A stretch of DNA of 64,000 nt from Octopus sinensis (lineage: Eukaryota): contig NC_043003.1 of the NCBI RefSeq assembly GCF_006345805.1, positions 104,222,001 through 104,286,000 on the forward strand, given 5' to 3'. The notes beneath the pieces are model-generated. The model was not told the origin of the DNA, did no database searches, and worked only from the letters and a program-made list of their open reading frames with translations. Of this stretch, positions 1 through 64,000 are shown in pieces. The number at the start of each line of letters is the position of its first letter. The first letter of the stretch is position 1. A program made the translations under genes and the position numbers.

Positions 1-667
1 CTAGGGAAGAGTAGTAATGATTTGTAACATTAGAATAAAGATTACTCTCATAATCATATTATTAATAATATTAGTAATAATACTAATAATGTTAATAATA
101 TTAATTTCATGTTTGATAAGGGAATTTGGTTGAGGGTATTTAGGTATGCCATCAAACACTCTAAGTTCAAATCTTGTCAGAAGCTTTAATCTCTTCAAGG
201 CTTGATAAAATAAGAACCAGTAATCTACTGTTATCGTTTTCAGCAAGATGTTTGCCTGTGTATTAAATCTGGCCTCAGTGGCTCAACAAAATACTACAAT
301 AGGAATAAAAATAATAATTTTTTTTTTGCCTTTTTTTTCCTGTCCTTGCACAAAGGCTATACAGAAAACAGTATTTCACAAATTGATTACCACACTGACA
401 AAAATATATGTATGGGAGAACTATAGTTATGCTGAAGACCACTACAGTGTATTATAGACACATGTGTGCACCCACTCACACACGTGTGTGCACAAACACA
501 CACACACACACTCACACATACACTTTCTGCTTAGAGTACCACCAGCTAAATACAACAATACAAAGAAAACTTATCTTGATAATAATGCAAACATTAGTAA
601 TGATAGCAATAATAATTATATTTTTATTTTCTACAGCATATATATATAGCTGAATTAGGCTGTGTGA

Positions 668-710
<43 letters not shown>

Positions 711-714
<4 letters not shown>

Positions 715-1100
715 GAATTAGAGATAAAACCACTATTAAGCAACTCAAACAGTGATAGACATAAACCAATACGTAAATAACAAATAATATAAATATAATT
801 TATAATATATATATTTTTTTTTTTTCCCAAAAGTATAAAAAGAATGATAAATATAATATATTATATTTATCATTCTTTTTATACTTTTGGAAAAAATTAT
901 ATATATATATATATATTATATATCATATTAATTATATTTATATTCTTTGTTATTTATGTATTAGTTTATGTCTATCACTGTTTGAGTTGCATCATAGTGG
1001 TTTTATCTCTAATTCATATTTTATATATTTATACTGTGAAATTTGATTTAATACTAAATCTAATTTTTCCCTGTAAGTTTGGAGCTATACTCCCTAATAT
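711..1100. repeat. palindromic AT-rich interspersed repeat (family also at 41117-41475)
   Basis: GAATTAGAGATAAAACCACTAT..GCAACTCAAACAGTGATAGACATAAAC inverts to 964-1020. The tail TGTGAAATTTGATTTAATACTAAAT..AATTTTTCCCTGTAAGTTTGGAG.TATACTCCCTA is shared with 41405-41475. Confidence 0.75.
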
Positions 1101-1228
1101 TATATATATATATATATATTTGTGTATGTATGTGTGTGTGTAGAGAGAGAGAGAAAGAGATTTAATAATACAATCAGGTAAAATAGAACTCAAATATGAA
1201 TATATATATATTTTTATTTTTAATCATT

Positions 1229-1324
1229 AGAACTTAGAAAGTGATTCAAGAGCCAAGAGTTTTGTGCATGGCATTAATCAAAGAGCCATGAAACTCTTGG
1301 CCCTTGAGTCACTTTGTAACTTCT
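1229..1324. ncRNA. candidate pre-miRNA-like hairpin
   Basis: AAAGTGATTCAAGAGCCAAGAGTTT pairs with AAACTCTTGGCCCTTGAGTCACTTT (one G-U, one A-C). Inner stem CATGGC/GCCATG, 12-nt loop, and a basal extension of ~9 bp. Confidence 0.3.
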
Positions 1325-3011
1325 GCTGACAGTAAATAAATAAATAAATAATATGCATATATATAATATATTTATATATATCGTAAATATCATGAAAAAG
1401 ATAACACAGAGTAGACAAGTTTTAACAAATACTGTATTAGCTTAATGCATATATGTATGTGTAATGTGATGTTCTTGCTGCTGCAGGTCTGCTACAGGAC
1501 ATATCCAAATGACCCTGGTCAAATGACATGTGTATAATCTAGTTGTTTCTATCCTCTCACTGCATTACTAGCCGAAACATTTTGCTTTTTTTTCTAATCA
1601 CATTCTGGTGTTTCTCTCAGAATGGTCAATTTGTATTTACACCTCAATCTTCAAACTTATTCCAGACCATTTTTCTGTCAGAGATAACACAGCATGCACC
1701 ATTTCCTTAAATGCTTTCATCGAATCCAAAACCATCCTAGTATAAATCATGAACCCTGTTTTCGACCAATTCCTTTGCTATAGAATGAGGTACCAGTAAA
1801 CGCTCGTCTGTTTTCTACTCAGTGGTAGCCTGACCACTGGTATTTTTGATATTCAGTACCATTTCTATAGCCTCTTAAATGGGACTTCTGTTCATGTTGT
1901 CTATACGTTAGGCCATTTATCCCTTCCTTACTGCTTTCACAAATCCGATACTGAAGAGTTTCACTCAACTTTGCATCTGGAAGTGTAGGCAGTCATCCTC
2001 CTTTGCCCTTTATTTCCTGTAATAGTCTGATGCCAGTTTCTGGTCTTCACACCTTTGCAGCCATCTCTATACATCTTGGGTCAAGATTCTCATTTCCTTT
2101 CCAAAGCTCATCATTATTATTATTATTATTATCATTGTATTGCAGTTATTACTGCTGCTACTATTATTGTTAATTCTGCATTGGCTTCTGCTGTTGCCAC
2201 AGTTGTTTCCCAACTTGTTATTGTTCCTATTTTTCTTGATGTTATAGCTAATCTTATTCTTGTTAATTTTGTTGTTCTTGTTACTGCTGCTGTCATCTCC
2301 ATTTCATACACTACCACAGACATTGTTGGTGGTCAGTGATGTAGTTGCTGCCATTTTTATTAGTGTTAACACCAGCTTTATAACTCGCTATTGTTGGCTT
2401 TAAGTTGTTGACAAGATGTCTGCTAACACATCTACACTACTCCGCTTTATCCTCTGCCAAAATGATTTTTAACCCTTTAGCATTCAGATTACTCTGTCAA
2501 ATGCAATGCTTATTTATTAACATTGTTTTGAATTAATTATGCATTATCTCATAGTTTTGAGATTTTGATGATGCAATTTTATATTTTCAGAATGACATTG
2601 TAGAGTAGGTGTGAGATACCACATCGGGCTGGTTTGATCATGAAACAGGTAGAATAATTGGACTGTACTTGGCCAATTCAAATGCTAGTGGGTTAATGCA
2701 TTCATCATAGTTGAATTTCTTTTAATACAAAATCTCTTATAGCTAACTACTACTTTGCTTGGAATTGTAATTGTAGTAACGTGCAGCTTATCTAAACAAA
2801 CAAAAACATCTTCACCACTAAGTTTGTGTTTATAACATTTTACAGAACTAAGACTGAACAACAGAGTGAGGGAAATAATTATGCCAGAATCACTCTTATG
2901 TCTTGTATTTTATTGAGACCATTAATATTCTGAGTTCAAATCCTGCCAAAGTTCACTTTACCTTCCATTGTTTCAGTCTTACTAATATGACTACCAAATC
3001 AAATCTGTAGG

Positions 3012-4609
3012 CAGGACCGGCCTTAAGCCAATTGGACTGATTGCTTCCAGTTGGGCCCGGCACTCAAGGGGGCTACATCCTATACTGCGGAATTTCATGA
3101 AGGTGGTCTCCTTGAAGTTTAAATAAAATCTGCATAAAAATGCTCCTTTAAAAAAAAAACATACTTTCTACACTTTAGCAACACAAGATACCAAAATAAA
3201 AACCCATTCATCCAAAATTGCTTGGGTCAGCCTTGCTTGTATTTTTAGTGTAAGGGTCAATTGCATGTATGTGTGTGTGTATGTGACTGTTTGGGAGTGT
3301 TTATGGGCATATTTGGGTAAAATATTTGTGTGTGTGTATGTGGTTTAAGTGTATGGTGAATTGTATGTATATATGTGTGCGTATGTTTGTGTGTGTGAGT
3401 TGCTATAAATATGCTTTGTATATGTTTAATTTTGGGGAAACTTTATTTCAATTAAAGTATATTTTATATGTGTGTATATATACACACATATATATATCCC
3501 CTGACCGGCTCTTGTGCTGGTGGCACGTAAAAAACACTTGCTACACTCTCCAAGTAGTTGGGCTTAGGAAGGGCATCCAGCTGTAGAAATATTGCCAGAT
3601 CAGATTGGAGGCTGGTGCAGCTGCTGGCTCTCCAGCCCTCAGTCAAATTGTCCAACCCATGCCAGTATGGAAAATGATGATGTTGATGATATGTATATAT
3701 ATATTAAAGAAAGCAAAAAATAAATCAAACATGATAAAAGCAAAAGGCTAAATGTGTGCTCAGTATTTTGGCCACAGGAATTTCTGTCAAAGAGTCACGG
3801 TTAAACAAAGGTCAAAGGTTCAGTTATTTTTCATAGTGGTTTGATTGAAGTTTTTGTATTTGTAAATGTATGCATATGCATGTTTATGATTGTGTATGTA
3901 TTTTTTAGTGTGTGGTGAATTGTATACATACACATATGCGTGTCTGTGTGTGTGTACAGTGAGAGAGAGAGAGACGGGAAGGTGAGATAAAATTTCTTGT
4001 TTAAAAGAGAAAGTCTCTTTGCAATGACTCCCATTCAGGTTTTTGGACAAGCACAAACATAGCCACACACACACACATGCACACACAGGACAATAGTAAG
4101 AGACATTTGGTGTAACACCATGGTGCTAAACCCAAAACTATACAGCTAAGAACAGGCAGACAGAACTGTGTTTTCTGCAACAGAGGTTATAGAAAAAAAT
4201 ATAAGGCAAGTATATAACCAGCTTCTGAAAAATTCTAATTATCAATTTGCTTTTTTGTATATCTCTTTTAGTGTAACATCATGCAACAGATAAAAGTTTC
4301 TTTGGAATCTTAAATTTCTTTCCAGTTTTTGCCAGAATATTTTTAAAAAGTGTAGTTTAAATGTAGTTTCGCTTACTGATGGTGAAAAATTTTGGTAAAT
4401 TTATAGTTTAACATCCAACTCAATTTGGGTGGGAAATAATGCTTTATCCTCTTTTTTTTTTTTTTTTTTTTCTTGTGCTATCAACTAATCTAATCTCCTA
4501 ATAAATAATTTTTCCACGGAAATTGGAGGGGGGTAGGGTAGGGTGAACTCTTGAAAGTTCCCCACTCACCTCACCCAATTGGACCCCACACTTCCTAAGG
4601 CCAGCCCTG
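3012..4609. mobile_element. non-autonomous hAT-type element with 8-bp TSD
   Basis: TIRs CAGGACCGGCCTTAAG / CCTAAGGCCAGCCCTG. Flanking 8-mers are TCTGTAGG (3004-3011) and TCTGTAGA (4610-4617). A SINE is nested at ~3500-3690. Confidence 0.8.
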
Positions 4610-5989
4610 TCTGTAGATAGTGGTGGCAGGCTTGGGCAGGGTGACTGACTGTTCTCAACCAAAATTTACAACCTTGTGTCTGCAAGAAATTATCTAAATT
4701 CATTGTGTATGTGTGTATTTACATAAATATATATATATAACAAAACAGGAAGTTTGGAAAATTTTTTGGTATTATTTGTCTACCATTACACATGTTTCAT
4801 TTGCTAATAGGAATTACAAAGTTGTACATTATGGATAAACACATAAGAAATTTCCTATTAAAATTTCTTCAAACAGGGAATCAAATTATATGTATTGTTT
4901 GATTCTCTGTCTGGAGAATTTCTTACAAGTTTATCCAATATGTACAACTTTGTGATTCCTATATGCAAATAAAATATGAATAAATATCACCAAAACATTT
5001 TTCCAACTTCCTGTTTTGCAAACAATATTTCCAGAATTTTCAGCTCTAATATGTACTTCACATCAATACAAAAACTGTCTTTGGAATAAGCAGATGTGCT
5101 TCAAGAGAACACAGCTAGAATTTTACCCTACCCTACATTATATGTATATATCAATGTATATGCACATACAAACACACACACACATATACATATACACATG
5201 CAAATAAATATATATATATATATATATATAATTTTGTAAGGAACAGTTTGATGGTGACATAGAAGTTTCAGCTTGCTAGCTTTTATCAGGCTGTCTGATG
5301 TAAGTTCATAGCCACTGTCAACCTTTTTGCCTTGTAAAAGGTAATAGATATGTACTTTACCAAAAAATATTTAGTAATCCTTCAGTTTGATATTAAATTG
5401 TTTTTATATATAATTTGACATAAAACACCAAACCATTAACACACACACACACATTATGTATGTATGTGTTTATATACAGGTACAGAAAATCTTCAAATTT
5501 TCCTTCGTTTCTTCTGACTGATATTATTAATATTACTACTGTACAACTGTGTACACTACCAAAAGCATTTTATTCCTATATATAAATATATTTCAGCTGT
5601 TGTTTTGGCAATGTTGCTGTTGTTATTGATGCTGGCATTTAATATCATTGCACAGAAGGACAGTGGCTGGGCAGAAGCAAGTCTTGCTGTAGTGGCTTGT
5701 TTAAAGCTTGAGTTTTGATACTCTGCTCTTTATCATAGGTTGGCTGCAGGTAGGGGAGTTGGGAATCCATACATCTTTTAGTCTAGTTCTCCAACATTTT
5801 AAACTACAGGTCTGTTATGTGGTGGTAAAATCTTTGCAATTTTAATCTGGAATTTGGTGTCCTTTCCTATTTGGAGTCTTTCCACTCTACTTCAATCACT
5901 TATGTAATTGGATAAGGCATGAACATCGTAAGTTAGCATATTTTTCTCTCCAGTAATTCTGAGACTCTGTGCTTGTTAGAAAGTATTGT

Positions 5990-7593
5990 TATTATATGGC
6001 AGTGGATTGATGGAATTGTTAGAGCATTAAACAAAATACTTTGTGGTGGGGTTTTTTTTTTTTCAGCTCTTTACATTCTGAGTTCGAAACTTGTTGAGGT
6101 AAAGCTTTACCGTTTGTCCTAAATAAAATAAAGTACCAGCTAAGTACTAGGGTCAATGGTATTGACTAACCCACCACTCAACAAACTTATGGCCTTGTGC
6201 CTAAGTTAGGAATTATTATTATTATTAATGCTGCCAAGGTCAACTTTGCCTTTCATCCTTTCAGGGTTGATAAAATAAGTCCCAGTTGAACACTCACTGG
6301 GATCAATGTAATTGACTTACCCTTTCCCCCAAAATTTCAGGCCTTTTGCCTATAGTAGGAAGAATTATTATTATTATTAAGGCAGCAGGTTGGCAGAATT
6401 ATTAGTATGCTGGAGGGAATGCTTAGCAGTATTTCGTCCATCTCTATGTTCTGAGTTCAAATTCCACTGAGGTCGACTTCACCTTTCATCCTTTCGAGGT
6501 CGATAAAATAAGTACCAGTTGAACACTGGGGTCGATGTAATTGACTCATACCCACCTCCCTCAAGCTGCCCTTGTGGCAAAATTTGAAATAATAATAATT
6601 ATTATTATTGTTATTGTTGTTGTTAATATTGTCAGACAAATCATATATATATAAATATATATTGGAGATGACCTCCACAAACATATCAAATAATAATGAA
6701 TCAAAAAAATAAATGTATAATTGAATACTAAAAAAATTTTTTAACTATATATATAAAAATAACAGAAAAATTGTTTATCTAAACATTATTAAAATTAAAA
6801 ATTTACTGGAGAAAAATAAACAATTAAATTTGTTAAGGCAATATAATGCAAATAACAAATAATAATAAAAAACATTTTGGAAAGTTTTAGATTGGTGATA
6901 ATTCCAGGTAACGACAATACTAAAATTATATTTAATTTATTGTAAAAATTATTTGTTCTGTGAAAAAAAAACATCAAAATATCTGTTTATGTAATCTTAA
7001 CTTTTAGTGTGTTGGCTTAGTTATACTATTATTATTGTTGTTGCTGTTGTTAAGTTAGCTCCTCTTATTTTCTAATTCAAATCCCACAGAGATTGGACTT
7101 TACCCTTATCCTTCAGGGATTTGGTCAAATAAGTGCCAGTTATGTACTAAGGTTCAGCTGAAGTGAAAATTTGTAGCTTTGCTCTAGTGTCAAAAATTGG
7201 CTGAAATCACTTAAGTGTCAGATGAAACTTGTGATATTTCGTCTGACTGGTTCTCTATGTTCTGAGTTCATGGCTCTCTATGTTCTGAATACAAATCCTA
7301 CCATGGTCAACTTCCATCCTTTCATAGTCAATAAAATAAGGTACAAGTCAAGTACTAGTATTCATAAAATGAAGTACCAGCCAAGTAATGCAATCAACTA
7401 ACCCCTTCTCCCTATAATTGTTGGCCTCATTTTTAAATTATTATTATTATCATTGTTGTTGTTATTATTATTATTATTTATTTATTATCCTTTTGGGATC
7501 AATAAAATAAGTACCAGTTGTGCACTGGGGTCAATGTAAATCAACTAGCCCCTCCCCCAAAATTTCAGGCATTGCACCTATAGTAGAAAAGAC

Positions 7594-7626
<33 letters not shown>

Positions 7627-9014
7627 GGTGCTGAACAAGGTGGCAAGCTAGCAGAATCGTTAGCACGCCAGGCAAAATGCCTAGCGACATTTCATTTGTT
7701 GCTACATTCTGAGTTCAAATTCCACTGAGGTCAACTTTGCCTTTCATCCTTTCAGGGTCGATAAATTAAGTACCAGTTACGCACTGGGGTCGATGTAATC
7801 GACTTAATTCCTTTGTCTGTCCTTGTTTGTCCCCTTTGTGTTTAGCCCCCTGTGGGTATAAAAGAAATAGGTATTTCATTTGTACCAGTCATGTACTGGA
7901 GTCGATACAGTCGACTAGCCTCCTTCCCCAAAAACTTTCAAGGCTGTATGCCTAGAGTAGAAATAATTAAGGTGATGAGCTGACAGAATCCGTAGCATAT
8001 CAGACAGAAGGCTTAGCAGCATTTCTTCCAGCTCTTTACATCCTGAGTTCAAATTCTCGCAAGGTTAACTCTGCCTTTCATTCTTTCTGGGTTAATAAAA
8101 TAAGTGCTAGTTAAGCACTGAGGTCAATGTAATCAACAAAGCCCCACTCCCATCCCCTAAAATTGCTGGTCCTGTGCCAAAATTTGAAACTATTATTATC
8201 ATTTTTATTTTCCTATCTGTGTTGTGTTTTTGCTTCTTTCTGCAACTTAGAGACGCAACACTTTTCTCAACACATGCTGTTCTAAGTATTGCTGCTAACT
8301 GTGTACTTCCTTTGATGCTTATTATTTTGCAGCTTTTTGTGCCAAAATATTGCTTTCTTCTTCTGATGATGATGATGATGATGATTAATATTATTAAGGC
8401 AGCGATCTGACAGAATCGTTAGCACGCCGGGCGAAATGCGTAGCCGTATTTCGTCTGCCGTTACGTTCTGAGTTCAAATTCTGCCGAGGTCGACTTTGCC
8501 TTTCATCCTTTCCGGGTCAATAAATTAAGTACCAGTTACACACTGGGGTCGATGTAATCGACTTAATCCCTTTGTTTGTCCTCTCTGTGTTTAGCCCCTT
8601 GTGAGTAGTAAAGAAATAGGTATTTTGTCTGTCTTCGCATTCTGAGTTCAAATTTTGCCAAGGTTGACTTTGCCTTTCATCCTTTCATGGTCAATAAAAT
8701 AAATACCAGTTGAGTACTGGGGTCGATGTAATTGACTATCTCCCTCTTCCAAATTTCAGGCTTTGTGCCTTTAGTAGAAGAGATTATTATCATTATTATT
8801 AAGATGGTGAACTGGCAGAATCGTTAGCACACTGGACAAAATGCTTAGTGATATTTCATCCGTCTTTATGTTCTGAGTTCAAATTCCACCAAAGTTGACT
8901 TTGCCTTTCATCATTTCTGGGTTGATAAATTAAGTACCAGTTGTGTACTGGGGTTGATCTAATCGACTGGCCCCCTCCCCCAAAATTTCAGACCTTGTAC
9001 CTAAAGTAGAAAAG

Positions 9015-9046
<32 letters not shown>

Positions 9047-9050
9047 GTGT
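5990..9050 (+). mobile_element. head-to-tail cluster of tRNA-derived SINEs (GGCGAGCTGGCAGAATCGTTAGCACG... family) separated by (ATT)n tails
   Basis: About ten or more partial and complete copies carry A-box-like TGGCAGAATCGTTAG, B-box-like GAGTTCAAATTC and the tail GTACCAGTT...CTGGGGTCGATGTAATCGAC; all are on the + strand. Confidence 0.85.
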
Positions 9051-10130
9051 AGTGAGTTGACAGGAGTGGGTGAGTGATGTACAAAATACTTTACAATTCT
9101 TACATTCCTTTGTGTTCTAAATTCAAATCCTTCTGTGGTTGACTAGGTATTTTTCAAGACTCTTTCAAGTTTTAATAAATTTAAGTATCAACAAAATATA
9201 ATTAACTGTACTTTTCTCCCCAAATTTGAAACTATGTAATTTTATTTCTCTCTCTCTCTCTCTCTCTCCCTCCATATTTTTTTTATAAATCAGCCCAAAT
9301 TTATTTATGGCCTACATTTTCTCATTTTGGGAATTTTGTACTATGCATGATAATTTCCTAACGTAAAACAATTTGGTTATCAATAGCAAGTTCTATATTT
9401 CGCTAGTTGCCTATTCATATAGTAAGTTACTGTAAACATTTGTGCTATGTCATAAAAATAGAACAGCATTTCAGGTTGACCTATTTAAAGTCCCCTTGTG
9501 TTTTTAGTATGAGTTACTTTTAAGCTTTGTGTGTCACCTGTGTTGTACTTTTACTTAGACCATAACTATTCTTACCAAGTTACCCATTTTATAGTAGGCT
9601 GTATTGACATCTCATATTGTACTTGTCAACTAACTATCCTAAAGTAAATTGGACAAATATTCTGTGGTTTTTCTTTTTTGTTTTCTTTTTATATACAACC
9701 ACCCTTTATTTGCATTACAAATTGAGTCCCCAGCTTATGTCGTGCTCCTTGTTGTTAAGTGGATCCTTATCTTCTTCTGTGTTTGTCAACAACTTAAAAA
9801 TAATACACAGGGTCAACATGAGACCCTGATTGTAAGTACTGGTTCATCTTAAACTTGTAAACTCACACAACATAATACTTATATTCGAAATGATCATCTT
9901 AAACATTTGGGGGTTGCCAAAATATCTAAACTTAGTTTTAACAAGGAATGTTACTATCATTATATATAAATGAATGTGTGTATATGTATGTATATATATG
10001 TGTGTGTGTATGTGTATATATATATATGTATGTATATGTGTATGTATATATATGTGTGTGTGTATGTATATATATGTGTGTGTGTATATGTGTATATATG
10101 TGTGTGTGTATATATGTATGTGTATATATA

Positions 10131-10176
<46 letters not shown>

Positions 10177-10263
10177 TATTAGAGACAAAACCACTATTTT
10201 GCAAAACAAACAAGGAAAGACTTAATCAATACATAAAATTTTAATAAATAGTCAAAAAAACCG

Positions 10264-10306
10264 CCACTACAATTGTTTCTTGTCTTGATCGACAATCTTC
10301 AGGTGG
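10264..10306 (-). ncRNA. type I minimal hammerhead ribozyme in a Penelope-like repeat end
   Basis: Minus strand reads CCAC-CUGAAGA-UUGUC(GAUCAA)GACAA-GAAA-C(AAUU)G-UA-GUGG. This gives a complete core, stem I CCAC/GUGG, a 5-bp stem II, a short stem III and a GUA cleavage triplet. Confidence 0.75.
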
Positions 10307-11770
10307 ACTTCCAATAAGTCAGTTTCAATCCCTAATATTTATTATATATATATATATATATGTATGCATGCATATATAGATTCAACATATGTCAATAGGT
10401 TTCTTGAAAAAGAATCAGCCATTTTATGACTAGCTCTTTTACCTTGTTAGCCTGTATTTTCTTATGAAAGGACCAGTCCGTTATTGAAATATGTAGTAGT
10501 ACAGACATGTTGCTCTACACAATTGTCATTGCAGACTAATATCTCAAAGCCATACAACATCTGTAACTTTGAAAATCTGATTCTGAATGCAATACATTCA
10601 TATGTAACACGTTAACATTTGTCAATGTGCATCTAGTCTGGTCTGTTCTTTATTACTGTACATGTATGTAGCTGTATGCCTATTAAAGCAGACTGTTTCT
10701 GTGATGCGTGTTTACTGTACGTTGTAGCTGTACAGTTTGATTCCCCTTATCTGAAAACGTTTTTTTATTTTTTCTTTGTTTTTATTTTTTACCTGTTTTG
10801 CATATGTACATATCTCTTCTTATACATTCCTCTTAATGTCCACTTCTATTCTGGTGGGGAGTATTATGTGATGAAGCCGAAAATAAAAAATACTTAAAAA
10901 ATAAATAAATAAAATAACTATTACTGTCAAGAAGATGGTTTTATTTTCTTTCTTTGGTTTTTATTTCTTTTCTTAATGTTTTACTGTTATTTTATATTTT
11001 ACTTATTTTATGTTCAGTTAAAACTTGCGAGATTATTGTTATTGTTGTTGTTGTTATTATATTTTTGTTAATATCTCTAAGTAGAACATAAGCGCAGTGG
11101 ATTGGCAGAATTGTTAAAGCATCAGACAAAATGCCATGTATTAATTCTTCTGTCTTTCTGGGTTCTAAGTTCAGAACCCACTGCAGTCAACTTTGCTTTT
11201 TATCTTTTCAACTCAATAAAATCAAGTACCAGACAACTACTGGGGCCAATTGAATGGGATGTAGGTAGTCAATAACATTGACCTCAGTGCTAGATCAGTG
11301 CTTTATTTTGTCAAAAGGTCAAAAAGCAGAGTTGACCTCGGCGGGATTTGAACTCAGAATATCAGGACAAGTACTGTTAGGCATATTTCAGTGCTCTAAA
11401 TTAGAGATAAGGCTAAGTTATTCAAGAAGAATTCAGGTGAGTGGGTTTGTGTGGATGGGTGATGGCGAGGTTAGTTGAAATGACTAACTTTTGTGAATCT
11501 ATGGATATTTATTTTCTCAACTCCCAGAAACATTAGTTAAAATAGTGGCTAGATTTGATCTGAAAGCATACGAGGATAAGACTAAATACTAATTCAAGGT
11601 TTTGAGTTGACTGGATTGTTAAGAGGAAATAACTGCAAGACCAAATGAGCAAAATTAATATTTTATCATGAACAAGAATTGAAAAATGTATTCTTGATCT
11701 AATGCACAATGACATCAAGAACATACAGTAGCTAATTGTTTCTAGTTCAGTAGAATCTTCATGATCTATC

Positions 11771-11801
<31 letters not shown>

Positions 11802-14800
11802 ACATACGTATGCATGTGTGTGTTTCTAGATGTATGATAGTTGTAAACAAGCATCCTCATCATGCAATCAGTGTCTTTATTTCCAACCTCCTGTGAAAAT
11901 ATGTGTAGCCATGGAGAAATATCACCTTGCTTGGAAACGGATAAAGACTGGTGATAAGAAAGGTATCCAGCTCCAGGAAATCAACCTCAATAAAATTCAT
12001 TTGACCCATAGAAGCCTGGGAAAATGAAAGTTTAAATGATGATGATGATGATAATGATATTGGAAGACAAGTTGTGTATATGATGTGGTTTATGGATGAT
12101 ATAACCAGGTGTATTTACAATTCTTCCAGTTTAAATAAATGTGACTATGTGTCTGTGTGTTTGTATATATGAAAGGATACAGCTGACAGTTTAATCATCT
12201 GTCAGAGAAATCAGTGAATCTGGTCCATTCTTGGAAGAAAATCCATCAATTTCTTATTGAAAAGAACCCACTAGTTAAGGGTTTGGGTGCAAAAGTGGGA
12301 GTTTTTTTGGGTTTTTTGTAAGGATTTTGATGTGTTTCAATAGAATTTCCGTTATGCATTTTTCTACATTCTTTGAACTATGCCAGAATATAGAAATCAA
12401 AAATATGCTGGAACTTGGACAATTGCATTTTGTCATTAAAAGATTATTATTCCATGCTATTTGATAAAATTATGATTAGCTTTAATGGTTTGGTCACCTG
12501 TTGCCTTAACAGCTATTTGGCAATATAGCACAAGCCAACAGGACACATTGGATAATGTGACCCTAGATACACTATGCTCAAAAAACAGATTAAAAGCTTA
12601 TAACCTGAATTTCATCTTAGGTCTTATCAATCAGGATTGACCTCAGGTTAACAAATGATCTAGAGCCATGCCATTTCTGCCAACTTTTTTAACTAACAAG
12701 ATATCTAAATTCCTTAGTAATGGGGTCAGAAAGTCTAAACATTTGATTTCTAAGGCATTTTCTCAGAATTATTATCAGCAAAAGTGATGTGAAATTGGTG
12801 GGAATTGAAACCAAAATGAAGTTTTGGCTTGTCTCATTGCTTGTTTTTTTTTTGGTGTTTTTTTTGCTCACATTCCATTCTAAATAATGATGGTTTCTCA
12901 AGAATAGCTACTAATTTTGGTGAAGTATAGTTGTTTCAATTAACATAATTATGATGTAATTATTCAACAGAATTTAGAGCAGTGACCTTTCATCCTTTTT
13001 TATCCAAAGCCCAGTGAATAAGGCACTAAAAGTGTTACAATACACTATTTGCTTTTTAAAAAGTTTTATTACATAAAACGAAAACAAATATTCAAATTCT
13101 TTTAAAAGAGAGATAAGTGCTCACACTGACTTTTGCTACTGGTGAACATATGTACATTGTCGAAATGCACAAGCATCAGTGAATGTACATTAAAAGCACT
13201 TAAATTTTTTTTAATGACCAGATATTTTCTGACTCACCTTAAGAATTCATGGCAGTCAACAACATGTAGCCAACTCTTTTTCACATGTGGGCACAGTAGG
13301 CTGGTCAGGAACATTTGGTCTGTAGGAGCACTAAAATAAGATCTTGGCTACCCAATTTTCTTTTCCAGTTGTTACTAAACTCCTTTTCTTTACTTAGGGT
13401 GTGTTCCATAACCAGTGAGATTCCATTAGACTATCACGGAAATCTTCACCTTGATGCTGTGATATCACAGGTAATACAATCTGCTCTCACAGGAGAAGCT
13501 GAACTCAGCAATTGAAGCTAATAAAACATCAAATTCATTATAGTGTCACTACTTTTGTCAGTAAGTTGCACTACTCTGCAGTATCAGTTGACAGTTATGT
13601 AAATTGGATTTCTACTTGAATAATAAAATTGAAGTTTTATATGCTCTTTTACACACACACACACACACACACATTATATTACATCATATTTAATTGTATG
13701 CTACAATTTAAGTTGCTATTGATGTTCTGTTTAATTTTCTATAGGTTGGAATATCTTAGGCTATAGGATTTCTCAGTCAAGGATTATCAAACAACAACTC
13801 AATTATATGAAACATTGAGAATCCCTAAGTTAACCAGGAAGGGACAGTTAAACAAACTGACTTGATTTCTATGTATTTTTATTGAAAACCTACCCAAAAG
13901 AATGAAATGATCTCTTTTGGGGTACAGATTAGAATGTGTCTGTATATAGCAGTAGCGCCATCCTATATATGTTAGCAGTATTTTAATGTGAAATTAAGGT
14001 GGCAAGCTGGCAAAACTATTAGCATACCTGGCAAAATGCTTAGAAACATTTCATCTGTCTTTGTCTTCTGAGTTCAAATGCTGCTGGGGTTGACTTTGCC
14101 TTTCATCCTTTCAAGGTTGATAAAATAAGTACCAGTTGAGTACTGGGGTTAATGTACTCAACTTGACTTCTCCCACAAAATTTCTGGCCTTGTGCCAAAA
14201 TTTGAAACCAATATTCTAATATGAATTCTAATTACTTGCGCTTTGTAGAGGGTCGTATTGTGAAAGCCTTTAATCACATTCTCAAAAGAAACTGCAGAAC
14301 CCCTATGAACAACCTCAATGATGATTTAATTTAATGCAGCAAGGCTCAAAAATTTCCCAACATGACATACTCAGTGTGTATCCTGTGACTCTGTATAAGG
14401 GCCTAATTACTATTAATAGTTACCGAAAACACATTCTGAAGGTCCTTACCTGTCTAAGACTACACAGATGTATTAAATATAATTGTATGCAGCTATATTT
14501 TAATAGATGCTGCTTTGAACTCCTCTAATTTGCTAATTTCAGTTTGACCAAACCTTGAGTACATCAGCATATGCCCTATTTACTGTTTAAATATTAGAGT
14601 GCTATGAACCACAGATTCAATATCCGCTGCTGGTGATATGTAACGATACAGAAACACAAATGTGCTCCAGTCTGATGGCATCATCGTAACCTAATGATGT
14701 ATTTTTCACACATACTGTCAAACTTTGAGCTGTAGGTCTAACATGCTGCACAGTTTAGCAATGCAACTTGAGCCTGGGGTACTTTTCATCAATATTTACT

Positions 14801-15435
14801 CGATTGCAAACATTCAAACTTGGCCTTCAGTTCTGTCTCCACTCACATTTGTCTTGCAGACATTAACCTGCAGATGGATTTCTGGTTGAGAATCAGTTAG
14901 CAACAATTTCAAGGGTCTTTAGACACCTACAAAAAAACATGCCTTTTTTATATTCAGGCTGAACTATGATTATGTCAATCTGCCAGTCTGGGAAACCTTG
15001 GCCAAAGGCACTGGTCATAGGCACTGAACTTCCTCCTAAAAAAAATATTTTTTTAAAATCAACATCTCACCCCACTGACATTGTTGTCAGGGATATGGCA
15101 CTAATTCATCCAATGACACGGTACTAAGCAAGCAAAATAAAAATGAAGATACTTTGGAGAGTTGTTAGTTATTTCTCAAAATTTCTATTTTAATTTTCTT
15201 TAAAATGTATTTGCTTTCTTTGTGCATGTTGTGACACCAGTAAAGCAGATAGGCTTTCTAAAATTTTTCAAAACTATTTTGTCTAGTTAGGAATCTTGGC
15301 ATCTTAAAATATCTATTTTTCTGCATTATATTTATTATATAAATGTATGTGTCATGAATTGATGTGGAATTTTTTCTCTATTCTGCAGCATTCTTAGAAT
15401 ATATTTAATTCTACCATTTCTAGAAAAACATGTGC

Positions 15436-15466
<31 letters not shown>

Positions 15467-15685
15467 AGCAGAAAATGGAGAAAACTTTTGATCATTTTCT
15501 CCATTTTCTGATTAATTAAATTTGATTCCATATAAACTTTTTTTATTCAGTTATTACTTGTACCCTATGAGCATGGTGTGCTTGCATACCAATGCCCAGC
15601 GATAGCTTAGATAAATGATACTGGTAGTAAGAACAGATATACTTATCCCTTAGATGGTTATTCCAACTGCTAACTCTGCTTACCT

Positions 15686-17042
<1,357 letters not shown>

Positions 17043-17084
17043 ACAGCAGTGTGCAATATTTTACCAAAAATGAAAACTATAATT

Positions 17085-17351
17085 GTCACTAAATATGACT
17101 AGGATGTTAGAAACACCTACATTGCTAGAAATAAGAGCTAAAATGGTCTAATGCTGTAGTCAAAATACATATAATTGTATACATATATACTGACAGAGAT
17201 CATAATTTGCCCTCTCAATTGTTGTTTTTGGGTGATTATGGTCCCTGTCAGTATATATGCATATAATTGTGCTTTGACTTCAGCATTAGGGCATTTTAGT
17301 TCTTATTTCTAGCAATGTTGGTGCTTCTAACACTTTTGTATTATTTAGTGA
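17085..17351. repeat. foldback palindrome with ~125-bp arms
   Basis: GTCACTAAATA...CATTGCTAGAAATAAGAGCTAAAATG..CTAATGCTG...ATATACTGACAG inverts to CTGTCAGTATAT...CAGCATTAG..CATTTTAGTTCTTATTTCTAGCAATG...TATTTAGTGAC. Confidence 0.75.
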
Positions 17352-17619
17352 CACTCATGTATATATATATATGCAAATATAAACAATTTGGCTGCTTGTT
17401 TCTCTGGAGATTGTCAAAATGATGTGGATGCCTTTGAAGAGAACCTAATAAGGTTCAAAAATTAATTAAGGTTGTTCATCATTTCTTTCCAGTCTGCAGA
17501 GAAATGGCTAAAATTTGCCCTGTTTATAATTATACCATATGTTACATACATACCGCGTGTGTACCATTGGCGATTTTTTTTCCTCTGTCTTCCCTTCTCT
17601 GGATCTTTCCTTCTCCTAT

Positions 17620-17654
17620 GTTTCTGACGAAGAGCTCCACTCGAAACGTTAAAC
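17620..17654 (+). ncRNA. type I minimal hammerhead ribozyme with palindromic stem III, in a Penelope-like repeat end (~17545-17750)
   Basis: Reads GUUU-CUGACGA-A-GAG(CUCCA)CUC-GAAAC-GUU-AAAC. Stem I is GUUU/AAAC; stem III is the ACGU palindrome typical of dimeric PLE hammerheads; the cleavage triplet is GUU. Confidence 0.6.
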
Positions 17655-19153
17655 CCTCCTTCTTTCCTTCTTTCCTGAGCGTCCAATAATACTATATTTG
17701 TTCCACGTCCTTGTGTTGTGTTTTTTTGTGCTTTCTTGGTTGGATTAACTATATATATATATATATATATAAGTTCAGCAAAAATTTAGATTCAAATGAA
17801 TATGGTACTTAATTTAGATGCACCAGAATTTGGTATGGTGTTATCCATAAAAATCCGTGGGTTGATTATAATCAAAATAAGCAACAAGAATGACTCCGGT
17901 AATTTGGTACGATCGTTTCGTACTACATCATTTTGTTAAATGTTGTAAGTATTACAACAGATTTAAGATGCTGAGTACTCATCAGCCAATTATAGAGGTT
18001 TTCCATTAATACAAAAATTTTCAAATCAAGTGGCAACATATGGTATAATTAGGGCAAATGCATACAAGTATATACATAAATGTGTGCACGCACATGTATG
18101 TACATGTGTGCATATATCTATGTACCCACACACACATATGCTTATATATGTAAATGTATGTGTGTGTGTGCATGAGTGTATATATATGCATGCATATGTA
18201 TGTATGTATATATTTACCTATCTATCTACACGTGTTTGAACTTAAAAGGAAATTGTACTCCATATAGGAGTAGAATGTAATTATGTATTGAAGAACTCAG
18301 ATTATGGTCTGTGACTGCTCAAAGTTTCAAATTAATACCGTTTCCTTAAGTCAGTTCTGAAGTACAAATTACATTTATAACTGAAATAACTGTTGGTTGC
18401 AATCACACTGAAATAGAAAAAAAAAGTAGAGAATATATATATATATACACACACACATAGATAGACAGACTACATATATATATGCACACACACATACATA
18501 CATAACGTTATATATAGATCTATGTATGTACTCATTTCTGTCAGTCATTAAAAAGAAACAAAATTATTTATTAAAAAATATTTGATAAAAATTACGACCT
18601 CTTGTGAGTGTCTATTAAGCCATGAAGAATTTAAATTTCAAAATGATGAAAGCTGAAGTTTTTAGATATGAAGTCCACTAACTGTTAAATTTGTGAATTT
18701 GTGGTAAAATTTTAAAATTTTAAAAACTTTCAGATATTTGTCTTATAATTTGTTTTCTATTAAATTTTGGAGAAACTTTTAAATTAATGATTATTTTTCA
18801 AAAAATATAATAAAGGAAGTAGATCAATGTCTGTAATGTTTATTTGTCTAATTGTGAGGGAAGTGTTTGTATTTTTAAAAAGTTTCCAATATTTAATATC
18901 AGAACTTAAAATATTTTGTAAAACAGTGGAAAAAATTTTTTTTCTAATTTCTAAAACTTTGAATCTTAACCATTTAAAGACCAGTAATGCTTGTTAATTT
19001 GTGAGAAAAATCTTTAAATTTTTGAAATTGTTAAACATTTCTGAAAAGACAAATTTAAAATTTATGGATAAAAGAAAAAAAAATAAAACAAATTATCTTT
19101 AACAAATTCCAACAACTTTTATTATTTTTTTTTCAAAATTTTAACTATTGTGT

Positions 19154-19197
<44 letters not shown>

Positions 19198-20317
19198 AGT
19201 CAGTGAAAGAAAGAATGTATTCTTATCATTGTTGCCTTCGTTTTCATCATAGTTTTCATGTCCATTTTTCCAATCTTGCAAGACTTCCTTTGGGGCAGCT
19301 TTTCTACCATTGGATGCCCTTCCTGTCACCAACCTTCACCTGTTCCCAAGCAAGGTAAGATTTCCCCATAATCCGTTTTTCAAGAAAGACTGAAAGCAAA
19401 GGACACCACTGCTAAGACAGTGGCACTTGCTTACAACTATCACACAATGTCAAATCAAGGAGGCACAAACACACACACATAATATATACAGTGCAATACC
19501 CATATACAAATGGTGATGATATGCTGTACAACAGCTCTATCCAGCCTAGAAAACCACTCCCTAATAGCTACTAACTCCCAATAGAATATTGCTCTCACAT
19601 ATGGGACATTGATCCTAAACTGCATTCAAAGAGCAGCCACTTAAATGATGGGCATGAAGTCAGTCACCAATACACACTAAACTCTGTCCCACAGACATGA
19701 TGTATTCTCTCTCTCTCTGCTTTTTTCTATTGCCACTACAGGGGCTTCTGCATCTTAGGCATTTTAAAGCTGGCTGACTTCATATAACCTCTATATACAG
19801 CTGCTTCTGAATTATTCATCTCTGCATGTCTTGTCATCCGTAGTGTCCTTCCTACATAGAATATTATTCCACTGGAATCTCCCTTCACTACCCAAGTTAT
19901 TCTTGCAGTTGATGATGTGCAACAATTCAGGTGGAACAGTAATCACATCAAATTCATCAGACTCAGAGACCTAGTGATACAGTGAACACAGACCCTTCCT
20001 CCAGACCAGTGATTCTCAGCTGGGGTCCATATAAGATTTTGTTGTTAAAATCTGTCTGCAATAAATTCATACTTTTACAATTCACAAAATATGTTAGCAA
20101 TTTTTTTAATACAACTTCTAAAAACATTCAATGATAAGAATAGAGGTGCAGGCATGGCTGTGTGGTAAGAAGCTTGCTTCCCAACTATATGCTTTTGGGT
20201 TCAGTCCCACTGCATGGCACAATGGGCAAGTGTCTTCTGTTATAGCCTCAGGCCAACCAAAGACTTGTGAGTGGATTTGGTAGGCAGAAATTGAAAGAAG
20301 CCCATTGTATATATGAA

Positions 20318-23300
20318 CAGTAGTCCCCTGGTATTTGCAGGGGTCATGTTCCTAGAACAACCGTGAATAGTTAAAAATCGCGTATATTGGATGTGGTCCA
20401 TAAAAATGCCTATAAATCAAAATATGACAAAATTATATATATATATATATAATATTTAATAGTAATTTAATAAAAAATAAAATAAAATGTACAGTCACTC
20501 ACCAATATTGATTTAAGATGATGATGATGAAAATAATGATGGCAATGACTGCACAGCAAAGAAGATTTAAAGCTCTTCAGGTGATGCCTCTTCTTCAGCT
20601 GTTTCAGGGGATGTCGTATCTTCGTGCAAGGCTTTCTTAGTGGGCTTGAGGAGCATCGTGATGGGAAGTTGCTGTTGTTGTTTCTTCATGGTGGTGAGGA
20701 GAGTTTTATACGTCTGCATAGCAGCAGTGATAGCATTTTTATATTGGAGAGACCGAACTATATAGGGATCCCATGCTTCCACCTTCACTTGCAATTCCTT
20801 TACTGTCCTTAAAAGGATGTTCGATTGCCAGGCCCACCTCATCCTCTTCCTCTGGATCTGGTGCTTTCTCCTCTTTGCTGACTCCAACAAATCTTTGTTT
20901 GTCAGGGTTTCAGAGTGGGCATTGATGAGGTTGTTGACCTCACCTTGTGTGATGCCATCAAAACCTTCACCACCATGTACCTTTGCCTGTTTCCTCACTT
21001 TGTTGACAGCCTCATGCTGAATAACTTCAGGTGAGAAGCCCTTGTAGTCCTGGACACACTCTGGCCACACCTTCTTCCAGCATGTGATGAAGGTTTCTGT
21101 TTTCATGTCTTTCAGAGCAGCGTGGATGACTGACAGGCACATTGTGATCATGAAGTAATGCCAGTACTCCTTTAACTTGAAATTCTCATCCGAATCCATT
21201 GCGTCCACAGGGTGTTGGAGAGAGTTCTGAGTGTAAAGTGCCTTGAAGGCATGGATCATGCCTTGATCCATAGGCTGGATGAGGGAGGTGGTGTTGGCAG
21301 GGAGGAACTCAACTTGTATTCCCTCATGATTCAAATCCAAAGAGTGACCACCGGCATTGTCCATAACAAGCAATACCTTGAATTCCATGCAAACATTTTG
21401 GAGGTATTCCTTGACTTGAACGATGAAGCACTGGTGGAACCAATTCAAAGTTAGACTTTTGGTAATCCAAGCCTTGGGGTTGTGTATCTAGTGGACAGGC
21501 AGCAGGTTTTTATTCTTATTTTTGAAGGCCCTCGGGGTCGCAGACTTTTTGGATAAGTTCTGGACCCATCATGAAGACAGCAGCATCGCCACATGTAATT
21601 AGCATCACTCTGTCCTTCTGTGCCTTAAATCCTGGGGCTCTGGCTTCTTCCTTCATGATGTACATTCTGGAAGGCATCTTCTTCCAGAACAAGCCAGCCT
21701 CATCCATACTGAGAACCTGTTCCGACTTGTCTCCCTTGGCCTCGATGACCTACCTGAAGGTCTTGAGGTACTTCTTGGCTTTTTTTTTGCTGGCTGATGC
21801 TGTCTCTCCATGCAGGGAAACACACTTTATTTTAAACTGTTTTTGGAAACAGTCAAACCATCCGTCGCTGGTTTGAAAATCTTTGGGCTCCGGTGCTGTC
21901 AATGGTCTTGGTTGTGGTTCTTTGGTGCCTTCTGCTTTGTCTTTTCAGTTGAACTGCTGGTATAATTTCCGTGCTTTTCTGTGGATGATGTTACCACTCA
22001 AGAGGACGTTTTTCTTCTTGCAGACACTGATCCACGATGCCAAGGCAGATTCCATCCTGAGGAAGTGCTTATTTCTCACTATTGTTATCTTTTTGGCACT
22101 TTTAAAGAAACTTAATGCTCCAGTATTCCTGATTGCCATCTTGGTTTTTATGTCGCATATGGTGATTTCGTTGACAACATAATAGCGACCTACTGCAGCA
22201 TAACTTTACCTTCCCGGAACATATCCAGCAGTTGTACCTTCTCATGGAGCATCATAACCTTTTTTTGGCACTTAGGTTCACTGCCTTAGAAAGTGTAGGG
22301 CATTTGGGTGGCATCTTAGGGCTTTAATAAGACACTGCAAAAAACACAGCACCCAACAAAATACTTGATATAGCTACTGGACACAGTTTTTCCCCCAAAA
22401 AACAATAAAAATCTTCCTTTCACCTAATATGCACATACCATCAATGGGAGATTAAGCAGAGATTAAAAATAAGCATGGTTTTGAAAAATATAGTTTGTGC
22501 TACCATCAGATACAGTAATCTATACTATAATAATAATAATATTAATAATAATGATAATAATAATAATAAATAATAATAAATGCCCTGATGCAGTACCAGG
22601 CAGTGGCTCTCATGGGTTCTGATCTTAATTGATTGGAAGTGTTATCATGTACATTGTTTTGTCTTGGTATAAAAGATGGGCTACAGCAAATATTCTGCTC
22701 AATACCTCAGATTTGCTTGTCAGTTGTTTGACCGTAACCAGTTGAGCATGTCCCTTAGTGGCTGACGATATGTGCATCTCTGATCACGAGCAGAAGTAGT
22801 GGGGGAGCATCATAGCCATGTGTTGAGAGGGATTCTTTGGGGTTTGAATAATTCACCTCTGGAAACATGGGTGGTTCTTTCGACATCCTTAAACAACCCT
22901 TATTCAGGGACCTTTTGAGCGGGATGGGCTACTCAACCTGAAGAAAATTCTAACTGGGCCCCACCTGCAAGGTCATGTGCTGTTTATCTTGATATGAGAT
23001 CACCATGTCGCGCACACATATGGTTGTAATGCATGTGCCTGGTGTACCTTTATCAGACGGGTAGTCATGATGGATATATTGGGCTTCGTATATTTTACCC
23101 CAGTGTCACTTTGATGGCATGAACTGCTCTCTCACTCAATAATAATAATAATAATAATAATGATAATAATAATAATTATGAGAGTGAGACAGAGAGGAAG
23201 CAGCAAGTAACCTAACTTCAATTAGGCTAAATTGGCTAATGACCTTCAAAATTATTCTGTTAAAATAAACAATGGGTATGATCAAATGTAGTGATTTTGA

Positions 23301-23563
23301 AAAAAAGTGCTGATAGTCGCTGTACTAATTAGCAAGCTTTGCATGGCTATTGCAATCAGAGGGACCTTCAGCCGCAAAGAGGCACCCAGTAAATCAGCAA
23401 ATACATTATATCCTTATCAAAAATTTAGCCTTAAAATATGTGAACTAGTATATATTGCCACAAAAAGTCCCATAAAAAATTGCAGACAATATTTACAATT
23501 CTGCGAATATGCGGTGATTTCCATGAACAATTATTAGTTCTGAGAATAAGTAGGGATACACTA
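20318..23563 (-). mobile_element. Tigger/pogo-type DNA transposon, near full length, degenerate, with an internal insertion
   Basis: CENP-B-like HTH start MPPK at 22314. DDE motifs DEAGLFWKKMP and LLVMDNAGGH...LIQPMDQGMIHAFKALY (ORF 20567-21448), broken by stops and frameshifts. Terminus CAGTAGTCCC at 20318 and a related end (GGGATACACTA) near 23563. Confidence 0.9.
22578..23140. repeat. unclassified ~560-bp interspersed repeat flanked by (AAT)n, inserted in the Tigger 5' region
   Basis: Higher-GC block bounded on both sides by (AAT)n, interrupting the Tigger non-coding end; no ORF recognised. Confidence 0.45.
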
Positions 23564-24368
23564 TATGTGTGTGTGTGTGTGTCTTTGTCTCCCAGGAACT
23601 GCTTGACAGCCAGTTTGGTGTGTTCATAACCCCGTAACTTAGCAGTTCAGCAATAGAGACTGACAGAATAAGTACTAGGCTTAAAAAATAAGTCCTGGGG
23701 TCGATTTGCTAAACTAAAACCCTTCAAGGCAGTGATCCTGCATGGTCACAGTCAAATGACTGAAACAAAACAATAAAAGAATATGATTTTTTAACTATTG
23801 AATGGCTAGCAGAGTCCATCTGAGTAAAATAGGAATCAAAAGGGGCCACAGATAAAAAAAATGGTTCAGAAACATTGCTTTAGACCATATAACAAAAGGA
23901 AAAAAGATCCTAGTTCAAATCCAGTCTGTACCTTTTACATATTCAAAAATAAGATATTTGATGATGACTGGAGATAGAATTGTAAGGCATGGTTATGTGG
24001 TTAAAAACTTTGCTTTAGAGCCACATAGTTTCTGGTCCAGTACCTCTGCATGGTTCCTTGAGCAAGAACCTTCTCCTATAGCCTCAAGCCAACCAAAGCC
24101 TTGTAAGTAGATTTAGCTGACAGAAACAGAAAGAAGTCCATGTGTCTTCTTGTCTTAATTTCACACAATAGTTATAAATGAGCATCACTGTCATTCATTT
24201 CCAATATTTTGCAAAAACATGTCTAGCCAGGGGGATAAAATTACCGTGTTTGGAAACACGTAAGAGTTGGTGACAGGAAGGGTATCTGGTAGTAGAAAAT
24301 CTGCCTCAGTAAACTGTCCAACCCATGCATGGAAAAAGTGGGTATTAACACAATTGTGCTTATAGAAA

Positions 24369-24800
24369 TCTATATATATATAAAACTGGGAATGTGTGTC
24401 TGTCTGTCTGTCTGTGTGAATCCCTAAAACTTGAGAACTACACGACCAATTTCATTCAAATTTTACACATGCCTTATTTAGGGTCCATGTAGTGTCATAG
24501 GTAAAAAATTTCTAACTTCTTGCCTAAGGCAAGCCCACAGCAATATCATATCTTCACTATTTCAGTATTACGTGTTAAAAGTGAAACAAAAACATCTCTC
24601 TCTTGTAATGTCAGATACTTTCACTTTAATACCGAAACTATTAAAGTCAAACTATTATATAAGAGGGTTGAACCATTAACAGTGGACATCCATTTTGCTA
24701 GAAGAAGATCCGCTATGGTCTTATATGCTACACCACTGGTTTTCAATTCATATTAATCATATTAATATTCAATTTCTCACCCTTATTATTTTAAATTTAA
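24369..24800 (+). mobile_element. Helitron-like non-autonomous 5' fragment
   Basis: A|TCTATATATATATAAAA...GTGTGTCTGTCTGT...AACTACACGACCAATTTCATTCAAATTTTACAC is a typical Helitron-N 5' end; no clear 3' CTAG end. Confidence 0.5.
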
Positions 24801-25035
24801 ATTTAAACCCAGGACCATGTGTTTTGGAATGAAGTTTGTTACCACACAGCCACACCTACACCTATGTATGTGTGTGTGTGTGCGTGTGTGTGTGTGTATA
24901 GCTGTATATGTATACATTTATTTCTATACATACAGATGTATATGTATACATGTATATGTATAGATGTATATATATATATAGATGTACACGCTGCAGCCAT
25001 GTTTCGCATCTGAAAGTATTTCTCATCATCCAGTG

Positions 25036-25242
25036 ATGCCAGCTTCTAAATCGACAGACCCTTGTAAAAAACTAGCTTGCCAAATCCAGGCATGCCTACA
25101 GGAAAACTGATACCAAGAAGCAAAATGCCAAGAAGTTATTAATCTAATGCTTAAATGTTGTGAAAAATATGGTGCTAAGTCCAACTGCTGTGATGGATTC
25201 AAAGACACCCGAAAAGAATTTTCTAAAACTAACAGCCAATAA
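25036..25242 (+). pseudogene. CMC4: CMC4 (Cx9C motif-containing protein 4 / p8MTCP1)-like intronless copy with in-frame TGA at codon 25
   Basis: Translation: MPASKSTDPCKKLACQIQACLQEN*YQEAKCQEVINLMLKCCEKYGAKSNCCDGFKDTRKEFSKTNSQ*. Cys spacing C-x4-C-x4-C-x10-C-x9-CC matches CMC4 (human MPQKDPCQKQACEIQKCLQANSYMESKCQAVIQELRKCC, from memory). TGA at 25108-25110, AATAAA at 25245-25250, A-rich tract at 25262-25285. Confidence 0.8.
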
Positions 25243-26310
25243 CCAATAAACATTGTTCTGCAAAAATATAAAAATTAAAAAAAAACAGGCTATACACACA
25301 TAAATCAAAAGCTAACTCATCATTTAGGCTCCGACTGAGCTGACACATGATCAAAACCATTCCAGATATGACTATTTCATCTTTATTCAAGCATGACTAC
25401 CAAAGATTTCATTATGTTCCCTCTGCTGTTTCGTTTTTTAAGACACTAAACTGTGACATGGCTGCCTTTTCTAGCAGGTCAAGCAGACACCTAGAGATTT
25501 CCACAATGATTTTCCAATAACCATGTGTATTCTTGTTAGCTGATATTTCTGTATTGTACGTTTTTTTTTTCTTTTTTTTTTTTTACTTCATCCACCAATC
25601 CGATCGTGGCCGTTGCACGTAAAGAGCACCGGTGGCACGTAAAGAGCACCCACTACACTCACGGAGTGGTTAGCGTTAGGAAGGGCATCCAGATGTAGAA
25701 ACACTGCCAGATCAGACTGGAGCCTGGTGCAGCCTTTCTGGCTTACCAGATCCCCGGTCGAACCATCCAACCCATGCTAGCATGGAGAACGGACGTTAAA
25801 CGATGATGATGATGATGATGTACATGTAATATGCACACATATATATTCACATATATACATGCATACATATATACACCCATACACACATACTCACACACAC
25901 ACATACACACACACACACATACATAGGTGCAGGTGTGACTTTGTGGTAACAAACTTCGTTCCAAAACACATGCTCCTGGGTTCAGTCCCACTGTGTGGTG
26001 ACTTGGCATGTGTCTTCTGCTATAGCCTCAGACCAACCAAAGCCTTGTCAGTTGATTTTGTAGACAGAAACTGAAAGAAATCAATCGTATATATATATGC
26101 ATGTATATATGTAAGTCTGTGTGTGTGTCTTTGTGTTTCTCCCTCATTACTGCCTCACAACTGGTGTTCGTTTATTTACATCCTCATAACTTACTGGTGT
26201 CACAAGAAGAAACTGATAGAATAAGTACCAGGCTTATCAAATTTAAAAAAAGCACTAGGCAGTATCTCATATTTTTGTTTGCCCACACAATTTATCTTGG
26301 TGTGTGTGTG

Positions 26311-26405
<95 letters not shown>

Positions 26406-26707
26406 GGATTTCGTAGACAGAAACTTAAAGATATCAATTGTATATATATGTATGTATTTAAGTGTATGTGTGTGACTTTGTTTCTGTGTTTCACCCTCAT
26501 CACTGCTTCACAACTGCTGTTCGTTTATTTACATCCCCATAACTTACTGGTTTCACAAGAAGAAACTAATAGAATAAGTACCCGGCTTATCAACATAAAA
26601 AATGCACTACGCTGTGTCTCATATTTTTGTTTGCCCACTCAGTTGTATCTATCAGTTTATCTTTGCATGTGTGTATATATATATATACATGTATGTATAT
26701 GTGTACA

Positions 26708-28382
26708 TCCATATTTATTATATCAAAGTCAATGTCTTTATGTGTGTTTGTGTGATACTTATACATTTGAAAACTGCTGAACTGATCATAATGAAATTTG
26801 GAACACAAAATCCAAGTTTAGGGAGAAGGGTAATGCTGTGTGTTTCATACAATTTCATGGACCTAAATTACTGAATGGAACCTTATGATATTTGAAACTT
26901 AGATTCAATGCATAAGGGCGGGTATAATGCAATATGTTTGGTTTGAATTTCAGATGGCTTAAAGGGGGCAAAACCCCCCATTAAAATTCATAAATTTTTG
27001 ATGTTGATGAAATTTCAACCATGGATAATCGACACACATCAAGAAGTATTCTCAAATTTCCACTTCACATGAGGATTCTAAGACACCCTAATTCTAAGAC
27101 TCCCAAATTTTAGTAATTTCTTTTATGATCCAAAACTAAATCAAAAGTACTGAATGGATCTTTATGAAATTTGGAAATTATATTCTATGCATAAGGGCCA
27201 CAACCCCCATGACAATTCATATATTTTTGATGTTGATGAAATTTTAACCATAGATATTAGATACAAATGAAGTAATATTTATAAAATTTCATCTTCTTAC
27301 AAGTTAGAAAGACCCCTCCATGGGGACTTAACACCCGCAATTTTGTCATTTTATCTAAACAAAGTCTAATAGTTGTACTCTTGGAAGCTGTGAGGTCATC
27401 CAAGCATAGAAGATGGGCATTATTTGTAATTCAATGGTACAACAGTGTAAGAGTTTGCTTTGATATACACTTACATTGTGATTTCTGCAATGTGGTGCAT
27501 AAATTGTCAAGTAAATGTGGGGCATCTTTGCCTCCACTGATTCAGTTGCAAAGTGTTGAGTAAAGTTATTTGATTGCAGACCTCCTTTCAGTCTTTTTAT
27601 TATCACTGGGTTACACATAGTCCCCAGATGGTAACATTAATTTCAAGGCCTTCCCAGATCAGTGACTGGTTATTCAAAGACATTTATAGATTGTATATTT
27701 ATTCTGTCCAGTTACGTATTAATATAGTGGTCATTTGCAAACTCCAGAGGTGTCACTTTAATTTCTCCTTAGCCCTCACGTCACACAGTTGTTAATGTTT
27801 ATTTCAGTTGGGTCATGCCCTTCCAATCGCTATAGATTTGTAATGCATCTTACGGCTGTGCCTGTCACCTGTATGATGAGGAATCCTACATTAGGAGTGG
27901 TAACGACTAGGGTACTGTAGCTGACTGCTTATTGTGATCATTCCTCTTTTGGTTTCCTGTAGCTTTGCTCTCTTTTACAAACCCAGTGAACATATATTTC
28001 CTATTTCAAAGAAATTCGAACAATAGATATAAGATCCAAGTTAAAAAGATTCTCAACAATTCAACTTCTCTGGTTGACATTAAGATGCCCACCCCCAACA
28101 GGGGCCTTAACTCTCACATTTTAGAGCTCCATGACCTCTATTTTCCGGAGCAAAATCCTATTAACAGGTTCTATAAAACTGGAATTTTGGAATATGCGCA
28201 TAAAAATCAGTAGTATGGGATACACGTGGCACGATTACAATTTTGTTTGGGTGTGTAAAGAGGGAAATAACCCTCATCTGCAATTTTGATGAAATTCGAA
28301 ACATAGGTATTCCAGTTCATTACAGAAAATATCACACAAAAGTCTAATTCTTTAATTGCATGTAACTTGGGCAACTCTGCTA

Positions 28383-28383
<1 letters not shown>
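26708..28383 (+). mobile_element. Helitron-like non-autonomous element (A|TC...CTAG|T) with internal ~300-bp duplicated units
   Basis: 5' ATCCATATTTATTATATCAAAG-GT-rich start and a DINE-1-like core AAAACTGCTGAACTGATCATAATGAAATTTGG. Units at ~26870-27090 and ~27148-27330 repeat. The 3' end is GGGCAACTCTGCTAG|T. Confidence 0.5.
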
Positions 28384-28421
<38 letters not shown>

Positions 28422-28860
28422 GACATATCTACTAAATATGTGGAAAATCGGTGTGTGTTTGTTTGTAGCGTTGTTAGCTAACTAATTTTTATATAACTAC
28501 CTCATATAGCAAATTTTTATTAAACACCCAAGGGAAACAACCCATAGCATCTGCACTTACAGCTGTTAGTTTTTAGCGAAGCAAAAAATAATTGATTCTC
28601 ACGATCAGTGACCTAATTCTGCATTTCAGTACTCACAGTTTTCAACTGCTAAACCTTATTATTACACTTTTTTGATGCATGTACACTTCCGATGTCCATA
28701 ATTCTGATAATTCTGTACTTTTCCAGTGAAAATTTTTCTATGATACTACATAAATTTTTGATTCTAGAATGTATTTAATAAGTATGTCCCAATATAATGA
28801 ATGTATATTTGGAATGCTTAAAATTTTTAAAAAACGAAACCAAACTTCCACACTAGACAT

Positions 28861-28897
<37 letters not shown>

Positions 28898-29050
28898 CAA
28901 ACATATATATATATATATAATTTAGAGAAGAACCTCTATTACACAATTCAATAAAGAAAGATGTTATTCACACCATATAGAAAACATATACTATAAAAAA
29001 CCTTATTTTAAAAATCAATAAAGTACAATATATAGTAAATAGTAGTGAAA

Positions 29051-29141
29051 AGACTACGCACGTTTCATGGCTATATTTTCAAATAGATAATAATAAGAAG
29101 AAGAATAAGAAGAAGAAGAACAACAACAACAACAATAATAC

Positions 29142-29185
<44 letters not shown>

Positions 29186-29254
29186 TTAATTTGATTTAAA
29201 ATTAAATTGAACTAAAATTATTTCAATTTAAAAATATAGTCACTCATCAGGTCT
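29051..29254 (-). ncRNA. hammerhead ribozyme with extended stem II and a microsatellite-filled loop II
   Basis: Minus strand reads AGAC-CUGAUGA-GUGACUAUAUUUUUAAAU...[~140 nt UUA/CUU repeats]...AUUUGAAAAUAUAGCCAU-GAAACGUGCGUA-GUCU. It lies next to a Penelope-like ORF fragment on the same strand. Confidence 0.55.
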
Positions 29255-29339
29255 AAGATAATAAATAATAAAAAATGATAATAGAATAAATGTACTTATC
29301 TTAACTTATACTAATTATCAAATAAATATATATATTTAT

Positions 29340-29585
29340 TGTGTTGGAAGGAAGAAGAGGACCTATGAATGATGCCCAGTAGGTCTGCCTCGAACAGTTT
29401 GGGGTTCTTGATTTTGGGTGTCTCGATCTGATTCCACAGTTGTTGCTCTCCAGGGATGGTGCAGTTAGGTCGTGGTAGAATGTTTTCCACCTCATACTCC
29501 TAATCAGGTCCATTATCTTTTCCAGCAACATACGAGTGTACAGCTTGTTTAGCGTGGGTATAGTTTTAGTGGAGTAGCCGACGTA
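29340..29585 (-). mobile_element. Penelope-like retroelement N-terminal ORF fragment
   Basis: GYSTKTIPTLNKLYTRMLLEKIMDLIRSMRWKTFY resembles the YS.KNIP....Y...LIEK....I.RMRWKAFF segment upstream of RT in Penelope/Poseidon-type elements. Confidence 0.65.
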
Positions 29586-30284
29586 TTTATATATATATGT
29601 ACACACGTATTTTATTGTAAGATTAAAATTGGCTACGCAATATTCAACCACCTTTAGCATAAGAGCTGGCCGTCAGCCTTGCTAACGGAGGATTTCCCGA
29701 TAGAAAAACACCCATTTTTCAATTTTAACCACTTTATTGGTGAGGGGAAGCAACTCTGCACAGCGACTGTCAATAATAATAATACAAGGGAAAGAACTCT
29801 TAAACAAGCATCTGGCGAAAATAATCGTTTTAAAAAGGTATTTTGTGGTCATTAATGATGTATCCACCCTGATCTTACAGTTTTGCAATAACATTACATC
29901 GGAATTTGATGGGAAAAGAAAAATTGTTTGGTATGCACAATATATACAATTTTTTTTTCATTTTCGAAATTTCAAGTTTCATTTTGTAGATATAAGTAAA
30001 TGTGTGTGAATATATATAGGTAGTCGTAATCTATACACTCTGAAAGGTATTTGTACGAATTTTATTTAAAAATAAACATTTTTAAAAAGGTATGAGGAAA
30101 CAAAGTTGACGTGGGTAAATTTTCCGAAAGGCCTTTCACTACACTCATTAAAAAATGTCACCCCACATTCCGATATAATCAGAATGTGCACTATCTCATA
30201 CACGTTTATAGAAAATTTCATTTAAAAATATCCATTTTTCCAGGAGTCAGAGAGACACAATTGTGTCGGTGAGCCAAGTCTTCT

Positions 30285-30435
30285 CCTTAACGTCACAAAT
30301 TGACCAATAACATTGGGAGGAGGCTTTGATTGACGGAGACTGTGTAGATGGCTATTAAACACAGTCCAGGACCAAGTATCCAACAAGCTTGAAACCGGAA
30401 GAGTCCCAGATTCCTGGAGATTGTCCTAGGTATGT
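30285..30435 (+). promoter_or_regulatory. possible promoter with short non-coding exon
   Basis: ACGTCA, CCAAT (30304-30308) and CCGGAAG (30395-30401) lie in a GC-elevated non-repeat island followed by the strong donor CTAG|GTATGT at 30429/30430. Confidence 0.3.
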
Positions 30436-30866
30436 TCTTAATTATGAAATAAACTTTGAATAGTAAAGAACTAAATTGTATTTAACAAATTCAGGTAAAT
30501 ACACTTCTAAAGCAGTGCCTGTTTGGCATTAATTCTATTTAATATATGCCATATTGTACTATGTATACGAAATAATGTTTATTGGATGAAAATTAAAGAA
30601 CATGATTTTATGTAACAGATACAAATTAATACTTTTCTGAAGCAGAATATGTTTAATCTGTATTAATTCAGTTGATATTCTTAAAATACGTGAATATCGT
30701 ACCTTATCGTTTATACAGTATAATGTTTATAGGATGAAAAATAAATGAAAAGTAAAGAAAAACAGATTGTGTTTATTTCAATATTTTGCTATAAAGAGAG
30801 GGACACTACAACACATGTGGGGACATATAACAATTAAAAATATAAAAATAAAATATGATATAATGA

Positions 30867-31280
30867 AAGGCGCAGGAGTGGCTGTGTGGTAAGTAGCTTG
30901 CTAACCAACCACATGGTTCCGGGTTCAGTCCCACTGCGTGGCATCTTGGGCAAATGTCTTCTGCTATAGCCCTGGGCCGACCAATGCCTTGTGAGTGGAT
31001 TTGGTAGACGGAAACTGAAAGAAGCCTGTCGTATGTATGTATATATATATAAGTGTGTGTGTATATGTTTGTGTGTCTGTGTTTGTCCGCCTAGCATTGC
31101 TTAACAACCGATGCTGGTGTGTTTACGTCCCCGTCACTTAGCGGTTCGGCAAAAGAGACCGATAGAATAAGTACTGGGCTTACAAAGAATAAGTCCTGGG
31201 GCCGATTTTCTTGACTAAAGGCAGTGCTCCAGCATGGCCACAGTCAAATGACTGAAACAAGTAAAAGAGTAAAAGAGAGT
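30867..31280 (+). mobile_element. tRNA-derived SINE, second family (OK-type), full length
   Basis: GGCGCAGGAGTGGCTGTGTGGTAAG...GGTTCAGTCCCACTGCG...GGAAACTGAAAGAAGCC, internal (TG)n and tail CAGCATGGCCACAGTCAAATGACTGAAAC. Other copies lie at ~20143-20310, 23570-23770, 23985-24140, 25925-26260 and 63025-63205. Confidence 0.85.
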
Positions 31281-31876
31281 AATGAACATGAAGAACAAAT
31301 TAAAATATGATAATATGAATGATATCTGAAAATGATATTATGAAGAGTGTGCTACTCACCCCACACTGAGTAACACCACTCGCTGCCTCTGGGTCCTAAG
31401 TCCTTTTCCCCCACTTCTCCATCACTTAGTGACATCATCCTCTCCGCCATGCATTTGTAACCTTTTTCACTGGGAGGGGTGGAGGGTCTTCTAAATTTTG
31501 TGGTGTCTATTCTTTCTTTTTCATTTTTTTTCTTGTGGGGAAATGGGGTGGGTGGGTTTAGTGTCTGTATGGGGAGGGTGGGTCTGAGTAGTCTTGAGTG
31601 GGATGGAGTACCACATCATACTCAGTGTCTTTTCTTTTTTTCCTCTTTCTCCTTCTGCTCTCTGTAACTTTCCATTCTTCCTCCTTTTTCTCATTTCAAG
31701 CAGAGTGTGTTTAATCTTTTTGTGTCCATTTAAGAAAGCCAAAAACAAAAACAATTTTTAACACACTATATGCAAATTCACCAACTTATATATGTATAGT
31801 GATCTTACACATATTTTACACACACACTTTATAAATGCAAAGACATTTTACACACACTTATACACAAACAATACAG

Positions 31877-32090
31877 CTCCCATGACTTTCGGAAACATTT
31901 TTTCACGCTCAGAGTTGCTGAAGCATGGAATAAACTGCCTGCGTCAGTTGTTGACTGCCATGACACTGCATCTTTTAAGGCCCTCATGCTTTCCGAAATC
32001 CGCCGAAACTACACCTGATTATATATACACTTTAGATGAGTTGTAGTGCACCTGAGCACTGTACACAATTATTATTATTATTATTATTAT
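31877..32090 (+). mobile_element. 3' end of a CR1-type LINE with (ATT)n tail (inverted copy at ~60545-60870)
   Basis: HDFRKHFFTLRVAEAWNKLPASVVDC is a typical CR1 ORF2 C-terminus. Confidence 0.75.
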
Positions 32091-32433
32091 TACATGTTAT
32101 ATTATAAACATTTTATACACACACATCTTTTACATACATATATACAGATATTTTACATTGATTATATACGTACACATATTATATACACATGGATATTTTA
32201 CATACACGCATACATTATATATACACAGATATTTCACACACACACTTCCTATACACATGCAGATATTATACACAGACAGAAAACATCTCCTGCAACACAG
32301 TAAGTATTGTTTGCATCATTCTATCACAGTCATAATCTCTCTTTTTTAAACAAACATCACAGTAGTCCAACAACAGAGGGAGAAGCGATTTGTCAAGTTT
32401 TACCTTCCCCTCAAAGCTTCTGTAAGCTTTGCA

Positions 32434-32484
<51 letters not shown>

Positions 32485-33059
32485 ACATTGCAAATAATGA
32501 ATGAAATAAACATGAAATGAAAACATCATATAAATATAAGGGCATTACTACAGCTGTATACACCCCTGACTTTGTTTCCTCATGACATCCAGAAAAATGG
32601 ATACTTCTTAACAAAATTTTCTACAAATGCTGCTTAAATGCTGTGGCTTCAGAGTATATGAGAATTTATGAGAAAGAATTTTTCCGAGGGGATGGCGAGA
32701 AGAGTTTTGGAAAATTCACATAATCTGACATTTTTTCCCTCATAACTTTCAGGAAGATGGGTATCATTTTATGAAAATTTATACAAATTCCTTTCAAACG
32801 GCATAGATTATGACTATAAAGAAATTTGTGGGGGGAAATTTTTTCAGGGATTTTCCTTGTTTTTTTTAAACTGCAGCCTTCAAAATGATGGGGGGGGGAT
32901 ATCTTGGTATGAAAGTGTTTTGTAAACTCTTTCTTTTTACAACCCCTCCCTCATCATCCCACTCCAGACCTATTTTGGCCAATTTTTTTTTTTTTGCCCC
33001 TCAAAACCATGGGAAGAGCATTTTCAGTAAAAAAATTTTCAAAACCTGTTAATATTTTC

Positions 33060-34528
33060 AGAGGGAAAAGTGAGCCTGGTTGCAGGTGCCAGAGGATGCG
33101 GAGCAGGCTGTGGCTGCAGTATGCCATCTGAGTGACTCAGAGTTGAGGAGATTGCATACCATGCATCACATGGGTGTGGACAGGACATTGTTCCTAGCCA
33201 GGAAAGTTGACTCCGATGTAACAAGACGGAGCATGTAGGGAGTGATTAGCAGCTGTGACAGGTGCCAGTCCATCGACCCTGCTCCAGGTGTACATGAGGC
33301 AGGAAATATTCCAGTGGACCATGACTGGAAATGACTGGCGGTGGACATAACACATTACCGGCAGGGGACATACCTCTCAATGGTTGACTGCAGACCGGGG
33401 CAGTGGGCCATATGGAGGGAGATGAAGATGGGGACCGCAGAGGAAACTGTGAAAGTATTGAATGAGATATTCCTGGAACGAGGCCCCGTGGATGAACTGC
33501 TTATGGATAATGGCACTGCATTTCACTTGGAGGTGCTGAAAGAAATACTTGATGGGTGGAAGGTCAACCGCTTCTTCAGGGTGGCATACTGGCCAAGTGA
33601 AAATGGGATGGTAGAAAAACATCATCATACCATCATGACCATAGCAGAGAGGGGCCGCATTTCACCAATCGAGGCTGTATTTTGGTACAATATGTCGCCC
33701 AGATCAGGACAGGCTGAGGAGTCGGTGCCACACAGGGCAATATTCAGTTATGAGTGGAGGCATCCGTGTACTGCATCAATGCGACCCAGGGCAGAGGAAG
33801 AACACGCCTTTATGCAGATCAGGGAAGAAATTTGGGTAAGACCCCCAAATGCACAGTGTACTTCGTGATGGGAAAAGGGAACAATAACCTCCATCAATTC
33901 GAAGAACAAGTCTCTGTCGATGGTATGCCACGCCACATTTTGGATATACGGAAGATTGTCCATGCCTCAGAGGATGGAACCAGCAGCAGTGAACAAGAAA
34001 ATAAAAACAACAACAGTAGGCAAGAAGATGAAGACATCAGTAGACAAGATGATGAAGCCAGCAGCAACATGCCAGGAACTCAGGCCAGTCCTAGGGTCGC
34101 ACTGCGACCACAGAGGGAACGGCACCCTTCTCCATGGTTGGCTGATTATGAAACCAGTTAAGGTGTGAGTTCAGGAGTGAGAAGTGAGTGGGAAAGCCGG
34201 TTCAGTGATCTGTAGATCAGGGGAGGGGACGTGTGGTGTTGGTGGTGTTATGGGCTGTGATGAGCTATGTGGTGTTGGTGGCGAGGATGACAGATGAGGT
34301 GGGCGGAAGTAAGGCTTGCAGGGGCCGGCGGAAGAGTGAAAGGCGCATGCGTGGGCAAAGCACGTGTGGTCAGTGAGGAAGTGTGGTCAGTTCCAGCACA
34401 GATGGCAGAGCGACAAGATGTGTTGAATTCATGACAGAGTGGCCGCTGATTTTGCCAAGGTAAGGCCTTTTGTATTTCTTTCTCCCGTTGCTTCTTTTTC
34501 TGTTGTCCTTTTCCTCCATCACACTACA
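33060..34528 (+). mobile_element. Gypsy-type LTR retrotransposon 3' remnant: integrase, PPT and 3' LTR (34232-34528)
   Basis: HHCC zinc finger (HHMGV...CDRCQ) and DDE core (VDITH, LMDNGTAF, ENGMVEKHH). Polypurine tract AGGGGAGGGGA precedes an LTR with TGTGGTG...CACTACA termini. Confidence 0.85.
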
Positions 34529-34835
34529 TATGATACATTAAAAATTTTTTTTTTAAGATTTCGACAAGCAGTGATGAAAACCACAATGATCCACGATACT
34601 TTCAAAGTTGGGGGCAGAGGTAAAATGCATAATTGTAGATGATCCTGCAAAAGAAACATTTATGAAAATGTTCACATAAATATTGTATTAAAATAAGTTC
34701 TCTTTACAGAACATATTTGCAATTAATTAAATCAAGGATCAAACAAGTTAGTAAAAGTTCTAATATTTTTGTAACAAGTGTCTCCATACATTCTAACGAA
34801 AAATTGAAAGAAAGAGATAATGTTAATTTCTCTTT

Positions 34836-35092
34836 GTGGTCCCATGCGCACACTCGCGTATCCGCGCTAGCTAGTCATGACTAGTCGATCCTTACTTTGT
34901 GTTTTTGTGTTATTAACTTTGTTTTAAAAATTATTTACTTTGTGTTTTTATTTACTTTATTTAACAAAAATGATTTACTTTGTGTAAAAAAATTATTTAT
35001 TTTGCTAGGTAGTCGTTTTAGGATCGACTACTCACGACTAGCTAGCGCGGATGCGCGTGTGCGCGCACCGGGACCACTGTTCGCTAGTAGTA
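34836..35092 (+). mobile_element. CpG-rich foldback MITE-like element, copy 1
   Basis: GTGGTCCC..GCGC.....GCGCTAGCTAGTC.TGACTAGTCGATCCT is inverted at the other end (AGGATCGA.TA.TCACGACTAGCTAGCGC...GCGCGCACCGGGACCAC), around an AT-rich centre. Confidence 0.7.
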
Positions 35093-35891
35093 CCGAACTT
35101 TTTTTAAAAGATTTTCCCCAACCTTCACCTCCGAATGTTTCACTTTAAGCTTTTTAGAAAGCCGGGAAGTTTTTTTCAGAAATGATGTCGTTTACCTCTA
35201 GTTTGTTGACAAAATACGGCAGATATTGAATTCACCTCAATAGACGTCACTGATTGGTTGAAATTGCCGAAATGCAAGAAATTAAAGAACAAATAGCTTA
35301 CAAACTACAGAATTTCCTCAAGAAAGCCAAGAGAAAAAGATGTTTTATAAGCACATTCTACCAGTATACGAAGTTTAAAAGTGTTTAGTTACAAAGAAAT
35401 TATTTTAAAAATCTGCCGGTCAAACCGAAAAGATCCGTTTCTAGTATGTTTTCTGGTTTTGCTCTGATATTTTTTACACCTGCTGTTTCAGTGGAACTCT
35501 ACGCATGCGTAAAACATCAGACCAAAGTGAATCATTTTGAGTTTTTCGTTTTCTGAAAGCGGGGGAGGTGATGGAGGGGGTGAGGTGGAGAAAGGGCCAT
35601 TGAGTGTTTCTTAAAGAAAAATTAAAATTGAAAAACAAAAAATTCCCAGATTCGTAATCTGTAATTTTTCAACGTGGTTTAAAAAGAAAAATTCGATAAA
35701 AAGTTTTAAAATTAATAAATTGAGGTGGGTTGGGGGTTTGGGGTTAAAATTTGAAAACGTGGTTTTGGGGCAAAATTGTATTCTCCTATATCGAAAACAG
35801 AAATCCGAAAAAAACTTTTGAAAAAAAGAAAAAGTCGAAACACTGGAAATGGGTGGTGTACACGCCCTTTATCTTCGCCTAACTTCATAAA

Positions 35892-35950
<59 letters not shown>

Positions 35951-36119
35951 TAGATAGATAGATAGTTCAATTTGAAAACTCCACTAGAATGGACGAAAGC
36001 GCTATTATATATGATATATGATGTATAAAAAATAAATATCTGTAAATATAAAACCATCCGAGTTTCTGAGTATCTCATTTCTTCTTATATAAAATACCTG
36101 TACATCTTCTAATACATAC

Positions 36120-36263
<144 letters not shown>

Positions 36264-36583
36264 ATGTGTAGTATATATATATATATATATATATATGTGA
36301 TGTGTATGTATATATATATATATGCATATATATATTAGAACGTATTTATAAATGTGTGTGTATATATATATATATACACACACACATTTATAAATACGTA
36401 CGGACCTACATATGTAGGTATGCGTGTATAATTATATATGTATAATCTACGTATGCTGCCCCGTCGTTCGTAGTTTTATTATTATACACCTCAGTGCTTC
36501 TCCCGTTTGTCTGTGTCTGTGTCTGTCTCCCTTTCTCCCTCCTCGTTTCTCATTTAATCTTCGCTGTTCTCGGTGCCACAAAA

Positions 36584-36798
36584 ATGGAGACAAACGGCTA
36601 CGAAGCAGAAGACGATCCGACCAGTGCAGCAGCAACGTCGTCGGTCAACACAACCACAACCACAACAACACTTAATAACCATAAGGCCGAGCAAGAAGCT
36701 CTGAGGGAAGCTGCGGCCATCGGTGACATTATTAAACTGCGTCAACTTGTGGAAAACTTTCATGTCGATATCAATTCGCAGAACAGTCTGAACGGATA
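36584..36798 (+). CDS. ANKRD40: ANKRD40-like gene, first coding exon 1A (METNGYEAEDD...EQEALREAAAIGDIIKLRQLVENFHVDINSQNSLNG, ends phase 2)
   Basis: ATG at 36584 in AAAATGG context. The translation resembles the ANKRD40 N-terminus (human ...LREAAALGDIREVQKLVESGVDVNSQNEVNGW, from memory). The exon ends GGA TA|GTAAGC, a strong donor; TA plus T from exon 2 gives Tyr in frame. The surroundings are CpG-rich relative to background. Confidence 0.8.
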
Positions 36799-37025
36799 GT
36801 AAGCAACAACTTACTTTTTAACCGGGTTTCGCTTTGTGAATACCTTTTTTCTTTTTAATCGGTCAATATAAGAAATATGCACGATTTATTATATGAGCTA
36901 CTCTTTGATCTTTCAGTATCTCTTATCAGATTATGTTCGATTACAAAAGTGGTTTCTATGGTCGTTTCAAAAACAAAAACTCCATTTAATCTCTCTCAAC
37001 GATTCCCTATATACATATACACAAC

Positions 37026-37058
<33 letters not shown>

Positions 37059-37232
37059 TATATATATATACACACATATATATATATACACAAATATATA
37101 TATACACATATATATACATATATATACACACACATATATATATACACACACACATACATATATACATATATATATAGGGTGTGTGTGTATAAACATTTTA
37201 TTGTGTGTATATAAAGATTTCAGTGTATGTCT

Positions 37233-37290
<58 letters not shown>

Positions 37291-37336
37291 GCATATATAT
37301 ATATATAGTGTATGCATATAATATATATTATATAGT

Positions 37337-37550
37337 GTGGTCCCGGTGCGCGCTAGCTAGTCGTGACTAGTCGATCCTTACTTTGTGTTTTTGTGTTTTA
37401 TTTACTTAGTTTAACAAAAATTATTTATTATGTGTTTTATTTACTCTGCTACGTAGTCAGTCGTTGTAGGATCGAGTAGTCACGACTAGCTAGCGCGGAT
37501 GCGCGACTACGCGAGTGCGCGCACCGGGACCACTGTTCTCAAGTAGTACC
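37337..37550 (+). mobile_element. CpG-rich foldback MITE-like element, copy 2 (same orientation)
   Basis: Same inverted arms and the same 3' extension (CTGTTC.C.AGTAGTACC) as 34836-35092. Confidence 0.7.
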
Positions 37551-37819
37551 ATATATATATATATATATATAGGGTGTGTGTGTGTATAAACATTTTATTA
37601 TGTCTGTATAAAAATTTTAGCGTATGTGTTTGTATATATATATATATATATAGTATATAGTGTATGCATATAATATATATTACATAGTGTCTATCTATCT
37701 ATCTATTCACTGTTGACTGTCGGGGAAAAAAAAAGAGTACTCACTACCATAGTAAAGATTAATAACATATTTTATTTTGCCGTGTCAGTCTCTTGCTAAT
37801 CTGATTTTCACCTGTGGGG

Positions 37820-37990
37820 CCTTAATTGGATCTGATGCAAGTCATAACTTGCCTGAAGAAGACACACACAGGTGAAATGAGAACGACTCGGACCAAATTA
37901 GACGGGCATTCTTCGAAAGAATGCTGTACGGATATATGTAGGGGCCGATTTTATTTTGAGATATGTGATGCTTATATCGAAAGATGTGAA
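37820..37990 (+). mobile_element. possible degraded GIY-YIG (Penelope-like endonuclease) fragment
   Basis: DLMQVITCLKKTHTGEMRTTRTKLDGH...DICRGRF loosely follows the LIYVITC...YIGET.T.LR.R..H pattern; weak. Confidence 0.3.
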
Positions 37991-38118
37991 ATATTACTGC
38001 CCCGAACAGTCAAGTGAGACATTCCCAACCTGTTCCTTACAATGGCCGCAGTCACATGACTGAATCGAGTAAAAAATGAAAGCTATGCTATAGTGCGCAT
38101 GTACGTATAATATATGTA

Positions 38119-38139
<21 letters not shown>

Positions 38140-38159
<20 letters not shown>

Positions 38160-38292
38160 TACATATATGTATTATATATATGTATACGTATTATATATAT
38201 ATGTATTTATATATATATATATAGATACATATGTATATTTACATGTTTATGTATATATATATTACATGTATATATATTTACATGTATATGTA

Positions 38293-38340
<48 letters not shown>

Positions 38341-38755
38341 ATATATATACATGTATATATATATATACATGTATATATAATATACATGTATATATATATA
38401 TACATGTATATATATATTACATGTATATGTATGTATATATATATATAATATATATACATGTATATATATTACATGTATATATATATTTACATGTATATAC
38501 ATGTATATATATATATTTACATGTATATATACATGTATATATATATTTACATGTATATATACATGTATATATATATTTACATGTATATATACATGTATAT
38601 ATATATTTACATGTATATATACATGTATATATATATTACATGTATATATACATGTATATATATATTTACATGTATATATACATGTATATATATATTTACA
38701 TGTATATATACATGTATATATATATTTACATGTATATATATATATATATATTTAC

Positions 38756-38786
<31 letters not shown>

Positions 38787-38811
38787 CATGTATATGTATA
38801 TATATATTTAC

Positions 38812-38842
<31 letters not shown>

Positions 38843-39332
38843 CATGTATATATATATATATATTTTACATGTATATGTATATATATATATATTTACATGT
38901 ATATGTATATATATATATTTACATGTATATGTATATATAATATATTACATGTATATGTATATATATATATATATTTACATGTATATATATATATATATTT
39001 ACATGTATATGTATATATATATATATATTACATGTATATATATATATATATTTACATGTAGTATATATATTATATATTTACATGTATATATATATATATA
39101 TTTACATGTAATATATATATATATATTTACATGTATATATATATATTTACATGTATATATATATATATTTACATGTATATATATATATATACATATATAT
39201 TATACATGTATATATATATATTATTACATGTATATATATATATATATTACATGTATATATATATATATATATACATGTATATATATATATATATTTACAT
39301 GTATATGTATATATATATATATATATATTTAC

Positions 39333-39363
<31 letters not shown>

Positions 39364-39408
39364 CATGTATTTATATAATATATTTTTATATTATATATAT
39401 ATATTTAC

Positions 39409-39439
<31 letters not shown>

Positions 39440-40083
39440 CATGTATATGTATATATATATATATATTTACATGTATATGTATATATATATATATATTTAC
39501 ATGTATATGTATATATATATATATATTTACATGTATATGTATATATATATATATTTACATGTATATGTATATATATATATATATTTACATGTATATGTAT
39601 ATATATATATATATTTACATGTGTATATATATATATATATTTACATGTATATGTATATATATTTACATGTATATATATATTTACATGTATATGTATATAT
39701 ATATTTACTTGTATATGTATATATATATACTTGTATATGTTATATATATTATTACTTGTATATGTATATATAATTTACATGTATATTTACATGTATATGT
39801 ATATAATGTACTTATATGTATATATATATTTTACTTGTATATGTATATATATATTTACATGTATATATATATATATTTACATGTATATGTATATATATAT
39901 TTACTTGTATATGTATATATATATTTACTTGTATATGTATATATTTATATGTATATATGTATATATTTACATGTATATATGTATATATTTATATGTATAT
40001 ATATATATATTTACTTGTATATGTATATATATATTTACATGTATATGTATATATAAATATATGTATACGGATATATTTATATA

Positions 40084-40090
<7 letters not shown>
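38140..40090. repeat. ~2-kb compound micro/minisatellite, unit ~(TA)nTTTACATG, drifting to TTTACTTG at the right end
   Basis: Direct reading; it is the source of the spurious 551-aa and 317-aa ORFs. Confidence 0.95.
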
Positions 40091-40097
<7 letters not shown>

Positions 40098-40114
<17 letters not shown>

Positions 40115-40428
40115 ATCCCGTGTCGGTGGCACATAAAAAGCACCATCCGAATCGTGGCCGAAGCCAGTGCCACCTCGACTGGCTTCCGTGCAGGTGGCAC
40201 GTAAAATGCACCAATCCGACCGTGGCCGATGCCACCCTTGCCTGGCACCAGTGCAGGTGGCACGTAAAAAGCACCCACTACACTCACGGAGTGGTTGGCG
40301 TTAGGAAGGGCATCCAGCTGTAGAAACATTGCCAGATAAGACCGGAGCCTGGTGCAGCCTTCTGGTCGAACTGTCCAACCCATGCTAGCATGGAGAATGG
40401 ACGTTAAACGATGATGATGATGATGAAT
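40098..40428 (+). mobile_element. SINE-like element with GGTGGCACGTAAAAAGCACC internal units and (GAT)n tail
   Basis: Ends GCATGGAGAATGGACGTTAAACGATGATGATG. Other copies lie at ~3500-3690, 25595-25820, 44290-44760 (+) and 48720-49030, 55830-56290, 59920-60110, 61530-61720 (-). Confidence 0.8.
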
Positions 40429-40443
40429 TGTATATATACATAT

Positions 40444-40836
40444 ATAGCATGGGTTGGACGGTTCAACTGGGGTCTGGGAAACCCGAAGGCTGCACCAGGC
40501 CAGTCAGATCTGGCAGTGTTTCTACAGCTGGATGCCCTTCCTAATGCCAACCACTCCGAGAGTGTAGTGGGTGATTTTATGTGCCACCGACACAGGTGCC
40601 TGACGAGGCTGGCGAACGGCCACGCTCGGATGGTGCTTTTTACGTGCCACTGGCACGGAGGCCAGTCAATGCGGTACTGGCTACGGCCACATTTGGATGG
40701 TTTTCGTATGTGCCACCGGCACTGGTACCACAAAACTACAAATTCCATTAATGTTCAACGAGTTTGCTTTTGATTTTGTCCATTTTCCATTTTCAGTTGC
40801 CTCAACAGGTCTTCACAAGTAGAGTTATGTGTCCCG
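40444..40836 (-). mobile_element. same SINE-like family, inverted tail-to-tail against 40098-40428
   Basis: TAGCATGGGTTGGACGGTTC...GGATGCCCTTCCTAATGCCAACCACTCCG is the reverse complement of the neighbouring copy. Confidence 0.8.
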
Positions 40837-41116
40837 TATTTATAAAAATATATATATGTATACATGTAAATATATATGTATAAATACATACATATATTGT
40901 GTGTGTATATATATATAATACTTTAATTGTTCCACTTATTGCGTTGTTGTCTTTTTTGTTTTTCTTGTTTGGATTAACTTTATATATATATATATATATG
41001 CATTTATATATGTGTATATGCATGTGTATATGTAAATATATATTCATGTATATATATATATGTATGTATGTATGTGTGTATATGTATATATGTGTGTGTG
41101 TATGCACATATATATA

Positions 41117-41471
41117 AACTAGAGAAAACCCACTATTATGCAATCGAAGCAATGATAGACATAAACCAAATCATAAATAAAAAATAAAATATATTTTAAA
41201 ACACAACTAGATCACAAAAAAATACAAAAATGAATAAATAATATATAACATAATATACTTATTATATATTGTTTATTCATTTTTGTACTTTTTGTGATCT
41301 AGTTATGTTTTAAAATATATTTTATTTTTTATTTATGATTTGGTTTATATCTATCATTGTTTGAATTACATAATAGCGGTTTTCTCTAAATTATATATTA
41401 TATATTTATATTGTGAAATTTGATTTAATACTAAATTGAATTTTTCCCTGTAAGTTTGGAGTTATACTCCC

Positions 41472-41475
<4 letters not shown>
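41117..41475. repeat. palindromic AT-rich interspersed repeat, ~135-bp arms
   Basis: 41119-41255 inverts to 41265-41392; same family as 711-1100. Its terminus (AGAGA.AAA.CCACTAT) is also shared with the hammerhead-bearing repeat at 10180-10340. Confidence 0.75.
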
Positions 41476-41514
<39 letters not shown>

Positions 41515-41859
41515 TATTTATTTATATATATATATATATACACACACATGAGATATGCATTGTTGAAGTTTTGTTGTACACTTATTCCAAAAGCACATAT
41601 CTTCCATGGAAAGTGGATCATTTGCACTTTCAAAGGGGCTCTATCCCTTTTTATAAACACATTTAGTGGGGTCGAATAATATTGTAAGATGGTAAAATTT
41701 TGGAAATCGTCTTTATTTATTAACTAGTACTTGTTATTTTAATAGAAATTGGAGGTATTTCAAATTTCGCAAATAGATAATACGAGCAAAACACCTCCCG
41801 TCCAATGGACGGTGCTGAATATGTTCACTACTATTTGCTTAATGTTAAAGTGATGCCGA

Positions 41860-44235
41860 CAATGATCTCGGATCACAACATAATAGAGCAGTCTATGTAT
41901 GGATCAAAAGCCCCCACAGACACACAGCCTATACAAAGCATCCACAATCTCCAACTTTCATAAAGCAAATTGGAAGTTGATCGAGAAAGAGATCCTCAAA
42001 CAGGATTGGTCTAAACGTCTCTCCACACCAGACACTGACATGAAACACAAACGCTTCATGTCCATAATACAAGCCATATGTGACAAATATGTCCCAGTGT
42101 GCAGGGCCAGCACACACAAAAACAAAAACAAGATCCCTAGAGTAAGGAAGATTCTTATGAGACGACGGACAAGGATTGCGAACCGCCTGAGCAAGCACAC
42201 CAAAAGTGGTGAGAAGTCTCGGCTCGAGAGAATGCTAATGGAAATTGAGAAAAGTCTGCATCAGTCTCATGAAAAGGATATAAGCAGATAAAGAAGCTTG
42301 GGTAATAGAAAATATCAAGTCAAACCCTAAAGCTTTCTTTAAGTTTGCCAAAGAGACAGCCACAGTGTGCCAGAGAATAGGACCTCTCTTCTAAAAAGAT
42401 GGCTCCCTCACAGGAAATCCCACGAGGATAAGTGAAATACTGAACGAACAGTTCCAAAGTGTGTTCACTACACCTCTAGGACACAGGCAAGTAAACAACC
42501 CAGAAGAATTCTTTGCCACTTTACCTGTGGCCAAAGAGGCAAAAATTGAGTACATCAACATTGAAGATGATGATATCACACTGGCCATAGATGAGATTGA
42601 CACAAACTCAGCTGCTGGACCTGACGGATTTCCAGCGATCCTTCTCAAATCGTGCAAATGAGCCCTTGCAAAACCGCTGTGGCTTCTTTTTCAGAGCTCT
42701 CTTGCAAGTGGTAAGCTCCTAGTCAAATTGAAAGAGGGGGTAATATGCCCTATCCATAAGGGAGGAAGCAGAGCAGATGCTAAAAATTATAGGCCTATCT
42801 CTCTGACTTCACACATCAGCAAAGTCATGGAATGAATAGTCCGCAAGAAACTAATCATGTTCCTTGAAGAAAATGACTTGCTGACTGACACCCAGCATGG
42901 ATTTCGACCAGGTAGAAACTGCCTAACACAGCTCCTGCAACACTATGACTGGGTGTTAAAACAGCTACTAATGGCTCAAATGTAGATGTGATATATCTCG
43001 ACTTTGCAAAAGCCTTTGATAAAGTCGACCATGGTATGATCTGTCACAAACTGCGTGATCTCGACATAGGTGGAAAACTTGGAGAGTGACTGCACAACTT
43101 CCTAAAAGATAGAAGGCAGGCAGTTGTGGCCAATGGAGCCACCTCCAAGGAAACACAAATAACAAGCAGTGTTCCACAGGGCACTGTCTTGGGGCCACTG
43201 CTGTTCATAGTGGCCCTTTCAGACATGCCCCCAGTTGCTAAGATGGCCACCCTTGCTAGCTATGCAGATGACACAAAAGTCTCCCACACAATACAAAACC
43301 CTGGAAATATTGCACATCTGCAACAAGAGTTGGATACAATATACAGGTGGGCTGAGGACAACAACATGCAGTTTAATGCAGGTAAGTTCCAGGCCCTGCG
43401 CTACTGGCACACAAAGGTAAACGACATGCAGACTGGATACACTGGCTTGGGAAGAATTGTAATTCCTGAGTCAAAATCAGTGCGTGACCTGGGCATTGAC
43501 ATGAGCAATGATGCCTCTTTCCAAGTGCATATTACTAATTTGGTGATAAAATGCAAACGGCTAGCTGGATGGATTCTCTGAACTTACAGAACAAGAGAGA
43601 AGGAGATACTGATGGTCTTTTGGAAAACTTTCGTCCTCAGCCGCTTGGACTACTGCTCCCAACTATGGTCACAACACAATATAAAGCTAACAGCAGAACT
43701 CGAAGCAATTCAAAGAAGCTACACAAAGAAGATCGTCTCAATGCAACATATCAGATACTGGGAAAGACTGAAAGTATTAAAACTCTTCTCCCCAGAGCGA
43801 AGGCAGGAGAGATATGCAGTGATGTACATCTGGAAAATCCTGGAGGGTCTTGTCCCAAACTTTGGCATTCAAAGTTAACCCAACCACAGAACGGGGTGCC
43901 ACTGCATGGTGCCAAAGATTCCAACATCACCATCAAAATACAGGACCAGATACTGCAACAGCTCTGGTTTCAGAGGACCACAGCTCTTCAACATCCTCCC
44001 TAAATGCCTGAGAGACTTGCATGGTGGGGTTTCTTTAAAACTAAACTGGATCTCTTCTTGTCGGGGGTCCCAGATGAACCTACCTCTTGGCAGGAGACAC
44101 AGATGCGGGCAGCGGCATCGAACTCCCTTGTCAACCAAGTGCCAAGTATCAGAGGTGGATTCACATACTAGTGTAGCTCATTCAGCGGTGGTGCCCCAGC
44201 ATGGCTACAGCCTTCGGGCTGAATCATTTTAAAGG
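41860..44235 (+). mobile_element. CR1-clade LINE ORF2 (reverse transcriptase), degenerate, with 3' tail
   Basis: Motifs AAGPDGF, NYRPISLTSHISKVME, QHGFRPGR, YLDFAKAFDKVDHG, PQGTVLGPLLF, YADD (43261) and VRDLG, interrupted by several stops. Confidence 0.92.
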
Positions 44236-44759
44236 ATTTAATATATATATATGTATATGTATATATATCATCATATATATATGTATGTATATATATATAT
44301 GTATGTATATGCATACCTTTCCTTCTTGGGACACAAAACTCTACTTGTGAAGACCTGTTGAGGTAAGGGAAAATCGAAATCGATCAACATCAATGGAAGT
44401 TGCAGCTGTGATACCAGTGCCGGTGGTACATAAGAGAACATCCGTACGTGGCTGTTGCCAGCGCTGTCCCGACTGGCCTCGTGCTGGTGGCACGTAAAAA
44501 GCACCATCCGATTGTGGCCTTTGCCAGCCTCACCTGGCCCCCGTCCCGGTGTCATGTAAAAAGCACCAGCCTTGTCTGGCACGTATAAAGCACCCACTAC
44601 ACTCACGAAGTGGTTGGCGTTAGGAAGGGCATCCAGCCGTAGGAACATTGCCAGATCAGACTGGGCCTGGTGCAGCCTTCTGGCTTCCCAGACCCCAGTT
44701 GAACCGTCCAACCCGTGCTAGCATGGAAAGCGGATGCTAAACGATGATGATGATGATGA

Positions 44760-46952
<2,193 letters not shown>

Positions 46953-47959
46953 TATGCTTCTGTTTGTGACTGTCAATGAATCTGATCCATCCATTAAAAA
47001 AAAAAAATTCCATTAGTTGAATTTTTGTACCTAAAGCGTGATTTTTTTGGCGTGATTTAACAGAATTATAAATGTCACTTTGGTCCAGCTGGTTTGATCC
47101 GTTACCATAACACTGCCTGCTTCCTTAAGCTCTCCCCCAAAATACCGTAATTAGCTATGAAACAACATATGTTGTATTATGAAGTTTTCACCAAATCAAA
47201 CATTCTGAAAACTGCAATGTGTGTATGTGTGTGTGTGTGTGAAATTTTGAATTTAGTTCACGGACCCCCAGTACTACCTTTGTGGACCCCAGGTTGGGAA
47301 CCACTGCACTGGGATAATGATAGTAATGATGATTTTACCCAAATAGCCGGACATATATTTAGCACTATCCCTTCCATGCAGTCCAGACAAACATTGCTGG
47401 GATCTACACACACACACACCCCTAATAAGTGTAGGTAGATCACAACAGGCCATATTCAGTGGCTCAGGCCCACCACATTTCTCTCCAGCACCGACATGTT
47501 CTAAGTTCAATACCTGTTATCCGGGACCTTTTTCATACCTTCTACATGGAGGGAGAAATATCTTTGTTGCCAACAGATGCAGTAACTTTTCAAAATCCCT
47601 ACTATTCTCTCCTTACTCAAGCTACTATGCTTCTCACTTACACAGAACTGTTAAAAACGGTCACAATCTACTGTAATAATACTCTAGTGTTTTTCTCTGT
47701 CACAACAAATGAATGGGAAAGGAAGGGGTAATAGATGAATAAGGAAGGAAGGGGTGAAAAAAAATCAAACAGCGTTTCAACTCTGTGTGAGTTTATGTGT
47801 ATGTATGTAAAAGGGAGGTGTGTGTGTGTGTGTGTGCAATGGGAGTGGGATGGCGAACATTCATCACTGAAAAGAAAAATCAGTGTTTCAACTCTGTGTG
47901 AGTTTATGTGCGTATGTGTACCAGGGAAGTATGTAAATGTTTGTATGTGAGATGCTAAG

Positions 47960-48600
47960 AGGCATTTCATTTATTCTTAGTTCAAATCCTGCAGTGGTGC
48001 TTGACTTTGCTGTTCATCTTTTTGGGGTCAATAAAACGAGTGCCAGTTAAGCACTGGGGTCAATGTAATTGTCTTAACTCCTCCTCCAAAATTGCTGGCC
48101 TTGTGTCTAAATTTGAAATCATTATTATTATCTTTTCGTTGTCAATGAGATAAATACTGGGATCGTTGTAGTTGACTAACCCTTCCTTTCAGAATTGATG
48201 GCTGGTAGCATCATTAGCTCATCAGACATAATGCTTAGTGGCATCTCTTCTGGCTTTTCACATTCTGAGTCAGCTCTGCCTCTCATCCTGTCTGGGTTGA
48301 TAAAATAAAGTACCTGTCAAATACTGAGGTTGATGTAATTGACTTGCGGCTCCCTCTAAAATTGCTGACGTTGTGCCAAAGTTGGAGACAGTTATTATTA
48401 TGATGAAGGGCAGTGAGCTGGCAGAATTGTTAGCATGCCAGGCCAAATGCTTTGTGGCATTTCATCCGTCTTCAGTTTCTGTGTTTAAATTCTGCCAAGG
48501 TCAATAAGTCGCAGTCAAGTGCTGGGGTCGATGTGATCGATTATACACCTTCCCACTAATTCTAGGTCTTGTGCCTATAGTAGAAAGGATTACTATTAGC
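47960..48600 (+). mobile_element. tandem cluster of the same tRNA-derived SINE family
   Basis: Several degenerate copies with the same boxes and tail, on the + strand. Confidence 0.75.
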
Positions 48601-49189
48601 ATTATTTTGAAGACACGATATTGACAGAATTGGTATAGTGCTGAAGTTTTTAGTTTTAGTTTCACTGTAGATTGACTTCACCTTTACTGTCCACTTTGGG
48701 TCCAAGCCTACACTACACATCATCATCGTTTAACATCTGTTTTCCATGCTGGCACGGGTTGGATGGTTCGACCGGGGTCTGGGAAGCCAGGACGCTGCAC
48801 CAGGCTCCAGTCTGATTTAGCAGTGTTTCTACAGCTGGATGCCCTTCCTAACGCCAACCACTCCGTAAATGTAGTGGCTGCTTTTTATGTGCCAGGGGAG
48901 GCTGGCAGAGGCCACAATTGGTTGGAGCTTTTTAGGTGCCACTGGCACAGAAGCTAGTCAAGGTGGCGCTGGCATCAGCCATGTTCGGATGGTACTTTTT
49001 ACGTGCCACCGGCACAGGTATCACAACTCATTATTACATTGTTTATTGTTATATTTATATTTGGTGCTGTGATACATTGGTACACACACACACACACACA
49101 CAGATGTGATAAATCTTGAAAACTCTTCCAGGTTCACAGCTTATACATACACACATGAAGGCAAAAGTAACTTTGCCCCTAATGACTTG

Positions 49190-49490
49190 TTTTCCAATAC
49201 CTTCAAACACTGCACCCTAGATCTAGACCCTACCCTCACCAAAACTTTTCAATCTCTCTTTTTCTGTAGGAATCTTTTCCTTTTCCTCCTTAATGACCAC
49301 CAGTATGGTTTTTGCACAGACTTATCTATTGAAAACCTACTTCACCATATCACTCACCAATGGAGTCTCATCCTTCAGGAATTTGGTGAAAGTTGTTTGT
49401 GATGTCAGTAAAACATTTTTGACTGTGTAGCACTTGATTGAATCTTGTAGCAAAACTGCTCGCCTATAGGCTCCATCTGTCTCTTGTCTC
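49190..49490 (+). mobile_element. LINE reverse-transcriptase fragment (L2/CR1-like)
   Basis: LLNDHQYGFCTDLSIENLLHHITHQWSLILQEFGES is followed by a degraded D.SKAFD motif. A C-terminal piece of a similar element (EYCSHIW) lies at ~19500-19900. Confidence 0.6.
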
Positions 49491-51035
49491 CTAAATTGAA
49501 GGCTTTATTGTGTGGGGGTTGGAACTTGTGCTACTAGCATGTCCAGCTGTTTTCACTTAGCTCTTTGGATGACTGTTAATTCCTTGAAGTAGTGGGAGAC
49601 TCACTGCGGTGGAATCTGTGTAGACATGAATTTATGGTATGAAGATTGAGTCATTTCTGTCCCAGTGACCTAATAATGGCGACAGAAGGTGACCACTACC
49701 ATGTGTTTACAGTCATGAAGGGAACTTCTCAGCAGTTGCTTGATTTGTTATAACTAGCTCCGGCAGTCCCTCAGATTGCTTCTTACCTTTTAAAAAAGAG
49801 GGGTACTTTTTGGTTATCGTACCCCCTTAAAAAATTGGGTTAACCCCCCACCTCGTTTTACGAGAAATATCGGTACTTTTGGTTATCTCCTTCAACTAAA
49901 AAAACTGTTTAACCCTCAATAAAACAAAAACAAAAAATGCCAAAATTAATAAGCATTAAGAGTGAAAAGACGAAACATAGTTTTGACTCTGATAATATTT
50001 TTATAACAAATCATAGCATTCCTGTTGAGGAGGCCAAGAATCAAAAGGATCTAACCCTTTTAATCCAATCTCTTGTCACCACATTAATTCGATTTTTTAG
50101 TGGGGAAATAACTCTATATTTTAATGGGGCTGAGATGACCAAAAAGTACTAAAAGGGGAACACTTCTAGTCCTGTCTTTTATCTTTTATTGGTTACAGTC
50201 ATTAGATTGTGGTCATGCTGGAACACTGCCTTGTATGTATACACGCGCGCAAAGATGGATAGATTACACCCGGAACCTCTTTGGTTATAGGTTTAAAATC
50301 TGAGTAAAGCTCTTCTTTCAAGGTATCCCAGGTGGTCTGAAATCGATTTCGTTTTCCCTCTAACGCATCCAGGTGGTTAGTCGGAAGGCGGTCTCATATG
50401 TTGCTACTACTACAATTACTAACTGTTATCACAATTACTGCTGCTGTTCTAAAATGCAGTAAATAAACGTTTTGAGGAGTTAATTTAAAATCGTTTGGGT
50501 GGTAAGGACAGTAATTTGACATATTTTATTCACTCCACCTTTGAGTAAACCGAATACCATTTCAAGTCAGCAAGAGGTACGTAAAGCATGATGAAGTAGG
50601 GTTAACGTGAAAAATCGTTACACCGGGACTTTAAATATTTTCTAGGTGTCTGTTTGCCTTACCTTGAGGTACTTCTACATATATGGTTGTGTGTGTGTGT
50701 TGTTTATGGAACGTTGAAGGGTGGGAAAATATGATCAAACATCGGTGGGATTTTTGAGGGTTTTGTTTTTGGTAGGGCGGGGGTGTATTTTGTCGAATTA
50801 CCTGCGTTTCAGAATATGTTGGGTTTTTATAAAATGACGAAATGTATCGACTTCTTCTCACTCCCAGGTCCCTTAATTTTCGTTTTGATCGAGACAACCA
50901 TTCCGAAAAGTACCGGATACATTTCAAGAAAGTGTTTTTTTTTTATATGTGTGTGTATGTATGTGTATATATGTGTGTGTGTGTGTATGTATATGTATGT
51001 GTGTGTATGTATATATATATGTATGTGTGTGTATG

Positions 51036-51077
<42 letters not shown>

Positions 51078-51733
51078 ACCTGTGTTTCCACACCACCTCT
51101 TCATCTCCCTTCATTTATTTGTCTTTGTCTTTGTTTCTTTTTAATCTGTGGATATACGGTTGCTCTAAATAGACACAAATGGTTGTAAATAAAAAAAACC
51201 CTCGAGTCTAGATGCTCATTTGGCTTTTCAAAACAGAAATCATCTATTTTTCATTCAAGTCATAGAAACACAACATCACAATGTTTACAATATGTAGTTC
51301 ATTGTGACAGCTGCTGCTGTAGTAGCTGTGCCATTTAAACACTGGTTGTAGCAGCTCACCTCTGGGATCTTTGCCCATTTAACTTTTACTGGGTTTAAGT
51401 ATGTTCCACTGTTAGACGACATTAAGAAATAATTTAAGTGGAAAGGATTCAATTTGGGCATTAGTTGATTCCAGGGTGATGGCCAGGTGGTCGGGTGGGT
51501 GACGGTATAAGCTTCCACTAATGTAAACTAACTTCTAGTTTAGACTAATTTCTAAATTCATTTATGCTCTGGGATAAGGAGAGCTTGAATTTATGTCATT
51601 TTTATGAATTCTATTATTGACCCCGTTTCTAGTTTCTTTCTCGACTCTGTACGGAGACGACGGACGGCGACGACAGGATTCCTAACAATAGTGACTAACA
51701 CGTATACACATTCCTTGGCCGCGACAGAACAAC

Positions 51734-51891
51734 ATGGAAAACGACAACCAGACACAACAGAATGCAGACGTTGCCCCTCATGTGTTGGAAGGGAGTTTTC
51801 GCGAAGCAGCTGCCTGTGGGGACATGGAAAAACTGACCGAAATCGTGGAGAGTGGTGTGGATGTTAATTCACAGAGCAGTCTTCATGGGTG
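51734..51891 (+). CDS. ANKRD40: ANKRD40-like gene, alternative first coding exon 1B (MENDNQTQQNADVAPHVLEGSFREAAACGDMEKLTEIVESGVDVNSQSSLHG, ends phase 2)
   Basis: ATG at 51734 (AACATGG) with an in-frame upstream stop at 51692-51694. It is 52 codons plus TG, then donor GTAAAT at 51892. Clear paralog of exon 1A (REAAA.GD..KL...V....VD.NSQ.SL.G). Not in the ORF track; found by manual translation. Confidence 0.8.
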
Positions 51892-52019
51892 GTAAATATT
51901 ACACAACAAAACACGTGTACATATGTTAGAGTGTGTCTGTCTTCCTAGTGTGTGTGTGTGTGTGTGTAAACGATGATAGGGCGATCTTTCGTTTTCTTCC
52001 GGTTTTATGTCTTGTTCAA

Positions 52020-53740
52020 ATTTCCAGGTCGACTTTAGTACTTATTTTATCGATCTTTTTAGGGTCGTAATCGATTAGCCCCCCTCCTCTAATTTTCCAG
52101 GCCTTGTGCCTATAGCTGAAAGGATTATTAAAGGTGGCGGGCTGGAAGAATCGTTACCACATCAGAAAAAAATGTCTAGCGGCATTTCTTCCGACCTTAT
52201 GTTCTGAGTTCAAATCATGCTGGGGTTGATAAAATAAATACCAGTTGAATATTGGAGTTGATATAATCGACTAGTCCTCGTTCTCCGAAATTGCTGGCCT
52301 TGTGCCAAAATTTGAAATCATTATTAAGGTGGCAAGCTGGCTGAATTGTTAGCATGCTGGGCAAAATGCTCAGCTGCATTTCGTGTCTTTATGGTCTGAA
52401 CTCAAATTCGACTTCACCTTTCATCCTTTTGGGGTCAATGAAATAAGTACCTGTTGCGCACTGGGGTCAATGTAATCGACTAGCCCACTCCCCAAAAGTT
52501 CAGGCTTTGTGCCTATAATAGAAGGGATTATTGTTATTGTTATGGCAGTGATTTTCTGACTCATGAGTGTTTTAAAGAAATGTTTTGCAGTATTTGTTCT
52601 GACTCCTTAGTTTCTGAGATCAAATCCTGCAGAGGTCTACTTTGCCTTTCATCCTTCTAGGATTGATAAAATAAAGTGCCAATCAAGTACTGAGGTTCAT
52701 TGCAATCAACTAACTCCTATCAGAAATTGTTGGCTTTGTGCCTAAATTATTGTCAGGGTGGATGGCAGACACATTAGAGAGCTTCAGATAGAAGGTTTTG
52801 CAACGTTTGTTTAGGCTCTTTGCATTTTGAAATTGAATTCTGTCAAGGTCAACTTTACTTTTCATCCTTTCAGGGCCAGGGTTGATATAATTGACTAACT
52901 CTCATCTTGAAAACTGCTGGTCTTGTGTCTAATTTAGAAATTGTTGTTGAATTCAAATCCCCTGAAAATGAACTTCACCTTTCAACTCTACAGAGTCAAT
53001 AAAGTACTTGTCTTGTACTAGGGTTGATAGTATCAACTAACTCCCTTCCCCTCAGAATTGCTGGCCTTGTGAAAAAAATCAAAAATAACAACAAAACTTA
53101 GCTAGAAAAATTGTTAGCATAATTTCTTTTGGCTCTTTACACTTTGACTTCAAATTCCATTTAGGATAACTTGGCTTTTGGGGTTAATGCAACAAATACC
53201 AGTTGAATACTGGGTTTTATGTAATTGATTAACAAATTTGAAGTCTTCCAAAATTGTTGGCCTTGTGCCAAAACTAGAAACCATTATTATTATTTGAAGT
53301 GGCAAGCTGGCAGAATCATTACTGCACCGGACAAAATACATAGTAGCGATTCTTCTGTCTCTCTATATATTCTGGGTTCAAATGCTGCCGGGGTTGACTT
53401 TGCTTTTCATCCTTTCTGGGTCGATAAAGTAAGTACCAGTTGAGCACTGGGGTTGATGTAATCAACTTACCCCCTTCCCCAAACTTGCTGACCCTGTTCC
53501 AAAGTTTCAAACCGTTATTTAAGGTGACAAGCTGGCAGAATTGTTAGCACACTGGGTAAAATGCTTAGCAGCATTTCATCTGTCTTTACGTTCTAAGTTC
53601 AAATTCTACCAAGGTTGACTTTGCCTGTCATCCCTTCAAAGTCTGTAAAATAAATACCAGTTGAGAACTGTGGTCAATGTAATTGACTTAACCCTCCCCT
53701 AAAACTGCTATCTTTGTGCCAAAATTTAAAACCATTATTA
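52020..53740 (+). mobile_element. tandem cluster of the same tRNA-derived SINE family, immediately downstream of exon 1B
   Basis: Repeated GGTGGCAAGCTGGCAGAA...TTCTGAGTTCAAAT...CCTTTCATCCTTT...AAGTACCAGTTG units on the + strand; further copies at ~54390-54570. Confidence 0.8.
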
Positions 53741-54716
53741 TTATTATTATTGTTGTTGTTGTTGTTTTGAATGTGGACGGAAGTGTTTTCATAAGTTGTA
53801 AGTTTTGGGCCAATTTTCATTGGAAATATTGTTAAACCTATTGATATTTTTGTATATTTGTGTAGCCAAGCCGACTGGGCTCTTGCTGAGCTAATTAGGC
53901 AGAATTTTCCCCTTTTAGGGGTGAATTTTTCATTTTAAAACTTCAAATTTTGTTTTTGAAACTTGTAAATTTTGTCAAAATGTCTTTGAAGAGAACAGTA
54001 AGCTGTTCCCTTCTTTGTCTACCACACCCTCTGCAGATGGACAGCAAGACAAGTCGAGTGTCAAATGTGAATACGCTCTACCTGATTCACGCCTTAAAAG
54101 GCAAAGAAGATAAAGTAAAATGGTGTTCCACCTCGTGCAGCACTACTGAAGAAAATGAAGGCTGTTCTTTGGACCCCCTTTCAAATGTGGTCTCATCACC
54201 ACTATTGCTCCTACACCGGAGAAGGAGGAAGAGAGGAGTAACAACATGGCTACCAAAGAAACCAACACAGGCAACAACAAAACCCATTTTGTAATTGTTT
54301 CGCATCCGCAGCAAATCTCAGAGGAAATCAATGTTACAATGGATGAAATAAAAAAATGCAAAGGAGTTGTTAAGGAAGGATGGAAAGAATATAATCAACC
54401 AGCCTCTTCCCCCAAATTTCAGGCCTTGTGCCTATATTACAAGGGAAGAAATAATAAATGAAATAAGTCCCAGTTCTGAACCGGGTTACTGCGACTGACT
54501 TACACTTCTCCTCAAAAACTTCTGGTCCTGTGCCAAAAATTGAAACCATTATTATTAGTATCATTCTTTTTAACTCGGGGGTTTTGTTGGAATTCCTGGA
54601 GTCTTGCATGTGTAATACGCTTGCTACCTGCAGCCTACAGTACCAGACTATCTGTTCTTTTCAACTATCTAATACTTTCCTGATTATTCTGGTAATGCCA
54701 TCATCATCATCATCAT

Positions 54717-55092
54717 TATACTCTTTTACTTGTTTCAGTCATTTGATTGCAGCCATGCTGGAGCACCGCATTTAGTCGAGCAAATCGACCCCAGGACTTA
54801 TTCTTTGTTAGTCTAGTACTTATTCTGTCAGTGTCTTTTGCCAAACCGCTAAGTTGCAGGGACGTAAACACACCAGCATCAGTTGTCAAGCAATGTTGGA
54901 GGGACAAACATATACACACACATACATATATATGATGGGCTTCTTTCGGTTTCTGTCTACCAAATCCACTCACAAGGCTTTGGTTGGCCCGAGGCTATAG
55001 TAGAAGACACTTGCCCAAGGTGCCACGCAGTGGGATTGAACCCGGAACCATGTGGTTCGTATGCAAGTTACTTACCACACAGCCACTCCTAC
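54717..55092 (-). mobile_element. tRNA-derived SINE (OK-type), antisense in intron 1
   Basis: Reverse complement of the 30867-31280 family; a further antisense partial copy is at ~61790-61935. Confidence 0.85.
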
Positions 55093-55638
55093 ACCTAAGA
55101 CAGAAACAGTTGAACTCTTGACAACAACATTGCAGTATTTAGTTGTGTAAAGTGACTGGAATAGTTGAGACTAAAACCAGTCTTTTGTCTTCATGTTTTG
55201 TACTTTAAATGATACTATGGTTGACTACTTTTCACTTTCCTGAGGTCAATAGAATAAATACCGGTCAAGTTAGTATTATGGATTTTACAGTTCCTGAAGA
55301 TTTGCTGCCAAAGCTAGTAATCGTTATAATTATATCCTTATTGTTTACTTGGAGATGGTCATATTTTGCCAATTAAACATGCACACACTATACATTTGAT
55401 CTTCACTTCAGCTTTATTATTATTATTATTTTAGTCTCTTAGTCCAAGCTCTTTCCACACACATCCTGAGACCTCTTCAGCAACTCTAACTCACATGTCT
55501 ACTCTTATTCTTTAATTGGCAAACTATGACCATCCTTATCTATAATTATAACTATCTGTATCTATGATTTCTTGTCAAGATTCTTCCAAAACAAATACAT
55601 ATCATTATTTTTTATTTATTCATTTATTTTAATTTCAG

Positions 55639-55787
55639 TACTGCTTTGCACTGGGCTACCATTAGAAACCATACATCTGTTGTTGCTTTCCTTTTGACAC
55701 ATGGTGCAGATAAAAATATAAAAAATTTCGATGGTAACATCCCTGCTGAATTAACATCAGACTCCACCATACATCAGTTACTGGGAG
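55639..55787 (+). CDS. ANKRD40: ANKRD40-like exon 2, ankyrin repeat (TALHWATIRNHTSVVAFLLTHGADKNIKNFDGNIPAELTSDSTIHQLLG), phase 2 in, phase 1 out
   Basis: Acceptor TTTTAATTTCAG| at 55638 and donor G|GTAAGT at 55788. Canonical ankyrin consensus TALHWA...LL..GAD.N. The 149 nt are 1 nt, 49 codons and 1 nt, in frame with both 1A and 1B. Confidence 0.88.
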
Positions 55788-56312
55788 GTAAGTAACTGTT
55801 TGTTATTCTAGTAAAACTCATATCATCATTCATCATCATCATCTTTTAACATCCATGTTTGACGCTGGCATGGATTAGATAGTTTGACAGGATTCAATGG
55901 GCCCTGCTCCCCTGTCTAGTTTGACATGTTTTCTATGGTTGGATGCCCTTCCCAATGTCAACCACTTTACAATGTGTACTGGTTGATGACAAACTCCAAG
56001 AGAGATGTATTCTCTCTTGAGTTAAGCCTGAGCAGCCAACTACTGTAATTAAATTAACTGTGCACCTTTTCCACATTATCATTATCATTTAATGTCCATG
56101 CTCCAAGGTGGCACAAGCTGGATGGTTGGATGGCAGGATTTGATGGGTCCAAGAATTGCAAAGTGCTCCACTGTCTACTTTAGCACAGTTTCTATGGCTG
56201 GATGCCCTTCCCAACGCCAGTCACTCTACAGCATGTACTAGGTGCCTTTTTCATGCCACTGGCACCAGTGAAGTTGCCATGCAGCTTGCAAGACAATGAA
56301 ACTGAGAAAGGT

Positions 56313-58270
56313 GCCTTCAAGGCACTTTACACTCAGAACTCTCTCCAACATCTTGTGGACGCAATGGATTCGGATGAGAATTTCAAGTTAAAGGAGTACT
56401 AGCATTACTTCACAATCACAATGTGCCTGTCAGTCATCCACGCTGCTCTTAAAGACATGAAAACAGAAACCTTCATCACATGCTGGAAGAATGTGTGGCC
56501 AGAGTGTGTCCAGGACTACAAGGGCTTCTCACCTGAAGTTATTCAGCATGAGGCTGTCACCAATGCGGTGAAACTGGCAAAGGTACTTGGTGGTGAAGGT
56601 TTTGATGGCATCACACAAGATGAGGTCAACAACCTCATCAATGCCCACTCTGAAACCCTGACAAACAAAGATTTGTTGGAGTCAGCAAAGAGGAGAAAGC
56701 ACCAGATCCAGAGGAAGAGGATGAGGTGGGCCTGGCAATCGAACATCCTTTTAAGGACAGTAAAGGAATTGCAAGTGAAGGTGGAAGCATGGGATCCCTA
56801 TATAGTTTGGTCTCTCCAATATAAAAATGCTATCACTGCTGCTATGCAGACATATAAAATTCTCCTCACCACCATGAAGAAACAACAACAGCAACTTCCC
56901 ATCACGATGCTCCTCAAGCCCACCAAGAAAGCCTTGCACGAAGATACGACATCCCCTGAAACAGCTGAAGAAGAGGCGTCACCTGAAGAGCTTTAAATCT
57001 TCTTTGCTGTGCAGTCATTGCCATAATTATTTTCATCATCATCATCTTAAATCAATACCATTCATTATTGGTGAGTGACTGTACATTTTATTTTATTTTT
57101 TACTAAATTACTATTAAATATATATATATATATAAAATACAAAATGGGACAAGAACGCAAAACATCCAGACAGTTAGGTAATACAAAAAAAGGGACAACA
57201 AAACATCCAGATAGACGATATAAAGAAAACAAGGATGGGTCATTCGGAGTTTTCTTTCCTCGGTCAAGTTCCAGATTATCTTTGCAATTGCGGCTGGTTA
57301 TACTCGAGATTGCTCCAATCTGGCCAGCCCCAAAGAAAAACTAAACTCAGAGCATTAGATTCCTTGGAAGAAAGTAGCGAATGTATACGAAAACAAGGAT
57401 GGAAAAAAACAGAGTATGTTACGCAAATACAAATAACAGGACATAACAACAGGTGTCTTTCAACTAAGGATGAATTGAATCAAGCTGGTGTGTGTAGAAA
57501 TAAAGCCTTACAGTAGGGATACAGGATTTCACAGGCACAAGGAGGAATATAGATGTTGCATGGACGGCGACCGAACCAAGAAAGAAAGATCAGGCTTGGC
57601 CGAACACCAGTCACGTGGTGAGAGAGAGGTAGAGGCAGAGGGGCAAGAAAAAATGACAGGGTCACAGTGAAGTGAAAAGAGGAGGGAAAGTGAGCAAGAA
57701 GAGAAGGCAAGGAAATGTGAGAGAGGGGGAACGAAAGAAAGAAGGGTACACTTTGGTCTCTTATATGTAAGTATATATTTATCTAAATCTTGTACAACTC
57801 TATTTTTCTTTTGTTCCCCTCTCTCACATTTCCTTGTCTTCTCTTCTTGCTTACTTTCCCTCATCTTTTCACTTCACTGTGTCCCTGTCATTTTTTCTCG
57901 CCCCATCCTTAATTCTTTTGTCCTTCTACCTCTCTCTCTTCTCTCCCCACGTGACCGATGTTCAGCCAAACCTGATCTTTCTTTCTTGGTTTGGCCATCA
58001 TCCATGCAAAGGCTATATTCCTCCCTGTGCCTGTGAAATCTTGTATCCCTGCCGTGAGGCTTTATTTCCTCTCACGCCAGCTTGATTTAATTTGTCCTTA
58101 GTCGAAAGACACCTGTTGTTATGTCCTGTTATTTGTATTTGCGTAACATTCTCCGTCTTTTTTTTTCCATCCTTGTTTTCTTTGTATTGTCTATCTGGAT
58201 GTTTTGTTGTCTCTTTTTGGTATCACCTAACTGTCTGGATGTTTTGTGTTCTTGTCCCATTTTGTATTTT

Positions 58271-58301
<31 letters not shown>

Positions 58302-58458
58302 TATATACATACATATATATGTGTGTGTATATATATATATTATGTCATATTTTGACATTTATAGGCATTTTTATGGATCATGTCCAATATTCACGATTTT
58401 TCACTATTCGTGGGTGTTCTAGGAACCTAATCCCTGCGAATACCTTGGGACTACTGTA
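56313..58458 (+). mobile_element. second, 5'-truncated copy of the same Tigger family, in intron 2 of the ANKRD40-like gene
   Basis: ORF 56421-56996 is nearly identical to the C-terminal part of ORF 20567-21448. It ends GGGACTACTG|TA at ~58458 and is interrupted by a palindromic insertion at ~57133-58272. Confidence 0.88.
57133..58272. repeat. ~1.1-kb imperfect palindrome (foldback repeat) nested in the (TA)n of the Tigger 3' end
   Basis: AAAATACAAAATGGGACAAGAAC...CAAGGATGG (57135-57240) inverts to 58166-58272. 57390-57745 inverts to 57805-58170, with a ~60-nt spacer. Confidence 0.8.
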
Positions 58459-58593
58459 TAACAAAATAGACCAGCCCAAAACTTAACGGCAATTTAATTA
58501 AATAGCCAATTAACAGTAGGAATGTTCCAAATATGTTTTATTACCCCTATTTCCTTTTCGAACCTTTATTGTTTTCTTCTCCTTTCATTCTAG

Positions 58594-58761
58594 TCTCAGA
58601 TGCAGCTGCTTTGGATATAAAGGAACCCAACTTACCAATTCATCCCAATTATTTAGCTCATCCTGTATTTCCGCACACAACTCCTACGCAGTCCACACCT
58701 TCAAGTGCCCCTCAACAGCTGCCTCCATCCAAAGGAATATATTCATATAACACTGAGAATG
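58594..58761 (+). CDS. ANKRD40: ANKRD40-like exon 3a (VSDAAALDIKEPNLPIHPNYLAHPVFPHTTPTQSTPSSAPQQLPPSKGIYSYNTEN), phase 1-1
   Basis: Pyrimidine tract plus TAG acceptor at 58591-58593; donor AATG|GTTAGT; 168 nt, symmetric. LPIHPNYLAHPVFP resembles the conserved ANKRD40 motif (LPFVPNYLANPAFP in human, from memory). Confidence 0.8.
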
Positions 58762-60548
58762 GTTAGTAGAAACATTATTCTTTTTGTCTTGATATCTTCA
58801 CCTTTTTTTTTTTTGTTATCTCCCTCAATCTTCTCTGCTGTCCCCTATGCGATCGTTTTTCATCTTCATATCCTCATTTCTCTGTATCCTTTTTTCTGTT
58901 CACTCTTTTCCATTGCTCACCTTTGTCTCTTTTATACTATTCCCACCTTTTCTTTTTTTTTTTTTTTGGCTGTCCCTCTATATTGGTTTCAAATTTTTGC
59001 ACAATGCCAGCAACTTCAGGGGAGTGGGTAAGCCAATTACATCAACCCTATTACTCAACTGGCACTTATTTTACCAACTCTGAAAGGATGAAAGGTAAAG
59101 TCGACCTCAGCAGAGTTGGAACCCAGAATGTAAAGACAATGAAATACCTCTAATTATTTTTTACCTGCCGTTCTAACAATTCTTCCAGCTTGCTGCTTGC
59201 TATCCCTGTATATTGTTGAAACATCTGAAGAGATCAACCCAATGATTTTCAGTGTCCTCCTTATGCTAACAAATGAGGATACAAACATTAAATCCATCAA
59301 ATCAGTGAGACCCATCATACACTATCATGTTTTTATGTTGGACACTGAATATCAGGATCGTATTTTCCGCTTCTAAATGACAAATACCTCTTTCTGGAAT
59401 AATTACCTCCCTTATACCGATATTCTATTTGGGAAACGAAATTTGTCTCATTGCTTTGAACCCCACAGGATCTGGCAATAAAAACCAGCTCAGTGAATTA
59501 TGAGGTTTCTTGAAAGTATTAAATAGACATTTTGTAGTTAGTAGTTGTTTAACCCCTATCCTCTTCGAATCAGCCCCAATCCAGCAGGTCTATATTCGAG
59601 CGTTTCAGTTGTGACCATCCTATCTTTTATTCAGACATTGTGTATCAAGGACTACATTATCCACTGTGTCCTTCCTTATTTAAGATGGTATTAGTATGTA
59701 TTTTTTTAGGGTGATTTGGCTGCTATTTCTAGCAGACTGAGCTAACACATAATACTCCTTTATTCGATTTGGGTTTCAAAGCTTTTGAAGATTAAAGTAA
59801 GAATCAGTTCATTATCGACTATGCTCAACCATCCCTCACCAGTCCTAAGAATTGATGCTGGATCAATTGTTGTTGTCATTTGCATAATACCATTGTTGGT
59901 GCAATGGGTCCTCCTCCTCATCATCATTTAATGTCTGTTTTCCATGCTGGTATGAGTTGTGTAGTTTAACAGGATCCAACAAGTTGAAGGACTACATTGA
60001 GCCCCAGTGTCTGTTTTGGTATAGTTTCTATGGCTGAATGCCTTTCCTAATGCCAACTGCTTCACAGAGTGTACTGCATGTTTTTTAGCATGATACTGGC
60101 ACTTTGCAAGAGAAGGACAAAGTTCCCTTGACTGGGTGGAGTTGTAGTACAAGTCTTTATGCCAGGATTGAGATGCTGAAATATAGTAGAGGAACAGACA
60201 CAGGTATCATGCTATAAAGGGGATAAAAAGCTACCCCACATTATATAAGGGTGAGTGAGGATAGCTGGAAGGAAGACAAAGATGGTGGTAGTGAGACTTG
60301 GAAGTTACAAAAAGGTGAATATATAAGAGAAGATCAGAAGTGGAGATGTTCATAGATGGGCAGGTAAGTTCATTAGAGTGTAATAGGAGAGTGACAGACA
60401 GTTCAGAGAGTGAGATAGAGATGAATGATAAACCAGGGTGGAGGTTTTTATTGGTGATAAGTAAGAGATTGGAGGAGAAAGTGAAAGAACTAGGAATGGC
60501 TCAGGAAGGAGGTGATATGTAGCAGTACAGGAATGGTAAAGAGTAGTA

Positions 60549-60587
<39 letters not shown>

Positions 60588-61198
60588 AATTATTGTATAC
60601 AGTGCTCAGGTGCACCACAACTTGTCAGAAAGTGCATATAAAGTACATGCAGTAATGTAAAAATGTCTGGAAAGCGAACAATGTATGAGTCAGATACATG
60701 TTTGTGTGTGTATGGAGGGGAGAAAATCAAGTGTAGTGTTGGCGAATCTCAGAAAGCATGGAAGTTTTGAAGGATGCAGTGCTCCGACAACTAACAACTG
60801 ATGCCGGCAGTTTGTTCCATGCTTCAGCAACTCTGAGCGTGAAAAAATGTTTCCTGAAGTCATGAAGTAATATAATAAACCTGTAGATAGATCAGGAAAT
60901 AGGGAGATGATGTGCATGGTTGAAGAGTGATGGGAAAGCAAGAAAGAGATGTATTGTGACAGAGATGGAGAGGTGGCTTTTGTGAATGAATGAGAAAGGT
61001 GGTTGTGGGTCGTTGACAGCAGGTTTGGGATGATGTTAAGAATAGTGTCAGATATGAGGTATTAAAGATAAGATAAGTCCTAAGATGTAGCTCAAAGGAA
61101 TGAGTTACAGCTCATGGTTCTAAACAAATGTGGTTGCTATTTTCCTTTCCTTTCTTTTCTTAATTTCTTTCTCTTTTTTTTTCTGTTTTTTGTTACAG

Positions 61199-61372
61199 TC
61201 ACAGATGCCACTGCTGCTTTGGATATAAAAGAACAGAACGCACCGATCCATTCAAATTACCAGGCACATCGAGCAATGCCACACGCAAACCCTACACAAC
61301 CTGCTCACAGTGGTGTTCCACAGCAGCAGATGGTACCATCCAAAGGTTTATTTGCCTTTAACCTTGAAAATG
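61199..61372 (+). CDS. ANKRD40: ANKRD40-like exon 3b, tandem paralog of 3a (VTDATAALDIKEQNAPIHSNYQAHRAMPHANPTQPAHSGVPQQQMVPSKGLFAFNLEN), phase 1-1
   Basis: Long pyrimidine tract plus TACAG acceptor; same donor context as 3a (AATG|GTTAGTAG); 174 nt, open and symmetric. About 34 of 58 residues are identical to 3a by manual alignment. Confidence 0.72.
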
Positions 61373-62142
61373 GTTAGTAGCTTCATCATGTTACTTTTTA
61401 TATAGATTGATTGGAATTGAAAACCAGAGAAGAATAAGCAAGCTATAGATATAACTTCTGATAACCTTTTAAACAAAAAATCAGTATTGGAATCAGTTTT
61501 TGTTTTTAAATTTTTTAATATCATCATCATTATCATTTTAATATCCACTTTTCCATGCTCTCATAGGTTGGACAGAATTCACTGAGGCAGATTTTTCTAC
61601 AGTTAAATGAGATGCCCTTCCTGTCATTAGTCCTCACCTGTTTCCAAGCAAGTCAATATTTCCCTATGGCCAGACATGTCTTTTTACAGATCACTTGTGT
61701 GACCATGATGCATGTTTACTACTAACATGATATCAGGACAAGGGTACACACTAACACATGCACACACACATATATATATATATGAAGGACTTTCAGTTTC
61801 TGTAAATCCATTCAAAAAGCTTTGTTGGCTTAGGGCTATTGTAGAAGACACTTGCCCAAGGTGCCACACAATGGGACGGAACCTGAAAGCACATAGTTGG
61901 GAAGTAAGCTTCTTAACCACACAGCCACGTCTGCACCTATTTAACATATAATCCTAATTCAAGACCACACACTAACAACACACTCGGTAATTGTTCAGTC
62001 TTCCCCCTTCTCTTACAGTTGTAACATGTACTTATCTCATAATGGCTACGTACATAACCATGAACTTTACATGTGAAATTGTCTTTCTGTATCAAAAATC
62101 TTTTTGACTATGTAGGTTGTAAGTGTTTTTGATTGCTTGCAG

Positions 62143-62175
62143 CCCTTACTTATAGAGATGCTGCTGCTTTAAATG
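62143..62175 (+). CDS. candidate 33-nt microexon ((A)LTYRDAAALN), phase 1-1
   Basis: TTTTTGATTGCTTGCAG| acceptor and AATG|GTATGT donor. Frame-compatible with 3a/3b and repeats their DAAAL motif and terminal AATG. Short, so it could be chance. Confidence 0.3.
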
Positions 62176-63289
62176 GTATGTCCTAGAGAAGGGATTGACA
62201 AGTTAGGTATCTTCTATGAAAGTATCAAATTTGCTCAATGCAGCAGCAAAACTTCCTTGATACATCTCATTGCTGTGGTCACAACAGAAACTTTTGCCAC
62301 AAGATCTAAATCTTAGGATAATTTGCTTCCCAGGAAAAGATGTTCACAGCTAAAACACTGAGTGAAAGTGGCTAGTATTGTTGATGATGATGATGTTTGA
62401 GACAGTATCATTGTTGTGTGTTCATGCATAAGTGTGATGGTATATTGTAAGATTGTCTTCTTTTTACCTGTAACAATTGTCTTTGTGTCCCAATTGAAGA
62501 ATATTTTCAAACTTTCTGTTCATGGAAGTAATGAAAATCTAATGTGAAGAATTGAGATGTTGTTGAGAATGGTAACAGGTATGAGAGTCCAAAGACATAG
62601 CTCAAAGGAGAGGGTCACCCATGATTAGAAATGGTTAGAAATAGCAAGTCAATCATAAATGTAAAAGAGAGAAGAACAAAAGTGGTTATAACTGAATCCT
62701 GTGATACATGGCAGTTAATAGAACATGGGTTGGTGAGAGCTGTGTCAGCACATGTAATAAGGTTGTCTTGTAGGATACTTCTGATTTAAGGGTGAGCAAA
62801 TGAATAAAGTCCACAACCAAGCAATTTAATTAAGAAGTTCTAACATCAGGAATGTTGCCCACATTCACATGAGTATGTAGATAAGTTATCTGATTAAATT
62901 AAGTTGTTGCCTCCCCAATTTTTTGTCTGATGAAAAAGAACCTTTGATTGAACATGATCGAAATTAATACAGTAAAGACACAAATATCTCAAAAATCTCT
63001 GTAGAAATTGTTGCATTCACACACAAGTGCAGGCATGGCTAAGTACTGGTATGGGTGTGTGTTGTTGAGAGGTTTGCTTCCCAACCACATTATTTCAGGT
63101 TCAATTTAACACTCAAGGTGCCAGTGTAAAACCAATGACACTTGCCCCAGGCTGACCAAACCCTTGAGAGTGGATTTGGTAGGCAGAAACTGAAAGAAGC
63201 TTGTAATTTATCAGGTCATTAAGAATGCAGTGTTTGATTTTGAACTGAAAGTTTATTTTACTTTATCTTAACAAAAAGTAATGCATTTA

Positions 63290-64000
63290 ATCTAAGTATG
63301 CTCCTAATTTATCAACACAATTTTGCCATTTTATCGGTAGATTATTTATGCCGGCAGCAAAGAATTCTGGAGAGCAAGAGGGGATGAAATCATGAAAGGC
63401 TGTTTTTGCACCTTCTCAAATTTGAAGTTTTTTCATTTCAAAAAGTTGTTTAATGCCTGGAAAACGTGATAGTCAGTTGGTACAAGATCTGGTGAATATG
63501 GTGGATGACAGAATACTTCCAAGTTCAGTTCCTGTAACTTGAGTAGCATTCTTTGTGCCACATATGGTCAAGCATTGTCTTGCAAGAAAGTTAGCTAGTC
63601 TCTATTGATCAATATCGGTTGTTTAATTGCGAGTTCACTCATCATTTCATCCGTTGTAATTGACTTACCAGGTCCCATGAAGCTGTTGTGGATGACATCA
63701 GTGCTGGACCACCAAACAGATACCATTAGCTTTTTTTGGTGAATATTCTTTTTTGGATTGTGTTTTGGCACTCCATTTCTATCCAACTACCATGCAGAAT
63801 GCTTGCTGTTGCTGAAAAGAATCCATTTTTCATCACAAGTAACTATATGATGCAAAAATGGTTTGCTTTTATGCCCTGAACAGCAAGTTTCAAGACGACA
63901 TGTCATTTGATGCTCATTCAGTTTGTGTGGTACCCGCTTGTCCAGATTCTTTACCTTACCAATTTGTTTCAGATGGTGTGATACAGTTGGAATGGAAATA
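63290..64000 (-). mobile_element. mariner transposase remnant (runs off the window end)
   Basis: Motifs KKLMVSVWW, LQDNA and HPPYSPDLVPTDYHVFQALNNFL; frameshifted. Confidence 0.9.

What the first reader, a model, noticed from the sequence alone, without database searches (positions are those of the whole stretch)
58594..61372. Tandemly duplicated symmetric exon pair 3a/3b, candidate mutually exclusive exons
The exons are 168 and 174 nt, both phase 1-1, with about 34/58 identical residues and identical donor context (AATG|GTTAGTAG). Exon 3a keeps the ANKRD40-like motif (PIHPNYLAHPVFP), while 3b has altered it (PIHSNYQAHRAMP) yet stays open with conserved ends, which suggests selection rather than decay. 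Combined with 1A/1B this allows at least a 2x2 isoform matrix, plus both-included and both-skipped forms, from a gene I would otherwise expect to be simple.
Basis: partly seen in the sequence, partly recalled or inferred. Interest (0 to 1): 0.75.

Follow-up and report, generated by a model that had tools for sequence, protein, structure and literature searches.

The report
Duplicated exon pair in octopus ANKRD40
Octopuses carry two adjacent copies of one small exon in the ANKRD40 gene, and every exon-3-containing public gene model splices both copies in, one after the other, so this is an ordinary internal protein repeat and not an either/or splicing switch.

Summary
Window 58594-58761 (168 nt) and 61199-61372 (174 nt) are homologous, open, phase 1-1 exons with AG/GT sites. 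They share 33 of 55 aligned residues (z = 17 against shuffles). The window is the Octopus sinensis ANKRD40 locus.

Both exons are conserved, open and under purifying selection in O. bimaculoides and Argonauta hians (dN/dS about 0.2-0.3). A cuttlefish genome and about 60 other animal orthologues have a single copy. The duplication is therefore octopod-specific and old, and 3b is not decaying.

The mutually exclusive reading is not supported. All eight exon-3-containing models (O. sinensis X1/X2, O. bimaculoides X1/X2, three O. vulgaris transcripts from an Iso-Seq-informed annotation, one Argonauta model) join 3a to 3b in frame. One older model skips both, and none carries only one.

Three known enforcing mechanisms are excluded by the sequence:
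- Steric hindrance: the intron is 2437 nt.
- U2/U12 incompatibility: both introns are GT-AG.
- Frameshift/NMD: both lengths are divisible by three.

No conserved docking/selector pairing was found. No reads were available, so minor single-exon isoforms cannot be excluded. This is a new example of a well-known kind, and interest is low.

The parts
58594..58761 (+). Exon 3a of ANKRD40 (168 nt, phase 1-1). It encodes residues 122-177 of XP_029638664.1 and carries the canonical linker motif LPIHPNYLAHPVFPH.
   Evidence: 100% tblastn match to P0001 residues 122-177. Orthologous exons are in O. bimaculoides L001 35555-35722 and Argonauta L002 11726-11866.
61199..61372 (+). Exon 3b (174 nt, phase 1-1), the derived paralogue of 3a. 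It encodes residues 178-235 with the altered motif APIHSNYQAHRAMPH.
   Evidence: Orthologues are at L001 37901-38074 and L002 13395-13553. dN/dS is 0.29-0.32 against Argonauta.
58762..61198 (+). Intron between 3a and 3b (2437 nt, GT-AG, donor GTTAGT, roughly 60-nt polypyrimidine tract before 3b). It contains a SINE-like repeat copy (about 59909-60103) and an (ATA)n microsatellite.
   Evidence: About 89% identical to O. bimaculoides. No block is conserved with Argonauta apart from the dispersed repeat.
55639..55787 (+). Exon 2 (second half of the ankyrin domain). It ends in phase 1 and is the upstream partner of 3a.
   Evidence: 98.7% identical to O. bimaculoides.
36584..36798 (+). Coding part of first exon 1A (isoform X1), the copy that resembles the single cuttlefish exon 1.
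51734..51891 (+). Coding part of alternative first exon 1B (isoform X2), a diverged duplicate of 1A.
   Evidence: It is conserved with its ATG and GTAAAT donor in Argonauta (L002, about 7645-7797).

Best explanation
A segment of about 2.6 kb containing the single, symmetric (phase 1-1) linker exon of ANKRD40 was duplicated in tandem in the octopod lineage. This happened after the split from decapodiform cephalopods and before the Octopus/Argonauta split. Because the exon is symmetric and its length is a multiple of three, the spliceosome can use both copies in series (2 -> 3a -> 3b -> 4). The main product is then an ANKRD40 protein whose linker between the ankyrin domain and the C-terminal ubiquitin-like domain is about 57 residues longer. 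That linker carries the family's conserved short motif (LPIxPNYLxxPxFPY) once in canonical form (3a) and once in a diverged form (3b). Both copies are kept by purifying selection. Shown here: the homology, the lineage distribution, the selection, the compatibility of splice sites and frame, and the presence of both exons in all current models that include exon 3. Inferred: that serial inclusion is the dominant splicing pattern in vivo (from annotation, not from reads), and that 3b acts as a disordered linker extension or variant motif and not as an alternative to 3a.
For: Homology is far beyond chance (z = 17.3). The window holds exactly two copies. The window translation 1A-2-3a-3b is identical to O. 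sinensis XP_029638664.1. Eight models contain 3a and 3b in tandem and none has one alone: O. sinensis X1/X2, O. bimaculoides X1/X2, O. vulgaris CAI9726276-78 and Argonauta hians GAB1598421.1. The O. vulgaris annotation used Iso-Seq, RNA-seq and PASA isoform updates (PMC10700109). Both exons keep AG/GT sites, phase 1-1 and an open frame in O. bimaculoides and Argonauta. Octopus-Argonauta dN/dS is 0.22-0.30 for 3a and 0.29-0.32 for 3b, and paralogue dS is about 1.7, which is saturated and rules out recent conversion. Exons are 95-96% identical between O. sinensis and O. bimaculoides, against 91% for introns. The cuttlefish Acanthosepion pharaonis genomic locus has one exon 3 and one exon 1. Cuttlefish RNA-derived contigs carry one copy. 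About 60 non-octopod orthologues have one motif copy, and an HMM built from both copies hits twice only in octopods. AlphaFold2 models the ankyrin and UBL domains confidently, gives the start of 3a pLDDT 84 falling to 63, and gives 3b below 50.
Against: No RNA reads or junction counts could be examined, so gene models are only a proxy. One older O. bimaculoides model (UniProt A0A0L8HHF2, 203 aa) skips both exons, so the pair is not strictly constitutive. Between the two Octopus species 3b shows dN/dS 0.84, but this rests on only 8 substitutions. Low pLDDT for 3b partly reflects an alignment with only two sequences in those columns. Only one decapodiform genome was inspected, and no vampire squid, cirrate octopod or Nautilus.
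Confidence: 0.78

Rival explanations
1. Strict mutually exclusive splicing: each mRNA carries 3a or 3b but never both, which would give a canonical-motif isoform and a variant-motif isoform.
For: The pair meets the usual sequence-only criteria for such candidates: adjacent, homologous, similar length, same phase (criteria in PMC5740500). Both copies are under selection.
Against: All eight exon-3-containing models join 3a to 3b, and none has one alone. The intron is 2437 nt, so there is no steric block. Both flanking introns are GT-AG U2-type with a strong polypyrimidine tract before 3b. The lengths 168 and 174 are divisible by three and the joint product has no stop, so NMD cannot remove double inclusion. 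No intronic block is conserved between Octopus and Argonauta apart from a dispersed SINE-like repeat. Three-way complementarity searches return only microsatellites, purine/pyrimidine tracts and SINE copies, and the hits differ between lineages.
Confidence: 0.03
2. Independent or coordinated cassette exons: both-in is the major form, but 3a, 3b or both are skipped in some tissues. All combinations stay in frame, so isoforms with two, one or no motif copies would result.
For: Both exons are symmetric, so every combination is in frame. A both-skipped model exists in O. bimaculoides (P0003), and a vertebrate representative of 203 aa also lacks the linker (P0076). Both exons, and the ancestral cuttlefish exon, carry the same non-consensus donor GTTAGT with T at +3. 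By general knowledge of splice-site strength, such a donor is typical of regulated exons.
Against: No annotated single-exon isoform exists in any of four species. Flanking-intron conservation between the two Octopus species is unexceptional: 100-nt flanks are 0.93-0.96 identical, against an intron mean of 0.905 and a 90th percentile of 0.96. The support behind the 203-aa model is unknown.
Confidence: 0.17
3. 3b is a decaying or falsely annotated pseudo-exon that gene predictors include only because it resembles 3a.
For: 3b has lost several near-invariant motif residues (P139->S, P145->R, F147->M equivalents). It evolves faster than 3a, with 28/52 against 36/46 residues identical to Argonauta.
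Against: The frame is open and the AG/GT sites are retained in O. sinensis, O. bimaculoides, O. vulgaris and Argonauta, although synonymous divergence is about 0.9. dN/dS is about 0.3. 3b-specific residues (HSNYQA, MPHANP, SG..QQM) are shared between Octopus and Argonauta.
Confidence: 0.02

Closest known systems
Tandem exon duplication giving an internal protein repeat (serially spliced duplicated exons; reviewed in PMC9013439 and, from my own knowledge, Letunic et al. 2002)
   Same: Adjacent homologous exons of the same phase and nearly the same length. The duplicated exon is symmetric and both copies are retained in the mRNA. The copy number is lineage-specific.
   Different: Nothing in kind. 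The specific case (octopod ANKRD40 linker exon, with a duplicated short linear motif) has not been described in the papers searched.
Mutually exclusive exon clusters derived from tandem duplication (e.g. human ATE1 7a/7b, PMC7797038; Drosophila Dscam1, 14-3-3zeta; the human atlas in PMC5740500)
   Same: Origin by tandem exon duplication, conserved phase and length, and both copies under purifying selection.
   Different: Here the two exons are joined in all exon-3-containing models. Joint inclusion keeps the frame, the intron is long, the splice sites are compatible, and no conserved competing RNA structure was found.
ANKRD40 of other animals (vertebrate ANKRD40; mollusc, annelid and brachiopod 'ankyrin repeat domain-containing protein 40')
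   Same: N-terminal ankyrin repeats, a linker with the LPIxPNYLxxPxFPY motif, and a C-terminal ANKRD40_UBL domain (PF27687). The cuttlefish has the same four-coding-exon layout.
   Different: Octopods have two linker exons and two alternative first exons. All other orthologues examined have one motif copy, and the cuttlefish locus also shows one linker exon and one first exon.

Membership tests
Tandem exon duplication | Two adjacent exons of one gene are homologous beyond chance | tested here: met
   33/55 identical residues, score z = 17.3 against 5000 shuffles, 117/174 nt identical. tblastn E = 1e-13 to 3e-14 for the cross-matches.
Tandem exon duplication | Same intron phase and compatible length, so that serial use keeps the frame | tested here: met
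   Both exons are phase 1-1, 168 and 174 nt. The 1A/1B-2-3a-3b concatenation has no stop.
Tandem exon duplication | Outgroups carry a single copy (derived state) | tested here: met
   The cuttlefish genomic locus L003 has one exon 3. About 60 orthologues from molluscs to vertebrates have one motif copy.
Mutually exclusive exon cluster | No transcript joins the two exons, unless joining shifts the frame (criterion R1 of PMC5740500) | tested here: not met
   Eight annotated models in four species join 3a to 3b in frame. This is annotation-level evidence, and reads were not available.
Mutually exclusive exon cluster | Junctions that bridge the other exon exist (2->3b and 3a->4) | not testable with these tools
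   No RNA-seq or junction data were accessible. No annotated isoform has either junction. The protein collection holds no octopus transcript-derived fragments for this gene.
Mutually exclusive exon cluster | Enforcing mechanism: steric hindrance (donor to branch point under about 50 nt) | tested here: not met
   The intron between 3a and 3b is 2437 nt in O. sinensis, 2178 nt in O. bimaculoides and 1528 nt in Argonauta.
Mutually exclusive exon cluster | Enforcing mechanism: U2/U12 splice-site incompatibility | tested here: not met
   All four sites are GT-AG, with GTTAGT donors and polypyrimidine-CAG/TAG acceptors. There is no ATATCC/GTATCC U12 donor.
Mutually exclusive exon cluster | Enforcing mechanism: frameshift/NMD on double inclusion or double skipping | tested here: not met
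   168 and 174 are divisible by 3. The both-in (P0001) and both-out (P0003) products are full-length ORFs.
Mutually exclusive exon cluster | Enforcing mechanism: conserved docking and selector RNA pairings | tested here: inconclusive
   No syntenic intronic block is conserved between Octopus and Argonauta. Exact 10-12-mer and 15/16 (G-U allowed) three-way searches give only (CA)n/(ATG)n repeats, a purine tract pairing with both polypyrimidine tracts, and SINE copies. None is shared between lineages. Sensitivity is limited, and the two Octopus species are too close (91% intron identity) to show covariation.
ANKRD40 protein family | N-terminal ankyrin repeats | tested here: met
   Pfam Ank_2, Ank, Ank_5, Ank_3 and Ank_4 match residues 32-110 of P0001, all above their cut-offs.
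ANKRD40 protein family | C-terminal ANKRD40_UBL domain (PF27687) | tested here: met
   Precomputed PF27687 hits are listed for P0001, P0002, P0007 and the orthologues. The region is modelled as a confident beta-grasp-like fold with pLDDT above 90. This exon lies just beyond the window end, at about +760 nt by synteny with L001. The local Pfam copy did not return this family.
ANKRD40 protein family | Linker motif LPIxPNY[LIM]xxPxFP[YH] | tested here: met
   3a carries LPIHPNYLAHPVFPH. P139, Y141, P145, F147 and P148 are at least 90% conserved in 48 orthologues.

The most novel reading that the evidence does not exclude
Octopods use the two lineage-specific duplications in this small gene (1A/1B and 3a/3b) combinatorially. 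On this reading there is regulated, perhaps tissue-specific, skipping of 3a or 3b alone. ANKRD40 would then be made with the canonical motif, the variant motif, both or neither, and the variant copy would have acquired a different binding partner. Strict mutual exclusivity is a small subset of this reading.
Probability: 0.15. Interest if true: 0.4.

Novelty: new member of a known kind. Interest (0 to 1): 0.17.

Why it matters
It matters little beyond the gene itself. It is a clean, datable example of how a symmetric exon that encodes a short linear motif can be duplicated and kept for a long time as an internal repeat. It also illustrates that sequence criteria alone (homology, same phase, similar length) over-predict mutually exclusive splicing. 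ANKRD40 is almost uncharacterised. A natural variant with one canonical and one diverged copy of its most conserved linker motif could help define what that motif binds. Two independent exon duplications (first exon and linker exon) in one four-exon gene in octopods is a small curiosity about this lineage's gene-structure evolution.

Tried and rejected
1. The first word-indexed protein search used only the window-encoded part and found no decapodiform orthologue. A full-length query was needed.
2. RNAduplex on whole introns returned a meaningless intron-length duplex, weaker than shuffles, and then timed out, so it was discarded.
3. The three-way complementarity scan with G-U pairs exceeded block-shuffled controls. 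Inspection showed purine tract against polypyrimidine tracts, GT-rich microsatellites and SINE copies. These hits are not evidence of docking/selector sites, and the shuffle null was too weak for such tracts.
4. Perfectly conserved runs of 40 nt or more between O. sinensis and O. bimaculoides are found everywhere at 91% intron identity. They cannot single out regulatory elements.
5. A local Pfam scan gives no family for the 3a/3b peptide.
6. No paper links ANKRD40 to a short linear motif, and the 79 papers that mention ANKRD40 are unrelated to this question.
7. Recent gene conversion between 3a and 3b was considered, because the Octopus paralogues are 60% identical against 54% for the 3b orthologues. 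It was rejected because paralogue dS (about 1.7) is about twice orthologue dS (about 0.9), and 3b-specific residues are shared with Argonauta.
8. A whole-gene duplication followed by fusion was considered. It was rejected because the exon order is 1A, 1B, 2, 3a, 3b, 4.

Full report
**What is there**

The window carries the 5' four-fifths of the ANKRD40 gene of Octopus sinensis on the + strand. Concatenating the open stretches with their GT/AG sites gives five coding exons:
- 1A at 36584-36798
- 1B at 51734-51891
- 2 at 55639-55787
- 3a at 58594-58761
- 3b at 61199-61372

The translation 1A-2-3a-3b is identical to residues 1-235 of RefSeq XP_029638664.1 (O. sinensis ANKRD40 isoform X1, 336 aa). 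By synteny with O. bimaculoides, the last exon (the ubiquitin-like domain) lies about 760 nt beyond the window end.

**Check of the observation**

Exons 3a (168 nt) and 3b (174 nt) are bounded by AG and GT. Each is open only in the frame that continues exon 2, and both are phase 1-1.

Their peptides share 33 identical residues in 55 aligned pairs. The alignment score is 161, against -13 +/- 10 for 5000 shuffles (z = 17). At the DNA level 117 of 174 columns are identical. Both donors read AATG|GTTAGTAG. tblastn finds exactly two copies in the window.

**Is 3b a real, selected exon?**

I fetched the orthologous loci of O. bimaculoides (L001) and the argonaut Argonauta hians (L002). In both, 3a and 3b are present, open, phase 1-1 and flanked by AG/GT.

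The Argonauta exons are shorter (141 and 159 nt) but still multiples of three. Its 3b uses an AG 6 nt downstream of the Octopus site, and in Octopus that AG is also present inside the exon (TCACAG|ATG).

| Comparison | 3a | 3b |
|---|---|---|
| Octopus vs Argonauta dN/dS (dS about 0.6-1.0) | 0.22-0.30 | 0.29-0.32 |
| O. sinensis vs O. bimaculoides identity (introns 91%) | 96.4% | 95.4% |

Synonymous divergence between the paralogues is saturated (about 1.7), and 3b-specific residues (HSNYQA, MPHANP, QQM) are shared by Octopus and Argonauta. The duplication therefore predates that split, and there has been no recent conversion.

**When did it arise?**

An exhaustive HMMER search and a second word-indexed search returned ANKRD40 orthologues from molluscs, annelids, a brachiopod, an echinoderm, insects and vertebrates.
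- All non-octopod sequences examined have one copy of the linker motif LPIxPNY[LIM]xxPxFP[YH].
- An HMM built from the six octopod exon peptides hits twice only in octopod proteins.
- The closest outgroup is the cuttlefish Acanthosepion pharaonis (CAE1332342.1). Its genomic locus (L003) has four coding exons with a single exon 3 and a single exon 1, and no second copy at E < 1.
- Intron-less contigs assembled from cuttlefish sequencing runs carry the same single-copy ORF.

The duplication is thus octopod-specific. It arose after the octopod/decapodiform split and before the Octopus/Argonauta split.

The cuttlefish exon has the same boundaries (tag|TTTCAGATGC ... GATAATG|gttagta). The 'identical donor context' of 3a and 3b is therefore inherited from the ancestral exon. 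3a resembles the single ancestral exon, and 3b is the derived copy. In Octopus 3b, three of the five near-invariant motif positions are changed (P139->S, P145->R, F147->M equivalents).

**How are the two exons spliced?**

I could not reach read-level data, and the protein collection holds no octopus transcript-derived fragments of this gene. The best available proxy is annotation.

| Species | Models | Exon 3 state |
|---|---|---|
| O. sinensis | X1, X2 | 3a + 3b joined |
| O. bimaculoides | X1, X2 | 3a + 3b joined |
| O. vulgaris | three transcripts | 3a + 3b joined |
| Argonauta hians | one model | 3a + 3b joined |
| O. bimaculoides | older UniProt A0A0L8HHF2 (203 aa) | both skipped |

No model has exactly one of the two exons. 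The O. vulgaris annotation combined PacBio Iso-Seq, RNA-seq, StringTie/TACO models and two rounds of PASA isoform updates (PMC10700109).

Under the validation rules of the human mutually exclusive exon atlas, a transcript that joins the two exons without shifting the frame rejects the cluster. [quoted passage not shown]

**Could mutual exclusivity be enforced at all?**

Of the four known mechanisms (PMC5740500), three are excluded by the sequence:
- Steric hindrance: the 3a-3b intron is 2437 nt (2178 nt in O. bimaculoides and 1528 nt in Argonauta).
- U2/U12 incompatibility: all sites are U2-type GT-AG, and 3b has a polypyrimidine tract of about 60 nt.
- Frameshift/NMD: both lengths are divisible by three, and the joint product has no stop.

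The fourth mechanism is competing RNA structures. Sensitive blastn between Octopus and Argonauta finds syntenic conservation only at the exons and their immediate flanks, plus copies of a dispersed SINE-like repeat.

Searches for a docking site complementary to two selectors return only the following:
- microsatellites,
- a purine tract (57671) that can pair with both polypyrimidine tracts,
- SINE copies in Argonauta.

None of these is shared between lineages. Flanking-intron conservation between the two Octopus species lies within the intron background. This test is negative but of limited power.

**Most likely mechanism**

A tandem duplication of a symmetric linker exon was followed by serial splicing of both copies. 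The resulting protein keeps its ankyrin and ubiquitin-like domains, and its linker is about 57 residues longer. That linker holds one canonical and one diverged copy of the family's conserved motif.

AlphaFold2 models both domains with pLDDT above 90. The start of 3a scores 84, falling to about 63. 3b scores below 50, partly because only two sequences cover it in the alignment. This fits a disordered linker extension.

Skipping of the whole pair probably occurs at some level. Supporting points are the 203-aa model, a 203-aa vertebrate representative that likewise lacks the linker, and the conserved non-consensus GTTAGT donor. Skipping of one exon alone is possible in frame but unsupported.

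**Comparison and novelty**

This is a textbook outcome of tandem exon duplication (PMC9013439). It meets every test for that class, and it fails the transcript-level and mechanistic tests for a mutually exclusive cluster. The exons are already part of public RefSeq models. I found no paper that describes the duplication. I rate it a new member of a known kind, of low interest.

**Remaining uncertainty**

The splicing pattern rests on gene models and not on reads. Only one decapodiform genome was inspected, and no vampire squid, cirrate octopod or Nautilus. The function of the ANKRD40 motif is unknown.

Noticed in passing
window 36584-36798 and 51734-51891; L002 about 7645-7797; L003 3001-3138: The alternative first exons 1A and 1B are themselves diverged duplicates (REAAAIGDIIKLRQLVENFHVDINSQNSLNG against REAAACGDMEKLTEIVESGVDVNSQSSLHG). 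Each has its own ATG and a phase-2 GT donor. 1B is conserved with its ATG and donor in Argonauta, but the cuttlefish locus has a single exon 1 that resembles 1A. This four-exon gene therefore underwent two separate exon duplications in octopods.
   Followed up: partly
window 58590-58599 and 61195-61204; L002 about 13384-13395: Both 3a and 3b have a second in-frame AG 6 nt inside the exon (ctAG|TCTCAG|ATG and acAG|TCACAG|ATG). Argonauta 3b lacks the upstream AG and uses the downstream one. Octopus may therefore have tandem alternative acceptors that add or remove two codons.
   Followed up: no
window 57115-58283 (intron 2, about 310 nt upstream of exon 3a): A large foldback structure of nested inverted repeats: arms 57121-57747 and 57797-58283, 87-94% complementary. 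The left arm aligns to O. bimaculoides. Window 57719-58327 had no plus-strand match there, so the right arm may be an O. sinensis-lineage inverted duplication or a foldback element.
   Followed up: partly
window 55822-55985, 56074-56254, 59909-60103; many sites in L001 and L002: A SINE-like dispersed repeat (core ...TTTCTATGGCTGGATGCCCTTCCCAATGCCA...) occurs twice in intron 2 and once in the 3a-3b intron, all in direct orientation. Argonauta has copies in both orientations in the corresponding introns.
   Followed up: partly
window 60558-60865; L001 26485-33838: Lineage-specific indels in the introns. About 300 nt that include an (ATA)n microsatellite are present in O. sinensis only. About 7.3 kb of intron 2 is present in O. 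bimaculoides only.
   Followed up: no
window 41887-44229 and 33335-34165 (intron between 1A and 1B): Retroelement remnants. One ORF fragment matches reverse transcriptase RVT_1 (E = 9e-11, 43090-43578). Another gives a weak, sub-threshold integrase-core match (33335-33865).
   Followed up: partly
window 56403-56993 (intron 2): An open stretch of 197 aa (…KDMKTETFITCWKNVWPECVQDYKGF…) has no significant Pfam match. It is conserved at about 83% DNA identity with O. bimaculoides, like the surrounding intron. It is probably a transposon-derived remnant.
   Followed up: partly
window about 38000-40100: A very AT-rich block of about 2 kb (GC 13%) made of TA/CA-type simple repeats lies in the 1A-1B intron. 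Similar microsatellite blocks are scattered through the window.
   Followed up: no
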